The position numbers were made by a program, and so were the translations under genes. A stretch of DNA of 64,000 bases from Thermoanaerobaculaceae bacterium (GTDB taxonomy: Bacteria; Acidobacteriota; Thermoanaerobaculia; Multivoradales; UBA5704), in NCBI GenBank assembly GCA_963785165.1, contig CAWAUI010000004.1, positions 13,321 to 77,320 on the forward strand, given 5' to 3'. The notes beneath the pieces are model-generated. The model was not told the origin of the DNA. It was given only the letters and a program-made list of their open reading frames with translations, and searched no databases. Below are positions 1-64,000 of this stretch, in pieces (the first letter of the stretch is position 1; each line of letters begins with the position of its first letter).

Positions 1-376
1 GACCTCGACCGTACCCTCGCCGGCACCGGCGGCGCCGTGCTCCTCTGCGTCCTCACCACCATCGTGGGCTTCGCGGCCCTCATGGCCACCACCCACCGCG
101 GCCTCGCCTCCTTCGGCGTCCTCCTCACGGTGGGCTCCGTGTGGTCGTTGATCTTCACCCTGCTGGTGCTGCCGGCCGTGCTTCGAGCCCTCACCCCCTG
201 GCCCCCTCTCCCGCCCCCTCCCTCCCCCCGCACACCGGGAGAGGGGGAAAGGTTGGCCAAGGGACAGTCACGGACGGGCACGGACGATCACGGACAGTTG
301 AAGGCGGAATTCTTTCCGGTTCCCCCTCTCCCGGGCAGGGGTGGGTGGAGGGGCGGGAGAGGGGGCCAGGGGGTGA
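1..376 (+). CDS. 3' end of MMPL/RND-family membrane transporter (partial); C-terminal tail runs into a palindromic element
   Basis: GGAVLLCVLTTIVGFAALMATTHRGLASFGVLLTVGSVWSLIFTLLVLPAVL matches the last TM pair of MMPL proteins. No in-frame stop before the next gene, so the end is uncertain. Confidence 0.75.
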
Positions 377-379
377 GGG
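188..379. repeat. REP-like palindromic element (CCCTCACCCC...GGGGTGAGGG family)
   Basis: Terminal inverted repeats ccctcaccccctggccccctctcccgcccc / ggggcgggagagggggccagggggtgaggg plus internal hairpins. A related copy lies at 14295-14389. Confidence 0.85.
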
Positions 380-1225
380 TCCGGCTCTGGCTCGAAACCA
401 TCAAGGTCTCCCATAGCGTCTTCGCCCTCCCCTTCGCCTTGATGGGCGCCTTCCTTGCCGCCGGGGGGCCTCCGGGCTGGCGGACGGCGGGGTGGACCGT
501 CCTCGCCGCCGTGGCCGTGCGCACCGCGGCCATGACCTTCAACCGCCTGGTGGACCGCCGGTTCGACGCCGCCAACCCGCGCACGGCGAGCCGCGCCCTG
601 GCGGCGGGCACCATCCGCCCCGCCGAGGCCTGGGCCGTGGTCGCCGTCTCCTCGGCCGTCTTCGTGGCGGCCTGCGCGGCGCTCAATCCGCTCACCCTGC
701 GCATCTCCCCGGTCGTGCTCGCCCTCACTCTGGGCTACTCGCTGGCCAAGCGCGTCACGCGCCCTGGCGCACCTCGTGCTGGGCGCGGCCCTGGCCCTGG
801 CTCCTTTGGGGGGATGGGTGGCGGTTTCGGGGAGTCTGGCCGGCTATCCCGCCGTCCTCTCCGTTTCCGTCCTCTTCTGGGTGGCGGGCTTCGACGTGGT
901 CTACGCCTGCCTCGACGACGGGTTCGACCGCCAGGCGGGGCTTCACTCCATCCCGGCCCGGCTGGGGCGCTCCGCCTCCCTGCGCCTCGCCCGCGTCTTC
1001 CACCTCCTGGCCTTCGCGGGGTTCGCCTGGACCGGCTGGCGCCTGGGATTGGGGGTGCCCTATGCCCTGGGCCTCGCGGCGGCGGGCGCCGCTCTCGCCT
1101 ACGAGCACTCCATCGTGAGCCCCGGCGACCTCTCGCGCATCCAGGTCTCGTTCCTCACCATGAACGGCGCCGTGAGCGCGGTGCTCTTCGCCGCCACCTG
1201 GATCTCTCTGGCTGTCCGCGGATGA
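373..1225 (+). CDS. UbiA-family prenyltransferase, MqnP-like (frameshift near 765)
   Basis: LETIKVSHSVFALPFA, AMTFNRLVDRRFDAANPRTASR, then in the shifted frame FWVAGFDVVYACLD and GLHSIPARLG. Probable GTG start at 373. Confidence 0.85.
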
Positions 1226-1872
1226 GCACCCTGAGCACCGCCGATCCCTACGTGGCCTTCACCCGGCGCTTCTTCGGCCGCTGGAGCCCCGTCTACGACC
1301 TCTTCGCCAAGCCCATCGGCTTCGCCTACGAGGCCGCCGTCCGCGCTGCCGGAGCCCGGCCGGGGCGTTCCATCCTCGATCTCTGCACGGGCACAGGGGA
1401 GATCGCCCTGCGCTGCGCCCGCCGGGGCGCCACGGTGACGGCGGGGGACATGACCCCCTCCATGCTCCTGCGAGCCGTGGGGAAAGACCGCAAGGCCGGC
1501 CGGCGCCTCCCCATCCGTTTCACCGGGCTGGACGGCCGCCACCTGCCGTTCCCCGCCGCCTTCGACGCCGTCCTCCTCTCCTTCGCCCTCCACGACATGC
1601 CCCGCCGTGTGCGGATCGAAGTCCTGAGAGAAGCCGCCCGCGTCGCCCGCGAGGCCCTCGTCGTCCTCGACTACGACGTTCCCCGCCGCAACCCCTGGCG
1701 CGCCCTCGTCCTCAAGGGGCTCGGACTCTTCGAAACCCCCTACCTCGCCGGCTTCGCGAAAGACGGGGGAGCCGCCGGCGCCATCGCCGAGGCCGGCCTC
1801 ACCGTGAGGGAGACGAGGCGGCCGATGCCGGGGTTGTTTGTGGTGTATGAGGTGGCGCCGGCCGCCTTCTAG
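1222..1872 (+). CDS. Class I SAM methyltransferase, UbiE/MenG-like
   Basis: ILDLCTGTGEIA SAM motif, FDAVLLSFALHDM. ATGA overlap with the prenyltransferase stop. Confidence 0.8.
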   Translation: MSTLSTADPYVAFTRRFFGRWSPVYDLFAKPIGFAYEAAVRAAGARPGRSILDLCTGTGEIALRCARRGATVTAGDMTPSMLLRAVGKDRKAGRRLPIRFTGLDGRHLPFPAAFDAVLLSFALHDMPRRVRIEVLREAARVAREALVVLDYDVPRRNPWRALVLKGLGLFETPYLAGFAKDGGAAGAIAEAGLTVRETRRPMPGLFVVYEVAPAAF

Positions 1873-2288
1873 GAGGGCCTCTCCAGAGGCCACCGGCCCA
1901 CGGTCAGCAGCCCGCTGTCTAGAATAATGTCCATGTCCCGGTCGCGAGCCAGAATCGAGCACGCGTGCTCCTCCGCCAGGACCGCGATCATGCAGTCGAT
2001 CGTGGAGCGGATCGTCTTGCCCCGTTGACGGAGAGACCGGTACAGACCGGCTGCCCGGAAGTAGAAGTCGATGCCCACGGGCTCCAGAAGAGTCAGGTCC
2101 CGGAACAGATCGGAGAGGCGATCCACGCGCTTGCTCTTGCGGAATCCCTGGAAGACCTCGGCGACTACGCCGCCGCAGGTGCAGATTTGATGGTCGCCAG
2201 AGAAGAGCTTTGCTACGGCCTGCCTTTCCAGAGAAGGGAAGCCGTTGAAGTAATCCACCCAGGCCGAGGTATCGACCAGGACCCTCAA
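1869..2288 (-). CDS. vapC: PIN-domain ribonuclease toxin
   Basis: VLVDTSAWVDYF...VVAEVFQG...STIDCMIA...ARDRD acidic PIN residues. Confidence 0.92.
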   Translation of the reverse strand: MRVLVDTSAWVDYFNGFPSLERQAVAKLFSGDHQICTCGGVVAEVFQGFRKSKRVDRLSDLFRDLTLLEPVGIDFYFRAAGLYRSLRQRGKTIRSTIDCMIAVLAEEHACSILARDRDMDIILDSGLLTVGRWPLERPS

Positions 2289-2488
2289 GCCTTCGTTCTC
2301 CGCCCTCTCAAGTCATCCAGGTCTCCCTCCCAGGGCATCTTCCCCTCGAACTCGAGAAACCCCTGCAAGCGCCGGCGCCGGGCGTACTCTTCGAGAGCCT
2401 CGTTGAGGATCTCGGTCTTCGTCTTCCCGGGGGAGACCTTCATGGCGCCCGCGAGCGCTTCGTCCTTTACGTTGAAAGTGACCCTCAT
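2285..2488 (-). CDS. vapB: VapB-family antitoxin
   Basis: 67 aa RHH-type protein ending WEGDLDDLRG. Overlaps the PIN toxin start by 4 nt. Confidence 0.9.
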   Translation of the reverse strand: MRVTFNVKDEALAGAMKVSPGKTKTEILNEALEEYARRRRLQGFLEFEGKMPWEGDLDDLRGRRTKA

Positions 2489-2499
2489 CGTTACCTCCT

Positions 2500-2534
2500 A
2501 TGCAGATCATAGGACGAAATCGTCTGCATCACAA
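2500..2534 (-). promoter_or_regulatory. vapBC promoter with overlapping inverted-repeat operator
   Basis: Minus strand TTGTGA-17 bp-TATGAT. Inverted repeat ATGCAGA (2500-2506) / TCTGCAT (2523-2529). Confidence 0.6.
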
Positions 2535-2656
2535 AGCTGCCCACCGCCTGCGGCGCGTGTCATTCCGCGTGGGGTCACCGGGGCCTGAACCGCCGCAAAC
2601 GCTCCGAGGGGAGCCCACCCAGCTCCGGCTACCGTCCGTGGACGGCTCGTCCACCT

Positions 2657-4655
2657 CTACGGCTCGTCCACCGTCACGTACAGGCCGCCCGTGGTCACCG
2701 CGTAGAGCTTCCGGGGATCGAAGGGATCGAAGGCCAGCCCGTGAATCCGGCTCGCGGGGAAGCTCTCCGTCCGCTCTTCCCAGGTGGCGCCGCCGTTGCC
2801 GCTGCGGAACAGCCGGCCGTCCTCCGTGGCCGCCCAGACCACTCCCGCGGCCGGCGAGGCCGCGACAGCCTCTATGGACAAGCCTCTCAGCTCCTCGCCC
2901 GCCCGGGCCCAGCCCGCTCCGCCGTCGCCGGTCACCCACACCCCGTCCCCGGGTGTCTCCAGGTCGTCGCGCGTGGCCGCATAGACCCGCCGGGGGTCCA
3001 CCGGGTCTACGGCCAGCGCCCGGACCGGCGGGGCGTCCAGCCCGGCATCGGCCCGCGTCCAGGTGGCGCCACCGTCATCGCTGCGGCTCACACCGGCCCG
3101 CTTCACGGGATCGGCGCCCGCCGCGCGGACTCCGGCCAGGTACACCGTCGAGGGCCTCGAAGGCGCGAATTCCAGATCTTCGAGGCCGACCTCGTCCGTG
3201 ACGTCCTGATACGCCCAGGTCGCGCCGGCGTCCGGGCTCCGGTAGAGGGAGCTTCCCGGAGCTGGCCCAGAGACCGTCGGGGTCTGCCGGGTCCGCCCAC
3301 AGGCGCTGCTTCGGATTGAGGCCTCCGGCGGACCCGGTCTGCGTCCAGGAGGGGCCGTCATCGGGGTTCCACCAGACACCGATCGCCCCGGAGCTGTAGG
3401 GATAGAAGAGGACATAGGCGGAAAGAGGCGCGAGCGGCGGCACGGCCACGTCGATCACCTGCCCGTTGAGGAGCTGCTGGCGCCGCCAGCGGGTGCCGCC
3501 CGTGGGGCTGCGGAACAGTTTCTGCCCGGTATTGAGCCAGAGCACACCGCGCACGCCGGGGTCCGGGGCGAGCGTCAGGGCATCGAGGGCCGCGATGCCG
3601 CGGTTGCGCCACGCCCAGGTCAGGCCGCCGTCCTCGCTCGCCATCACACCGGAGGTCTCGCCCCCGCCGGCTGCCGCGTAGACGTAGCGCAGGGCGCTCG
3701 GCGCCACCGCGAGGCACGAGAAGGACGTGTCGTCCGGACCTACCGTCTGCCAGTGATTTCCTCCATCCGTGCTGCGTTCGAAGGTCCGTCTCCCATGCAA
3801 GGGGTCGTAATTCATTGCGAACACCAGCAGGGGCGAACGGGGAGAGACCCCGAGGACGTAGACGCGTGATTGTGGCGGGAACTTGGTCCTATAGGGCCGC
3901 GTCGTTGCCTGCCAGGACTCGCCGCCGTCCGTGCTGCGGTACAGGGCTACACCTGGCGACCAGTGCGACCCGTAGCTCACGCTCGCGTAGAGCGTCCGTG
4001 AGTCCGTGGGCGCGACAGCCAGGGCTACGACACCTTCCGGCGACAGATTGCCGTTGGCGGAGTGCCAAGTGCGGCCGCCGTTCCAGCTCTTCCAGATTCC
4101 CCCGGTGGCGCTGATGTAGACCGTACCGGCGGGCCGGCGCGCCGCGACGACCAGTCCCACACCGACCGGCCGCGGCAGGCCCTTGGTGGGAGAGGGCTGC
4201 CAGGAGGAGCCCGCGTCGAGGCTGCGCCACAGCCTGGCATCGCTCACGGCGTAGAGACGCGAAGGCACGGCCGGGTCCACGGTGAGAGCCGTCACGAGGG
4301 AGTCCGGCAGGCCCTGCCCGGCCAGCGTCCAGTGGAGGCCGCCGTCCGTGCTTTTTTTGACCTTGCCGGTGCGCACCGAAACGTAGAGGACGCCCCCGGG
4401 CTCCACGGCCGGTCTGGCGGCCACGTAGGCGTTGAGCACCTTGGTCCAGGTGGCCCCGGCGTCCGTGCTCTTGAACAGCCCCTCCTCACCGGCCGTGGCG
4501 TAGACCGTGCGCGCGTCCTGCGGGTCCACGGCGACCCAGCCCACCGGGCCGCCGAACGGCCCCAGGGCCGTCCAGTTCGAGGCCGATGCGCTACGCGGGG
4601 CGGCCAGGAGTAACGCAAGGGTGGTCAGGATGATGAACAGGCGAGGGTGTCTCAT
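2657..4655 (-). CDS. Secreted BNR/Asp-box repeat beta-propeller protein, paralog A (frameshift near 3255)
   Basis: Signal peptide, WTALGPFGG start of the mature domain, many S-x-D-G-G-x-x-W repeats. Confidence 0.85.
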
Positions 4656-4724
4656 GGCGGGAGTCCTCCTGTCTGCCATATTGGCTGGCAGGAGGTCTCG
4701 CGGAAACGCTTCAGAGGGTGGGCG
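4653..4724 (-). promoter_or_regulatory. Conserved leader with SD-sequestering hairpin (copy 1)
   Basis: Near-identical to 8174-8244. CCTCCTG...GCCA-ATA-TGGC...CAGGAGG lies upstream of the ATG. Confidence 0.6.
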
Positions 4725-4796
4725 AAGAAGCGCGGAAGGGTGGTGGGCAGCGAGCTATCGTCGTCCCCGCCTCCCCCCTCCCGCTCCGGGCCTCCG

Positions 4797-5069
4797 GGCC
4801 ATATAACCTTGAAGCTCGGCTATATAACCGCGTGACCGGGGAAGACCGGTACGGGTCTCGGCTATATAGATTACTGAGCGGGCTATCTGGCCGTGCTTCC
4901 CGGACACGCTGCCGCGCCTCTTCCCCTTGGGTCCACGGCAGCGGGCTATATAGCCGAGAGAGAAGGCTATATGGACGCCACCGCGGGGATCCTTCCCGCG
5001 TGGCTTCCCAAGGGGGGTGGGCAACGCGGCTATATGGCCGACTGGCAAAATTATATGGCCGAGTCCCTC
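4797..5069. repeat. 21-bp-phased array of GGCTATATAGCC-like palindromes
   Basis: Motif starts at 4797, 4818, 4860, 4881, 4944, 4965, 5028 and 5049, all multiples of 21 apart. Confidence 0.9.
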
Positions 5070-5275
5070 GGGAACGGGGGGCGCTGTCCCAGGATCGCTG
5101 CCGCGAAGCGCGGGATGCGCAAGGCGGGTGCCGGAGCCGTTCCCGCGGAACGCGCGAGCGCTGCCCAACAAGGCGTGCCGAAGTCCGGGTCCTCCGCGAT
5201 CGAGGGGGAGTGAGCCCCGATCTCTCCCCGGACCCGCGTGGCGTCCGGGGAGTGTTGCGGGAAGGCTTCCTGGAC

Positions 5276-6140
5276 TTACTCCTCCGTCATCCACACCCCG
5301 CCGAAGCCGGCGGCGTAGACGCGTTCCGGGTCCGCCGGGTCGAAGGCGAAGTCTCCAACATAGATCAGCCCCTGGGAGCCGTTCCGGTTCTCCCAGGTCG
5401 CTCCGGCGTCGCCGCTGCGGAGGATGCTTCCCGTGGAAGTGGCCGTCCAGAGCACGCCCGGCTCGGGGGACGAGGCGAGCGCCGTGAGGATTACGCCCGC
5501 CAGCGAGAGCCTCTGCCAGGTGGCCCCGGAGTCCGAAGCCTTGGGGATAGACGTTGACGTAGGCCGTCCCGGCCGGCTGCCGGGGGACGGAGAACGTCAC
5601 CGCGTAGACGTTTCCATGGACGGGCAACCCCCGGTTCGCGCGCTGCCAGGAGGCGCCGCCGTTCTCACTCTTCCAGATTCCCAATGGGCTGCCGAGATAG
5701 AGACGTGACGGCTTGGAGGGATCGGTCGCCAGGCTCAAGACATCGAGATCTTCCGGCAGTCCGTTGCTGATGCGCCGCCAGGAAGCGCCACTGTTGGTGC
5801 TCTTGAAAACCTGGCCGGCGTAGCGCTGCCCGGCGTACAGGGTCGAGGGTTTCGCCGGATCGATCGTCACGAAGGCCGGAGTGAACGGAGACCCTGGGAG
5901 CAATTTCCAGGACCCGCCCCCGTCCGTGCTTCGGACCACGCCAGGAAGAGGGCCTGCCGCGTAGAGAATCTGGGGATTGGTGGGATGGATCGTGATACCG
6001 GTAACCGTGCCGCCCCATGGACCGAGAGGCCTCCAGCGGAGCCCTTCCTGGGCGGGCAGGAGCCCGGGCGCGAGCAGCAGCAGGGCCGCCAAAGCAGCGA
6101 GAGAGGTCAAACAAAGACGGCTACGAGACGCGAGGACCAT
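5276..6140 (-). pseudogene. BNR-repeat protein paralog B, short and frameshifted (probable internal deletion)
   Basis: N-terminus (WRPLGPWGG) and C-terminus (DPADPERVYAAGFGGVWMTEE*) match the paralogs. Only ~290 codons versus ~650, with a frame change near 5535. Confidence 0.7.
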
Positions 6141-6226
6141 TGGGTTCCCTCCAGGATGAGCAATTCTGCCATCTCTTACGGAAGGAACCCCGAAGGCATC
6201 AAGAATCTCCCGTCACGGCTCGCCGG

Positions 6227-8176
6227 TCACCTGTCGTCCAGCACCCAGACCCCGCTCGACGTGCCCGCGTAGACCCGGCGGGGGTTCTGGGGATCGAGGA
6301 TCAGGTCGTAGACGACGCGGGCCTGCGGGCCGGGGCGCTCCTGCCACGTCTCGCCGCCGTCCCGGCTGCGGAAGATCCGGCCGTTCTCCATCGCCAGCCA
6401 GACGGTGCCCGCGATAGGAGAGGCGGCGAGGGCCGTCACTTCCCGGGACTCCAGGCCCTGCCCGATCAGGTTCCAGCTCGCGCCACCGTCCGCCGTCTTC
6501 CAGATCCCGCCACGCGGGCTGCAGCCGGAGCCGCAGACCCCGACGTAGACGAGCCGCGAATCCACCGGGTCGATGGCGAGGGCAGTGGGTTCATTGCCGC
6601 CGAGGCCCTGTTGGATCGAAGCCCAGGTCGCGCCGCCGTCCAGGCTCCGCCAGGCGGTGGCACGGGTGAACTTTCCGGAAAGAATCGTGACGCCCACCGC
6701 GTACATCGTCGACGGGGAGGAAGGGGCGAACGCCAGGTGCCTCACCCAGCCCGGGCTGGGCAGCGGCTGGCGCAGCCAGGTGGCGCCGCCGTCCACGCTC
6801 TTGACGAGATTGTTGCCGTTGCTCCACAGCGTGGTAGGACTCAGCGGATCGACCCACAGGCCGCCGGTGGGCCAGGGCGGCGCTCCTGAGCCCTCGACCG
6901 CGGTCCAGGTGGCGCCATCGTCGTCCGTCCGCCAGGTCCGTTGAGTGTCCAGAACGTAGAGGGTCGAGGGCGCCGAGGGAGCCATCGCCAAGCCGGTTCC
7001 CGGCATCGGCACGGGCACGAACGTCCAGCCCCGGCCACCGTCGGCGCTGCGGAAGAGCCCCTGGCCCGTTCGAGACGTCCAGATCACGCCCGGGTGGAAG
7101 GGGTCCACCAGCACCCGCGGAGCCTCCAGCCCGGCGAGGCTGCGATTGCGGCGCTCCCAGGTGGTGCCGCCGTCCTGGCTGGCGAAGATCCCGCCTGGGT
7201 CCGTGCCATTGGGCCTCAGGGCGGCGAAGACGGTGCCGGGAGAGGACGCCGGCACGGCCACCGCCGTTATGCCGGAGATCTCTTGAGCGGCTTCCCGCGG
7301 TCCCGCGGCCTTCCAGTGGAAGCCGCCGTCATGGCTGACGAGCAGGCCCCGGCTTTCCGTGCCCGCCCAGACCGTCCGGGAGGAGCGGGGCGACACGGCC
7401 AGGGTGACCACGGGGCTGGCCGTCGAACGGACCGCCTCCCAGGACGTCCCGGAGTCGCGGCTGCGGTAGAGGCCGCTCCCCCGGATGGCCCGGGCGCTCG
7501 CATAGAGCACCCACGGCTCCGTGGGCGAGGCCGCCACGGTGAGCACGCCCTCGGGCAGCCCGCCGCCGAGGGCGTTCCAGGTCATCCCGGCGTCGGTGCT
7601 CCGGAACAGCCGGCCGCCGGTCAGGGCGAAGACGGTGCCGCGCGGCCTGGAGACCGCCAGCAACTGGACCCGGGGATCAAACGAATTCGGCAGCTCCTGG
7701 CTGGAGCCTTGCCAGGAAGAGCCGCCGTTGGTGCTGCGGAAGACCCGGAGCCCCACCGCCGCGTAGATCCGCGAAGGGCGGGCCGGGTCCACGGCCACGG
7801 CGGACACGCCGGCTTCTTCGAGCCCCCGGCTGGCCGGGGTCCAGTGGGAGCCGAAGTCCGTGCTCTTCACGAGCCGGCTGGCGGGAGTCGAAAGGTACAG
7901 CGTGCCCGGGCGGACCGGATCGACCGCCACGTTGCTGTCGATGAACGCGCTGTGGATCGGAGTCCACGAGGCGCCGCCGTCCGTGCTCCGGAACGCGCCT
8001 TCATAGGGGATCGTGGCGTAGAGGACCCGGGCGTCCGAAGGCGCCACCGTCAGGGTCTCGATCGTGCCGCCGAACGGTCCCAGCGGCGTCCACGAGGGAG
8101 CGGCCAGAACCGGCGCGGCGGCAAAGAGGTTCAGGAAGAAGAGGAGGGACAAGGATCGGGGAAGCGAACATCGCAT
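6227..8176 (-). CDS. Secreted BNR/Asp-box repeat beta-propeller protein, paralog C
   Basis: Intact 649 aa ORF, signal peptide, WTPLGPFGG, repeated RSTDGGASW-type motifs. Confidence 0.9.
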   Translation of the reverse strand: MRCSLPRSLSLLFFLNLFAAAPVLAAPSWTPLGPFGGTIETLTVAPSDARVLYATIPYEGAFRSTDGGASWTPIHSAFIDSNVAVDPVRPGTLYLSTPASRLVKSTDFGSHWTPASRGLEEAGVSAVAVDPARPSRIYAAVGLRVFRSTNGGSSWQGSSQELPNSFDPRVQLLAVSRPRGTVFALTGGRLFRSTDAGMTWNALGGGLPEGVLTVAASPTEPWVLYASARAIRGSGLYRSRDSGTSWEAVRSTASPVVTLAVSPRSSRTVWAGTESRGLLVSHDGGFHWKAAGPREAAQEISGITAVAVPASSPGTVFAALRPNGTDPGGIFASQDGGTTWERRNRSLAGLEAPRVLVDPFHPGVIWTSRTGQGLFRSADGGRGWTFVPVPMPGTGLAMAPSAPSTLYVLDTQRTWRTDDDGATWTAVEGSGAPPWPTGGLWVDPLSPTTLWSNGNNLVKSVDGGATWLRQPLPSPGWVRHLAFAPSSPSTMYAVGVTILSGKFTRATAWRSLDGGATWASIQQGLGGNEPTALAIDPVDSRLVYVGVCGSGCSPRGGIWKTADGGASWNLIGQGLESREVTALAASPIAGTVWLAMENGRIFRSRDGGETWQERPGPQARVVYDLILDPQNPRRVYAGTSSGVWVLDDR

Positions 8177-8244
8177 GGCGAGAACCTCCTGCCTGCCATA
8201 TTGGCGGGCAGGAGATTTTGTGGAAACGCTTGAATGGGTGGGCG
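8174..8244 (-). promoter_or_regulatory. Conserved leader with SD-sequestering hairpin (copy 2)
   Basis: Near-identical to 4653-4724. Confidence 0.6.
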
Positions 8245-8277
8245 GGCGGGCGCGGGCGGGTGGGAATCCCCGGCCCG

Positions 8278-8760
8278 CTAGAACGGAATGTCGTCGTCTT
8301 CCGGCTCGCCGCCGTACCCGCCGTCGTCATAGGACGAGCCGGACGACGGCTGCTGCCCGCCACCACCGCCACTGCCGCCGTAGCTCGAGCCGGCGCCGGC
8401 ACCATGGCCGCCGCCTTCGAACTCGCCGCCGCGGGCGCTGCCGAGCATCTGGAAGTTGTCGCAGACGACTTCCGTGCGGTACCGCTTCTCGCCGGAATTC
8501 TTGTCGTCCCAGGAGCGGGTCTGAAGGCGCCCTTCCAGGTAGATCTGCTTGCCCTTGGTCAGATACTGGCCCGCGATCTCCGCCTGCTTGCCCCAGACCA
8601 CGATCTGGTGCCACTCCGTCTGCTCCTGCTTCTGGCCGCCCTTGTCGCGCCACCGCCGGCTGGTGGCCAGGGTGAAGTTCGCCACCGGTTGCCCCGAGGG
8701 GGTCGACCGCACCTCCGGGTCCCGGCCGAGGTTGCCGATCAAGATCACTTTGTTGACCAT
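8278..8760 (-). CDS. ssb: Single-stranded DNA-binding protein
   Basis: [18 protein letters not shown], Gly-rich linker, DDDIPF tail. Confidence 0.98.
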
Positions 8761-8852
8761 GCGTCCTATCTCCTCTGCTCTTGAATCGGTTACGGTATCA
8801 CAAACGTCCCGCCGGTCCGGGGGCGGGTTCGAGTACCCTGGGGGGAGAATAA

Positions 8853-9290
8853 GTGCGCCTCATCCTGCAACGAGTCTCCGAAGCTTCCGTCACCGTGGAC
8901 GGCGAAACCGTGGGGCGCATCGGCCAGGGCCTCCTCGTCTTCGCCGGCATCGAACGGGGGGACGGCCCCGGCCAAGTCAAGGCCGCCGCCGGCAAGCTCG
9001 CCGGCCTGCGCGTCTTCGAGGACGCGGCCGGCAAGATGAACCTGGACCTCCAGGCCGTGGGCGGCGCCTTCCTCATTGTCTCCCAGTTCACCCTCGCCGG
9101 CTCCATCGCCAAGGGGCGCCGCCCTTCCTTCGACCGCGCCGCCCCGCCGGAAGAGGCCCAGCCCCTCATCGAGGCCCTGGTGGAAGACCTCCGAGGGCGC
9201 GGCTTCACCGTGGAGACCGGCCGTTTCCGCGCCGCCATGAAGGTGGCCCTGGTCAACGACGGCCCGGTGACCTTGATCGCGGATTTTTAG
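8853..9290 (+). CDS. dtd: D-aminoacyl-tRNA deacylase
   Basis: [27 protein letters not shown] motifs. Confidence 0.97.
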
Positions 9291-9292
9291 GT

Positions 9293-10348
9293 CTACCGGA
9301 CCTGAACGATGTCCAGCGGGGTCGGAATGAAGGACAGGACGAACATGACGAGGGCGAACCAGGCCAGGAGGCGCCGCTTGCGGTCCAGCGGCTCGCTCTC
9401 GTCGTAGACGGGGGAATGGCGGAGGCCGATCAGCAGCACGATGAAACACCAGAGGAGCCAGCCGCGCCAGAGGAAGGTTCCCATCAGTCCCAGGATCAGC
9501 CAGAGGGGGAGGGCGAGGCGGCGCTGGAGCCGGCCGGTGGCGGCGTAGAGGATGTGCCCGCCGTCGAGCTGGCCCATGGGGAGGAGGTTGATGGCCGTGG
9601 CCAGCAACCCGAGCCAGGCGCCCAGGGCCACCGGGTGGAAGTTGAGGATCATTCCCGGGGCCAGCCGGCCATGGAAAAGCCAGGTTGCGAGCTGGATGGC
9701 AAGGGAAGAGCCCATGAGGTAGACGTGGGGACCGGTACCGTCTCCTCCCGGAACCACGTCCAGGCGCGCGGGGTGGGAATGGGCGACGCCCCAGAGGAGG
9801 AAGGGGACGAGGATCACGAAGCCGGCGATGGGGCCGGCGATCCCCACGTCGAAAAGCTGGCGCTTGTTCAAGAGGGGCGCCTTGATCTTGATGAACGCTC
9901 CGAAGGTGCCGAAGTTCAGGGGCACGGGGAGGAAGTAAGGGAGAGTGCAGGGGAGGCCATACCGGCGGCAGGCCACGTAATGCCCCATCTCGTGGGCGAG
10001 CAGAATGGTGAGCGCCGTCAGGGAGAACAGGAATCCCATGTGCAGCAATTCGGGGGTCTGCCAGACGCCGGCCACGGTCCGCGGCTCGAGCCAGGGGGCG
10101 AGATCGGTGCTCACGTCCGTCCGGCTGAGGACGATCATCACCGGCCCCAGGGTGGTGGTGCAGGCGAACGTCATCACGAAGAGCAGCAGGGCCAGGCCGT
10201 AGCGCGGCCGGGAGGTTCTCTGGAGGGCGGAGGCGGGGGCGTAGAGGTCCCCGGGAGCGGGGACCAGCTCGATGACCGGAGACGCGGGCGGGGACGCGGG
10301 ATTTGAGAACGGCGAAGCCTGCCGCCAGTCGCGGGGTCCGTCGCTCAT
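9293..10348 (-). CDS. Site-2 protease (M50) membrane metalloprotease
   Basis: HEMGH, AGPIAG, NLLPMGQLDGGH. Confidence 0.93.
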   Translation of the reverse strand: MSDGPRDWRQASPFSNPASPPASPVIELVPAPGDLYAPASALQRTSRPRYGLALLLFVMTFACTTTLGPVMIVLSRTDVSTDLAPWLEPRTVAGVWQTPELLHMGFLFSLTALTILLAHEMGHYVACRRYGLPCTLPYFLPVPLNFGTFGAFIKIKAPLLNKRQLFDVGIAGPIAGFVILVPFLLWGVAHSHPARLDVVPGGDGTGPHVYLMGSSLAIQLATWLFHGRLAPGMILNFHPVALGAWLGLLATAINLLPMGQLDGGHILYAATGRLQRRLALPLWLILGLMGTFLWRGWLLWCFIVLLIGLRHSPVYDESEPLDRKRRLLAWFALVMFVLSFIPTPLDIVQVR

Positions 10349-10376
10349 CTCGTCTCTTGGAGGGGAAGCGTCCCGC

Positions 10377-10643
10377 TCAGAGGTTCTTCAGGTCCTTGCC
10401 GGGCTTGAAGCGGACGGTCTTGCCGGGGGAGATGGCGACTTCCACGCCGGTCTTGGGATTGCGGCCGACGCCTTTTTTGCGGTCCCGCACCTGAAATACA
10501 CCGAACCCCCGAAGCTCGATGCGCTTGCCTTCGCAGAGCGCATCTTTCATGGCGTCGATGATGGTGTCGACGGCCTGCGCCGCCTTCACCCGGGGGACGT
10601 CTGTGATTTCCGCGACGCGGTCGACGATGTCCGACTTGATCAT
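10377..10643 (-). CDS. HU/IHF family DNA-binding protein
   Basis: IELRGFGVF, GRNPKTG, VRFKPGKDLK. Confidence 0.96.
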   Translation of the reverse strand: MIKSDIVDRVAEITDVPRVKAAQAVDTIIDAMKDALCEGKRIELRGFGVFQVRDRKKGVGRNPKTGVEVAISPGKTVRFKPGKDLKNL

Positions 10644-10710
10644 TGCGGCTCCGAAACGGGGGCGAGTCTAACAACGGGTCAGAAGAAGTGTCAACAAACG
10701 GAAATCTCTC

Positions 10711-12191
10711 TCACGGCTTGGCTTCGCCGCGCTTCTTCTGGAGGATGGCCCGCTCCACCGCGTCGGTGGCGAGGGCGGCCAGGCGCTGCAACAGGGAGAA
10801 GCTCGACGGGTTGGGTGGCGCCGTCGGCGTAAAGGACGATCACCAGCCGGTCCTTGATGCGCACGGGCAACAGGACGCAGTCGCGCGGCAGGTCGCCGCC
10901 CCAGGTGCGGGCGAGCTGGCGGTGGGCCGGCATGGGCGGCAGGGGGCCGAGGTAGAGGCTGTTGCCCTGGCGCAGGTTCAAGAAGATGGAGGGTTGGTCG
11001 AAACCGATGGAGAAGGCGGCGAAGGCGTCGCGGTCGATGCCCGTGCCGTGGACCTTCCAGCCGGTGACGCGGTCGCGGGTGACCTGGAAGAGGGCGGCCC
11101 GGCGGTGGTCGCGGCCCAGGAAGCCGAGGAGGATCTGGCCGACCTCGTCGAGGCTGCGGTTGGCCCTGGTGAGCTCGGTCTCGACGTCGTCGAGGTTGAC
11201 GGGCACGGGCAGGGAGCGGTCGGCCGAGGCAGGCTCCACCCAGGAGAAGGCGCCGAGGCTCGGCCCGTTCTTCGGGCGTGAGGGAGACGGAGAGCACCTT
11301 GGGCGGCGGCACGGGCCGGGGCGCCGCGGGCTCCGGAGCCGGCTCCACGAGGGAGGCGGCGGCCGTTGCAGGGGCTGGTGCTGCCCGGGCGGCGATGGGA
11401 ACCGGGGGCGCCGGCGAGGCGGCGGGCGCGGGCTTGAGGATCGGCGGCATCTGCAGAGCCGGGGCCGGTCCGGCAAACACGGGCGCCGGCTCCATGCCCC
11501 GGTCGGGCCGGTTGGTCCAGTCGGGCCGGTTGGTCCAGTCGGGCCGGTTGGGCCGGTTGGGCCGGCCCGGTGCGATTGCGGGCACGTCCCCGAAGAGCGG
11601 CATCGACAGCTCCGGCAGCGGCGGCGGCGGCTTCATCTTGGGCGGCGCCGTGAACAGGCTTTCGAAATTGGGCATCGGGGCGGGCTCGGGTGCCGGCTCG
11701 GCTTTGTCCCACAGGAAGCGGGCCCGGTTGAGCCGGTCGAGGATGGTGCCGTAGCGCGAAGGGCACTCCTCGCCGTAGTGCCGTTCGAGAGCCTCGAACA
11801 CCCGCACCTCGCCGGCCACGTAGACCTTGACGCGCTTGCCGGAGGCGAAGGCGATCTCGTCCTGGGCGGCAAGGTTTCGTGGGTCCATCAAGGCGAGGTC
11901 GAGCCGGCCGCCTTCGACCCGGAAGGGGACGGCACGCAGGCGGCGGGCGAGCTTGTCGGAGATCAGGCCCAGGACTTCCTCGGGGATGCCGCGCAGGTCG
12001 TCGATCTCCACCGGGGGGACGCCCAGTTGCTCGGAGAGGCCTTTCAGCAGCAGATCTTCACGCAGGGCGTCCATCTCGAGCAGGCAGGTGCCGAGCCGGC
12101 CGCCGGCCACGTTCTGGTTCTTCAGGGCGCGTGTCAGTTGCTGGACCGTGATCCAGCCGCGCGCCACGAGGAGCTGTCCGAGCTTCGCCAT
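10711..12191 (-). CDS. MshEN/T2SSE-N domain protein with Pro-rich linker and GAF-like C-terminus (frameshifts near 11260 and 10800)
   Basis: KLGQLLVARGWITVQQLTRALKNQ...RLGTCLLEM tandem MshEN motifs, LARRLRAVPF, LALMDPRNL. No ATPase domain seen. Confidence 0.75.
11499..11570 (-). repeat. In-frame 9/18-bp tandem repeat (PNRPNRPDWTNRPDWTNRPDR)
   Basis: gtcgggccggttggtcca x2 plus gggccggtt units. Confidence 0.85.
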
Positions 12192-12294
12192 GCTTCTAAA
12201 TAGTTCACTTTCCTGCACTTAAGCACAAGGGCGACATTATAGGGGTGCCTCGACAGCCTTGTAAAGCGCCCGGGGGCGCTGTTATTCTGGCATC

Positions 12295-14274
12295 GTGAAG
12301 CGCTTTATCCCCGCGGTTTCGGCCGCATGTTTCGCTTTCTTCTCCCTCTCCGCCAACTCTGCTGACGCCGCCGCGCCGGACGGCATCCAGCCTCCTGCGC
12401 AGCCTCCCACGGCCTCGTATCAGTTCGCGCTCGGCAAGCTGCTCGCCGTCGAGGGGTCGGTCAACGACGCCATGGCCGCCTTCGAGGAGGCGGAGACGAT
12501 GGCGCCGGACTCGCGCGAGACGGCCTACGTGCTGCTGGAGCACTCGCAGCTCCTGGCGCGCATGGCCCAGTACGCCCGCAACCCGGCGGCGCGCGACGAG
12601 TCGCTGCGCAAGGCGGGAGAGAAGGTGCAGGCGGCCCGCCGCCTGGCGCCGGAGAACCTGGACGTGCTGCGCGGCGTGGGCGACGTCTACATGGAGCTCG
12701 CCGCCAACGATCCGGCAGCCCTGGCCACGGCCCGCGACGCCCTGGAAGCCGTGCGCAAGCGCGACCGCAACGACGCGCCGACCTTCCTCACCCTGGGCCG
12801 GATCTACCTGGACCAGGAGCAGCCGGCCAAGGCCGCCGAGGTCTTCCAGGAGCTGATCGACAACATCCCCCAGCAGCGCACGGCCTATGCCCTGCTCGTC
12901 GAGTCGCTCATGCGCTCCGGCAAGCAGCCGGAGGCCGAGAAGGCCCTGGAGGAGATCCTCACCTTCGACCCCGCCTCGCTGGAGGCGCGGCTCACCCTGG
13001 CCGACCTCCAGAGCCGCCGGGGCGACGCGCAGGCCGTGCTGGCCACCCTGCGCGGCGCTCCCGAAGAGGTGCGCGGCGATCCGCGCCTGGAGCGCCAACT
13101 CGCCTGGGCCCTCTACCAGGGGGGGGACCTGGAGGCGGCGCTCGAGGAAGTGGACCGGCTGACGGGCAAGGATCCGGACAGCCAGGCCCTCGCCCTGCTG
13201 CGCGGCCTCGTGGTGGCCGCCCAGGGGAACAACGAAGAGGCCATCGAGCTGCTCTCCAAGGTGCGGGCGGCCCAGCCGCAGGATTCCGGTGTCGCCCTGG
13301 CTCTGTCGCACGTGATGCAGCGCGCCGGCCGCCGTGTCGACGCCGTGGCCCTGCTCATCACCCTCGCCGAGAGCCTGGAGAAGGACAACAAGAAGCAGGA
13401 GGCCCAGGAGATCCGCCTGGAGGCCGCCCAGATCCACTTCGACGCCAAGGAGTGGGACCGGACGGTGGAAGTGCTGAAGCCCGTGGCCGGCTCGGAGGAG
13501 CCGGCGCTCCACGCCCAGGCCGTGCTCCTGCAGGCGGACGCGCTGGCCCGGGGCGGCCACACCGCCGAGGCCCTGGACCTGCTCTCCCGCGAGAAGGATT
13601 CGCCGGCCGTGGCGAGCCGCCGGGCCGAGGTGCTGGTGCGTGCGGGGCGTGACGAGGAGGCGGGCCAAGCCTTCGCCACTCTGGCCGAGGCCGGGGGCGC
13701 GTCCGCCCTGGCCGCGGCCCAGGGCTTCCAGCGGCTGGACCGCTACGAAGAGTCGATCCCGATCCTGGAAAAGCTCACCGTGGACCGCCCCGACCAGGCC
13801 GTCACCGGCTTTCTCCTGGGTGCGGCCTATGAGCGTACGGGGAAGCGGGACAAGGCGATCGGCGAGTTCCGCCGGATCCTCGAATTGGAACCGGATTTTC
13901 ACGCCGCGCTCAATTATCTCGGATACACTTTCGCGGAATCGGGGACGAACCTCGAGGAAGCCCTGAGCCTGGTGAGCCGGGCCGTGGCCCTCGACCCCGA
14001 CAACGGCGCGTACGTGGATTCGCTGGGTTGGACGTATTACCGACTCGGACGCCCGGAGCAGGCCCGCGGTTATCTGGAGCGGGCCTCCCGTCTCGAGCCC
14101 GAGGACGCGACGCTGCAGGAGCATCTGGGAGATGTCTATGTTGCGTTGGGGCAGACGGAGAGGGCACGCCAGGCCTACCAGAGGGCGCTCGACATCGGAG
14201 CCGGCGGCGCCGAAAAGCCCGAAGAGCTGGAAAAGATCCGGCGCAAGCTGGAGGATCTGGGCAAGCCCAAGTGA
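12295..14274 (+). CDS. Exported tetratricopeptide repeat protein
   Basis: Signal peptide, ALNYLGYTFAE...ALDPDNGAYVDSLGWTYYRLG, as in the TPR gene usually found upstream of lolB. Confidence 0.9.
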   Translation: MKRFIPAVSAACFAFFSLSANSADAAAPDGIQPPAQPPTASYQFALGKLLAVEGSVNDAMAAFEEAETMAPDSRETAYVLLEHSQLLARMAQYARNPAARDESLRKAGEKVQAARRLAPENLDVLRGVGDVYMELAANDPAALATARDALEAVRKRDRNDAPTFLTLGRIYLDQEQPAKAAEVFQELIDNIPQQRTAYALLVESLMRSGKQPEAEKALEEILTFDPASLEARLTLADLQSRRGDAQAVLATLRGAPEEVRGDPRLERQLAWALYQGGDLEAALEEVDRLTGKDPDSQALALLRGLVVAAQGNNEEAIELLSKVRAAQPQDSGVALALSHVMQRAGRRVDAVALLITLAESLEKDNKKQEAQEIRLEAAQIHFDAKEWDRTVEVLKPVAGSEEPALHAQAVLLQADALARGGHTAEALDLLSREKDSPAVASRRAEVLVRAGRDEEAGQAFATLAEAGGASALAAAQGFQRLDRYEESIPILEKLTVDRPDQAVTGFLLGAAYERTGKRDKAIGEFRRILELEPDFHAALNYLGYTFAESGTNLEEALSLVSRAVALDPDNGAYVDSLGWTYYRLGRPEQARGYLERASRLEPEDATLQEHLGDVYVALGQTERARQAYQRALDIGAGGAEKPEELEKIRRKLEDLGKPK

Positions 14275-14294
14275 ACGGGGGCGCCTTGCCTGTG

Positions 14295-14389
14295 CGACCT
14301 CACCCCCGGCCCCTCTCCTAAAGGAGAGGGGAGACAAGCGCACTTCTTCAAAGCCCCTCTCCTTCAGGAGAGGGGTTGGGGTGAGGTCG
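14295..14389. repeat. REP-like palindromic element, same family as 188-379
   Basis: cgacctcacccccggcccctctcct ... aggagaggggttggggtgaggtcg inverted ends, with two internal CCCCTCTCC/GGAGAGGGG hairpins. Confidence 0.85.
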
Positions 14390-15115
14390 TTCGTGGCGCT
14401 CCTTTCCCTTTCTCTCCTCGCCGGCTGCGCCGGCACCCGCACCCCCTCGCCCCGCCCCCTCCCCGCCACCGCCCTCACGCCCTGGCAGATCCCCCAGGGC
14501 GCCTACGGCTCCCAGAGGCTCTACCGGGTCGCCTATTCGGGCCCGGAAGGGGAAGGCTCCTTCCGTGTCAGCCTGCGCCTGGCCACGTCGGCCCGCTACC
14601 AGCTTCAGGCCGTCGATCCCGTGGGCCGGTCGCTCTGGAGCCTCGACGTCTCCAACGATTCCGGGCTCTGGCTCAACCACCGCAACAAGACCTATTGCCT
14701 GTTCGAGGGGCGGTTCGACGTCGCGGGCGTGCCCCTGGGGCCGTTCCCTCTGCTGTCCCTGCCCTCTCTGCTCTTGGGGCGGGTGCCCGCCGAGCCGGCC
14801 GCGGGGACGCCGGGCGCCGAGCCCAGGGGGCGGGAGTTTGATTTCCGCGATCCCACCAACCGCCGCTGGTACGGCACTCTCGGCGAAGAGGGGATCGTGC
14901 TCAACTGGACCCTGGCGGAGGACAGCTCGCCCAAGGTCTGGTGGATCCGGCGCGAGGACTGGGCCATCCTCTCCGACCGGGACCGTGGCGTGCAGGTGCG
15001 CTGGCGCGAGATGGTGCGGGAGAACCTGGACCAGGAGCCGCCCCGCCTGGAAGCTCCCGCGGGCTACCGCGAGGTGCCGTGCGGCGAGCAGGAAGTCCCG
15101 GAGCCGGACGAGTAG
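14381..15115 (+). CDS. Lipoprotein, LolB-like
   Basis: GTG start gives MRSFVALLSLSLLAGC lipobox. Beta-rich body; follows the TPR gene, the position lolB occupies in Proteobacteria. Confidence 0.6.
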   Translation: MRSFVALLSLSLLAGCAGTRTPSPRPLPATALTPWQIPQGAYGSQRLYRVAYSGPEGEGSFRVSLRLATSARYQLQAVDPVGRSLWSLDVSNDSGLWLNHRNKTYCLFEGRFDVAGVPLGPFPLLSLPSLLLGRVPAEPAAGTPGAEPRGREFDFRDPTNRRWYGTLGEEGIVLNWTLAEDSSPKVWWIRREDWAILSDRDRGVQVRWREMVRENLDQEPPRLEAPAGYREVPCGEQEVPEPDE

Positions 15116-15404
15116 GTCTCCCTTTTCGCCCGTTCCCGCACTCTCTTGACAGAACCTGATCCTGGAGACCGCCCCGGATGCTCCCGGGAGGTTCCGTCAG
15201 TATATAATGCCTGGATTGATGCCGACGCGTGTATAGGGGCGGCCTTCCGGGGAGGGAAACGAGGCCAGATCTTGGCTGCCGTTTTGCCGCCTCGGAGGAG
15301 AATGCCGCCAGAACGCTGACCGGGACAGAGAGCCTCGGACGCGGCGGGCGGATGTTGGTACACGCCGAGGAACGACCAGGGATGACCCGGAGAGGACGCG
15401 TAAC

Positions 15405-15830
15405 ATGGAGATCACAGAGGTCAAGGTCTTTCCGATTCAGGAAGAGAAGCTGAAGGCGTTCGTCTCGATCGTGTTTGATCATTGTTTCATGGTCAACGAC
15501 ATCAAGATCATCCAGGGGCGGGACGGGCTGTTCATCAGCATGCCGAGCCGGAAGAAGAAGAACGGCGAGTTCAAGGACGTCGCCCATCCGCTCAACAACG
15601 AGACGCGGCGGATGATCGAGGAGAAAGTTCTGGCCGAGTACGACAACGCCCTCGAGGGCCGCGGCGAGCCGCCGGCGGACCGGGGAGAGCGGGCCCAGCG
15701 AATTCCGGGCACCGGCGAGGAGGCGATGCCCCTCGCGGCGGCCGCCGCGGCGCCGGTCCCTCCGGTTCCGGAGAAGAGCCTGGAGGAGGTCGAGGAGATG
15801 CACCTTCGCGATTCCTTCTGGACCGTGTAA
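15405..15830 (+). CDS. spoVG: SpoVG nucleic-acid-binding regulator with C-terminal extension
   Basis: MEITEVKVF...LKAFVSIVFD...GLFISMPSRK...FKDVAHPLN. Confidence 0.96.
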   Translation: MEITEVKVFPIQEEKLKAFVSIVFDHCFMVNDIKIIQGRDGLFISMPSRKKKNGEFKDVAHPLNNETRRMIEEKVLAEYDNALEGRGEPPADRGERAQRIPGTGEEAMPLAAAAAAPVPPVPEKSLEEVEEMHLRDSFWTV

Positions 15831-15868
15831 GCTTACGCCCCTGTCCCGCGGTCCCTGGCCGCGGGAGC

Positions 15869-15943
15869 TGGGGCGTCGCCAAGCGGTAAGGCACCAGACT
15901 TTGACTCTGGCATCCGGAGGTTCGAATCCTCCCGCCCCAACCA
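15869..15943 (+). tRNA. tRNA-Gln (anticodon TTG)
   Basis: Acceptor TGGGGCG/CGCCCCA, anticodon arm CCAGA-CTTTGAC-TCTGG, GTTCGAATC T-loop, encoded CCA. Confidence 0.98.
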
Positions 15944-16019
15944 CGGCTCGAGCACGAAAACAACGGCCCTATCTTCGTGCATTCGTGTAAGCCCCGCTCC
16001 CGGGCGAGCGAGGGGAAAC

Positions 16020-16962
16020 ATGGCGGGCGAACTGAAAGTCTTTGGTGGACGTGCCCACCCGGCGCTGGTGGCCGAGATCTGTGACTCGCTGAACATCGAG
16101 TCCGGCAAGGTGACGGCGTACAACTTCTCCGACGGCGAGACGTTCTGCCAGATCGACGAGAACGTGCGCGGCTCGGACGTCTTCGTCGTCCAGCCGACCA
16201 GCAACCCGGTCAACGAGAACCTGATGGAGCTGTTGATCATGCTCGACAGCTTCAAGCGCTCCTCGGCCTCGCGGGTGACGGCGGTCATCCCCTATTACGG
16301 CTACGCCCGGCAGGACAAGAAGGACAAGCCGCGGGTGCCGATCACGGCCAAGCTGGTGGCCGACCTGATCTCGCGCGCCGGGGCCGACCGCGTGCTGACC
16401 CTCGACCTTCACGCCGACCAGATCCAGGGCTTCTTCGACATTCCGGTGGACCACCTCTTCGCGGCGCCCGTCCTCCTGGACGCGGTGCGCGAGATGAAGA
16501 TCCCCGACCTGGTGGTGGTCTCCCCCGACGCCGGCGGCGTCGAGCGCGCGCGGGCCATCGCCAAGCGCCTGGGCGCGGGTCTGGCCATCATCGACAAGCG
16601 CCGCACGGCCCCCAACACGGCCGAGGTCATGCATCTGATCGGCGACGTGGAAGGCTGCAACGCCTTGATCGTCGACGACATCATCGACACCGCCGGCACC
16701 CTGACCAAGACCGTCGACGCCCTGAAGGAAAAGGGCGCCAAGCGGATCCTGGCGGCGGGCGTGCACGGCGTCCTCTCCGGGCCGGCGGTCCAGCGCATCT
16801 CGGACTCGTTGCCTGGAGTCCGTCCTGATCACCAATACGACGCCGTTGGAAGAGAAGCTCGCCCGGCTGCCGAAGCTGCGGGCCCTCTCGGTCGCGCCGC
16901 TTCTGGGCGAGGCCATCCGCCGGATCCACGAGAACAGCTCCGTGAGCTCCCTCTTCGTCTGA
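16020..16962 (+). CDS. prs: Ribose-phosphate pyrophosphokinase (frameshift near 16810)
   Basis: FSDGE, YYGYARQD, VVSPDAGG, IVDDIIDTAGT. C-terminus ENSSVSSLFV* is in the shifted frame. Confidence 0.96.
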
Positions 16963-16995
16963 AGAGACCTGTTTTGAACCGAAGCGAGGAAAACC

Positions 16996-17621
16996 ATGAG
17001 TGAAACGATGACGATCGAAGTGAATCCCCGGGAGCAGACCGGGAAGAACGCCAACCGGCGGTCGCGCGCGGCCGGCAAGATCCCGGCCGTGGTCTATGGC
17101 GGCGGCAAGGAGAGCGTGGCCATCGAGGTGGACCGCAAGATGCTGGTCGACACCATGAAGGGGCACTCGGGCGAGAACCCGATCTTCCTTCTGAAGCTCG
17201 GCGACAAGGAGCGGCACGCCATGATCCGCAACCTGCAGACCGATCCGGTCAGCCGCAAGGTGATCCACATCGACTTCCAGCGCGTGCTGATGGACCAGAA
17301 GGTCCGCGTGGCCGTGCCCGGTCGAGCTGCACCGGCACTCCCTACGGCGTCAAGACCGAGGGCGGCATGCTGGACTTCGTCATCCGCGAGATCCACGTCG
17401 AGTGCCTGCCGGCCGACATCCCGAAGCACTTGAGCGTCGACGTCGCCGGCCTTCACCTGGGCCAGCACGTCGAGGTCAAGGACCTCCAGGTCCCGGACAA
17501 CGTCCTGATCCTCGACGACGCGGAGCGCGTCATCGCCTCCGTGGGCCACCATGGCACCAAGGATGCCGACGAGGCTGCCGCGGCGGAGCCCGAGGTCATC
17601 AAGAAGACGAAGGGCGAGTAG
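16996..17621 (+). CDS. rplY: 50S ribosomal protein L25/Ctc (frameshift near 17320-17340)
   Basis: GKIPAVVYGGG, HIDFQRV, then IHVECLPADIP...VDVAGLHLG. Confidence 0.95.
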
Positions 17622-17636
17622 GGCTCGCCGGGCCGC

Positions 17637-18248
17637 ATGCACCTCATCCTCGGGTTGGGCAACCCGGGCGAGGAGTACCACGCCACCCGCCACAACGTGG
17701 GCTTCCGGGTGGTCGAGGAGCTCGCCCGGCGTTGGCAGGTCCCCCTCGACCGCCTGGACTGCAACTCCCTCACCGGCCGCGGGCTGGCCGGGGAGGCTGG
17801 GCTTGTTGGGGATCAATCTGCGCTCGATGGGGATCGAACCGTGTTGCTCGCCCAGCCCCAGACCTACATGAACCGCAGCGGCTACGCCGCCCGCTGCTTC
17901 GCCGAGCGTTACGCCATCGACCCGGCCGCGGTGCTGGTGGTCTACGACGAGATCAACCTCCCCCTGGGCAAGTTGCGCCTGCGCCGTTCCGGCAGCCCCG
18001 CCGGGCACCGGGGCCTGGAGTCGGTGATCGAGAACCTGCGCACGGCCGAGGTGCCCCGCCTGCGCTTGGGCGTCGCCCCGGAAGGGGGGCGGCCCGTGGG
18101 CGGGGAAGACCTCGTCGATTTCGTCCTCTCCCCCTTCGCGCCGGACGAGCTGGAGCCGGTGGCGGAGATGGTGCACAGGGCCGCGGACGCCTGCGAGGCC
18201 TGGGTGAAGGAAGGGGTCGAGGCGGCCATGGGCCGGTTCAACGGGTAG
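17637..18248 (+). CDS. pth: Peptidyl-tRNA hydrolase
   Basis: LGLGNPG...TRHNVGF, PQTYMNRSG, VVYDEINLPLG. Confidence 0.97.
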   Translation: MHLILGLGNPGEEYHATRHNVGFRVVEELARRWQVPLDRLDCNSLTGRGLAGEAGLVGDQSALDGDRTVLLAQPQTYMNRSGYAARCFAERYAIDPAAVLVVYDEINLPLGKLRLRRSGSPAGHRGLESVIENLRTAEVPRLRLGVAPEGGRPVGGEDLVDFVLSPFAPDELEPVAEMVHRAADACEAWVKEGVEAAMGRFNG

Positions 18249-18308
18249 GGTACGGGAAATTTTCTGGGGAAAGGGGCGGTTGATTCTTTCGATGCGCGTC
18301 AGGTAGAA

Positions 18309-18337
18309 TTGACACCCCGGCGCCTGCGTCATAGAGT
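18309..18337 (+). promoter_or_regulatory. Sigma70-type promoter
   Basis: TTGACA (18309-18314), 17 bp, TAGAGT (18332-18337). A second overlapping candidate is TTGATT-18 bp-TAGAAT at 18280-18309. Confidence 0.6.
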
Positions 18338-18358
18338 TCACCAACAAGGAGACCGAAC

Positions 18359-18397
18359 GTGATTCCAGTGCGTGAAGGCGATATCGGCGGCGGATAG
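18359..18397 (+). CDS. Putative 12-aa micropeptide MIPVREGDIGGG
   Basis: AAGGAG SD at 18346-18351, 7-nt spacer, GTG start, TAG stop, directly downstream of the promoter. Confidence 0.4.
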   Translation: MIPVREGDIGGG

Positions 18398-18406
18398 TGG
18401 TTGGGT

Positions 18407-19387
18407 CTACTTGCGCTTTGCCCTGAATCGCCATTGATAGCTGTGCCCTTCGGCGGGGGCCCCCTCCACGGCGTATCGCCACCCCTTGTAACCGGATTCA
18501 CTGACCTCCAGTTCCTGTAAGACCTCATTTTCCACCTTCGCGCTCTCCTGGCGGCACTGGATGGCATACGTGTCGTGCAGTTTCGAGCTGAAGTACACGG
18601 TGTACTCGAATTTCGGGACCCGAGTACGGGAATCCAGGCTCAACGAGAACTCTTCGTCACCCACTGTCAGGAGCCTCTTGACCATCCCTGGCCAGACGTA
18701 GGAGAAGACGATCTCGCGGGGAGTTTCCTGAGGAGACAGTAGCGGCAAGAAGAAGACCGAGATCTCCTTGCGATGGCTCTCGTTCCTCCGCAAGAGGTAG
18801 GCGACCCTATCGGCTCCAGCTCCGTCGCGGACCTTGAACTGGATGTCTTCGAGGAAGCTCACGCTGGGAGCTTCGGGCTCCGCTGCAATCAGAAGCGTCC
18901 AGAAATGCAGAGGGCGCTCGTGAGCCCGAATCGTGTAGGTGGCCGTGACCCGAGTCGTCCCATCGGCTTCGATGCAGTAGGAGCGGCTGACCCGTTCAAA
19001 GGCGAACGGTGGGCGCTCGGCCAAGGGGTACAACTGATTGGCGATACGGTTGGAGGCCCAGATCATGCCCTGAAGGGTTTTCTCTACGGTCTCGCCGCGG
19101 CCCCGCTGTTCTTTTTTCAGGGTATGTCCCTCGAAGGCCAGCTTCACGGTGAGCGAGAGGCTGGCGAGGAGCACGACAGCGGCCAAGGCGAGTCCCCAGC
19201 CCCAGGTCTCGCTGAGTAGGAGTTGACTTGAGCCCTTGGGCTTCACCGCTCCGGCGGCGACCCATAACCGAAGGGTCTCAACGAGCTTGTCCAGTTTGAG
19301 GACCAGGGCAATCGTGGCCACGATGCCGGCCATGGCTTTCCAGTAGCTCTTCAGGAATCCAAAGACAGCCTGCACTTTCGGCTCCAT
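18407..19387 (-). CDS. Unknown protein with two N-terminal hydrophobic segments and a beta-rich C-terminal domain
   Basis: Intact 326 aa ORF with codon usage less GC-biased than its neighbours, inserted between pth and rpsF. Confidence 0.8.
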   Translation of the reverse strand: MEPKVQAVFGFLKSYWKAMAGIVATIALVLKLDKLVETLRLWVAAGAVKPKGSSQLLLSETWGWGLALAAVVLLASLSLTVKLAFEGHTLKKEQRGRGETVEKTLQGMIWASNRIANQLYPLAERPPFAFERVSRSYCIEADGTTRVTATYTIRAHERPLHFWTLLIAAEPEAPSVSFLEDIQFKVRDGAGADRVAYLLRRNESHRKEISVFFLPLLSPQETPREIVFSYVWPGMVKRLLTVGDEEFSLSLDSRTRVPKFEYTVYFSSKLHDTYAIQCRQESAKVENEVLQELEVSESGYKGWRYAVEGAPAEGHSYQWRFRAKRK

Positions 19388-19490
19388 GCTCCAGTCCTCT
19401 TCTATGATTTCTGAGACGAGATTACAGGAATCGAGAAAAAGTATGGAGGGGTCTGCCTCTTGCCTTTTCTCCTACACCCTGTACAATCCA

Positions 19491-19591
19491 CCTCCTTGTC
19501 ATCGAGCGGGCCGGCCTTTCGGCCAGGTACCGCTGATTCGTTCACCTCTCTGTTCCGCGCGAAGCGGGACCGACCCAAGGCCATAGGGAGG
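19491..19591 (+). ncRNA. Putative S6:S18 autoregulatory leader of the rpsF operon
   Basis: CCTCCTTG (19491-19498) can pair with TAGGGAGG (19584-19591, SD), which is preceded by GCCA (CCR motif). Promoter-like TTGCCT-16 bp-TACAAT immediately upstream. Confidence 0.55.
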
Positions 19592-19604
19592 ACAGTCACT
19601 ACCC

Positions 19605-20015
19605 ATGCGTATGTATGAGCTGATGTTTGTGGTCGACCCTCGTGTTGCCGACGAGGAAGTCGTCACCATGACCAACGACTACAAGAACATGATCACTTCC
19701 GCGGGATCGCAGATCACCGGGGAAGAGAACTGGGGCCGGCGCAAGCTTGCCTATCCCATCGACAAGCTGAACGAGGGCAAGTACGTCCTGCTCTACGTTT
19801 CCAGCGAGAAGGGCAAGACCGCCCTTCCCGAGGTCGAGCACCGGATGCGGCAGAACGACAAGATCCTGCGCTACCTGACGGTGCGTACGGACGAGGACCT
19901 CAAGCGGGCGGCGCGACGCCAGCCGGCCGGCGGTCCCCGGACCGGCGCGGGTGCCGAGGACCGGCCCGACGCCGGTGCCGGCTCCGCCGCCGACATCGAG
20001 GAAGAGGAGGTTTAA
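19605..20015 (+). CDS. rpsF: 30S ribosomal protein S6
   Basis: YELMFVVDP...WGRRKLAYPI...ILRYLTVR. Confidence 0.97.
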   Translation: MRMYELMFVVDPRVADEEVVTMTNDYKNMITSAGSQITGEENWGRRKLAYPIDKLNEGKYVLLYVSSEKGKTALPEVEHRMRQNDKILRYLTVRTDEDLKRAARRQPAGGPRTGAGAEDRPDAGAGSAADIEEEEV

Positions 20016-20018
20016 GCC

Positions 20019-20252
20019 ATGGGACGCGCGAGAAAGGTCTTCTTCCGGCGGCGCAAGGTCTGTAAGTTCTGCGCCGACAAGATCGACTACATCGATTACA
20101 AAGACGTCAAGCTGCTGCAGCAGTTCATCCCCGAGCGCTCCAAGATCCTGCCGCGCCGGATCTCGGGTACCTGTGCCAACCACCAACGCCCCCTGCAGCA
20201 GGCGATCAAGCGGGCGCGCCACCTGGCGTTGATCCCGTTCACCACGGATTAG
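20019..20252 (+). CDS. rpsR: 30S ribosomal protein S18 (zinc-binding type)
   Basis: CKFC...IDYKDVKLL...[16 protein letters not shown]. Confidence 0.98.
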
Positions 20253-20262
20253 GAGGGGAAGC

Positions 20263-20709
20263 GTGAGAGTCATCCTGCTCAGCGACCAGCGCCATCTAGG
20301 CCGCCGGGGCGAGGTGGTGGACGTCAAGCCGGGTTTCGGCCGCAACTACCTCGTTCCCCAGGGAATCGCCCTGGAGGCGACCCATGCCAACGTCAAGTAC
20401 TTCGAGCAGCAGCGGGCCAAGTACGACGCCGCTCACGCCAAGGAGCGTGACGCCGCGGCGGAGATCGGTTCCAAGCTGTCCGGCCTGCGGATCGAGATTC
20501 CGAAGCGGGTCGGCGAAACCGGCACGCTCTACGGCTCCGTCACCGCCGGCGACGTGGCGGAGATCCTCGAGAAGAAGGGTTTCACCGTCGACCGCCGGCG
20601 TATCGACCTCGAGGGCGGCATCAAGTCCCTCGGCGACCACACGGTTCGCGTCGAGCTTCACCCCGAGGTCATCGCCGAGGTGACCGTGGCGGTGGTGCCG
20701 GAAGAGTAA
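20263..20709 (+). CDS. rplI: 50S ribosomal protein L9
   Basis: VILL...LGRRGEVVDVKPGFGRNYLVPQG, LYGSVT. Confidence 0.98.
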   Translation: MRVILLSDQRHLGRRGEVVDVKPGFGRNYLVPQGIALEATHANVKYFEQQRAKYDAAHAKERDAAAEIGSKLSGLRIEIPKRVGETGTLYGSVTAGDVAEILEKKGFTVDRRRIDLEGGIKSLGDHTVRVELHPEVIAEVTVAVVPEE

Positions 20710-20727
20710 ACGGTAGGATAGGGCGCG

Positions 20728-21986
20728 ATGTCGAACGGACCCGGCAGCCCGGGTGGCCCGGAGCATCGCGCCCCCTCCCCCTCGATCCCCGCCGTACCTT
20801 CCATTACAGATTTTCTCGGCGAGCCCACCCGGGATCTCGCGGCATGGCGACTGGCTGTGGTCGGGGGACCACCAGCTCCCCATTCGGAGCCATCGGGGCC
20901 TTCTGGGCCGGTTCGTCGTCGGCCTGAAGCGCCTTCTGCGCCCGCTCGTCAAGGTCCCCCAGAACGACCTCTGGGAGCGCCAGCGGGCCTTCAACCTCAT
21001 CCTCCTGGAACACTTCGACCGCCTGGAAGCGGCCCGCGCCGACCACCTGCGGCGGATCGAGTACCAGGAAGCCCTGGACTCCGAAGGCGTCCAGGAGATC
21101 ATGCGCCACAACGACGCCCTCTACGCCCGGGCGGACCAGAAGCTGGACCGCTACCGGCGCGAGGCTCGTGATCTCCTGGGCGGCTTGGGCGCGGCCCTGG
21201 CGGTGGCCCGCTCGGCATCTGGCTCCTCCTCGGCCTCTCCGGAGACCGCCGAGACGGTCGCCCGCACGGTCGCCCGCACCTATGAGGAGCACGGCTACGT
21301 CGAGCTGGAGCGCCGTTACCGGGGCACCGAGGAGGAGATCCGCGAGCGCATCGCGGTCTACCAACCGTTCCTCAAGGATGCGCCAGGGCCGGTTCTCGAC
21401 CTCGGCTGCGGCCGCGGCGAGGCTCTGTCCCTGCTGCGCGACTGGGGCCTGGCCGGCCGGGGTGTGGACGCGAGCGCCAGCATGGTCGACGCTCTGCCGC
21501 GGCCGGGGCCTGGAGGCCGAGGTGGGCGACCTCTTCGAGGTGCTGGCCGGCCTGCCCGAGGAGAGCCTGGGGGGCGTCGTCTCCTTCCACGTCATCGAGC
21601 ACCTGCCGGCTGCGGCGCTCGACCGCCTCGTCCGCCTGGCCTGGCGGGCTCTGAAGAAGGGCGGCGTGCTGATCCTGGAGACCCCGAACCCGCTCTCCAT
21701 GGTGGTGGCCGCCCGCAACTTCTGGCTCGACCCCACGCATGTGCGGCCCGTCCATCCCGAGAGCCTGAAGCTGATGTATGAGCTGGCCGGCTTCGAGCCG
21801 GTCGAGCGGCTGGATCTGCGCCCCTTCCCGGTCCCGCAACGTCTCCCCGAGATCGACCTCGCCACCCTCCCTGCCGAGCAGCGCGTTCTCGCCGACCAGG
21901 TCAACCGCTTGCGGGACCAGATCGACGAAATGCTGTTCGGATACCAGGACTTTGGGATGGTGGGGCGGAAGCCCCCTCAACCCTAG
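20728..21986 (+). CDS. Class I SAM methyltransferase with N-terminal helical region, surface-glycan-associated type (two frameshifts)
   Basis: ERRYRGTEEEIRER, VLDLGCGRGE, SFHVIEHL, ILETPNP, NFWLDPTHVRPVHP. Confidence 0.85.
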
Positions 21987-22002
21987 GGACAGGGATGTGG
22001 GG

Positions 22003-24577
22003 TCAGGGCGGCGGCGGCGCCCCCTCGTCGCCCGGCGCGGGCGGCTCCACGGGCGGCCCGTCCTGTGGGCCAGGGTCGTCCGTTCCCGCTGCCGGCGGCG
22101 CCCCGGGGTCCGCCTTGCCCGGCATGGCCTCGCCTTCCTTGGGGATGTAGAAGGCCTTCTGCTGGTACCACGGCAGGTTGGTGATCGTGGACCACTGGGC
22201 GCTGTGCTCGCGGTTGGGCTCGGTGCCGGTGACGAAGGCTTCCTTGATCGTGCGGCCGCCTTCGGCGGAGAGCAGGCCGGAGTAGTACTCGATGTTCCGT
22301 TCGATCACGCCCGGCGGCACCGGGAAGGTCTCCCCCTTCTGCAGCCAGCCCGTCTCCAGGCCGTCCTCCGCGATGGTGCGCCACATGGGCAGGGCCGCCA
22401 CGGCGCCGCTCATGCCGTGGCCGAGCGTCTTCTTGAGGTCGTAGCCCACCCAGGTGAGGATCGTGTAGCGCGGGGTGAAGCGCCACGAACCAGGCGTCGG
22501 AGAAGTCGTCCGTGGTGCCGGTCTTGCCCGCGATGTCGATCGGCAGCTTGCTGCAGCTCGAAGGCCGTGCCGTGGTCGATCACCCCTTCCATCATGTGGG
22601 TGAGCACGTAGGCCACCGCCGGGGTGGTGGCGCTGTAGGTGGCCGGGAAGTGCTGGAGCAGAACCTGGCCGTCCGGCGTGGTGATCTTCTCGATCAGGTA
22701 TGGCGCGATGTGTGTGCCCTGGTTGGCGACCGTGGCATAGGCGGCAGCGACTTCGAGCGGGATCAGGTCGGCCGAGCCCAGGGCCACGCTGGGCCACGTG
22801 GGGAGCTGGGTCTGGATACCCAGCCGGTGGGCGAAGTCGACCACCCGCCGGCCGCCGACGAGCGTCGCGGAGCTTGACGGCCGGCACGTTGATCGACTGC
22901 TCCAGGGCCCGGCGCAGCGTCACGATGCCGTAGTGCTTGTGGTAGTAGTTCTGCGGCCGGTAGCTCAATCGTCCGTCGGCGCCGGTGAAGGCGGTGGGCG
23001 CGTCGAGCAGGGTGTCCGACGGCGTCCAGCCCGCTTCCAGGGCGGCGCCGTAGACGAAGGGCTTGAACGACGAGCCCACCTGCCGCTTGGCCTGGGTGAT
23101 CCGGTTGAACTTGTTGCGGTCGAAGTCCCAGCCGCCCACCATGGCGCGAATGGCGCCGGTGTGGTTCTCGATGACCACGGCGGCCGCCTCCATCCTGCGG
23201 CTGCTGCTCCAGCATCAGCCGGGCGTCGGCAGCGTCGGGGCGGGCTCGGGGGCCGGCTCCTTCTCTGCCGGCTTGTCCGGCTTGACCGCGCCGTCCGCTG
23301 CCGCTGCCGGCTTCTTCTTTTCCGGCAGCTCGAAGCGGAACCAGGCCACGTCGCCGCGCTTGAGCAGGGTGGCGGGCTCGCGGCGCTGGGTCCAGGCGAT
23401 CCCCTCGGCGCCGAGGGTGTAGGTCTCCTTGCCGATCTTGACGCTCGCCGTCTTGGCGTCCGACTCCAGCACGAGCCCCTGGTACCAGCGCCCGGGCACC
23501 GGCTTGTTCTGCCCCCAGGTGGGGAGCTGCTGGGTGTCGAGGTCCGCCGCCTTGATGGTGGCGATGGGGCCGCGCCAGCCACGCCGGTGGTCGAGCTTCA
23601 GGAGGCCCGAGCGGATCGCCTTGTCGGCCGAGCGCTGGATGGCGGGGTCGAGCGTCGTCTGCACCTGGAGGCCGCTTTCGTAGAGGCTGGTGGCGCCGTG
23701 GGTGGTTTCCAGGTACTTCCGCACGTCCTCGGCGAAGTAGGGGGCGAAGACCTCCTCCTGCTGCTGCGAGATCACCAGGAGCGGCGGAGGCCAGGGCGCT
23801 CTCGTACTGCTCGGGCGAGATGAGCTTCTCCTCCAGCATGCGGCGCAGCACCCGGTCGCGGTTCTTCTTCACGGTGTCGGGGATGCGGTAGGGGCTGTAG
23901 CGGCAAGGAGCCGGGATGATGCCCGCCAGCGTCGCCGCCTCGGGCAGCGTCAGCTTCGCGGCCGGCTTGCCGAAGTAGTAGCGCGAGGCGGCCTCCACCC
24001 CGTAGTTGCCGTGCCCCAGGTTCACCAGGTTCAGGTAGAGGGTGAGGATCTGCGGCTTGCTGTAGTTCTTCTCCAGCTCCACCGCCACGAACGCCTCTTC
24101 CACCTTGCGGCGCCAGGTGCGCTCACGGGTGAGGAAGAGCGTGCGGGCGAGCTGCATGCTGATCGTCGAGGCGCCCTCGACGACCTTGCCGGCCCGCAGG
24201 TCGGCCACCGCCGCCCGGCCGATGCCCATGGCGTCGATGCCGCCGTGGCGGAAGAAGTTGGCGTCCTCGGAGGCGAGCACGGCCTGCTGCATCACCTGCG
24301 GCATGCCGCTCTCCTTGAGCATCACCCGGCGCTCGCGCGCGAAGGTGGAGAAGACGGCGCCGTTCTTGTCGTAGAGCTGCGTCACCAGGCTCGGGGTGTA
24401 GTCGGCGAGGGTGTCCACCTTGGGCACGTGGATGGCGGCCGCGACTCCCACGCCGGTGACGGCTCCCACCACCAGGGCGGCCAGCAAGGGCCACGTCCAA
24501 CGGATGAGCCGGCGGGAGCGGCGGGGGGGAGCGCTGGGGATGGATGAACGGTTCGCGGGCAGGGGCTCGTACTCCAT
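22003..24577 (-). CDS. Penicillin-binding protein 1A (several frameshifts)
   Basis: Transglycosylase EDANFFRHGG, GASTISMQLAR, RKVEE; transpeptidase RQVGSSFKPF, SINV, GKTGT. Confidence 0.93.
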
Positions 24578-24666
24578 GGAGACATTATAGAGGTTGCCGG
24601 CACCGTTCTCCCGATGATAGAAAGGCCCTGCCAAGCTGGAGACCCCAACGGCACCCGGAGGCCCGA

Positions 24667-25134
24667 ATGGAACCCCCGCAGCCCCCGCCACCCCAACCCG
24701 CCGCCCCGTTCGATCCGAACGCCCGGCCCAAGACCGGGGGGTGTCCCAAGCCACTGATCATCGGTTGCGTCGCCGTCCTGCTCGTGGGTGGCGTGCTTCT
24801 TCTGGGCGGCTTCCTGTGGGTGGCGAAGAACGCTTCCCAGCTTCTCCAGTGGTCCGTCAACCAGATGGAGAGCGGCGTCATGCAGCAGCTCCCGCCGGAC
24901 GTCACCCAGGAGGAAAGAGACCGGCTCCGGCTGGCCTTCGGCGACGTCAGCGCGGGCCTCAAGTCCGGCAAGATCACCCCCGACAAGTTCCAGTCCGTGC
25001 AGTTCAAGATCCTGGAGATCGTCCGCAAGGAGAACAAGGTCACCCGGCAGGACGTCCTGGAGCTGACCCGGCTCCTGGAAGAGACGGCGGGCAAGGGGGC
25101 CGCGGCCGGTGGGGGAGGAGGGCCGGGGAGGTGA
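24667..25134 (+). CDS. Hypothetical single-pass membrane protein
   Basis: Pro-rich N-terminus, KPLIIGCVAVLLVGGVLLLGGFLWV TM segment, helical C-terminus, typical codon usage. Confidence 0.75.
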   Translation: MEPPQPPPPQPAAPFDPNARPKTGGCPKPLIIGCVAVLLVGGVLLLGGFLWVAKNASQLLQWSVNQMESGVMQQLPPDVTQEERDRLRLAFGDVSAGLKSGKITPDKFQSVQFKILEIVRKENKVTRQDVLELTRLLEETAGKGAAAGGGGGPGR

Positions 25135-25155
25135 GGGCTCGTTTACAATTCCCCC

Positions 25156-27147
<1,992 letters not shown>

Positions 27148-27186
27148 GAAAGCTCGGCATGCTGGATCGTGGATCACAGTCCGGTG

Positions 27187-27215
27187 GCGGCTGGGGCCGA
27201 TCTGACCCCAGCCGC
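27187..27215. terminator. GC hairpin between uvrB and the convergent OmpW-like remnant
   Basis: gcggctgggg...ccccagccgc. Confidence 0.5.
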
Positions 27216-27228
27216 GCGGCTCATTGGC

Positions 27229-27387
27229 CTAGAAGTGGTAGACGAACCCCACCTTTACGATCAGTGGATCGACGTCCACGTCCAGGAAATCGGCTTCCGT
27301 AGAGACCTTCAGGTACTCGACGCCTCCCGTGAAGCCCCAGCATTCCCCAATGAACGCATCGAACCCGGCGTTGGCTCCGTAGGCGAA
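27229..27387 (-). pseudogene. 3' remnant of an OmpW-like outer-membrane beta-barrel gene
   Basis: Own translation: FAYGANAGFDAFIGECWGFTGGVEYLKVSTEADFLDVDVDPLIVKVGFVYHF*. Terminal Phe, no start codon. Confidence 0.7.
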
Positions 27388-27392
27388 CTATC

Positions 27393-27545
27393 GTCGAGGT
27401 CGGCCCCAACATCACAGCCGAGCTGAACGACAAGGGTGAGCTGATCGGGATCGAGATCCTGCAGGCCACTGCCTTCCTGAGAGATGCCATCATGGAAGGA
27501 GTGCAGGCTAAGGTCTTGAATCTGGTCAAGGCCGTTGATGCCTGA
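27393..27545 (+). pseudogene. 3' remnant of a DUF2283 (antitoxin-like) gene
   Basis: Own translation: VEVGPNITAELNDKGELIGIEILQATAFLRDAIMEGVQAKVLNLVKAVDA*. In-frame TGA at 27351 and no start after it. Confidence 0.7.
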
Positions 27546-27694
27546 GGCTCACGTCGGGCTCGGATAGTGGCTCACACCCCGCTTTGGACGGGGGAGGCCT
27601 TTCTTTTACGGAATGATCTGATCCTATAGAAGATGGGGAGCGAGATCAAGCAAGGGCTTTATAGAGAGATGAGTACTCTTCCCTGAATGTGTTT

Positions 27695-30600
27695 TTAGCC
27701 GAGGCCCAGCCTCGCGAGCTCCAGCGTCACGGTGGAGCGGGTGAGCTGGTCCCCACATTCGGTGCTGATCCGTAGAGCCTCCAGGAGGCGCTCCCGGGCT
27801 TGGCGGATCTCTCCGGCGGCGCGGGCCACGCGGGCCAGGTTCTGGAGAGCGTCGGCTTCCAGAGGCCGGGCTTGGCTCTGCCGGGCCCACTGGAGCTGCT
27901 CCTGGCTGGCGGTCCGGGCGGCGGCGAGGTCGCCGGCCTGGAGCGCCACTCTCGCCCGGGTTCCCCGGAGGCGGATGAAGAGGAGCCGGTCGGCCGCGTG
28001 GTGCCCGGCTCTCTCCGCCTGGAGAAGACGGCGGCGGGCCAGCGGCAGGTCGCCGCCGCGGGCCAGGAGGTCGGCCGAGGACGCCAGAACCTCGGCGGCC
28101 ACCCGTGGGTTGCTCAGCTTCAGCAGGGTCTGGAGCGCGCTTTCCTCCAGCCTCAGGGCTTCGGGGAGCCTGCCCTCGCGGGCTTCGAGCTCCGCCAGGG
28201 CGCGGAGCGCCTGCGCCTCGTTGTCACGCCGGCGGATGAGCCGGCTGGCCGCCAGCGCGTCCGTCAAGAGCTGGCGCGCGCCCTCGAGATCACCCATATG
28301 GAGGTGGATCGCCGCGAGCTCCGCCTGCGCCTGCCCCTCCCAGAGCCGGTAATCGATCCGGCGGAACCGCTCCAGAGACTCTTCCAGCAGCGCGCGGGCC
28401 TCCTCCAGATGCCCCCTCTCGCGCTGGATCTGGCCGAGGTAGAAAAGCTGGACGGAGATGCCGAGCGCGGTGTCGAGCTGGCGGGCGGTGCCCAGGGCCC
28501 GCCGGTGCACCTGCTCGGCCCGGTCGAGATCCCCCAGCTGCTGCATCAGGACGCCCAGATTGGCGTCCACCCTCGCCGCCGTCCAGGAGTCCCCGGCGCG
28601 AAGCGCCAGCTCCTCGGCCTGGCCCAGGAGCTTCAGAGCTTCCTGGGTCCGCCCCGCCGTCGCCGCCAGGTTGGATTGGTAGATCAGGCCGCGGGCGGTG
28701 ATCAGCCAGGCCCCGAGCCGGCGCCCCTTCATCACGGTTGCCCGGGCGGCCCGGCTCACCCGGGCGAGATCGAAGAGCCGCCACGCCGCGGCGCATTCGG
28801 TGGTGTCGATCCGCGGATCCTCTCCGTCCGGTGCCGGGCGTTTGCGCAGGCGGTCGAGAACGGCCAGCGCCTCGTGGCCGTGGCCCGCGATCGAAAGCGT
28901 TTCCGCCAGCTTGAGCCCGTAGTCCAGCTCATCGGGGAACAGCGAGCCGAGGGTCCGGTAGGACTCGGCGGCCCGGTCCCACTCCTTTCCGGTCTCATGG
29001 AAGCGGGCCTCGATGGTGAGCTGGGCTTCCTGGGGCAACGAGCCGCGGGCCTTGAAGGCCTTCAGGGCCGCCTCGCGCGCCCGGGTGTCCTGGCCCATCA
29101 TCATCCAGGTCTCGGAAAACGCGGTCTGGATGGCCACCGAGCCCGGTTCGAGGCTGTCCGCCCGTTGGAGGAGATTGCGGGCCGCCACGGGATCGAAAGC
29201 CCGCAGGCGGGACAGCGCTTCCACGTAGAGGCGGATCGCCTCGGCGCCCGCCGGCAGTAGCCCCCTCGTCAACAGTCTCTCGGCGGGGGTGGGCATGGAG
29301 AACCCGAGGGCGCTCCGGAGCCGGGCGCCGGCCCGCGCCACCAGCTCGAAAAGCTCGGTCTCCTGGCCCGCCTCCACCACGGAGGCCACGGTATCCCCCT
29401 CGGGCATGGTGAGGATGCGGACGTCGAGCCGGATCTGGCGGCCCTCCCGGTCGTCCATGGGAAGAAAGGCCCCGTTGACGGCGAAATCGGCGCCCATCAG
29501 GGCGTGGAGGCGTTCCATGGACAGTGCGGTCCGGGCTTCCTCCCTCCGGCAGGTTGAGGGTGCGTTGAGCCCGGGCCGTCCGCTCGCTCGACACGACCCG
29601 CAATTTGGCTCCGGCCGCCAGCTCCGCCGTCAGCATCTCCGTGAGAGCGGGGCCGAGCCACTGTTGCGCGGTGTTCCCCGAGAGGTTCCTGAAGCCCAGC
29701 ACCGCCACGGACCGGCGCCGGTCGGGAGCCGGCCGGCCGGGTGGGAGAGAGACCTGCTTCCCGGCTGTCCCGTCCGGCTTCGGCCCCAGATTCGGCCCCA
29801 TCTTCGGGAAGTTGCCGGCAGCGGTCAGGATCACCCCCAGGACCAGAACCAGGGCCAGGAGGGGGAGGAGGATCGAGGCGCGCCGCCCCGGTCCGGGCTG
29901 AAGGAGCCGGAACCGTCCGCCGGGCATGGACCGCAGAGCGGCCTCGACGCTCTCGGCGGACGGCATGCGGTTCGGCCGGATCCTTCTTCAGGAGAGAGGA
30001 CACCAGCCGGTCCAGTTTCGCCGGCACGTCCGGCCGCAGCCGCCGGAGGGGCACCGGCTCGCCTTGGAGGATGGCCGCCCGGGCGGCGGTCGCATTCTCT
30101 CCGGGGAAGGGCTGGCAGCCGGTCAACGCCTCATAGATCACCACGCCGAGAGACCAGAGGTCCGTACGGGGGTCCACGGGCCGGCCTTCCATCTGCTCGG
30201 GGGACATGTACGCGGGCGTTCCCACCACCGTGCCCCCCCGCGTGAGGCCGGAGGTGTCGCTCGCCAGCTTGGCGATCCCGAAGTCGAGGATTTTCACGAC
30301 CCCGTCGCCGGTGATCATCAGGTTGGACGGCTTGACGTCCCGGTGGACGATCCCCCTCTGGTGCGCCTTGCCGAGCCCTCTCGCGGCCTGGAGGGCGACG
30401 TCGATCACCTCGGGGATTCCCAGGGGGCCGCGATCGATCCGCTCTTCGAGGGTCTCGCCCTCATAGAACGGCATCGCCAGATAGAGCTGAAGGTCGGCCG
30501 TCTCTCCCACCTCATAGATGGAGCAGACGTTGACATGGTCCAGGGTCGAGGCCGTCCGGGCTTCCTGGAGGAACCTGGCCTTGGACCCGGGGTCGCGCGC

Positions 30601-30797
30601 CAGCTCGGCGGTCAGCAGCTTCAGGGCCACCGTGCGGCCGAGCCGCGTGTCCTCGGCGCGCCAGATGACCCCCATGCCGCCGCTGCCGATCGTCTCCAGG
30701 AGCCGGTAGGGGCCGCAAAAGGCCCCGGCGGCGCATCAGGCCCAGCCGTACCCGAGGGTCTGTCTGGCTCCTGAGCGGGCCACGTCTGAGCGTTCAC
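27695..30797 (-). CDS. Ser/Thr protein kinase with TM segment, TolB-N-like domain and TPR repeats (three frameshifts)
   Basis: GSGGMG, VALKLL, HRDVKPSN, DFGIAK, GTPAYMSPE; RRSVAVLGFRNLSG; TPR C-terminus. Confidence 0.9.
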
Positions 30798-30930
30798 CGC
30801 GACCTCCCCCCAAACAATAGAAATTCGAAACTTCCGATTTGTTGGGAAGTATAACCGGGTTGCCGGTCCCCGAGACACCCCCATTGGGCCGGCGTGGTAG
30901 ATTGGCCCTCTTTTCTGGAGCCCTTTCGAC

Positions 30931-31833
30931 ATGAATGGAACCCGAATCGTCCCGGTTTTGACCCTGGCCGCATTACCTCTCCTGGCGGGTTGTGCCGCCC
31001 GCACGGCCGAGCCCCGCCTGCCGGCCCTCTCCGCGATGGACCAGACCCGAAGCGCGCTGGTCACGGCCGGCCTGGAGGCCGGCACCCTCGAGGGGCCTCG
31101 CGGCACCCTCCGCTACTTCGAAGGTGGCGAGGGGAAGACGCTGGTGCTCGTCCACGGCAGCGGCAGCCAGTCCGGCGACTGGCAGGCCGTGGTGCCGGCG
31201 CTGCTGAAGAACCACCACTTGCTGGTCCTCGACCTGCCCGGGCATGGCGAGAGCGGGCCGGCGGAGGGTGCGCTGCCGGTGGGGGACCTGGTGAACAGCC
31301 TGGGGGCTCTGCTGGACGCGCGCAGCGCGGGCAAGCCCGCCGTGCTGATCGGCAACTCCTTGGGGGGCTGGGTGTCGCTCCTGTACTCGCTGAACCATCC
31401 GGACCGGGTGGAGCGCGTCATCGGCATCAGCAGCTCCGGCATTCTCGCCGTCCTCAAGGTGCCGTTCTCGCCCAAGACCCGGGAGGAGGCCCGAAGCCTC
31501 ATGGCCGCCATCCGCGGGCCGTATCTCAAGGGGGAGCCCACGGATGAAGAGCTGGACGCACTGTTGAAGAGGGTCGCCACGGGGCCGGCCCCGCGCTTGC
31601 TCGCCGGCCTGCGCACCGAAGATTTTCTGGACAAGCAGGCGGACAAGATCAAGGTGCCGGTCGACCTGGTCTGGGGCGAGGAAGACGGCGTGCTGCCGCT
31701 CGACTACGGCCGCCGTCTCGCATCGCTGATCCCCCAGGCGCACCTGCACCCGCTGCCGCGCTGCGGGCACATGCCGCAAGTGCACTGCCCGCAGTCGCTG
31801 ACCAGGCTTCTCCTCGATCTGCTGGCCGGATAA
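30931..31833 (+). CDS. Alpha/beta hydrolase lipoprotein
   Basis: LAGC lipobox, LVHG, DLPGHGES, GNSLGG, WGEED, CGH. Confidence 0.92.
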   Translation: MNGTRIVPVLTLAALPLLAGCAARTAEPRLPALSAMDQTRSALVTAGLEAGTLEGPRGTLRYFEGGEGKTLVLVHGSGSQSGDWQAVVPALLKNHHLLVLDLPGHGESGPAEGALPVGDLVNSLGALLDARSAGKPAVLIGNSLGGWVSLLYSLNHPDRVERVIGISSSGILAVLKVPFSPKTREEARSLMAAIRGPYLKGEPTDEELDALLKRVATGPAPRLLAGLRTEDFLDKQADKIKVPVDLVWGEEDGVLPLDYGRRLASLIPQAHLHPLPRCGHMPQVHCPQSLTRLLLDLLAG

Positions 31834-31894
31834 AAGGCCGCCACCGGGGCTCCGTTCGCTGAGGACGAGGCGTCCCGAGGTTTGGGACGCCGCC

Positions 31895-34712
31895 CTACAG
31901 CCTGAAATCCCGCCGCACCTGCCCCTGCTCCAGATCCAGCACCACGACCCGGCCGCGGTCGTCCGCGAGGATGAGGTGCAGCGGGGTGAGGCGCAGGGTG
32001 GTGCGGGCGGTGCGGCCGAGGGTGATCTCGGCGCGGACGGCGGTGGTGGGGAGGTGGATGAGGTAGACGACGAGGGCTTCCGGCGTGTGGACGGGGAGGG
32101 CGGCCCAGTCGCCGGAGACCACGGGATCGCCCGGCTTGCCCGGTCCGGGGAGCGGCACCTCGAAGCGGGTGGCGCCGTGGACGTGGAGGGCGATCCGGCG
32201 TCCCGCGCCGCCCAGGGCCTCGGCCAGCGTTCCCTCGGGGGAGACGGCGATGGGATGGGAGCGCCGGTGCTCGGGGGCGGGCGGCACCGAGTCTCTCCGC
32301 CTCAAGGTGAGGGAGGGGGAGCTCGTAGGTCCAGATCTCGTGCCCTTCCTCGTCGTCCCCGAACGCCAGGGAGCAACGGCCGGTGTCTCGCGAGATGGCC
32401 AGGGTCGGCCCCGGCAGGCGCGAGACGCCCCAGGAGCCTTCGAGGCTGGGGGCGGCGGTCTCGACGGCGAGCAGGCCGTCCGGACCGGACACGAACCAGA
32501 GGGCGCCGTCGTAGGTGGGGGCGAAGGCGTCGAGGCGGGCGTCGCACCAGGTCTCGGCCCGGCGGTTGACGAAATCGAGCTTGGCGAGGCGCCAGACGTC
32601 GCCGCGGCGGGCGAGGGCGATGGCCCGGCCGCCGTGGTCGGAGACGGCGAGGAGATGGGCCGGCTGGTCGAGCTCGGCCACCACGCGCCCGCCGCGCGAG
32701 AGGAGGCGGACGCCCGCCTCGCCCAGGGCCACGGCGGTGAGGCCGTTGGGCAGGAAGGCGGCGTCGCAGGCAGGGCGGGTGCCGGCGTCCCGGGCGGCGA
32801 TCTCCACGTACCAGGGCTCGGGCCGCTGGGTCCACGGCTCCCCGGCGGAGATCGGCAAGGCTTGGGTGTCGGTCCTCAGGGCGCCGTCGCCCGCGAAGGA
32901 GGCGAGATCCCGCAGGCCGGCGGTGTCTACGCGCGCGCCCTGGCGGCCGGAGTCGCGGGCCACGGCGCGCACGGCGGCGCGGGCGAGGATGGTGGTGGCC
33001 GGCGTCCGGGGGCCGCGGCGGATTTCGTCGCCGAAGGCGAGGCGGGCGGCCACCCCTTCGGCGCGCCAGCTTTCGAGGAGCGTCAGGGCCTGGGTGCGGA
33101 TCTGCTCGAAGGGCTCCGAGTCCAACCCCGCCTTGCGGGCCAGCATGCGGCCGGCGGGAGCTCCGCCCTGGGCAATGGCCCGGTCCATCCAGTCGAGGGC
33201 GCGGAGCCGCTCTTCGGGGAGGGGCCAGAGCACGTCCACGGCGGCGGCGTAGTCGCCGGCTCCGGCCAGCTCCTGGGCCCACAGGCGCCGCAGCTCGGCG
33301 GCCTCCTCGGTGCGCCGGCTGCGCTCCAGGCGGGCCACGGCGTCGGCGAAGGTGCCGGTGCGGCGGGCGATTTTGAGGCCGCGCCGCCGGTCGCCGGCCA
33401 GGAACCACTGGCGCACCACGAGGCCGGGCGGCAGGTCGCGGGCCTCGGCCACCTCGGCGGCGAGGCGCAGGCGCCCGTGGCGTTCCAGGAAGGCCACGGC
33501 CTCCTCGTGGGCATGCAACACCTCGGCGAGGAGGAAGGCGGCCTCCTCGATGCGGCCTTGGCTCTCCAGGCGGTGGAAGGCGTCGCGGTAGAGGCGCCGC
33601 AGCTCGCCGTGAAGGCCGGGCGCGATCTCGGCCACGGACCAGGGGCGCGCGGGCCGGGAGTAGCGTTCGGGGCGGATGTGGAGGTCCGCCCGGGGGGCCA
33701 GGGGGCGCAGGGGCATCCGGCGGGGTCCGCCGGCCTCGGCCGTGAGGGGTATGGCGTGGCGCAGGGCGTTGTCGAAGTCGCCGCTCTCGAACATCTCCTG
33801 CATTTTGCGGATGTAGGCCGCGTGATGCCGGCCGATGGCCCGCGAGAGGCGCGAGGCCAGGGCCGTGCGGCCGGTCAACCGGTGGAGGGCGGTGCCGAAC
33901 CGGGCGCCCAGGCCGCCGGACCGCGAGCGGTGGGGCTCGCCGGGCTTCGGTTGGTCTCCGGAGTGTCCCTGCGATCCATGAGCGCCATGCGACTCCCGCC
34001 GGGCCGGGCGTTCGCGCGCGGCGTGCGGCTTGGGAGCGGCGGGCGCCTCGGTCATTACGGGTGCGGACGCGGGCGGCTCCGCGCGGCGGCCGGCGGTGGG
34101 AGGAGCGGCGGCGCGCAGGAGGCGGACGCACATGGCGTCCTCGGGGAGGTCGATCATCACCTCGCCCGCGCTCCAGAGGCCGCGCCGCAGGGTCAGGCCG
34201 ACGCGCGAGGCGCCCGGCTCCAGGACGTCGCGGATCAGGAGGTGCGAGGCGCCCGGCAGGTCGGGCGGCGAGCCGAGGCGGGGGGCGCCAACCACCCAGA
34301 GGTCGTCGCCGTCCAGGTTCCCCGCGATCCGCTCACGCCAGGCCGCGATCTCGCCGTCCGTGGCCTCGTGGGGCGTCCGCGAGCCCACCAGACGGCGCAG
34401 ACCGTCCGGCGTCAGGCCGGGGGTCAGCAGCGCTTCCGGCTCCTGGAGGAGACCCCAGGAGAGGCTGGCTCCCGCTTCGCCGGCGCGGCGGGCGAGGGCG
34501 ATCAACACGGCCATCTGCGCGATGCGGGGCGAGCCCAGCTGGCCGGGGCCGGCGTCGAAGATGGTGAGGAGGGTCCGTCCCCGCGTCGGGACCTCCAGGG
34601 GACCCAGACAGGCGGCGACCCCGTCGAGGAGGGGGACGAAGGACGCGGCCACCTCCCGGGGGAAGATCTCCAGGTACGGTGCCCACACCAGGAACGAGCC
34701 GGGTGACTCCAT
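31895..34712 (-). CDS. MoxR-vWA-beta-propeller ternary-system-like protein (vWA-like N-terminus, bpX6-protein-like body; frameshift near 32305)
   Basis: FDAGPGQLGSPRIAQMAVLIALARRA and AAYIRKMQEMFESGDFDNALRHAIPL...EEAAFLLAEVL...AVAFLERHGRLRLAAEVAEAR. Recognised from memory of these families, not from a search. Confidence 0.6.
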
Positions 34713-34835
34713 TCGCGTCCGATCCTCCCCCAGGCCACCCGCGAAGCGGCCCCACGTTCAATGGAAAAGAGAATGCTCTAGGGTACTAGTGCAGGCAGTG
34801 GCTTGTCGAGGGACGGACGGCGTCACTTTTCTTTG

Positions 34836-35231
34836 TCACCCCGCTGACCCCGGCAACGAGAACTGGTGCGGCAGCAGCTCTGCCAGCGTCGTCTCCTCCC
34901 GCTCGTCCTGGGTGTTGACGACCAGGATGGGGAGGTCCCTGGTGAACTCGGCGAGGGTCTGGCGGCAGAGCCCGCAGGGGTAGGCGGGCGGGTGGGCGTC
35001 CGTCACCACCGCCACGGCCTGGGGCTTGCGCAGGCCCGCCGAGGCCGCGGCGGCGATGGCGTTGCGCTCGGCGCAGATGGCGAGGGCGGGGATGCAGTTC
35101 TCGACGTTGGCCGCGGCGTGGATGGAGCCGTCTTCCATGAGCACCGCGGCGCCCACGGCGAAATGGCTGTAGGGCGCGTAGGCGTGGGCGCGGGCGGCCC
35201 GGGCGGCGGCGATCAGGGGCTCCCAATCCAT
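34836..35231 (-). CDS. cdd: Cytidine deaminase
   Basis: AYAPYSHFAVGAA, NVEN, CAERNAI, PCGLCRQ. Confidence 0.96.
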   Translation of the reverse strand: MDWEPLIAAARAARAHAYAPYSHFAVGAAVLMEDGSIHAAANVENCIPALAICAERNAIAAAASAGLRKPQAVAVVTDAHPPAYPCGLCRQTLAEFTRDLPILVVNTQDEREETTLAELLPHQFSLPGSAG

Positions 35232-35348
35232 GGACAGAGGAATGTAACACGCCTCTGTGATACCGTACGGGCGCTTCCGGGCTCCCGCACCGGAGCCGCG
35301 CCCGGTGCATCCCTTCTGGAGCTTGGAGATTTGACCGACGCCGGAGAG

Positions 35349-35380
35349 GTCGCCTCCCGCGCGGAGGCGTGGATTGAAAC
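35349..35380 (+). CRISPR. Solitary type I-C-like CRISPR repeat (not an array)
   Basis: GTCGCCTCCCGCGCGGAGGCGTGGATTGAAAC: 32 bp, 7-bp stem, 3' ATTGAAAC. One copy only. Confidence 0.8.
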
Positions 35381-35410
35381 CCCTACAGTTTTTCCAGGAG
35401 GAGCACGGCT

Positions 35411-36664
<1,254 letters not shown>

Positions 36665-36695
36665 CGAATCCAAAGAACCGAAAGAGAGCTTTTCG

Positions 36696-37635
36696 ATGCG
36701 ATACAAAGTAACCGTGGTGGGCGCCGGCAACGTCGGCGCGACGCGCCGCTCAGCTCGATCGCCCAGGCGGACCTCGGCCGACGTGGTGATGGTGGACGTG
36801 GCCGCGGATCTCGCGACCGGCAAGGCGCTGGACATGATGGAGTCGGCCCCGGTGCTGGGCTTCAACGCCCACATCACGGGCGGCGGCGACTACGACCCCG
36901 ACCGCCGGCTCGCACGTCTGCGTCATCACCGCCGGCCTGGCCCGGAAGCCCGGCATGAGCCGCGACGACCTGCTGGCCAAGAACACGGAGATCGTCACGC
37001 GAGGTGGTGCGCCAGCTGGTCTCGCGCTCGCCCGACACCATCCTCATCATCGTCACCAATCCGCTCGACGCCATGTGCGAGGTGGCCCGCCGGGTCTCCG
37101 GCTTCCCCCGCGAGCGGGTGATCGGCATGGCCGGCGTGCTCGACGCCGCCCGCATGCGCTGGTTCATCGCCGAGAAGCTCAAGGTCATCGGTCGAGGACG
37201 TCGACGCCTTCGTGCTCGGCGGCCACGGCGACACCATGGTGCCGCTGCCGCGCTACGCCACGGTCAACGGCGTCCCGCTGCCGCAGCTCCTGGACGCCGC
37301 CGACGATCGAGGCGATCAACGACCGCACCAGGAACGGCGGCATCGAGATCGTCAACTACTACAAGACGGGCTCGGCCTACTACGCGCCCGGCGCCTCGCT
37401 CCTACGAGATGGTGGCCGCCATCCTCAAGGACAAGAAGAAGATCCTCCCCTGCGCCGTGCTACCTCCAGGGCGAGTACGGCTACAAGGACCTCTTCGTCG
37501 GCGTCCCCTGCCAGCTCGGCCTCGCCGGCATGGAGCGGGTGGTCGAGCTCAAGCTGACGGTCGAGGAGAAGGCCCAGCTCGACAAGTCGGCCCAGGCGGT
37601 GAAGGGGCTGGTCGAGGCGTTGCCGAAAGGGGTAG
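36696..37635 (+). CDS. mdh: Malate dehydrogenase, LDH-like (several frameshifts; end approximate)
   Basis: [44 protein letters not shown]. Confidence 0.95.
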
Positions 37636-37680
37636 GAACGGCGAGAGCAACCTACAATAGAGCGTTTTCGTACCAAGCCC

Positions 37681-40105
37681 ATGCGAAACGCTCGCTCCCT
37701 CCTTCTCTGGCTGATCGCCGGCCTCGCCGGGGTGGCCCTGCTCGCCTGGGCCTTCCCGCGGGCCTTCCCGTTCCTGCCCAAGCCCTGGTCGACGACGCGG
37801 GCCGAGGCGGTCGCGCATCGCCCTGGAGCACGTTCGCGACCTGGGCGAGCCGGTCGAAGGACCCCTACGTCGTGGCGACGCTCGACCGGGACTTCTTCCT
37901 GGAGCGCCGCCTCCAGCTCGCCCTGGACCAGGGGCGGGAGCGGGAGGTGCGGGAGTCGGCGCTGGCGGACCAGATCAGCGGCTGGCAGGTGCTCGTCTAT
38001 CCGCGGGGAGCGCGCGCTGGACGACTGGACCTACCGGGCCTGACGTCTCTCCCCGGGGCGAGATCCTCTCCCTGCGCCAGCGGTTCGATCCCGCAGGACA
38101 CACGGGCGCGCCGATCTCGCCAGAAGGAGGCGGGAGCGCAGGCCGAGCGCTTTCCTCAGGCAGCAGGGGATCGACCTCTCGCGCTTCGACGGACCCGAGA
38201 TCCGCAGCCAGCAGCTCGCCCGCCGCACCGACCTGACGGTCCGCTATCCGCGACCGCCGGATCTCCTCGGCGCGGGGGCTCACCCACGGCTTCCAGGTCT
38301 TCTTCGCCGGCGACCGCCTGGCCGGCTTCGACCCGTGGCTCGACGATCCCGCGGAGAAGAGCAGCTCATCGAGTCGCTCCGGGGCTCAGCTTCCTGTTCG
38401 TCAGCCGGGTGGTCTGGATCTTCCTGCTCGCCGGCCTGCTGGCCTTCCCGTTCCTCAAGCGCTATCACGAGGGGGAGATCGGCGTCCGCCGCGGCGTCCA
38501 GATCTTCCTCCTGGTCGCCGTCTCGGGCCTGGTCCTGATGCTCCTCGCCGGCCGCGCCAACTCGCAGGGCACCGACTTCGGCTTCGCCTCCCGGCAGCAG
38601 AACACCTGGCTCGTGCGTGCTGTTCGACGATGGTCTTCCTGATCCTGCCCGCCGCGCTGCTCGCCTTCTTCGCCTGGTCCGTGGGCGAGTCGATCTGCCG
38701 CGAACGCTGGGGGCACAAGCTGGCGGCCTTCGACGCCCTGTTCCAGGGCGACTTGGCGAACCGGACGGTGGCCCGCTCCGCCTTCCGGGGCTGGATGGCG
38801 GGGCTCGCCGGCCGCGGGCGGGCTGACGGCGCTGCTGGCTGCCGTCCAGCAGCCTGGGCGGCTGGCCGTTCTCGTCCCTCGTCCTGAGCGCGGACACCCG
38901 GTGGCCCGGACTGGAGCTGGTGCTGCGCGCTCCTCGGCCGTCAGCCTCCCCTTCGATCTCGCGATCGTCCTCTGGCTCCTGCCGGTCCTGGCCCGGCGTC
39001 TGGGCGTGTGGCGGAGGCTCGTGGCTGACCGTGCTGGTGGCGGCCGTGCGTCCTGCCTGCCCCTGGTCCTGGCCGCTCCCCTGGGCTGGACGCTTCGCCT
39101 CGGCGCTGGTGGTGGCTGGCCGTCCTGGTGGCCCTCTTCGTGGCCGACCGACCTGCTGACGGTGCTCCTGGCGGGCTTCGTGACCCAGACCCTGCTCTCG
39201 CGCCTGGCCCCTGCTGACGGCCGAGGATCGGCAGCTTCCAGGTTCAGGGCTGGCTCGCGCTGGGCCTGCTGGCGGTGCCGCTGCTCGCGAGCGTCCGCCA
39301 CCTCGCGAGCGGCAAGGAGTTCGTCTACCGCTACGAGGACGTGCCGCCCCACGTGCGGCGCATCGCCGAGCGCGAGCGCCAGCGGGTGGAGCTGGAGACG
39401 GCCCGGCGCATCCAGAGCTCGATCCTGCCCGACCTGCCGCCGCGGCTCGCGGGCGTGGACATCGCCCACGCCTACCTGCCGGCCTCCGAGGTGGGAGGCG
39501 ACTTCTACGACGTGCTGGCGCTGGAGGACGGCCGCCTCGCCGTGGCCGTGGGCGACGTGGCGGGCCACGGCGTCTCCTCGGGGCTCATGATGTCCATGGC
39601 CAAGTCGGCGCTCGCCGTCCAGGTGACCTTCGACCCCGAGGTGGCGGAGGTCTTCCGGACCCTCAACCGGACGGTCTACCAGACGGCCCGCAAGCGGCTG
39701 CTCGCGACCCTCTGCTATGCGCTGCTCGATCCCCGCCGGCTGGAGATGGTCTACGCCTGCGCCGGCCACCTCTACCCCTACCGCATCACGGCCGCGGGGC
39801 GGGTCGAGTCCCTGGAGTCGATCGCCTACCCGCTGGGCGTACGGGGCGAGCTGCGGATCGAGGAGCACACCGCGCGCCTGGCGCCGGGCGACACGCTCTT
39901 CCTCTTCAGCGACGGCCTGGTCGAGGCCCGGCGCGAGGGGAACGACGAGCTCTTCGGCTTCGACCGGCTGGAGCAGAGCCTCGCCCGCCACGCCGGCCGC
40001 GGCGTCGAGGGCCTGCGCGACGGCGTCCTCGCGGACGTCGGCCGCTTCACCGGCGACGCTCCCCGCGAGGACGACCAGACCCTGGTGGTGCTGCGGCTGC
40101 CCTGA
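37681..40105 (+). CDS. Multi-pass membrane protein with C-terminal PP2C/SpoIIE phosphatase (many frameshifts)
   Basis: ELETARRIQSSILP, EVGGDFYD, GDVAGHG, FSDGLVE, EDDQTLVV. Confidence 0.88.
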
Positions 40106-40128
40106 GCCTGGACTGCCTTGAACCGGTC

Positions 40129-41976
40129 TTAAACCAGGTCCCGCAGCACCAGCGTCACGTCCCGGGATCCGGCGCCGGTCTTGACGGTCAAGCGCACGTT
40201 CGTTCCCGGGGCGGACGTCTTGAATTGGCTCCTCACCTCGGGGAGAACCAGATCCTTGGCGTTCCGGCCGTCGATCGCGGTGATCACGTCTCCCGTCTTG
40301 AGCCCGGCCTCGGCGGCGGGGCCGTTCGCGGTCACGTCCATCACCTTGAAGCCGGCTTCGTCGCGGTTGAGCCACAGGCCGGCGCGGTCGTAGGCGTCGG
40401 GCCGGGCGAAGCTCTCGTTGGGCTCGAGGAACATGCGCTTCTTGCTGTAGTCGAAGGTGACGTCGAACCGCTTCAGGACGCCGCCGCCGACGTTCCCGGC
40501 GAAGTACCGGTTGGCGAGGGCTCCCTTCTCGACGAGCGCGAGGTCGGTCAAGGGCGCCGGCACCTCGACGCCGCCCAGCTTGAGCGTCTTCGCCCGGGTG
40601 AAGAGCGAGCGCACGCCGCCGCCCACGCCCCAGCCGGAGAGCGCCTCCACCCGGGGCGCGTACTTGGCCTCGAGCCCGTGCTCCTTGACGAACGGGCCGT
40701 TCAGGGTGAGCGAGGCCCGGCCGCCGGTGTCGATGGTGAAGAGCCCCTTGATGCCGTCGATCTCGCCTTCCACCTGGGGCGTGTTGTCCTCGAACGTGAA
40801 GGGTACCTGGGCCGCGCCCGCCGGCTCCTGGAAAGCTTCGGGGAGGATGAACGTCAGCTTCTCCCTGGCGTACTCGACGCGGGCGATCAGGCGCTTGAGG
40901 AGCTCGTACCCCACGACGCCGTTCACGTCCAGCCCTTCGGCCTGGTCGAGCCCGGTCAAGGGGACCACGAAGAACACCTGGTCGCGCAGGGTGACGCCGC
41001 CGATGGCGACCTCGGGCACGCGGACGAGGCCGAAGTCCGCCGACTTCTCGCCCACGCCCCGCATCTCGAGGCTCCCCTCGGCCTCGAGGCCCAGCCGTTC
41101 GACGCTTTCGGGCGTCAGGATGTTGACACCCCCGGTGTCGAACAGGAATTGGAACGGCTTGCCGCCGATCCGGACCTGGATGTAGACGTGATTGTTGAGC
41201 AGCCGGAAGGGGATCGTCTCCGAGGTCTTGCCGCCTGCGATGGCGAAATCGTGGCTCTTCGCCTCGGGCCTCTGGAACCTGGCCTCGTCGATGGGTGCGT
41301 TGACCTGGACGCTCTCCACGATGACCGTCTGGTCGTACTTGACCTCGCCGTTCGTGACGCGGAGAGAGAAGGGGATGCGGAGCCCACCCTCGACCTCCCG
41401 GTACCCCGAGAAGAACGTCGTGTTGGTGGTGGCGGACGTCTTTTCGACCGTGCGGTCGGCAAGGCCGGTCTGGGCGTCGATCCACATCTCGAACGGCCGG
41501 CCGCCTTCGGGGACGATGCGCAGCACGTGAAAGCCGCGTCCGCCGTCGGTCTTCTCCCCGGCGTAGGAGATCTCGGCCTTGTGCCGCTCGGGATACCAGT
41601 AGGAGAGAGACCGCCGATAGGCGTCGTTGGCGGCGCCTTCGCGGCCGTCGCCGCTGTCGTCCGAGCGGCTCTGGCCGGAGGAGTCCTGGGTCCAGGGAAC
41701 CTTGCCGTCAAACCCGTCGGCACCCTGAGCGGGGCCCAGCTTGTAGGTGGCGAGGAAGCGGCCGGTCCGCACGTCCTCCCAGGACTTGACCGTCCCGTCG
41801 AGCCCGCCGGTCGAGACCTTGGCGCGGGTGTAGAGAGTCTTCACGTCATCCCAGGCCTTCCCCCCCGACGCTTGCTTGGCGCGGGCGAGGATCGAGGCCG
41901 GGTTTTCAGCGGCATGAGCCCGTGGCACGGGAGCCGCGAGCAGAAAGATGGCGGTGAGGAGGGTGGAGGTTCTCAT
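40129..41976 (-). CDS. Secreted retropepsin-like aspartyl protease (two domains) with PDZ domain
   Basis: Signal peptide, FLFDTGG and FTIDTGG, GPAAEAGLKTGDVITAIDG. Confidence 0.9.
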   Translation of the reverse strand: MRTSTLLTAIFLLAAPVPRAHAAENPASILARAKQASGGKAWDDVKTLYTRAKVSTGGLDGTVKSWEDVRTGRFLATYKLGPAQGADGFDGKVPWTQDSSGQSRSDDSGDGREGAANDAYRRSLSYWYPERHKAEISYAGEKTDGGRGFHVLRIVPEGGRPFEMWIDAQTGLADRTVEKTSATTNTTFFSGYREVEGGLRIPFSLRVTNGEVKYDQTVIVESVQVNAPIDEARFQRPEAKSHDFAIAGGKTSETIPFRLLNNHVYIQVRIGGKPFQFLFDTGGVNILTPESVERLGLEAEGSLEMRGVGEKSADFGLVRVPEVAIGGVTLRDQVFFVVPLTGLDQAEGLDVNGVVGYELLKRLIARVEYAREKLTFILPEAFQEPAGAAQVPFTFEDNTPQVEGEIDGIKGLFTIDTGGRASLTLNGPFVKEHGLEAKYAPRVEALSGWGVGGGVRSLFTRAKTLKLGGVEVPAPLTDLALVEKGALANRYFAGNVGGGVLKRFDVTFDYSKKRMFLEPNESFARPDAYDRAGLWLNRDEAGFKVMDVTANGPAAEAGLKTGDVITAIDGRNAKDLVLPEVRSQFKTSAPGTNVRLTVKTGAGSRDVTLVLRDLV

Positions 41977-42080
41977 GCCTCCCAAACGTCGCGAGGAGCA
42001 GGAAGGTTACATCTTGGGTGTAGTAATCTAGAGAGGCCTTCGCGGCCTCAAACCGGCGAGATCTTATCCAGAGCAGCCTT

Positions 42081-42184
42081 TGCGGCCCGAAGGGTCGCGA
42101 GATTTCAGCCCAGGGCTTCGGCCGGTAGGCCGATGCCCTGGGTTAGCGGGCCCCCACAGTCCTGCGGCCTGAAGGGCCGCGAGA
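42081..42184. repeat. REP-like element with two palindromic direct repeats and a central hairpin
   Basis: tgcggcccgaagggtcgcgaga (42081) and tgcggcctgaagggccgcgaga (42163) flank cccagggc...gccctggg. Confidence 0.75.
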
Positions 42185-42261
42185 AGCCTGGGCGGATCGG
42201 GCATGGGCGCGGACAAAACACGGACGGACACGGACGGACAACGGGGACGGTCCGGCGCAGG

Positions 42262-42339
42262 TGAGACGCGAGTATTTTCACCCCCAGTCAAAAACACTCG
42301 CGAGTATTTTGGAGTGGGGGTGAAATTACTGGCATCTCA
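42262..42339. repeat. 78-bp imperfect palindrome beginning at the helicase stop codon
   Basis: Two 39-bp arms with 6 differences and no spacer. Confidence 0.85.
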
Positions 42340-45300
42340 GGGCTCCGCGTAGACGATCTCGACCACCGGGACCTCCCAGCGCTCGCACCGGAGGCGCTCG
42401 CGGTAGGCGGGATCGCTGCTCTCCTTTTTCCATTCGACCATGGCGGCGACGCGGGCGGATTCGACGGTTTCAACGCGGCTCTGCCACTCTTCGAGCCCCG
42501 TCTTCGACAGCCGGGCGACCGTGATGCCCATCGAAGTCTGGAGGTGGAGGGAGCCGTTGCCGGTCCTCGCCATCCGCAGGGTGTCCCCGGGCTGGAGACC
42601 GGCCAGGCTGTCGTGGACCGGGTGGCCCGGCGGCAGCTGGCCGGCATAGCTCAGGTGCAGCCCGGAGAGTCCGAGCAGAGAGAAGCGGCGGCGCCGGACC
42701 GCGGGCGGCGGCTCCGGCGGATCCAGGCGGCGCAAGAAGGTCTCGGGCCCTTCCTGGAGCAAGGGGACATGGGGGTTGCGCTCGTCGTGGCGCCACAGGA
42801 GATGGAGGGTCTCGCGGGCGCGGGTCATGCCGACGTAGTACAGGCGGCGCCGGGTCTCCTCGGCGGACGGTTCCTGGAGGGGCTGGCGCGGTTGCCAGTC
42901 CCCGTCCGCCAGGAAGACGTGGGGGAATTCCAACCCCTTCGCGCCGTGGACGGTGAGGAGGTGGACCCCCTCGCCGAAGACGGGGTCCCGCCGGCGCTCG
43001 GCCAGCGCCTCGTGGAAGAACTCCAGGGCCGCCGCCGTGCCGGTTTCCGCGTCCCCGACCTCCTCGCGCCACTCCTCCAGGATCTCGAAGACGATCGACC
43101 ACCAGGGGTTCGTGGCCTGGGCGCCGGCCCGGCGCCGGGCGAGGTCTTCGAGAAGGGAGGCCCGGCAGGGCTCGGACCGCCGATGATCCCGGTTGTCGAG
43201 ATCGGCGAGGAAGCCCGCGATCTCCCGGACACGATGGAGAGGAGGAAGCTTCTTGCGGTCCGCGTTCCAGGAGACCGGAATGCCCTCGTGCTCCAGAACG
43301 GCACGGATGGATTCGAGGATGGACCACTGGGTGGCGAGCACGGCGCAGTCGCGCCATTCGAATCGGGGATCCAGCCTCCGGAGACGCTCGAGCTGCCGGG
43401 CGATCGCCACGGCCTGCCTCCCGGCGTCGGCCACCGCCAGGATCTCGACCCGCCCCTGCCCCTCCGGGTCGAGGGCGGCCCACCGGCCTCCTTCAGGCTC
43501 GGCAAGGCGCCCGCCGTCAACGCGTAAGGGGTGGCCGCTCTTCATCCGTCCAGGGTTCCGGGCGATCAGCCGGTTGGCGCTGGCGAGGATGTGGCCGGTC
43601 GAGCGGAAGCTCTCGATCAGATAGTGGACCTCCGCCGCGTAGTCCTCCCGGAAGCGGCGGATGAAATCGACGTCGGCGCCCTGGAATCCGTAGATCGTCT
43701 GGTCGTCGTCGCCCACGGCGAGGATGGCGAGCTTGCGGTCGCGGTCGGCCAGAGTACGCCCGGCGATGGCCGAGACCAGCTCGTACTGGCGGGCGTTGAT
43801 GTCTTGGTACTCGTCAACCAGGATGTGGCTGTAGCCGGCGAGCAGGCGCTCGCGCAGCTCTTCATCGAAAAGGCTGCCCGTCTCACCGCTTCCGGAGCCC
43901 TGGAGGAGCCGGACCGCTTCTTCCAGATAACGATCCAACTCGAGCTCCCCGGTTTGCCGTGCGGCGGTGGCCAACGAGTGGCCGGTCAGGCGCAGGGCCA
44001 GCGCGTGGTAGGTCTGAACGGTGACGCCCCGGGCATCGTCCCCGATCAGGTCGCGCAGGCGGCGGCGCAGCTCGAGGGCCGCGTGGCGGTTGAAGCAGAG
44101 AACCAGGATCCCCCGCGCCGGCACGCGCTCGACCCGCAGAAGGCAGGCGCAGCGGTGGACCACCACCCGGGTCTTGCCGGAGCCGGGGCCGGCGAGGATG
44201 AGCACGTTGCGGTCCGGGGGGGCCGCCACGAGGGCCATCTGCGCTGGATGGTGGAGGCTGTCGACGATCCGCTGGTAGGACTCCTGGCTCGTGGCCCGCT
44301 TGACGATCGCTTCCTCACCGGCGAAGTGGCGGCGCACGAAGCTCTCCTTGGCGAGGTGGAAGTAGTCGTCCACCAGGGACAGGGCGTGGCGGATCGCCGT
44401 CAGGCCGAGCCGCGCGTAGCGCGCCATGACATGGATCTGGAAGGTCCGTTCGTCGTAGTGCTGGGAGAGCGGCGCGTAGTCTCCCTGGGTATAGCGCCGC
44501 CCCTTGGCCTCGGGCAGGGTCCGCAGGGTCATGGCTTGGCGGAAGACGGCGAGCCCGTGCTGGAGCTGCAGGACGCCCTGCTCGTGAAGGAACAGGAGGG
44601 CCCGCTCGGCGGTGGCGAGCGGGTCGGAGATCTGCCCGGCGAGGAAGAGGTCGCGGCGCAGGGCGTCCGTCAGGTCTTCCATGGCGAAGGAGACCAGCAC
44701 GCGCCCCGCCGCCTCGGGTTGCACCCGGGCGAGGAGCGTGTCGAGCACCGCCCCGGCCGCCCTGCGGCGCAGCCCGGCCGTTTCCAGGACCTCGTTCCAC
44801 CCCTGGAGCAGGCGCGCCCGGTAGTGGTGGCGGGAACGGTAGGCAAGCTCCAGGATGCCGGGCTGGCCGGCCGTGCTCCGGCCCTCGCGGGCGAGCCCCC
44901 GCAACAACTGCCGCAGAGTCTCCGGATGGCTCGGAAGCCCTTGGTCGAGAAGCCGCTGGTTGACCAGCCGCAGCGACAGCTCGCACCAGCCGCCGTCTTC
45001 TACGTCGGGATTGGCTTCGCGCAGGAGGTCGAGCAGGGCAAGCTCCAAGCGGCACAGGGCCTCGAAGGCGGCGCCCGAGGCGTGGCGGCCCCGCCGCTCC
45101 AGGTAGGCCGTCAATTGAAGGCCCCCTTGAATGAGCCCGGCTTCCGCCATTCCTTGGAGGAGGCGGAGGATCCGGTCCCCCCGGGGCTCCTCGAGCCGGC
45201 CGGCTTCCAGCTTGAGGCCCGGCAGCTCGGACAGCTCGTCCGCCGTCAGGCCACGGGACGGGTCGGCGTTGATCAGCGCCTCGACCAAGACGAGCCAGCG

Positions 45301-47566
45301 CCCGCCCGTCCGCCTCGGCAGGCCGGAGCCGAGGGCGGCGATCCGTTGCCGGGCCTCGTCCAGGGTGCGCACGCGGAGCCGGCCCTGGAAGATGCGCGTC
45401 CGGTTCTCGCCTCGCTCGATCAGGCCGGCGCGCTCCAGCCAGGCCACGGCGGTCTTCACCTTGGTGTCCGCGTTGCCGTCGAGAGGGCTGAAATCGGTGT
45501 CGACATCCTCTTCGCGGAGCAGCTCGCCGCTGGTGACCTCGACCTCCCCGTCTTCGCTTTTGCGGGCCAGTGGCGCAGGCCGCGCAGGATCTGGGCGATG
45601 TCCCGCTGGGTGAGCTTTCCCCGGGCGGAAAGCTGGAACTGCCGTTCGAGATCGCCTTCGTCGAACAGCAGGACGCAGTCCGAGGGGAGCCGGTCCCGGC
45701 CGGCGCGCCCGGCCTCCTGGAGATAGCTTTCGAGCGAGCCGGGCATCTCGGCATGGAGCACCAGGCGGACGTTCTCCTTGTCGATCCCCATGCCGAAGGC
45801 GTTGGTGGCGCAGACCACCGGCACCGAGCCGGCGATGAACGCCTCCTGCACGCGGCGTTTCTCCGGAGGGGGGAGGCCGGCGTGGAAAGCCTCGGCCGGC
45901 AGGCCCCGCCCGGTCAGATAGCGCGCGGCCTCCAGCTCCCCCGGCGGCTCGCGAAATAGACGACGGCACAGCCGCCCGGGTGCCGGTCCAGCGTCTCCCG
46001 CAGGATCTCGAAGATCTTCGCCAGCTTCTCCGCGGGGTGGGCCTGGGCCACCTCGAACAGCAGCTTCTCCCGTTCGACCCCGCCTTCGAACACCGCCAGC
46101 TCCTGGCCGAGCTCGCGGCGGAAGTGATCCAGGATCTCGCCCCGCACGTCCGTCTTGGCCGTGGCCGTGAAGCAGGCGACCGGGGGGACCGGGACGCCCT
46201 GGCTCTTCGCCAGCTCCCGGATGAAGCGGGCCGCGTAGAGGTAGTCCGGCCGGAAGTCGTGCCCCCACTTCGACAGGCAATGGGCCTCGTCGAACACCCA
46301 GCAGCCGATCTCCCGCTGCTGGACGGCCTCGCGGAACGAGCGGTTGCGCAGCTGCTCGGGCGCCACGTAGAGGAGGGCCACGTCGCCGAGCCGCACCCGC
46401 TCCAGCACGTCGCCCGCGCTCCGGCGGCGTGAGCAGCCCGTTGAGCGCCGCCGCGCAGCCCAGGCCCGTGCGCTGGTCAGGTTCTCGACCTGGTCCTTCA
46501 TGAGGGCCTGGAGGGGCGAGAGGACGAGGGTCAGCAGGCCCCGCCGGGCGTACCGCACCAGGGCCGGCAGCTGGTAGCAGAGCGACTTGCCGCCCCCGGT
46601 CGGCAGGATCGCCAGCAGAGAGTCCCCCGCGAGGCCTCTTTCGACGACTTCCTGCTGGAGCCCCTGGCCGCCCGGCAGCACCGGCTTCGGGCGGAAGGCG
46701 TCGAGGTCGAAGAAGCGGCGAAGCTGGGCCTGGGGATCGTGGGTCCCGCGGCAGTAGTCACATCCAGGGTCGATGCAGGGGGGCTCGCGCAGGGCGTTCA
46801 GGAGCGCGGGCGTGGCCGGGTGGCGGTGGCGCACCCAGGGCGGCAGCACGGAGCTTCCTCCGGCGACCCGCAGCCAGGCGGCGGCGTAGGCCCAGGCGAT
46901 CCGGCCCTCTGGATGGGCGAGGGCGTCCACCCCGGCGGATCTCAGGGCCGTGAGGCACGCCTGGTCCCGGAGAGTCTCCAGGTAGGGCGCCGCCTCGGCG
47001 AGGCTCATCGCGGGCCTTCCCGAGACGGCACCGAAAACCTCTTCCAGGCCCCGTGCCGGGGGCTCCGGCAGCCCGCCCAGGCAGAACGCGTAGAAAGCGA
47101 GCCGTTCCGGCTCGCGGGCGGCCAGGGTGGAGAAGCTCTTCCACTGGTCCTCGAAAACCGACGCGGCGAGCCGCGCGTCGGCCACCGGGTCGTTCACCGC
47201 CTCGCGGACCAGCTTGTAGTCCTTGACCAGGCGGTGGTAGGGGTTTTCGGGGAAGGCGAGCGGCGAGAGGAACAGCGTGTCGACGACCGGCTTGCGGTGC
47301 AGCTCCAGGCCGGGTGCGAGCCGCGCCAGCACCGGCAGGTCATGGCCGATCAGGTTGTGCCCGAGGACCCTCTCCGCGCCGTTCGCCAGGCGGTCGAGCG
47401 CCTCCAGGGACTCGCCCAGGGGAAAGCTCCCCTTGCGCTCGAAGACTTCACCTGCCAGGACCGCTCCGATCTTGAGGACTCGGTCCGGGTCCCGCTCACT
47501 GGTTTCCAGGTCCAGGAATAGGGACCGGTTGAGAAACGACGGGAGCACGGGGCGTGAGTGTATCAA
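42337..47566 (-). CDS. Exonuclease-like / RecQ helicase / UvrD helicase fusion (three frameshifts)
   Basis: LFLDLET...GHNLIGHD; LPTGGGKSLCYQLP, DEAHCLSKWGHDFRPDY, TNAFGMGIDK, QEAGRAGRD; LAGPGSGKT, VDEYQD, VGDDDQTIY, TVHGAKGLEF, YVGMTRAR. Confidence 0.92.
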
Positions 47567-48606
47567 CGGATCCGTGCGAGCCGCTCATCAGCACCGCGAG
47601 GGGGCGCAGGGGCTCGATGTGCTCGCAGACGATCTTGAGCATCGAGGTGATGGGCACCGAGAGGATCATCCCCCAGGGTCCCCAGAGCCAGCCCCAGAAG
47701 ATCAGGGAGAGCAGCACGAGGAGGGTGCTCAGGTTCATGCTGCCGCCCATCACCCGCGGCTCGATGACGTTGCCCACGGCGAACTGGAGCGCGGCGTTGA
47801 GCAGGGCGATGAGCAGGGCCAGGCCGGGCGAGAACTGGAGGAAGAGGAAGACCGTCGGCAGGGCCACCGAGAGGATCGCGCCCAGGCTCGGGATGTAGTG
47901 GGCCAGGAACGTCACCAAGCCCCAGAAGAGGGGGAAATCGACCCCGAAGGCGGCCAGCAGCAGGGCCACCGCGATGCCCGTGGCCAGGTTGATCAACGTC
48001 TTCATGAGCAGGTACCGGCGGGTCTCCTCTTCGATGCTCTGGATGACGCCGTCCAGCCGCTCGGCGTGCTCGGCGGCGAAGGCCCGCCGGAGCTTGCCCG
48101 GGAACGCCTCGCTGCCCGAGAGCAGGAAGACCAGGAAGAGCAGCACCAGGACGGCGTCGTTGAAGAAGATCAGGAACGAGCCGACCATGGCCGCCACCAC
48201 GCCGGTCACGGAGGAGATCTCCACCGCCTTGTCCCACTGGTAGTGCGCGATCTGCGACTGGATCTGGGGGAAGGAGGCGGCCAGCCAGCCCGACATCCCT
48301 TCGAGGAGCCCCTTGAGCCGCGCCTGGTACCGGGGCATGGCCTCGGTGAACGACTGGGCGCTGGAGTAAAGCACCATCGAGAAGATCAGGATGACGGTCG
48401 CCACCAGGATCAGCACCAGCAGGATCGCCAGGGCGGAGGGCACCCGCCGCCGGTGAGGGAGCCGCCACGAGGGGCGAGAAGATCTGCGACAGGAAGGCCG
48501 CGACCACGAAGGGCACCAAGACGGACTTCAGGATGTGCAGCACGAAGCCGACGGCAAGAAAGACCAGGATGCCCAGGAAGATCAGGATCAGCTTCGTGTC
48601 ACGCAT
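47563..48606 (-). CDS. AI-2E family transporter (frameshift near 48450; end uncertain)
   Basis: YIPSLG, GNVIEPRVMG, LSLIFWGWLWGPWGMILSVP. Confidence 0.9.
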   Translation of the reverse strand: MRDTKLILIFLGILVFLAVGFVLHILKSVLVPFVVAAFLSQIFSPLVAAPSPAAGALRPGDPAGADPGGDRHPDLLDGALLQRPVVHRGHAPVPGAAQGAPRRDVGLAGRLLPPDPVADRALPVGQGGGDLLRDRRGGGHGRLVPDLLQRRRPGAALPGLPALGQRGVPGQAPAGLRRRARRAAGRRHPEHRRGDPPVPAHEDVDQPGHGHRGGPAAGRLRGRFPPLLGLGDVPGPLHPEPGRDPLGGPADGLPLPPVLARPGPAHRPAQRRAPVRRGQRHRAAGDGRQHEPEHPPRAALPDLLGLALGTLGDDPLGAHHLDAQDRLRAHRAPAPPRGADERLARIR

Positions 48607-48634
48607 TTTGCGGACCTCGGGCGAATTTTACCTT

Positions 48635-49432
48635 TCAGCGTAACACAGGGGCCTCAACCGAAGCCGCCGCGAAGCCGCTCCCCGACGCGACGATGGGGAT
48701 GACCGAGCCGAAGCCGCCCGCGCTGTTGCGTTTGAGGCCGAAGACCGCCAGGGCGCGGTAGGCCAGGCCGCGGAACCTGGACGGCTTCTGCACCGTGAGG
48801 GGCCTCGGCGGCTGGTCGGCCGCCGGATCCTGAAGGTAGATCTCGACGCCCGCCTCCTGCCAGCGCAGCAGCACGTGGGAGAGGTCTTCCCGCGGCTGAT
48901 CCGCCGGGGTCTTCGGCTGCAAGAGGACCACCCGGCGGATTCCCTGCGAGAGGAGGAACGTGGCCGAAGGAAAGTCCTGGGGGAAGACGAGCCAGCGGTT
49001 GTCGAACTTGCCCGGTCCCGGCTGCCCGTCGCCGCGTCCCGAGTCCAGGAGAAAGGCCGGCGGCTCTCCGGGCCGGGAGGGGAGGCGGCTGATTTCCTCC
49101 GCGCCCGCCTGGAGCTGGTCGAGGATGGGGCGCACGCTCACCACCGCCGCCGTGTGGTCCGCGGTGTTGAAGAGCGGCACCGGCCGGTAGCCGGCCCGGG
49201 CCAGGGCCAGCCCGAGCTCGACCGACTGGGCGCCCGGCAGGTCGAGCACGAAGGCCGTGGAGGACTCTTCCAGGACCCTCAGGCGCGGCTCTTCTCTCGG
49301 CATCGCCGGAGGTGGCGGCAGCCCTGCCGCCGTGCTCGTCACCACGGTTTGGGTGAACAGAGCGGGCTTGGCCCAGCGCGACCAGACCGAGCCCGCCGGC
49401 GCCCAGGTCTCAAACAGCTGCTGCATGTCCAT
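48635..49432 (-). CDS. Hypothetical protein
   Basis: WAPAGSVWSRWAKPALF, GYRPVPLFN, FDNRWLVFPQDFPSA, LKRNSAGGFG. Overlaps the upstream ligase gene. Confidence 0.75.
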   Translation of the reverse strand: MDMQQLFETWAPAGSVWSRWAKPALFTQTVVTSTAAGLPPPPAMPREEPRLRVLEESSTAFVLDLPGAQSVELGLALARAGYRPVPLFNTADHTAAVVSVRPILDQLQAGAEEISRLPSRPGEPPAFLLDSGRGDGQPGPGKFDNRWLVFPQDFPSATFLLSQGIRRVVLLQPKTPADQPREDLSHVLLRWQEAGVEIYLQDPAADQPPRPLTVQKPSRFRGLAYRALAVFGLKRNSAGGFGSVIPIVASGSGFAAASVEAPVLR

Positions 49433-50696
49433 GGAGGACCTCCTCCCGAGGCGCCAGCAGCACGGCGGCGTCCTGGGCCAGATGGTTGATGAGGGGGCGC
49501 CGGGCGACGCGGCCATAGGCGCCGGCCGCCCGGCCGTCCACGGTGTAGACGCCCACGCAGGGGAAACAGGGCTCCTCGCCGGGGGCCTGGAACGGCACGG
49601 CTTCGAATCGCCGCTGGGCCGCCCACCAGCCGGGGAAGCGGCGCGCGGCCTTGCGGATGGGCACCCACTCTTTCTCCGAGGTGGCGCCCGCCAGTCCGAT
49701 GCCGTCCCCCACACGGCCGAGCGAGGGTTTGAGCACCCAGTCGGAGCTCCGCTGCCAGCTCGCCTCGCGTGGGTCGCGGGTCTCCGGCAGGAGCGTGCGC
49801 CAGGTGGGCAGGGGTGTGGCCAGGCGGTCCCAGACGAGAGGGAAGCGTTTGCTCTGGGTGAGCAGCGCAGCGGCCGGGTTGCTCACCGGCGTCCGTGCGC
49901 CGCGAAAGAAGTGCTTCCAGCCGCAGGAGCGGGGGAGGTTGGGCAGCCACTCGGCGGGGAAGAAGCGGAGCAGGGCTCCGGGCTTACCCATGAAATCGCC
50001 CGCCCTGACCGTGGCACGCCCGTCCCGCCAGCGCAGGTGGTCGGGTGCGGCGAGCACCGCACGGCGCCCCCGCGCCTCGATCTCGCGGGCCAGATACACC
50101 ATGACCTGGCGGTCGTCGCTGTAGGCCGTTGCATGCACCAGGACCACGGCGGTTCCCGGCGGGGTCGCGGTGGCGACGGCCTCGGCGAGGCTTCCCGCCG
50201 GGTCGCCCGCCGGCTCGCTGCCAGGGTAGTGGGGGCTCATCAGGCGGGTGAAGCCGGAGGCCTCGTTGAACCCTCCGGGCACGTCGGTGTTGGCCTCGGA
50301 GATCCGCCAGCCTTCGGCCGTCCAGTGGAAGTCGAAGCGCAGCACCTTGGCGATCCCCGGCGAAGCTCCCCGGGTCCGCGCTCCCTTCAGGGCGCGCCGC
50401 ACGATCCAGGGGAGCCCGAGGTCGCGGTGGAGCTCCGGCCGGTGCACCAGCTCCTCTTCCGCCGCGGTGACCTCGGCCGCCAGTTGTTCGGCGAGCCGGG
50501 CGATTTCGGCCCAGGCCTCACGCCGGAGGAGCAGGGGGAAAGGAGAGAGGGTGGCCACGTCCTCCACCTGGGGGTCCCACTTGCAGCACTCGAAGATGGC
50601 CCGCCGGCGCACCTGGGCAAACAAGTCCGGCGGCACCGGCTTCGCGGGCTCCCAGGGCGGGGCCGGTTTAGGGGGCAAGGCGGGGATCAATTCCAC
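49410..50696 (-). CDS. Glutathionylspermidine-synthase-like ATP-grasp protein
   Basis: LRFDFH, ISEANTDVPGGFNEA, LLTQSKR, WVLKPSLGRVG. Confidence 0.8.
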   Translation of the reverse strand: MELIPALPPKPAPPWEPAKPVPPDLFAQVRRRAIFECCKWDPQVEDVATLSPFPLLLRREAWAEIARLAEQLAAEVTAAEEELVHRPELHRDLGLPWIVRRALKGARTRGASPGIAKVLRFDFHWTAEGWRISEANTDVPGGFNEASGFTRLMSPHYPGSEPAGDPAGSLAEAVATATPPGTAVVLVHATAYSDDRQVMVYLAREIEARGRRAVLAAPDHLRWRDGRATVRAGDFMGKPGALLRFFPAEWLPNLPRSCGWKHFFRGARTPVSNPAAALLTQSKRFPLVWDRLATPLPTWRTLLPETRDPREASWQRSSDWVLKPSLGRVGDGIGLAGATSEKEWVPIRKAARRFPGWWAAQRRFEAVPFQAPGEEPCFPCVGVYTVDGRAAGAYGRVARRPLINHLAQDAAVLLAPREEVLHGHAAAV

Positions 50697-51487
50697 CAGC
50701 CGGCCCACGCCGTGAAGAAGGCCGCGATCCCCAGGTAGAGGGCGAAGGGGGCGAGGCCGTGGGTGGCCAGCGGAGCCGCGGGCCGCTCCGGGCTGGGGCG
50801 GAGCTGGCTTTCCAGCCCCGAGGCCACGAGCCACAGGGCGGCCGCCGGCCAGGCGAGCTTCCCGAAGTCGATGGCCGTGGCGGCAGCCGAGTGCCAGTCG
50901 CCGGCCACCGCCCGGCCCAGGATCAGCCCGCTGCCGATGAAGAAGCCCGCGGTCCGCACGCCCGCCGCGGCGTCGCGGTCGATGGTGAGGGTGTCCGCCA
51001 GACCCGTGGTCCGGGCGAGCAGCATCCAGGCGATGAAGAGGGCCGCGGTCGAGAGGAAGGCGGAGAAGAACACCACCCACCAGCCCGGGCCGTTGCCGAT
51101 GTTGGCGCCCGCGAAGCAGAGGGTGAGCCCCAAGAGGGCGCCGCCGATGGCCAGGGCGGCGCCCGGGTTCGCCCGCTCTATGACGTCGTCGCGCGCGCTC
51201 AAGCCCTGGTAGGGCAGGGTCCAGGCGGTCACTCCGACCCACGCCGCGCCGACCACCATGTAAAAGGCCAGGTAGACCGGATCCTCGCGCACGTCCAGGG
51301 ACGAGAACCGCTCGAGGACGGCGTAGAGCACCGCGGCGCAGATCGCGGGAGCGAGCAGGAGCGGCCAGCGGTGCTGGAACCGGGAGCAGCGCGGCGCCGT
51401 GAAAGTCGCCTGCCAGAACCAGACGGCCCACGACACGGTGGCCGCGAACCCGCACAGGACCAGAACCATCACCTCGTCACCTGACAT
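50687..51487 (-). CDS. Multi-pass membrane protein, DUF350-like
   Basis: About 8 TM segments with duplicated DDVIERANPGAA / DTLTIDRDAAAG motif, next to the GSP-synthase-like gene. Confidence 0.6.
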   Translation of the reverse strand: MSGDEVMVLVLCGFAATVSWAVWFWQATFTAPRCSRFQHRWPLLLAPAICAAVLYAVLERFSSLDVREDPVYLAFYMVVGAAWVGVTAWTLPYQGLSARDDVIERANPGAALAIGGALLGLTLCFAGANIGNGPGWWVVFFSAFLSTAALFIAWMLLARTTGLADTLTIDRDAAAGVRTAGFFIGSGLILGRAVAGDWHSAAATAIDFGKLAWPAAALWLVASGLESQLRPSPERPAAPLATHGLAPFALYLGIAAFFTAWAGWWN

Positions 51488-51725
51488 CGTCGTCCGCCCT
51501 CCCTGAAGAACCCGCCGGTGGCGGTACGGTACCGGGGGTGGTCCGCCTCGTCAACCAGGAGAGCAGAGCCGCCTGAAGGAGGGGCACGGCGGCCAGCAGG
51601 AACAGCGCCCCGCCCCCCCGGTCCGCCACGCGCTGGAACACCAGCGCCGAGGCCACGGCCCGCGTGAGCCAGAAGGCTCCCAGGAGAGTCAGCCAGAGGG
51701 TGAGGAGCCGCTTCATGGGCATCAT
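51477..51725 (-). CDS. Small two-TM hypothetical protein
   Basis: Two hydrophobic stretches; overlaps the next gene start. Confidence 0.55.
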   Translation of the reverse strand: MMPMKRLLTLWLTLLGAFWLTRAVASALVFQRVADRGGGALFLLAAVPLLQAALLSWLTRRTTPGTVPPPAGSSGRADDDVR

Positions 51726-51734
51726 CTTGAGTTT

Positions 51735-51765
51735 GGCTGATTGGAAGTCCGACTTCCAATTAGCC
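51735..51765. promoter_or_regulatory. 31-bp palindrome between divergent genes
   Basis: ggctgattggaagtc-c-gacttccaattagcc, 14/15 arm match. Confidence 0.6.
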
Positions 51766-51826
51766 GGAATGAATCGGGCTCACTCCTCCCCTCCGGAGGC
51801 ACTGACAGGAGTAAGGAGGAACCAAA

Positions 51827-52819
51827 ATGACCCGAACGTTCCGCGTGACCGTCTCGCTGTTGCTGCTGGCTGCCGTCCTCGCTCTTCCCGCCCAGGCCAA
51901 GGTGACCCGGTATCTCACCGGCAACGCGGCCGACGTGGTGGTCCCCCTGGCCGGGCCGGCCCATGACTTCGGCGGCGGCGGCACGGACGTGGACGCGGCC
52001 CTCCAGTGGATCATCGACCAGGTGCGCGGCTGCACGAGCTGCTCGACCAAGGTCGACGTGGTCATCCTCCGCGCCACGGGCTCGAACGGCTACAACGACT
52101 ACATCTATGCCATGAACGGCGTCGATTCGGTCGAGACCCTGGTGATCACCCGGGCCAGCGACTCCAACACCACGGCGGTCGAGACCACGGTCAAGAACGC
52201 CGAGGTCGTCTTCTTCGCCGGCGGCGACCAGTGCGACTACGTCAAGCTCTTCAAGGGGACCAAGGTCGAGACGGCCGTCGAATCGGTCTACGCCAAGGGC
52301 GGCGGCGTCGGCGGCACCAGCGCCGGCCTCGCCATCCAGGGGGACTTCACCTACGACGCCTGCACCGGCAGCGTCACTCTCGAGCCGAGGCCCTGGCCAA
52401 CCCCTACCACCGCTACGCCACCTTCACCTACGACTTCTTCCACTGGGCCAACCTGCAGGCCACGATCACCGACAGCCACTTCGTGACCCGCGACCGGATG
52501 GGGCGGACGATGGCCTTCGTGGCCCGCCAGATCAAGGACGGCAAGGCGGCGAGTGCCCTGGCGGTGGCGGTCAACGAGGCGACCTCGGTGGTGGTGGACC
52601 AGAACGGCCTGGCCACGGTGACCGGCGCCGGCCCGGCCTACTTCGTCCTGGGCGACCACGCGCCGGAGGTCTGCCTGGCCGGGACGCCGCTGACGTACTC
52701 CAATTTCAAGATCTGGAAGGTGGCCTCCGGCGGCACGTTCGACCTGCAAGAACCGGCCCACGGCGGGCTTCTACCTGCGCAGCGTCAACAACGGGGTGAT
52801 CAGCTCGAATCCGTACTGA
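51827..52819 (+). CDS. Secreted cyanophycinase-like S51 peptidase (two frameshifts)
   Basis: Signal peptide, VFFAGGDQ, GGTSAG, TDSHFVTRDRMGR. Confidence 0.88.
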
Positions 52820-52897
52820 CGGCCTGGCGCTGGAATCTGTAACGCAGTCGTTGCATAATCCCGCCAAGTTTGCGGACCTTGAAAGGGGGAACCAGTA

Positions 52898-55863
52898 ATG
52901 GGCAGAGGCAGCTCTACGCGTTTCACACTCGCCTTGATCATGCTGCTGGCGATGGCCGTCCCGGCCGTCGCGCAGCTGCAGACGGGCGATCTCTACGGCA
53001 CGGTCACCGATGAGCAAGGGCAGGCGCTCCCTGGGGTGACGATTACCCTGACGGGAGTGGCTGCGCCCCAGGTGCAGGTGACCGACGAAGGGGGGAGCTT
53101 CAGGTTCCTCAATCTCTATCCCGGGAGCTACGCCGTCAAGGCGGAGCTCCAGGGCTTCTCCGACATTGAATACCCCGATGTCGCGATCCGGGTTGGCGGT
53201 AAGGCTGACCTCCGGATCACCCTGAGCTCCGCCGTCACGGACACGATCACCGTCACGGGGGAGAGCCCCCTGCTCGACGAACGGCGGGTCAACCAGGGCT
53301 CCAACGTCTCCACCGTGGAGCTCGACAAGGTGCCCACGGCCCGCGACCCCTGGTCGCTGCTGAGCCAGGCCCCCGGCGTGCTGGTGGACCGCATCAACGT
53401 CGGCGGCAACGAGAGCGGCCAGCAGTCCACCTTCCTCGGGATGGGCTCGAACGGCCGGGACAACACCTTCGCCATCGACGGCGTCATCCTCACCGACATG
53501 AACGCGGTGGGCGGCTCGCGCCACGTACTTCGACTTCGGCGCCTTCGAGGAGGTGCAGTTCACGGTCTCCTCCTCGGACGTCACCATCGCCACCTCGGGC
53601 GTCACCATCAACCAGGTCACCAAGCGCGGCACCAACGAGTGGCGCGGCGCGGCCCGGTACCTGAAGACCGACGGCGAGTACCAGTCCGACCCCTTCCGGC
53701 CCAACGGCAACCGGATCGACGCCGTGGAGGAGTACGGCGCGGACATCGGCGGCCCCGTGGTCAAGGACCACCTGTGGGCGTGGGCCGCCTACGGCGAGAG
53801 CGACATCAACAACCTCGTTCCGAGCCCGGGCAATGACCCGACCGACGCGGCGGACCAGCTCGACCGGACGAAGCTCGAAGACTTGAACACCAAGCTCAAC
53901 TTCCAGCTCGGGGCCAGCAACTCGGGCGTGCTTCACTACTGGACCAACGACAAGCTCAAGTACGGCCGCGGCGCCAGCCTCCGGCGTTCCCCTGAGACGA
54001 CCTGGGACCAGACCACGCCGCAGGACATCTACAAGGTCGAAGACACCTGGATCGCCAGCCCGGACCTGGTCTTCACGGCCCTGGCTTCGCGGGATGACGG
54101 CATCTTCACCCTGTCTCCCAAGGGCGGGCTGGACGCCGACATCTTCGTCGACGAATTCAACGTGCGCCGCGGCACCTGGCTCGACTTCACCCAGGACGCC
54201 ATCATCGACCAGTACCGGGCGGACGGCAGCTACTTCTTCAATGCGGGACCGACCGACAACCAACTCAAGTTCGGCGGCAGCTACCGCACCCAGCAGAACG
54301 AGTCCTCCACGGTCTGGCCGGGTGGCAAGCTCATCTGGGCGGGCAACCTCTACGGGCTCGACGAGGGCGAGGCGGCCGTCGGCTTCCAGCGCGACCGCCA
54401 GATCGCCATCGACTCCACCTACGAGTCGGCCTGGCTGCAGGACACCATCACCCGCGACCGCTGGACGATCAACGCCGGCCTCCGTTACGACCGTCAGTAC
54501 CTGGAGAACAAGGCGGTCTCCGACGGCGGCAACCCGGAGGCTCCGGGCGTCGAGCCCGGCGCGCCGCCGCTCATCCCGGCCATCGACTTCCCGGGCAACG
54601 ACGCCGGCGGCTTCGAGTGGACCACGGTGGTCCCCCGCGTCGGCATCACGTACGCCATGGGTGAGAAGCGCAACGCCCTGCTGCGCGCCACCTTCTCACG
54701 CTACGCCGAGCAGCTCGGCCAGCTCCCGCTGGCCAACCGGGTCAGCCCGCTGGGCTACAGCTACGCCTACTTCTACTTCGTGGACGCCAACAACAACCTG
54801 CGCCTCGACGACGCCGAGCGCGCCTCCTTGCGGTTCGCCTATTCCGTGGGCATCAACGAGAACAACCCGGCGTCGCTGACCTCGCCCAACGTCAACGACA
54901 AGAACTTGAGCCCCACGCTCACCGACGAGCTCACCTTCGGCTACGAGCGGAGCTTCGGCGCCAACTTCGTCTCCGGGGTCACCCTGACCTACCGCAACGT
55001 CCACGACATCCCGGAGATCCGCCTCCTGGTGGAAGACGACGCCACGGGCCAGATCCGCCAGGCGACCCGGAACGACTACGTCCTCTCCGGAGCCCTCGGC
55101 TGCGAGCCGGATTCCGACCCCAGCTTCGGCAACTGCACGCTGCCCAACGGGGAGACGGTCGCGCCGTTCCCCGTCTACGACCTGCGGTCGGGCTTGAGCC
55201 TCCGTCGGCGGCTTCTACACCAACGGCGACCGCGAGCAGGACTACCTGGGGGCCACGTTCTCCTTCACGCGCCGGCTGGTCAACAACTGGAGCCTGCGCG
55301 GCCACCTCACCTACGCCGACTGGAAGTGGAAGATCGGCGACGAGTACAAGCTCCACGACGATCCGACCAACGTCATCTCGGACGACCTGGGCTTCTCGGA
55401 CGACGACGACCTGTACCTGGAAGCCGGCGGCACCGGCAAGGGGAACTCCTACATCAACAGCCGCTGGAACTTCAACTTCGCCGGCGTCTACCAAGTCAAG
55501 CCCGAGCGCCCCTGGGGCTTCAGCGTGGCCGCCAGCGTCACGGGCCGTGAGGGGTACGCCTCGCCGACGTTCGTCTCGGTGGGCTCGGACAACGGCCTCG
55601 GCCAGCGCAGCGTCCAGCTCACGGACGACCTCGACGAGTTCCGCACCTCCGACATCTACCTTCTCGACGCCCGCATCGACAAGGACTTCGTCTTCGGCGA
55701 CTTCACCCTGAACGTCGGCCTCGACGGCTTCAACCTCACCAACGAGCACTACCTGCTCCAGCGGGAACGCGACGCCTTCGCAGACCGGAGCGTCCGCTAC
55801 CAGACCACCGAAGTGCTGAGCCCGCGCGTGTTCCGCCTGGGCGCCACGCTCCGGTTCCGGTAA
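52898..55863 (+). CDS. TonB-dependent receptor, Oar-like (frameshifts near 53520 and 55200)
   Basis: GTVTDEQGQALPGVTITL N-domain, PTARDPWSLL plug, NAGLRYD, terminal PRVFRLGATLRFR. Confidence 0.92.
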
Positions 55864-55879
55864 TCCCCCACAACCCCTG

Positions 55880-55906
55880 CCTCCTCTCCCCTCTAGGGAG
55901 AGGAGG
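55880..55906. terminator. Hairpin between convergent genes, overlapping the DJ-1 gene stop
   Basis: cctcctctccc-ctcta-gggagaggagg. Confidence 0.55.
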
Positions 55907-56748
55907 TGGAGGCGCTCACCGTTTCCGACTTGATCCAGCGGGGATCGGCCGGCCAGGGAATCAGCAGGCCGTGGCCGACCCCCTTGGCCACCTCGGGGCC
56001 ATAGAGCCGGTCCACCAAGTGCATTGCCACGTCGTAGCTCCTCACGCCCCCCTGAGAGGTCAGCACCTTGCCGGCGTCCACGAAGCTGACGTTGATCCGC
56101 AGGTCCACCTTCGGAAACGTCTGGGACAGTCTCTTGTAGTCGTCGGGGAAGGTCGTGGCGGCCACGCCGTCCAGCAAACCGGCCTGGGCGAGCACGAAGG
56201 CGCCGTCACAGAGCGACACCACATGCCGGGCCCGGCCACCCACCTGCCGCACCCAGTCGATCATCGCCTGGTTCTCGAGATCCTCGTCCATGCTCCCCTT
56301 GGCGCTCGGTACCACCAGCACGTCCGGCTCCGGAGACGCTCTGGAAGCCGTACGTGGGGGTGATCCGGAGCCCCTCGAACGTGGTGACCGGCTGGCCGTC
56401 CGGCGAGACCGTGAACACCTCCATCCCCGGCTGGGTATGGAATTTCGTGTGCTGGAACACGTCGTACGGGGCCGCCAGCTCGGTGTTGTAAACGCCGTCC
56501 ACCACCAGGAACGCCACCCTCAGAGGCCGGTCCGCGGGGAGGTCCGGAGCGCTCGCCGTGTCCGTCGTCCTGGGGGGCTCGGGGACCGGCGGAGGAGCGG
56601 GGACTGCCGGAGCAGGGGTGACGGCCGGGGCCGGCGAGGCTTCCGATCGTGCCGGCTCACCCTCCGGTTCCCGGGCGCGGCAGCCGGTTTCCAACAGGGG
56701 CAAAGCCAGGAGGGCAAGGGTCAGGATCAGGGGTCTGTATCGGTTCAT
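55893..56748 (-). CDS. DJ-1/PfpI family lipoprotein (frameshift near 56340)
   Basis: VAFLVVDGVYNTELAAPYDVF, SLCDGAFVLAQAGLLDG, N-terminal lipobox-like TGC. Confidence 0.88.
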
Positions 56749-56872
56749 GGCAGCTTTCTCCAGGAGCAAGAATCCGGCCAGGGAATCCCGGGAGCCGGTT
56801 TCCTTGTTTTTGATGCTTGGAACTACAATGGATCCCCGACAACAGGCCCCCGTCTTAAAAGGAGGTGCGAAA

Positions 56873-57304
56873 GTGCCCTATAGCGAGCTTCTGGTCCGGC
56901 CTATGCGTGAAGAGCTGACGAGCGCTGGTGTCAAAGAGCTGCGGACGCCCCAAGATGTGGACGCCTTCATGAACGAAAAGGATGGTACGGCGATGCTGGT
57001 CGTCAACTCCGTCTGCGGCTGCGCCGCCGGCATGGCCCGCCCGGGCGTACGGCTGGCCCTGGAAGGCGACCGCCGTCCGGACCGTGCCGCGAGCGTTTTC
57101 GCCGGCCAGGATCTCGAGGCCACGGCCAAGGCCCGGGCCTACCTCGCCGACATCCCGCCCAGCAGCCCGTCCATCGCCTTCTTCAAGGACGGCGAGCTGG
57201 TCTACTTCATGCCCCGCCACCGGATCGAGGGGCGCGACGCCCACTCCGTGGCCAACGACCTGGCGCAGGTCTTCGCCGAGCACTGCGCCGTTCCCGCCAG
57301 CTGA
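56873..57304 (+). CDS. BrxA/BrxB bacilliredoxin
   Basis: PMREELT, VVNSVCGCAAGMARPG, VFAGQD, PSSPSIAFFKDG; AAGGAGGT SD before GTG. Confidence 0.93.
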   Translation: MPYSELLVRPMREELTSAGVKELRTPQDVDAFMNEKDGTAMLVVNSVCGCAAGMARPGVRLALEGDRRPDRAASVFAGQDLEATAKARAYLADIPPSSPSIAFFKDGELVYFMPRHRIEGRDAHSVANDLAQVFAEHCAVPAS

Positions 57305-57316
57305 GGTGCTTCCGGA

Positions 57317-57589
57317 ATGGGTACCTTTCACCAGGGCAAGAGCGAGCTGCACGGGATCACCGTCGTCGTCGACACCACCGGCCCCGAGATCGTCGTCGGC
57401 CGGTGCGACGACATGGATGACCGTGGCATCTTCCTCCACGATGCCGACGTCCACCGGGACGGCGACAACGGGCGCTCCAAGGAGGATTACGTCCGCCGCG
57501 CCTCCCAGCTCGGGGTGTGGAAGAAGCACGACCACCTGATGATTCCGCGGGAACGGATCGCGTCCGTCCGGAAGCTCGGCGAGGTCTGA
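57317..57589 (+). CDS. Small hypothetical protein, possibly Sm/LSm-like fold
   Basis: 90 aa, HGITVVVDT...VVGR...IFLHDADVH...LMIPRERIASV beta pattern. Confidence 0.6.
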   Translation: MGTFHQGKSELHGITVVVDTTGPEIVVGRCDDMDDRGIFLHDADVHRDGDNGRSKEDYVRRASQLGVWKKHDHLMIPRERIASVRKLGEV

Positions 57590-57593
57590 GGCC

Positions 57594-58956
57594 TCACCGC
57601 ACCAGGTAGAACTGATCCTGGCGCCGGTACACCCACCGGCGCTCCCCCTTCTCATCCAGATACGCCTCCTCCTCCTGCCGGCAGGGGAGCCTGCGGCCGT
57701 TCCATTCCGGAATGGCGGAGGTGGCCTGGAGCTCGATCGAAAACCAGGTGTCCGGCCGGATCGCGAGGTCGCCCCGCACGGGTACGCCCTCCTGCCGGTC
57801 CCAGAGGCCGATCAGGGGGCCGGCGCCGTGGCCGTGGTCGCCGATGGGGTGGGTGTAGAGGGTGCCGTCGATCCCCTCCCGGGTCATGGCCGCGCGGGCG
57901 GCCTTGAGCGCCTCGTTGCCGGTGCGGCCGGGGCGCATCTCGGCGAGCACGATGTCCTGGAGGCGGTTGCGAGGTGGCGATGCAGGCCTGGAGGCCCGCC
58001 GGGGGAGCGGTTTCGCCGGCCTTCAACACGTAGCCCAGGTGCTGGGTGTCCGTGTGGAGGTTCATGGCGATGACGCCGAAGTCCACCCACAGGGCGTCGC
58101 CCCTCTGAATGACCCCCCGGTCCCAATCGGTCTCCGCCCCCGCGCGCTCCACGTGGGGCTGGAACCAGACCGTCATCCCCAGCTCCTGCACCCGCTGCCG
58201 CAGCCACCACTCGACGTCGTCCACCGTGGTCACGCCGGGCTTCACGACCTCGTTCGAGAAGGCCGTGGTGATGAGGGAATGCACGGTCTCCTGGATCTCC
58301 CGGTAGCGGGGCATCATCTCGGGGATGCGCGTGCCGATGTACTCGATGCCCAGACGGGGCTCGCGCACCACCCGCTTGAGCAGCTCCGGCCCCAGCGCCG
58401 CTTCCAGCGCTTCCCGCTCGCCGGAGTGGAGGCCGTCCGAGAAGGCGTGCACGGGATCGACGTTCAAGGCGATCTTTTTGGGATTGGCCTTCTCCACGAG
58501 CTGGCGCAGGAGCCGCCACTGGTCGTCTCCCACCAGCTCGGCACCCTGGACCGGCGGGTTCGGGTCCCGGTAGATCTCGTAGAGCCCGCCCTGGTCGCCG
58601 CCGCCCAGGGCCAGCCGGGCGACCCCCTTCTCTGGACCCTGATCATGGAAGACGTAGATCGACCGCCGCCGGGCCGCGAAGGTGGTGGGCGAGACCATGG
58701 AGAAGAACACCGGGTCCTCGGCATACTCGCGCATGGAGAGGATCCAGAGATCCACCCCGTGCTCCCGCATGATCTTCGGCAACACCACCGTCAGCCTCTT
58801 CGCGAGCCACGCCTGCTGCTCCTTGGCCTGCTCGCGCAGAGAGGGGAGGGGATGGATACGGGGCGCGGGGGTCTCCGCGGCGCGGATTCCCATGGTGAGG
58901 GTCAGGACGGCCAGGACGGCGGCGGAGGCGAAGAGGAGGATGGCGCGTGGTTTCAT
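57594..58956 (-). CDS. Secreted M24 family metallopeptidase (frameshift near 57965)
   Basis: WVDFG...HTDTQH, YTHPIGDHGHGAGP, FSIELQ, EEE. Confidence 0.9.
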
Positions 58957-59011
58957 GGCCGGGGATCGTATGGGCTATGCCGTGGGGAATACAATGACCG
59001 CGAGCCGCGGA
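58947..59011. repeat. Imperfect direct repeat, left copy
   Basis: gtggtttcatggccggggatcgta...ggggaatacaatga...gagccgcgga matches 60351-60410. Confidence 0.8.
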
Positions 59012-59043
59012 TTGTTTTATACTTGCGGAAAGGAGCTTTTGCT

Positions 59044-60318
59044 ATGATCGAGCGTGCCCTTCGGTCAGCTCTTGTGTGGGCGGTCCTGGCTCTTGTAGCT
59101 GCCTCCTCGTTCGCTCAGTCCACGACGTTCTGCCATGATGCGGTTCAGTTGTGCACCGATCCAGAGGTGGGCTGTGTGGCAATTCCTACCTCCCTTCGAC
59201 CCCTGGAGACCCTTCCGACAGCGACCGACGGCTGGCTTCCGGGCGGCGTTTGCGGCACCAGATCCTGTTACATGCTTTTCCGCTGTCCCTGTGGAAATTC
59301 TCTATCCAAAAGCGTTTGCATCGAGGGCGGTGGTAGCGGAGCCTGCGACTGCGGCCCTCGGGCAGGAGGTCAGCCCTGTGAGTACTTGGTAGGGGCGCTC
59401 AATAAAATGTTGACGCGCAAGTTGCCACAAGACGGGGAAAGTCCCCCTTCGGTTCCGGCGAAGACATACCTCCCTCAAGAGGGAAGGGCTGGCCTCGACA
59501 CACCGCACCGAGAGCTCCTGAATGGTTGGCGCGAGCTCTTCCAAGGGCTTTCTTCGGTCCAACTGGAGGCTGGCGTTTGGCTCAACTTCCCTGGCCAAAA
59601 TGGAGAAGGGGAGCTTAAATATTTGGCTGCCGGACCTAAATACTGGTTGCGGGCCACGGCCGACCATCGTATGGGGCTTGCCCCGAATCTCGAGTCCGCC
59701 TATGACGGCAAGCTCTATCAGATTTTGTACCTGGACGACTCCCGCCTCTCCTTATGGCGCAAGGACCCTCGCCAGACACCTGCCCCCTTCCCCAATCCAC
59801 TCTACCTGCCAGTGTCGTTCCTCGGTCTCTCCGGGGACTCCTGCGATACTTGTGAATGGAAATCCGGCGACATTCGTGACTCTAACCGTTGGCTCCAGCG
59901 GTTGAGCATGGCCCGCACTGAGACACCTGGTTCCTTCCTGGTCCCCGGGGGGAGCCTGCACGAAAACTTCTTCTACTACCGCGTTTCGGTCGGCAACGAT
60001 GGTTTGATCGCTAAAATCGAGTCCGTCCTGTCCACCGGAAAGGTCTTCCGAGCCGTAGAATTATCCAACTATCAACAGGCAGAAGGGAGCCCACACAGAT
60101 ATCCATTCCACCTGCTTGTTTCTGCGTTCGATGAAGAAGGGAAAATCCTTGGGACTGTTCACTACATGGTGAAGGCTCTGCGATTCAATGGCCAAATGAA
60201 GTCCGAGAGTTTCACCATCTCTCAGAAAGACGCAAAAGTTATTATCGACGAAGAAGCTCCCACGTTCCTGAAGCACCCTCAGCTTGCGAAGCCGCCGGGA
60301 CGCCCCGACAGCCGATAA
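59044..60318 (+). CDS. Secreted protein with Cys-rich N-terminal domain and LolA-like beta-rich C-terminus
   Basis: SD, signal peptide (SFA-Q), 11 Cys in about 85 residues, lower-GC codon usage. Confidence 0.8.
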   Translation: MIERALRSALVWAVLALVAASSFAQSTTFCHDAVQLCTDPEVGCVAIPTSLRPLETLPTATDGWLPGGVCGTRSCYMLFRCPCGNSLSKSVCIEGGGSGACDCGPRAGGQPCEYLVGALNKMLTRKLPQDGESPPSVPAKTYLPQEGRAGLDTPHRELLNGWRELFQGLSSVQLEAGVWLNFPGQNGEGELKYLAAGPKYWLRATADHRMGLAPNLESAYDGKLYQILYLDDSRLSLWRKDPRQTPAPFPNPLYLPVSFLGLSGDSCDTCEWKSGDIRDSNRWLQRLSMARTETPGSFLVPGGSLHENFFYYRVSVGNDGLIAKIESVLSTGKVFRAVELSNYQQAEGSPHRYPFHLLVSAFDEEGKILGTVHYMVKALRFNGQMKSESFTISQKDAKVIIDEEAPTFLKHPQLAKPPGRPDSR

Positions 60319-60350
60319 CACCAGGAGGTGGGGTTCTTTGGAAGCGGTTG

Positions 60351-60410
60351 GTGGTTTCATGGCCGGGCATCGTACGCGGTCTGTCCGGGGGGATTACAAT
60401 GAGCCGCGGA
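60351..60410. repeat. Imperfect direct repeat, right copy
   Basis: gtggtttcatggccgggcatcgta...ggggattacaatgagccgcgga. Confidence 0.8.
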
Positions 60411-60434
60411 CCGAACCGTCCGTGGCCGCGGCAC

Positions 60435-60549
60435 CCCCGCCCGGGCATAAATGCCCGGGCTAGGCAGAAAAAGCCGGCTAAAGCCGACTTTTTGAGTCCC
60501 CTTCAGGGGGCTTCTTCAACGTAGCCCGGGCATTTATGCCCGGGCGGGG
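60435..60549. repeat. REP-like element with perfect 28-bp terminal inverted repeats
   Basis: ccccgcccgggcataaatgcccgggcta / tagcccgggcatttatgcccgggcgggg, with internal ggctaaagcc and ccccttcagggg hairpins. Confidence 0.85.
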
Positions 60550-60586
60550 CGGCGCGGCCACCAGCTTTCTGCACAGGAGACCCCTC

Positions 60587-60946
60587 ATGAACTGGATCTT
60601 CCTCGGCGCCTTGGGCGCCGCCCTCTCGGTCGTCGCCGGTGCCTTCGGCGCCCATGCCCTCGCGGAACGGCTCGGGCCTCGCGAGCTGCAGCTCTGGGAG
60701 ACGGCGGCCCGCTATCTCATGTACGGCTCCCTCTCGCTCGTGCTGATGGGCCTGTTCGCGTCCCCCGGCGTGCGGCGCGTGGACGCCGCCGGTTGGTGCC
60801 TGCTGGCGGGGACCGTCATCTTCAGCGGCACGGTCTTCGCCCTGGCGCTGGGCAGCCCGCGCTGGCTCGGAGCCGTCACGCCCATCGGCGGAACCCTGAT
60901 GATCGTGGGCTTCCTGCTGTTCGCCTGGGCCGCCGTCCGAACCTGA
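60587..60946 (+). CDS. DUF423 (YgdD/TMEM256) membrane protein
   Basis: AGAFGAHAL, WETAARY, IFSGTV, LGAVTPIGG. Confidence 0.93.
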   Translation: MNWIFLGALGAALSVVAGAFGAHALAERLGPRELQLWETAARYLMYGSLSLVLMGLFASPGVRRVDAAGWCLLAGTVIFSGTVFALALGSPRWLGAVTPIGGTLMIVGFLLFAWAAVRT

Positions 60947-60970
60947 CTGGAATGATAGGATTTCGCCCCT

Positions 60971-62602
60971 ATGTCGAACGCGATCTATCCCCTGGCCGTC
61001 CCCGTCAACGAGCCGGTCCGGAATTACGGGCCGGGATCCCCCGAGAAGAAATCCCTCAAGAAGCGCCTCGACGACATGTTGTCCGAGGAGATCGAGATTC
61101 CGGTCCTCATCGGCGGCAAGGAGGTGCGCACGGGCAGCACCGCCCAGGCCGTCTGCCCCCATGACCATGGCAAGGTGCTGGCCACCTACCACCAGGCGGG
61201 CGCGGCGGAAGTGGCCGCCGCGGCCGGCGCCGCCAAGGCGGCCTGGAAGGATTGGAGCGAGACGAGCTGGGAGGAGCGCGCGGCCATCCTGCTGCGGGCC
61301 GCCGACCTGCTGGCCGGCCCCTGGCGCGACACGCTCAACGCGTCCACCATGCTCAACCAGTCGAAGACCGTGCTCCAGGCCGAGATCGACTCCGCCTGCG
61401 AGATGATCGACTTCTGGCGCTTCAACCCCTACTACATGCGGACGATCTACTCGGACCAGCCCTGGTCCTCGCCGGGGGTGTGGAACCGGCTGGAGTACCG
61501 GGCGCTCGAAGGGTTCGTCTTCGCCGTGTCGCCGTTCAACTTCACCTCGATCGGCGGCAACCTGCCGACCGCGCCGGCGCTCATGGGCAACACCGTCCTG
61601 TGGAAGCCCGCCTCGACCTCGGTCTACTCCAACTACTTCGTCATGAAGCTCTTGCAGGCCGCCGGCTTCCCCGACGGAGTGATCAACTTCCTCCCCGGCA
61701 AGGCCAGCAAGGTGGGCGACCCGGTGCTCGGCCACCCCGACCTCGCGGGTATTCACTTCACGGGCTCGACGCCGGTGTTCCAGTCGATGTGGAAGACGAT
61801 CGGCGACAACATCGCCACCTACCGCTCCTACCCGCGGATCGTGGGGGAGACGGGGGGCAAGAACTTCGTCTTCGCCCACCCCTCGGCGGACGTCGAAACC
61901 TACGTGACGGCCCTGGTGCGCGGCGCCTTCGAGTACCAGGGGCAGAAGTGCTCGGCGGCCTCGCGGGCCTACGTGCCGAAGTCCCTCTGGCCGCGCGTCC
62001 AGGAGATGCTGGTCGACCAGATCAAGTCCATCCAGCAAGGCTCGCCCCTCGACTTCCGCAACTTCATGGCGGCGGTCATCGACGAGCCCTCCTTCGACCG
62101 CATCATGGGCTACGTCGAGCATGCCAAGGGCTCGGGCGACGCCGAGATCCTCACCGGCGGCAAGGGCGACAAGTCCAAGGGGTACTTCGTCGAGCCCACG
62201 GTGGTGCGGACGACCGACCCCCGCTTCAAGCTCATGCGGGAGGAGATCTTCGGCCCGGTGCTCACCGTCTACGTCTACGACGACCTGGCGCTGGAGGAGA
62301 CCCTGGAGCTGGTGGACACGGCGAGCCCGTACGCGCTGACCGGTGCCATTTTCGCCGAGGACCGCAAGGCCGTGGCGCACCTCTCGAAGGCCCTGCGCAA
62401 CGCGGCGGGGAACTTCTACGTCAACGACAAGCCGACCGGCGCCGTGGTCGGCCAGCAGCCGTTCGGCGGCGCCCGCGCCTCGGGCACCAACGACAAGGCC
62501 GGCTCGCTGGTGAACCTGCTGCGCTGGACCTCGCTGCGGGCGATCAAGGAGAGCTTCGTGCCGCCGAAGGCGTACGCCTACCCCCACATGGAGGAGAAGT
62601 AG
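60971..62602 (+). CDS. pruA: 1-pyrroline-5-carboxylate (glutamate semialdehyde) dehydrogenase
   Basis: QAEIDSACE, SPFNFTSI, GETGGKNF, FEYQGQKCSA, NDKPTGAVVGQQPFGGARASGTNDKAG. Confidence 0.96.
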   Translation: MSNAIYPLAVPVNEPVRNYGPGSPEKKSLKKRLDDMLSEEIEIPVLIGGKEVRTGSTAQAVCPHDHGKVLATYHQAGAAEVAAAAGAAKAAWKDWSETSWEERAAILLRAADLLAGPWRDTLNASTMLNQSKTVLQAEIDSACEMIDFWRFNPYYMRTIYSDQPWSSPGVWNRLEYRALEGFVFAVSPFNFTSIGGNLPTAPALMGNTVLWKPASTSVYSNYFVMKLLQAAGFPDGVINFLPGKASKVGDPVLGHPDLAGIHFTGSTPVFQSMWKTIGDNIATYRSYPRIVGETGGKNFVFAHPSADVETYVTALVRGAFEYQGQKCSAASRAYVPKSLWPRVQEMLVDQIKSIQQGSPLDFRNFMAAVIDEPSFDRIMGYVEHAKGSGDAEILTGGKGDKSKGYFVEPTVVRTTDPRFKLMREEIFGPVLTVYVYDDLALEETLELVDTASPYALTGAIFAEDRKAVAHLSKALRNAAGNFYVNDKPTGAVVGQQPFGGARASGTNDKAGSLVNLLRWTSLRAIKESFVPPKAYAYPHMEEK

Positions 62603-62991
62603 ATGCGAAGAGTCACAGGCATCGGCGGCATCTTCATGAGCGCCAAGGATCCGAAGGCGCTCTGCGATTGGTACAAGAAGCACCTCGGGATCGACGTTCA
62701 GAGCTGGGGTGGAGCCGCCTTCGACCTGGACGGACTCCGAAGGCAACCCGACCAAGGGAACCACGATCTGGTCGATCGGTCCGGCGGACGGCAAACACTT
62801 CGCGCCGAGCAAGTCGACCTTCATGGTCAACTATCGAGTCGAAGATCTGGCCGCACTTCTCGACAGCCCTGCGCGAGGAAGGTTGCGACGTGCTCGAGAA
62901 GACCGACGACTCGGAGTACGGGAAATTCGGATGGGTCATGGATCCAGAGGGCAACAAAGTCGAGCTCTGGCAACCGCCACAAGGGCAATGA
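62603..62991 (+). CDS. VOC/glyoxalase family protein (two frameshifts)
   Basis: RVTGIGGIF...WYKKHLG, FMVNYRVEDL, YGKFGWVMDPEGNKVELWQP. Confidence 0.9.
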
Positions 62992-63086
62992 AGCTCAAGG
63001 CCGGCTCCCTGGTGAACCTGCTGAGCCCTCACCAGGTCCGCGCTGAGGAGGCCGAGGGCAAGCAGCAACACGGTGAGTGTTCTCAC
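62992..63086 (-). pseudogene. Possible 5' remnant of a secreted-protein gene
   Basis: GAGG SD, GTG, then MRTLTVLLLALGLLSADLVRAQQ signal-peptide-like segment that runs into the antisense of the VOC gene. Confidence 0.4.
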
Positions 63087-63149
63087 ATCAAACCTCGCGG
63101 CGAGGCGCTCTTCGAAACTCCGGGCCGGAGACTCTGAAAAAACTCCGGA

Positions 63150-63359
63150 GCTCATTGTATTTAAGCACGAGAACATTGTTTCCCGCATTTCAAACTATGT
63201 TTCTCGGCCCTGAAACTATGTAAGTCGAGGCTGGAACTATGTAAAACCTCCGTGCCCCATCGTATTTAAGCGAGAGAACATTGTTTCCCGCACTTCAAAC
63301 TATGTTTCTCGGTGGTGAAACTATGGAAGTCGAGGCTGAAACTATGGGAAAAGCGCTGG
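63150..63359. repeat. Ten 21-bp units with RAAC-N3-GT(TT) core, organised as a 105-bp duplication
   Basis: Units start at 63150, 63171, 63192, 63213, 63234, 63255, 63276, 63297, 63318 and 63339. Confidence 0.92.
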
Positions 63360-63443
63360 GAACAAGAGGTGAGCCGTCGTCCCGGGATCAGTTGCCCGGC
63401 TCCCCGGCGGCTCGGCGCGTACGGTCAGTGTAGGTGATGGCTC

Positions 63444-64000
63444 TCAGCCTCTCGGGGCCGCCCGTCCCGCCCGCTCAATCTCGGTGATCACCTTGCGCGC
63501 CTGCTCCACCGTGGCCCTCTCCAAGTGGGCGGCGTCGCAGAATAGCGTCAAGGCGGCCAAGGCCTCGCGGCTGAAATCCGTGCCGTTGAAGATCTTGCCC
63601 AGGGTCACCGCCAGCTCCTTGACCTCCTGGGTACGCCCGGCCTCCAGCAAGAGCACCGCGAGGTCGAGGGAAGAGAGGGCCGCGTCGTAGGGCAGCTCGC
63701 GGTCGGTGAAGATCTGGCTCACCTGCTCGAGACCGGCGATGGCCTCCTCCGGCCTGCCCAAGCCGGCCGCTACCTTCGACCGCAGCCAGTCCACGCGGAG
63801 GAGGTCCAGCTCATTGCCCAGCTCAACCGCCAGATCCTGCACTTGGGGCAGCAGCTCGGCGGCTTCCCCATAGTGCTCCAGGTGGACCAGGTTTTTCGTT
63901 TTCATGAAGAGCAAGATCCAGAGCAGCCGTGCGTCACCCAGAGGCTCGATGAGTGGAGTTGCTTCCACCAAAACCGCCAGAGCACTTTCCGCATCGCCCA
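63444..64000 (-). CDS. 3' part of a TPR-repeat protein (partial)
   Basis: HLEHYGEAAELL, AAGLGRPEEAIAGLEQV, PYDAALSSLDLAVLLLEAGRTQEVKELA helical repeats. Runs off the window. Confidence 0.8.
   Translation of the reverse strand, partial: GDAESALAVLVEATPLIEPLGDARLLWILLFMKTKNLVHLEHYGEAAELLPQVQDLAVELGNELDLLRVDWLRSKVAAGLGRPEEAIAGLEQVSQIFTDRELPYDAALSSLDLAVLLLEAGRTQEVKELAVTLGKIFNGTDFSREALAALTLFCDAAHLERATVEQARKVITEIERAGRAAPRG

Follow-up and report, generated by a model that had tools for sequence, protein, structure and literature searches.

A single type I-C CRISPR repeat stands immediately in front of the translation-initiation region of the isocitrate dehydrogenase gene (icd) in an uncultured Acidobacteriota genome, and our alignments reveal that it forms the 3' half of an insertion of 62-70 bp, in which a spacer-like segment of 31-34 nt is followed by the repeat. 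We think it likely that an orphan CRISPR unit, recent and specific to this lineage and composed of a spacer-length segment and a full I-C repeat, was inserted ectopically in the intergenic region between icd and a divergent deaminase gene (cdd). The window, by which we mean the whole 64,000-nt stretch of DNA analysed, corresponds to C4:13321-77320 of this genome (G000), a 7.5-Mb assembly of 67% G+C in 7 contigs; coordinates given without a contig or locus name refer to the window.

A solitary type I-C repeat in front of icd

The solitary 32-nt repeat, GTCGCCTCCCGCGCGGAGGCGTGGATTGAAAC, occupies positions 35349-35380 of the plus strand, begins with GTCGCC and ends with ATTGAAAC. A preliminary description of this stretch had reported one 32-bp repeat in the sense of icd, ending 30 nt before a TTG start codon, with a Shine-Dalgarno sequence (SD) at 35396-35403 and no second repeat in the window, and all of this is as described. 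At up to 3 mismatches the repeat is the sole match in the 64,000-nt window, none of 100 shuffled sequences yielded any match, and no second repeat was found in the window besides 35349-35380. Its structure is that of I-C repeats as described in PMC8524198: two unpaired nucleotides at the 5' end, then a hairpin with a 7-bp stem and a loop of 5 nt, and finally an 11-nt 3' overhang that ends in ATTGAAAC; the predicted fold has an energy of -13.0 kcal/mol, and the resident array repeat adopts the same fold at -12.4 kcal/mol. Rfam offers only a weak match, to the family CRISPR-DR9 at 18.8 bits where the gathering score is 45, and the assignment to type I-C is based not on Rfam but on near-identity to the arrays beside an I-C cas operon in the same genome. 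The spacing from the repeat to the icd TTG at 35411 is exactly 30 nt (35381-35410), with AGGAGGAG at 35396-35403, although exact distances may be off by one or two nucleotides in an assembly so rich in single-base indels. The features on the icd side of the locus are as follows.

35315-35348, plus strand: spacer-like unique segment, 34 nt as drawn, with an ambiguous left edge (35312-35318)
35349-35380, plus strand: solitary type I-C repeat, stem 35351-35357/35363-35369, loop 35358-35362
35370-35380, plus strand: 11-nt 5'-handle sequence TGGATTGAAAC, the same in all 81 resident array repeats
35381-35410, plus strand: native icd translation-initiation leader with the SD AGGAGGAG (35396-35403), conserved in 11 congeners that do not have the insertion
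35411-36664, plus strand: icd, NADP isocitrate dehydrogenase; TIGR00183 matches its N- and C-terminal pieces, with three apparent frameshifts
36696-37660 (end approximate), plus strand: mdh, malate dehydrogenase; TIGR01763 matches one fragment, and the gene is broken by apparent indels

The repeat belongs to a lineage-specific insertion

In an alignment of the region upstream of icd from G000 and 11 congener loci, all 11 congeners show a clean 62-column gap with both flanks collinear, including the closest relative, G005, which shares 93% icd identity and also does not have the insertion. MAFFT places the left border at 35318. Other relatives read ...CATCCCTACA... at this site, which gives an alternative border, with a 34-nt segment (35315-35348) plus the 32-nt repeat and a 4-nt CCCT on either side of the unit (35311-35314 and 35381-35384). 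Resident spacers in G000 range from 33 to 37 nt with a mode of 34 nt (35 of 79 spacers), and the segment as drawn therefore has the modal spacer length of the G000 arrays. The simplest description of the insertion is one spacer-plus-repeat unit. An array requires at least two regularly spaced repeats, and here one copy is found in the window and one outside arrays in the whole genome. The 32 nt that precede the spacer-like segment are native sequence shared with G005 and contain no repeat, and a search for a degenerate second repeat flanking the unit found none.

The unit appears to be confined to this genome. A 131-nt query spanning the site did not recover the complete region from any of 40 congener genomes, each the one representative of its species, and its sole match was an array repeat in G002; a junction 23-mer was found in 0 metagenome contigs. 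Among 80 icd loci from many phyla, the 10-mer of the handle does not occur once in the sense orientation (one locus, L064, carries it on the opposite strand). Conservation upstream of icd in relatives, which the preliminary description had named as a check on a regulatory role, is thus not seen, the unit being present in 0 of 11 aligned congeners and 0 of 40 congener genomes.

On the plus strand icd is followed by mdh, and both reading frames are interrupted. The TTG at 35411 is credible as the icd start, as the NADP-IDH profile aligns from its position 4 at residue 7, and frame changes are then needed near 35821, 36227 and 36304. The encoded protein pieces of icd and mdh are well conserved, G005 also contains single-base indels, and marker completeness is 71%, which points to long-read consensus errors rather than pseudogenes. 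The closest named relatives of icd are from uncultured Acidobacteriota or Thermoanaerobaculia genomes, and none of the sequencing runs searched contains the strain, the best share of words being 0.18. In so error-prone an assembly, with three frame changes in icd, many in mdh and incomplete markers, a chimeric or mis-polished long-read consensus could have brought in an array fragment of another organism, and the repeat variant is indeed that of other species and not that of the resident arrays. However, the errors seen are single-base indels and not insertions of 60-70 bp, the borders are clean, the flanks are collinear and the site lies inside a 5.9-Mb contig. A collapsed array, moreover, would leave at least a repeat-spacer-repeat structure, and a second repeat, even a degenerate one, was not found. 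We consider an assembly artefact very improbable.

The resident type I-C system and its repeats

The solitary repeat lies at C4:48669, and a complete I-C operon (cas3-cas5c-cas8c-cas7-cas4-cas1-cas2) is located at C4:3.516-3.525 Mb, 3.47 Mb away on the same 5.9-Mb contig. The operon is directly upstream of the larger array, on the same strand, and 7 of 9 scanned ORFs gave Cas-family matches. Cas5c is identified by a match to the Cas5d Pfam family at 73.5 bits and by its PDB relatives, and cas3 is apparently intact. The cas2 ORF (L002:158-562, minus strand) gave a weak match covering only the first 35 of 96 profile positions at 27.4 bits; it may contain an assembly frameshift or be a truncated gene, and the adaptation module may or may not be intact. 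When up to 6 substitutions are allowed, the repeat is found once on the plus strand of C4, as the solitary copy, and 81 times on the minus strand, 27 times at C4:3507091-3508844 and 54 times at C4:3512317-3515858, and no copy was found on the other six contigs at this threshold. A search of the genome for cas genes and arrays with this repeat, as the preliminary description had proposed, therefore yields a complete I-C operon and 81 array repeats.

The solitary copy is not identical to the resident repeats. Eighty of the 81 array repeats differ from it at positions 10 and 12 in the loop and 17 in the stem (29/32 identity), while one differs at two positions only; the pair at stem position 17 is U.G in the array repeats and U-A in the solitary copy. 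The solitary variant is, on the other hand, identical over 32/32 nt to array repeats of the congeners G013, G002 and G050, and also to those of G064, a member of another family.

The resident array itself is split in two by an insertion of about 3.5 kb (G000:C4:3508845-3512316, L003:8846-12317), which encodes an HTH protein as well as an rve integrase and an AAA_22 ATPase, the latter two fused or adjacent to each other, and looks IS21- or Tn-like. A truncated repeat end (…GTGGATTGAAAC) is found at the junction of this array-splitting insertion.

Promoter and leader of icd

Between cdd and the icd SD, strong conservation is confined to two TGnTANNNT motifs (35241-35266), which lie back to back on opposite strands, and this arrangement suggests a pair of divergent extended -10 promoters.

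34836-35231, minus strand: cytidine/deoxycytidylate deaminase gene (cdd-like), PF00383 at 52.2 bits, divergent from icd, ATG at 35231-35229
35241-35249, minus strand: predicted extended -10 of cdd, TGTTACATT, with TGnTANNNT kept in cdd-bearing relatives
35258-35266, plus strand: predicted extended -10 of icd, TGATACCGT, from TGnTANNNT conservation

The start of cdd was set where conservation ends in the 12-sequence alignment, and the predicted -10 ends about 10 nt before this ATG, suggesting that the cdd mRNA is nearly leaderless. The icd element keeps TG, T1, A2 and T6 in 12 of 12 aligned sequences, a count that takes in L009 and L012, whose upstream neighbour differs. Placed from conservation alone, the icd transcription start would lie near 35273, upstream of the repeat. 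Given this start, the icd leader would measure about 138 nt with the unit, as against about 70-75 nt in relatives, and the unit is probably transcribed inside the icd 5' UTR. One precondition of the regulatory idea put forward earlier thus holds, as the repeat is sense-oriented and lies downstream of the sole conserved promoter-like element. A generic sigma-70 scan of 35100-35500 returned 0 sites, and no promoter-like or terminator-like site was found by scan within these limits. A promoter built from the TTGAAA of the repeat was also considered and rejected, as no -10 is present at a workable spacing and the scan gave 0 sites.

These observations bear on the possibility that the unit is an inert DNA scar, with a repeat that is untranscribed in this orientation or unprocessed and only lengthens the leader. 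The icd promoter is derived from conservation with 0 sites in the generic scan, the fold of the whole icd leader is no more stable than those of shuffled sequences (z -0.89) and the state of cas2, of which only the first 35 residues match the profile, is uncertain, and all of this would agree with an inert scar. However, the TGnTANNNT element upstream is conserved in all 12 sequences, just 30 nt without a conserved -10 separate the repeat from the start codon, and the hairpin and handle match the needs of Cas5c as given in the passages on its substrates in PMC8524198. An inert scar is accordingly an unlikely outcome in our judgement.

Predicted processing by Cas5c

The passages of PMC8524198 on substrate recognition place the Cas5c cut behind nt 21 of the repeat, where the 7-bp/5-nt hairpin has its 3' base. 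Recognition is described there as focused on the stem base together with U22-G23-G24 and the 3' overhang, with neither the pentaloop nor the 5' overhang at its centre, and the enzyme as remaining on the 5' handle after cutting. The solitary copy differs from the resident repeats at positions 10, 12 and 17, which avoid the stem base, the cleavage site and U22-G23-G24 with the 3' overhang. Since the three differences spare these determinants, cleavage is expected at the following site.

35369-35370, plus strand: predicted Cas5c cleavage site after repeat nt 21, based on the passages in PMC8524198

Judged from its sequence, the solitary repeat has the features of a Cas5c substrate and should be cleavable. 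The cut after nt 21 and the 11-nt handle, both given as known in the preliminary description, agree with the same passages. Counted from the end of the handle, the SD occupies nt 16-23 and the start codon nt 31-33, and a Cas7-covered stretch of 34-35 nt would span both. The unit's own spacer cannot become a guide, since the upstream fragment would have a 3' hairpin but no 5' handle. A Cascade on the handle-bearing icd leader would match only the DNA of that leader, with AAC in the PAM position, and PAM-flanked (TTC/TTA) near-matches of this pseudo-spacer in the genome remain at chance level (2 at 3 mismatches, as against 0-5 in 10 shuffles).

Such geometry could be taken to indicate an evolved cis-regulator, in which Cas5c would cut the icd-mdh leader, Cas5c and Cas7 on the handle would cover the SD and start codon, and TCA-cycle output would follow Cas levels. 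The genome has an I-C system, a conserved promoter element stands upstream of the sense-oriented repeat, the substrate determinants of PMC8524198, as far as its passages give them, are intact, and both the SD and the start codon lie within one spacer length of the handle. In addition, the parts of bioRxiv 2024.12.27.630466 that deal with I-C single repeat-like elements indicate that these give handle-bearing, Cascade-bound RNAs. However, the unit is unique to G000 (0/11 and 0/40 congeners), and relatives without the repeat conserve the same native 30-nt leader, so that the geometry follows from the insertion point. Because Cas5c stays on its product, any effect on an abundant mRNA would also be limited by Cas protein abundance. 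We therefore hold an evolved cis-regulator to be improbable. Of the link between CRISPR and the TCA cycle that had been suggested earlier, the preconditions (the I-C system, the orientation and the determinants) stand, whereas the link itself finds no backing in a unit absent from all congeners, a junction absent from metagenome contigs and a target search at chance level. We likewise give little credence to a Cas-responsive switch or sink in the icd-mdh leader, by which TCA enzyme synthesis would be tied to Cas abundance or a metabolic mRNA would throttle Cascade assembly.

A second solitary repeat lies between cas3 and cas5c

Scanning G000 for the handle at up to 1 mismatch gave 130 matches, 48 of them outside arrays, and of these 48 two have the exact handle: the icd copy and a copy between cas3 and cas5c. 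Two one-mismatch handle matches with an adjacent hairpin were also inspected and looked like chance. The cas3-cas5c copy lies on the strand opposite to these genes and consists of a hairpin and the exact 11-nt handle at L002 6639-6669 (C4:3522438-3522468), with a TATAGT-type -10 upstream, a degenerate 8-bp hairpin and a pseudo-spacer at 6670-6700. It ends in a strong hairpin followed by a U-tract (fold z -2.64, with 0 of 200 shuffles folding as well). With its target, the whole element spans L002:6558-6730 (G000:C4:3522357-3522529) on the plus strand. The pseudo-spacer is complementary, with three single-base gaps, to L002 6558-6587 on the other strand, a site that is preceded by TTC and lies about 85-110 nt upstream; in gapped alignment, 0 of 200 shuffled pseudo-spacers reached this pairing score. 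An ungapped target search of the genome with the same pseudo-spacer returned 23S rRNA genes only, which we attribute to chance. Just beyond the TTC-flanked target, a TTGACA-N18-TAGGGT promoter-like site is visible by eye on the minus strand. The same architecture is present in G047, with 17 nt of pairing, one mismatch and TTC, and G048 has a similar element. These likenesses suggest that the cas3-cas5c element is a conserved crlRNA/CreR-like solitary repeat, matching the I-C crlRNAs in the parts of bioRxiv 2024.12.27.630466 that describe them.

The icd copy and the cas3-cas5c class have only the handle and the hairpin in common. Like the crlRNAs (CreR/CreA; Shmakov et al. 2023), as far as the relevant parts of bioRxiv 2024.12.27.630466 describe them, the icd copy has a repeat-like element, the exact 11-nt handle, a Cas5c cut (predicted here) 3' of the hairpin and a downstream pseudo-spacer. 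Known crlRNAs, according to the same parts of that preprint, occur within cas operons or next to them. They are conserved, their hairpins are degenerate, and their pairing with a TTC/TTA-flanked promoter target is partial. Unlike them, the icd copy is a perfect, unconserved repeat located 3.47 Mb from cas, with no target and no promoter or terminator of its own. The cas-adjacent location, the PAM-flanked target and the conservation in relatives that mark crlRNA/CreR elements are thus all missing from it.

The preliminary description had also offered a Cas decoy as an alternative, and the closest precedent is the RNA anti-CRISPR (Racr) class, including RacrIC1, an I-C Racr that is co-transcribed with a protein gene in the account of Camara-Wilpert et al. 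2023 (PMC10651486). A self-encoded decoy would place the repeat in an abundant housekeeping mRNA to titrate Cas5c and Cas7, damping the cell's own I-C immunity or autoimmunity. The passages of PMC10651486 on solitary repeats describe Racrs, among them the tested I-C one, as sequestering Cas subunits into aberrant complexes, and the icd repeat is full length with an exact handle, is single, lies outside arrays and is of the subtype of the host cas operon, as are the Racrs of those passages. In contrast, Racrs are described there as elements of viruses and plasmids that often directly follow a promoter of their own and have acr genes as neighbours, while the icd copy lies between native housekeeping genes, without a promoter of its own in our scan and with a spacer-length segment upstream. 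A virus, provirus or plasmid setting is not found, as the flanks are cdd and icd, collinear in 11 congeners, and the segment has no significant phage or plasmid match. Further points against a decoy are that the unit is not conserved, that the 81 array repeats have stayed uniform and that cas3 is apparently intact. Like the regulatory idea, the decoy alternative is physically plausible but draws no support from conservation (0/40) or from the target analysis, and we see only a slight chance that it is correct.

Solitary copies in related genomes

The repeat family is present in 12 of 41 genomes of the genus and 45 of 300 genomes of the order; the 300 include the unpublished genome G164. Among the low-count genus genomes examined, no solitary unit was found in a housekeeping leader; the three with 1-3 matches were set aside as array fragments at contig ends (G007, G049) and a degenerate mini-array (G047). 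Of the singleton-like genomes of the order, five were followed up. Four of them proved to be mini-arrays (G071, G299), an array at a contig end (G295) and a two-repeat fragment at a contig start (G265), and the fifth, G260, carries one repeat alone, 163 nt from the end of a contig; low counts occur in further genomes of the order, for example G253, G263, G040, G076 and G082. The count of other solitary copies proposed in the preliminary description thus produced one further exact-handle element in G000, but that one is cas-adjacent and none was in a housekeeping leader in the genus cases examined.

I-C mini-arrays of 2-3 repeats occur away from the main arrays in relatives, namely L101 (G047:C56:675-1113), L123 (G299:C34, two repeats, with a TATAGG-like -10 in front) and L120 (G071:C174), and L121 (G260:C83) is a single-repeat case away from the main arrays. 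The icd unit resembles such mini-arrays, and orphan or degenerate arrays in general, in that CRISPR repeats lie far from cas genes, but mini-arrays contain at least two repeats and the icd unit contains exactly one repeat and one spacer-length segment. In our literature search, which was not exhaustive, no metabolic gene with a CRISPR repeat in its leader came up, and the supplementary lists of solitary repeats in PMC10651486 and bioRxiv 2024.12.27.630466 could hold chromosomal cases.

Origin of the unit

The source of the spacer-like segment was sought widely. The segment has no match among the 79 resident spacers and nothing significant in its own genome, and its best matches to phages (E 6) and plasmids (E 5) are not significant. 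An exact 31-mer of the segment was found 0 times in each of genome_contigs, viral_contigs and metagenome_contigs, a 61-nt query against the 300 genomes of the order gave short chance-level matches only, and none of the 40 congeners has an array with this spacer beside the repeat. The left edge of the insertion (35312-35330) does contain an exact 19-nt match to a conserved stretch of an ABC-transporter ATPase gene (G000:C4:4913097-4913115; BLAST E 6e-4), and the same 18-19-mer is present in G273, G056 and G268. An origin from this gene was rejected, as 262 of 4000 random 38-mers from the same contig (about 6.6%) have a non-self exact match of at least 19 nt, and the 19-nt match is probably due to chance. 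An origin from an array leader was also discarded, as by eye the segment has no resemblance to the leader ends of four arrays.

Nivala et al. reportedly described, in 2018, off-target spacer integration by Cas1-Cas2 that creates 'neo-CRISPR' loci. In such events a spacer should be inserted and a piece of native DNA as long as a repeat duplicated. The icd unit is similar in that CRISPR-derived DNA sits at a non-CRISPR chromosomal site, but here a genuine repeat was inserted and only the 4-nt CCCT is common to the two borders. With no duplicated repeat-length native target site, we rejected an off-target integration product. The repeat variant differs from the resident one, which leaves two possible donors, foreign DNA and a former state of the lineage's own array. 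As for the route of insertion, our guess is that an array fragment was captured during break repair or template switching.

Discussion

Our analysis leads us to regard the unit as an accident that is tolerated rather than as an evolved regulator. A spacer-plus-repeat unit landed immediately 5' of the conserved 30-nt translation-initiation block of icd, and it probably persists because the promoter, SD and start codon were left intact. Transcription from the conserved promoter, about 75 nt further upstream, would run through the unit into icd; the transcript would fold into the canonical 7-bp/5-nt hairpin, which the resident Cas5c would be expected to cut between 35369 and 35370, so that the icd-mdh mRNA would then begin with the 11-nt handle. 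Cascade assembled on the icd leader would have no PAM-bearing DNA target. The absence of conservation, of an own promoter and of a PAM-flanked target means that no evolved function is indicated. Of the alternatives listed in the preliminary description, the third, a dispersed remnant, fits best, and it can now be sharpened to a recent spacer-plus-repeat unit in the icd 5' UTR, without conservation and without a target.

Several observations do count against an accident. The repeat is undecayed, being identical over 32/32 nt to arrays of other species, it is sense-oriented and it abuts the initiation block, and G000 appears to use a solitary repeat for regulation in its cas locus. Each of these points would be equally expected of a young insertion that had come through selection for viability, but taken together they leave room for a functional reading. 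If that reading were true, a Cas-responsive icd leader would be a very young host-side counterpart of phage Racrs and cas-locus crlRNAs.

As a single event in one uncultured Acidobacteriota genome, the icd unit is a curiosity and not a system. Even so, it indicates that a spacer and its repeat can arrive together, as a whole unit, at a site far from the array, and the clean structure of one spacer plus one repeat may, more tentatively, be the trace of an undescribed way for single CRISPR units to escape from arrays. According to the passages of Shmakov et al. 2023 on this point, repeat-like sequences are depleted in intergenic regions outside CRISPR-cas loci, so that stray copies are expected to be rare and short-lived; the presumed reason for the depletion is that Cas nucleases would cut host transcripts. 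The tolerated unit described here is a natural, undecayed example of such a 'forbidden' repeat copy, in the leader of an essential central-metabolism operon and with the matching Cas5c present, and, should the source organism or a reconstituted system become open to study, the locus offers a direct test case for what a stray repeat costs the cell.
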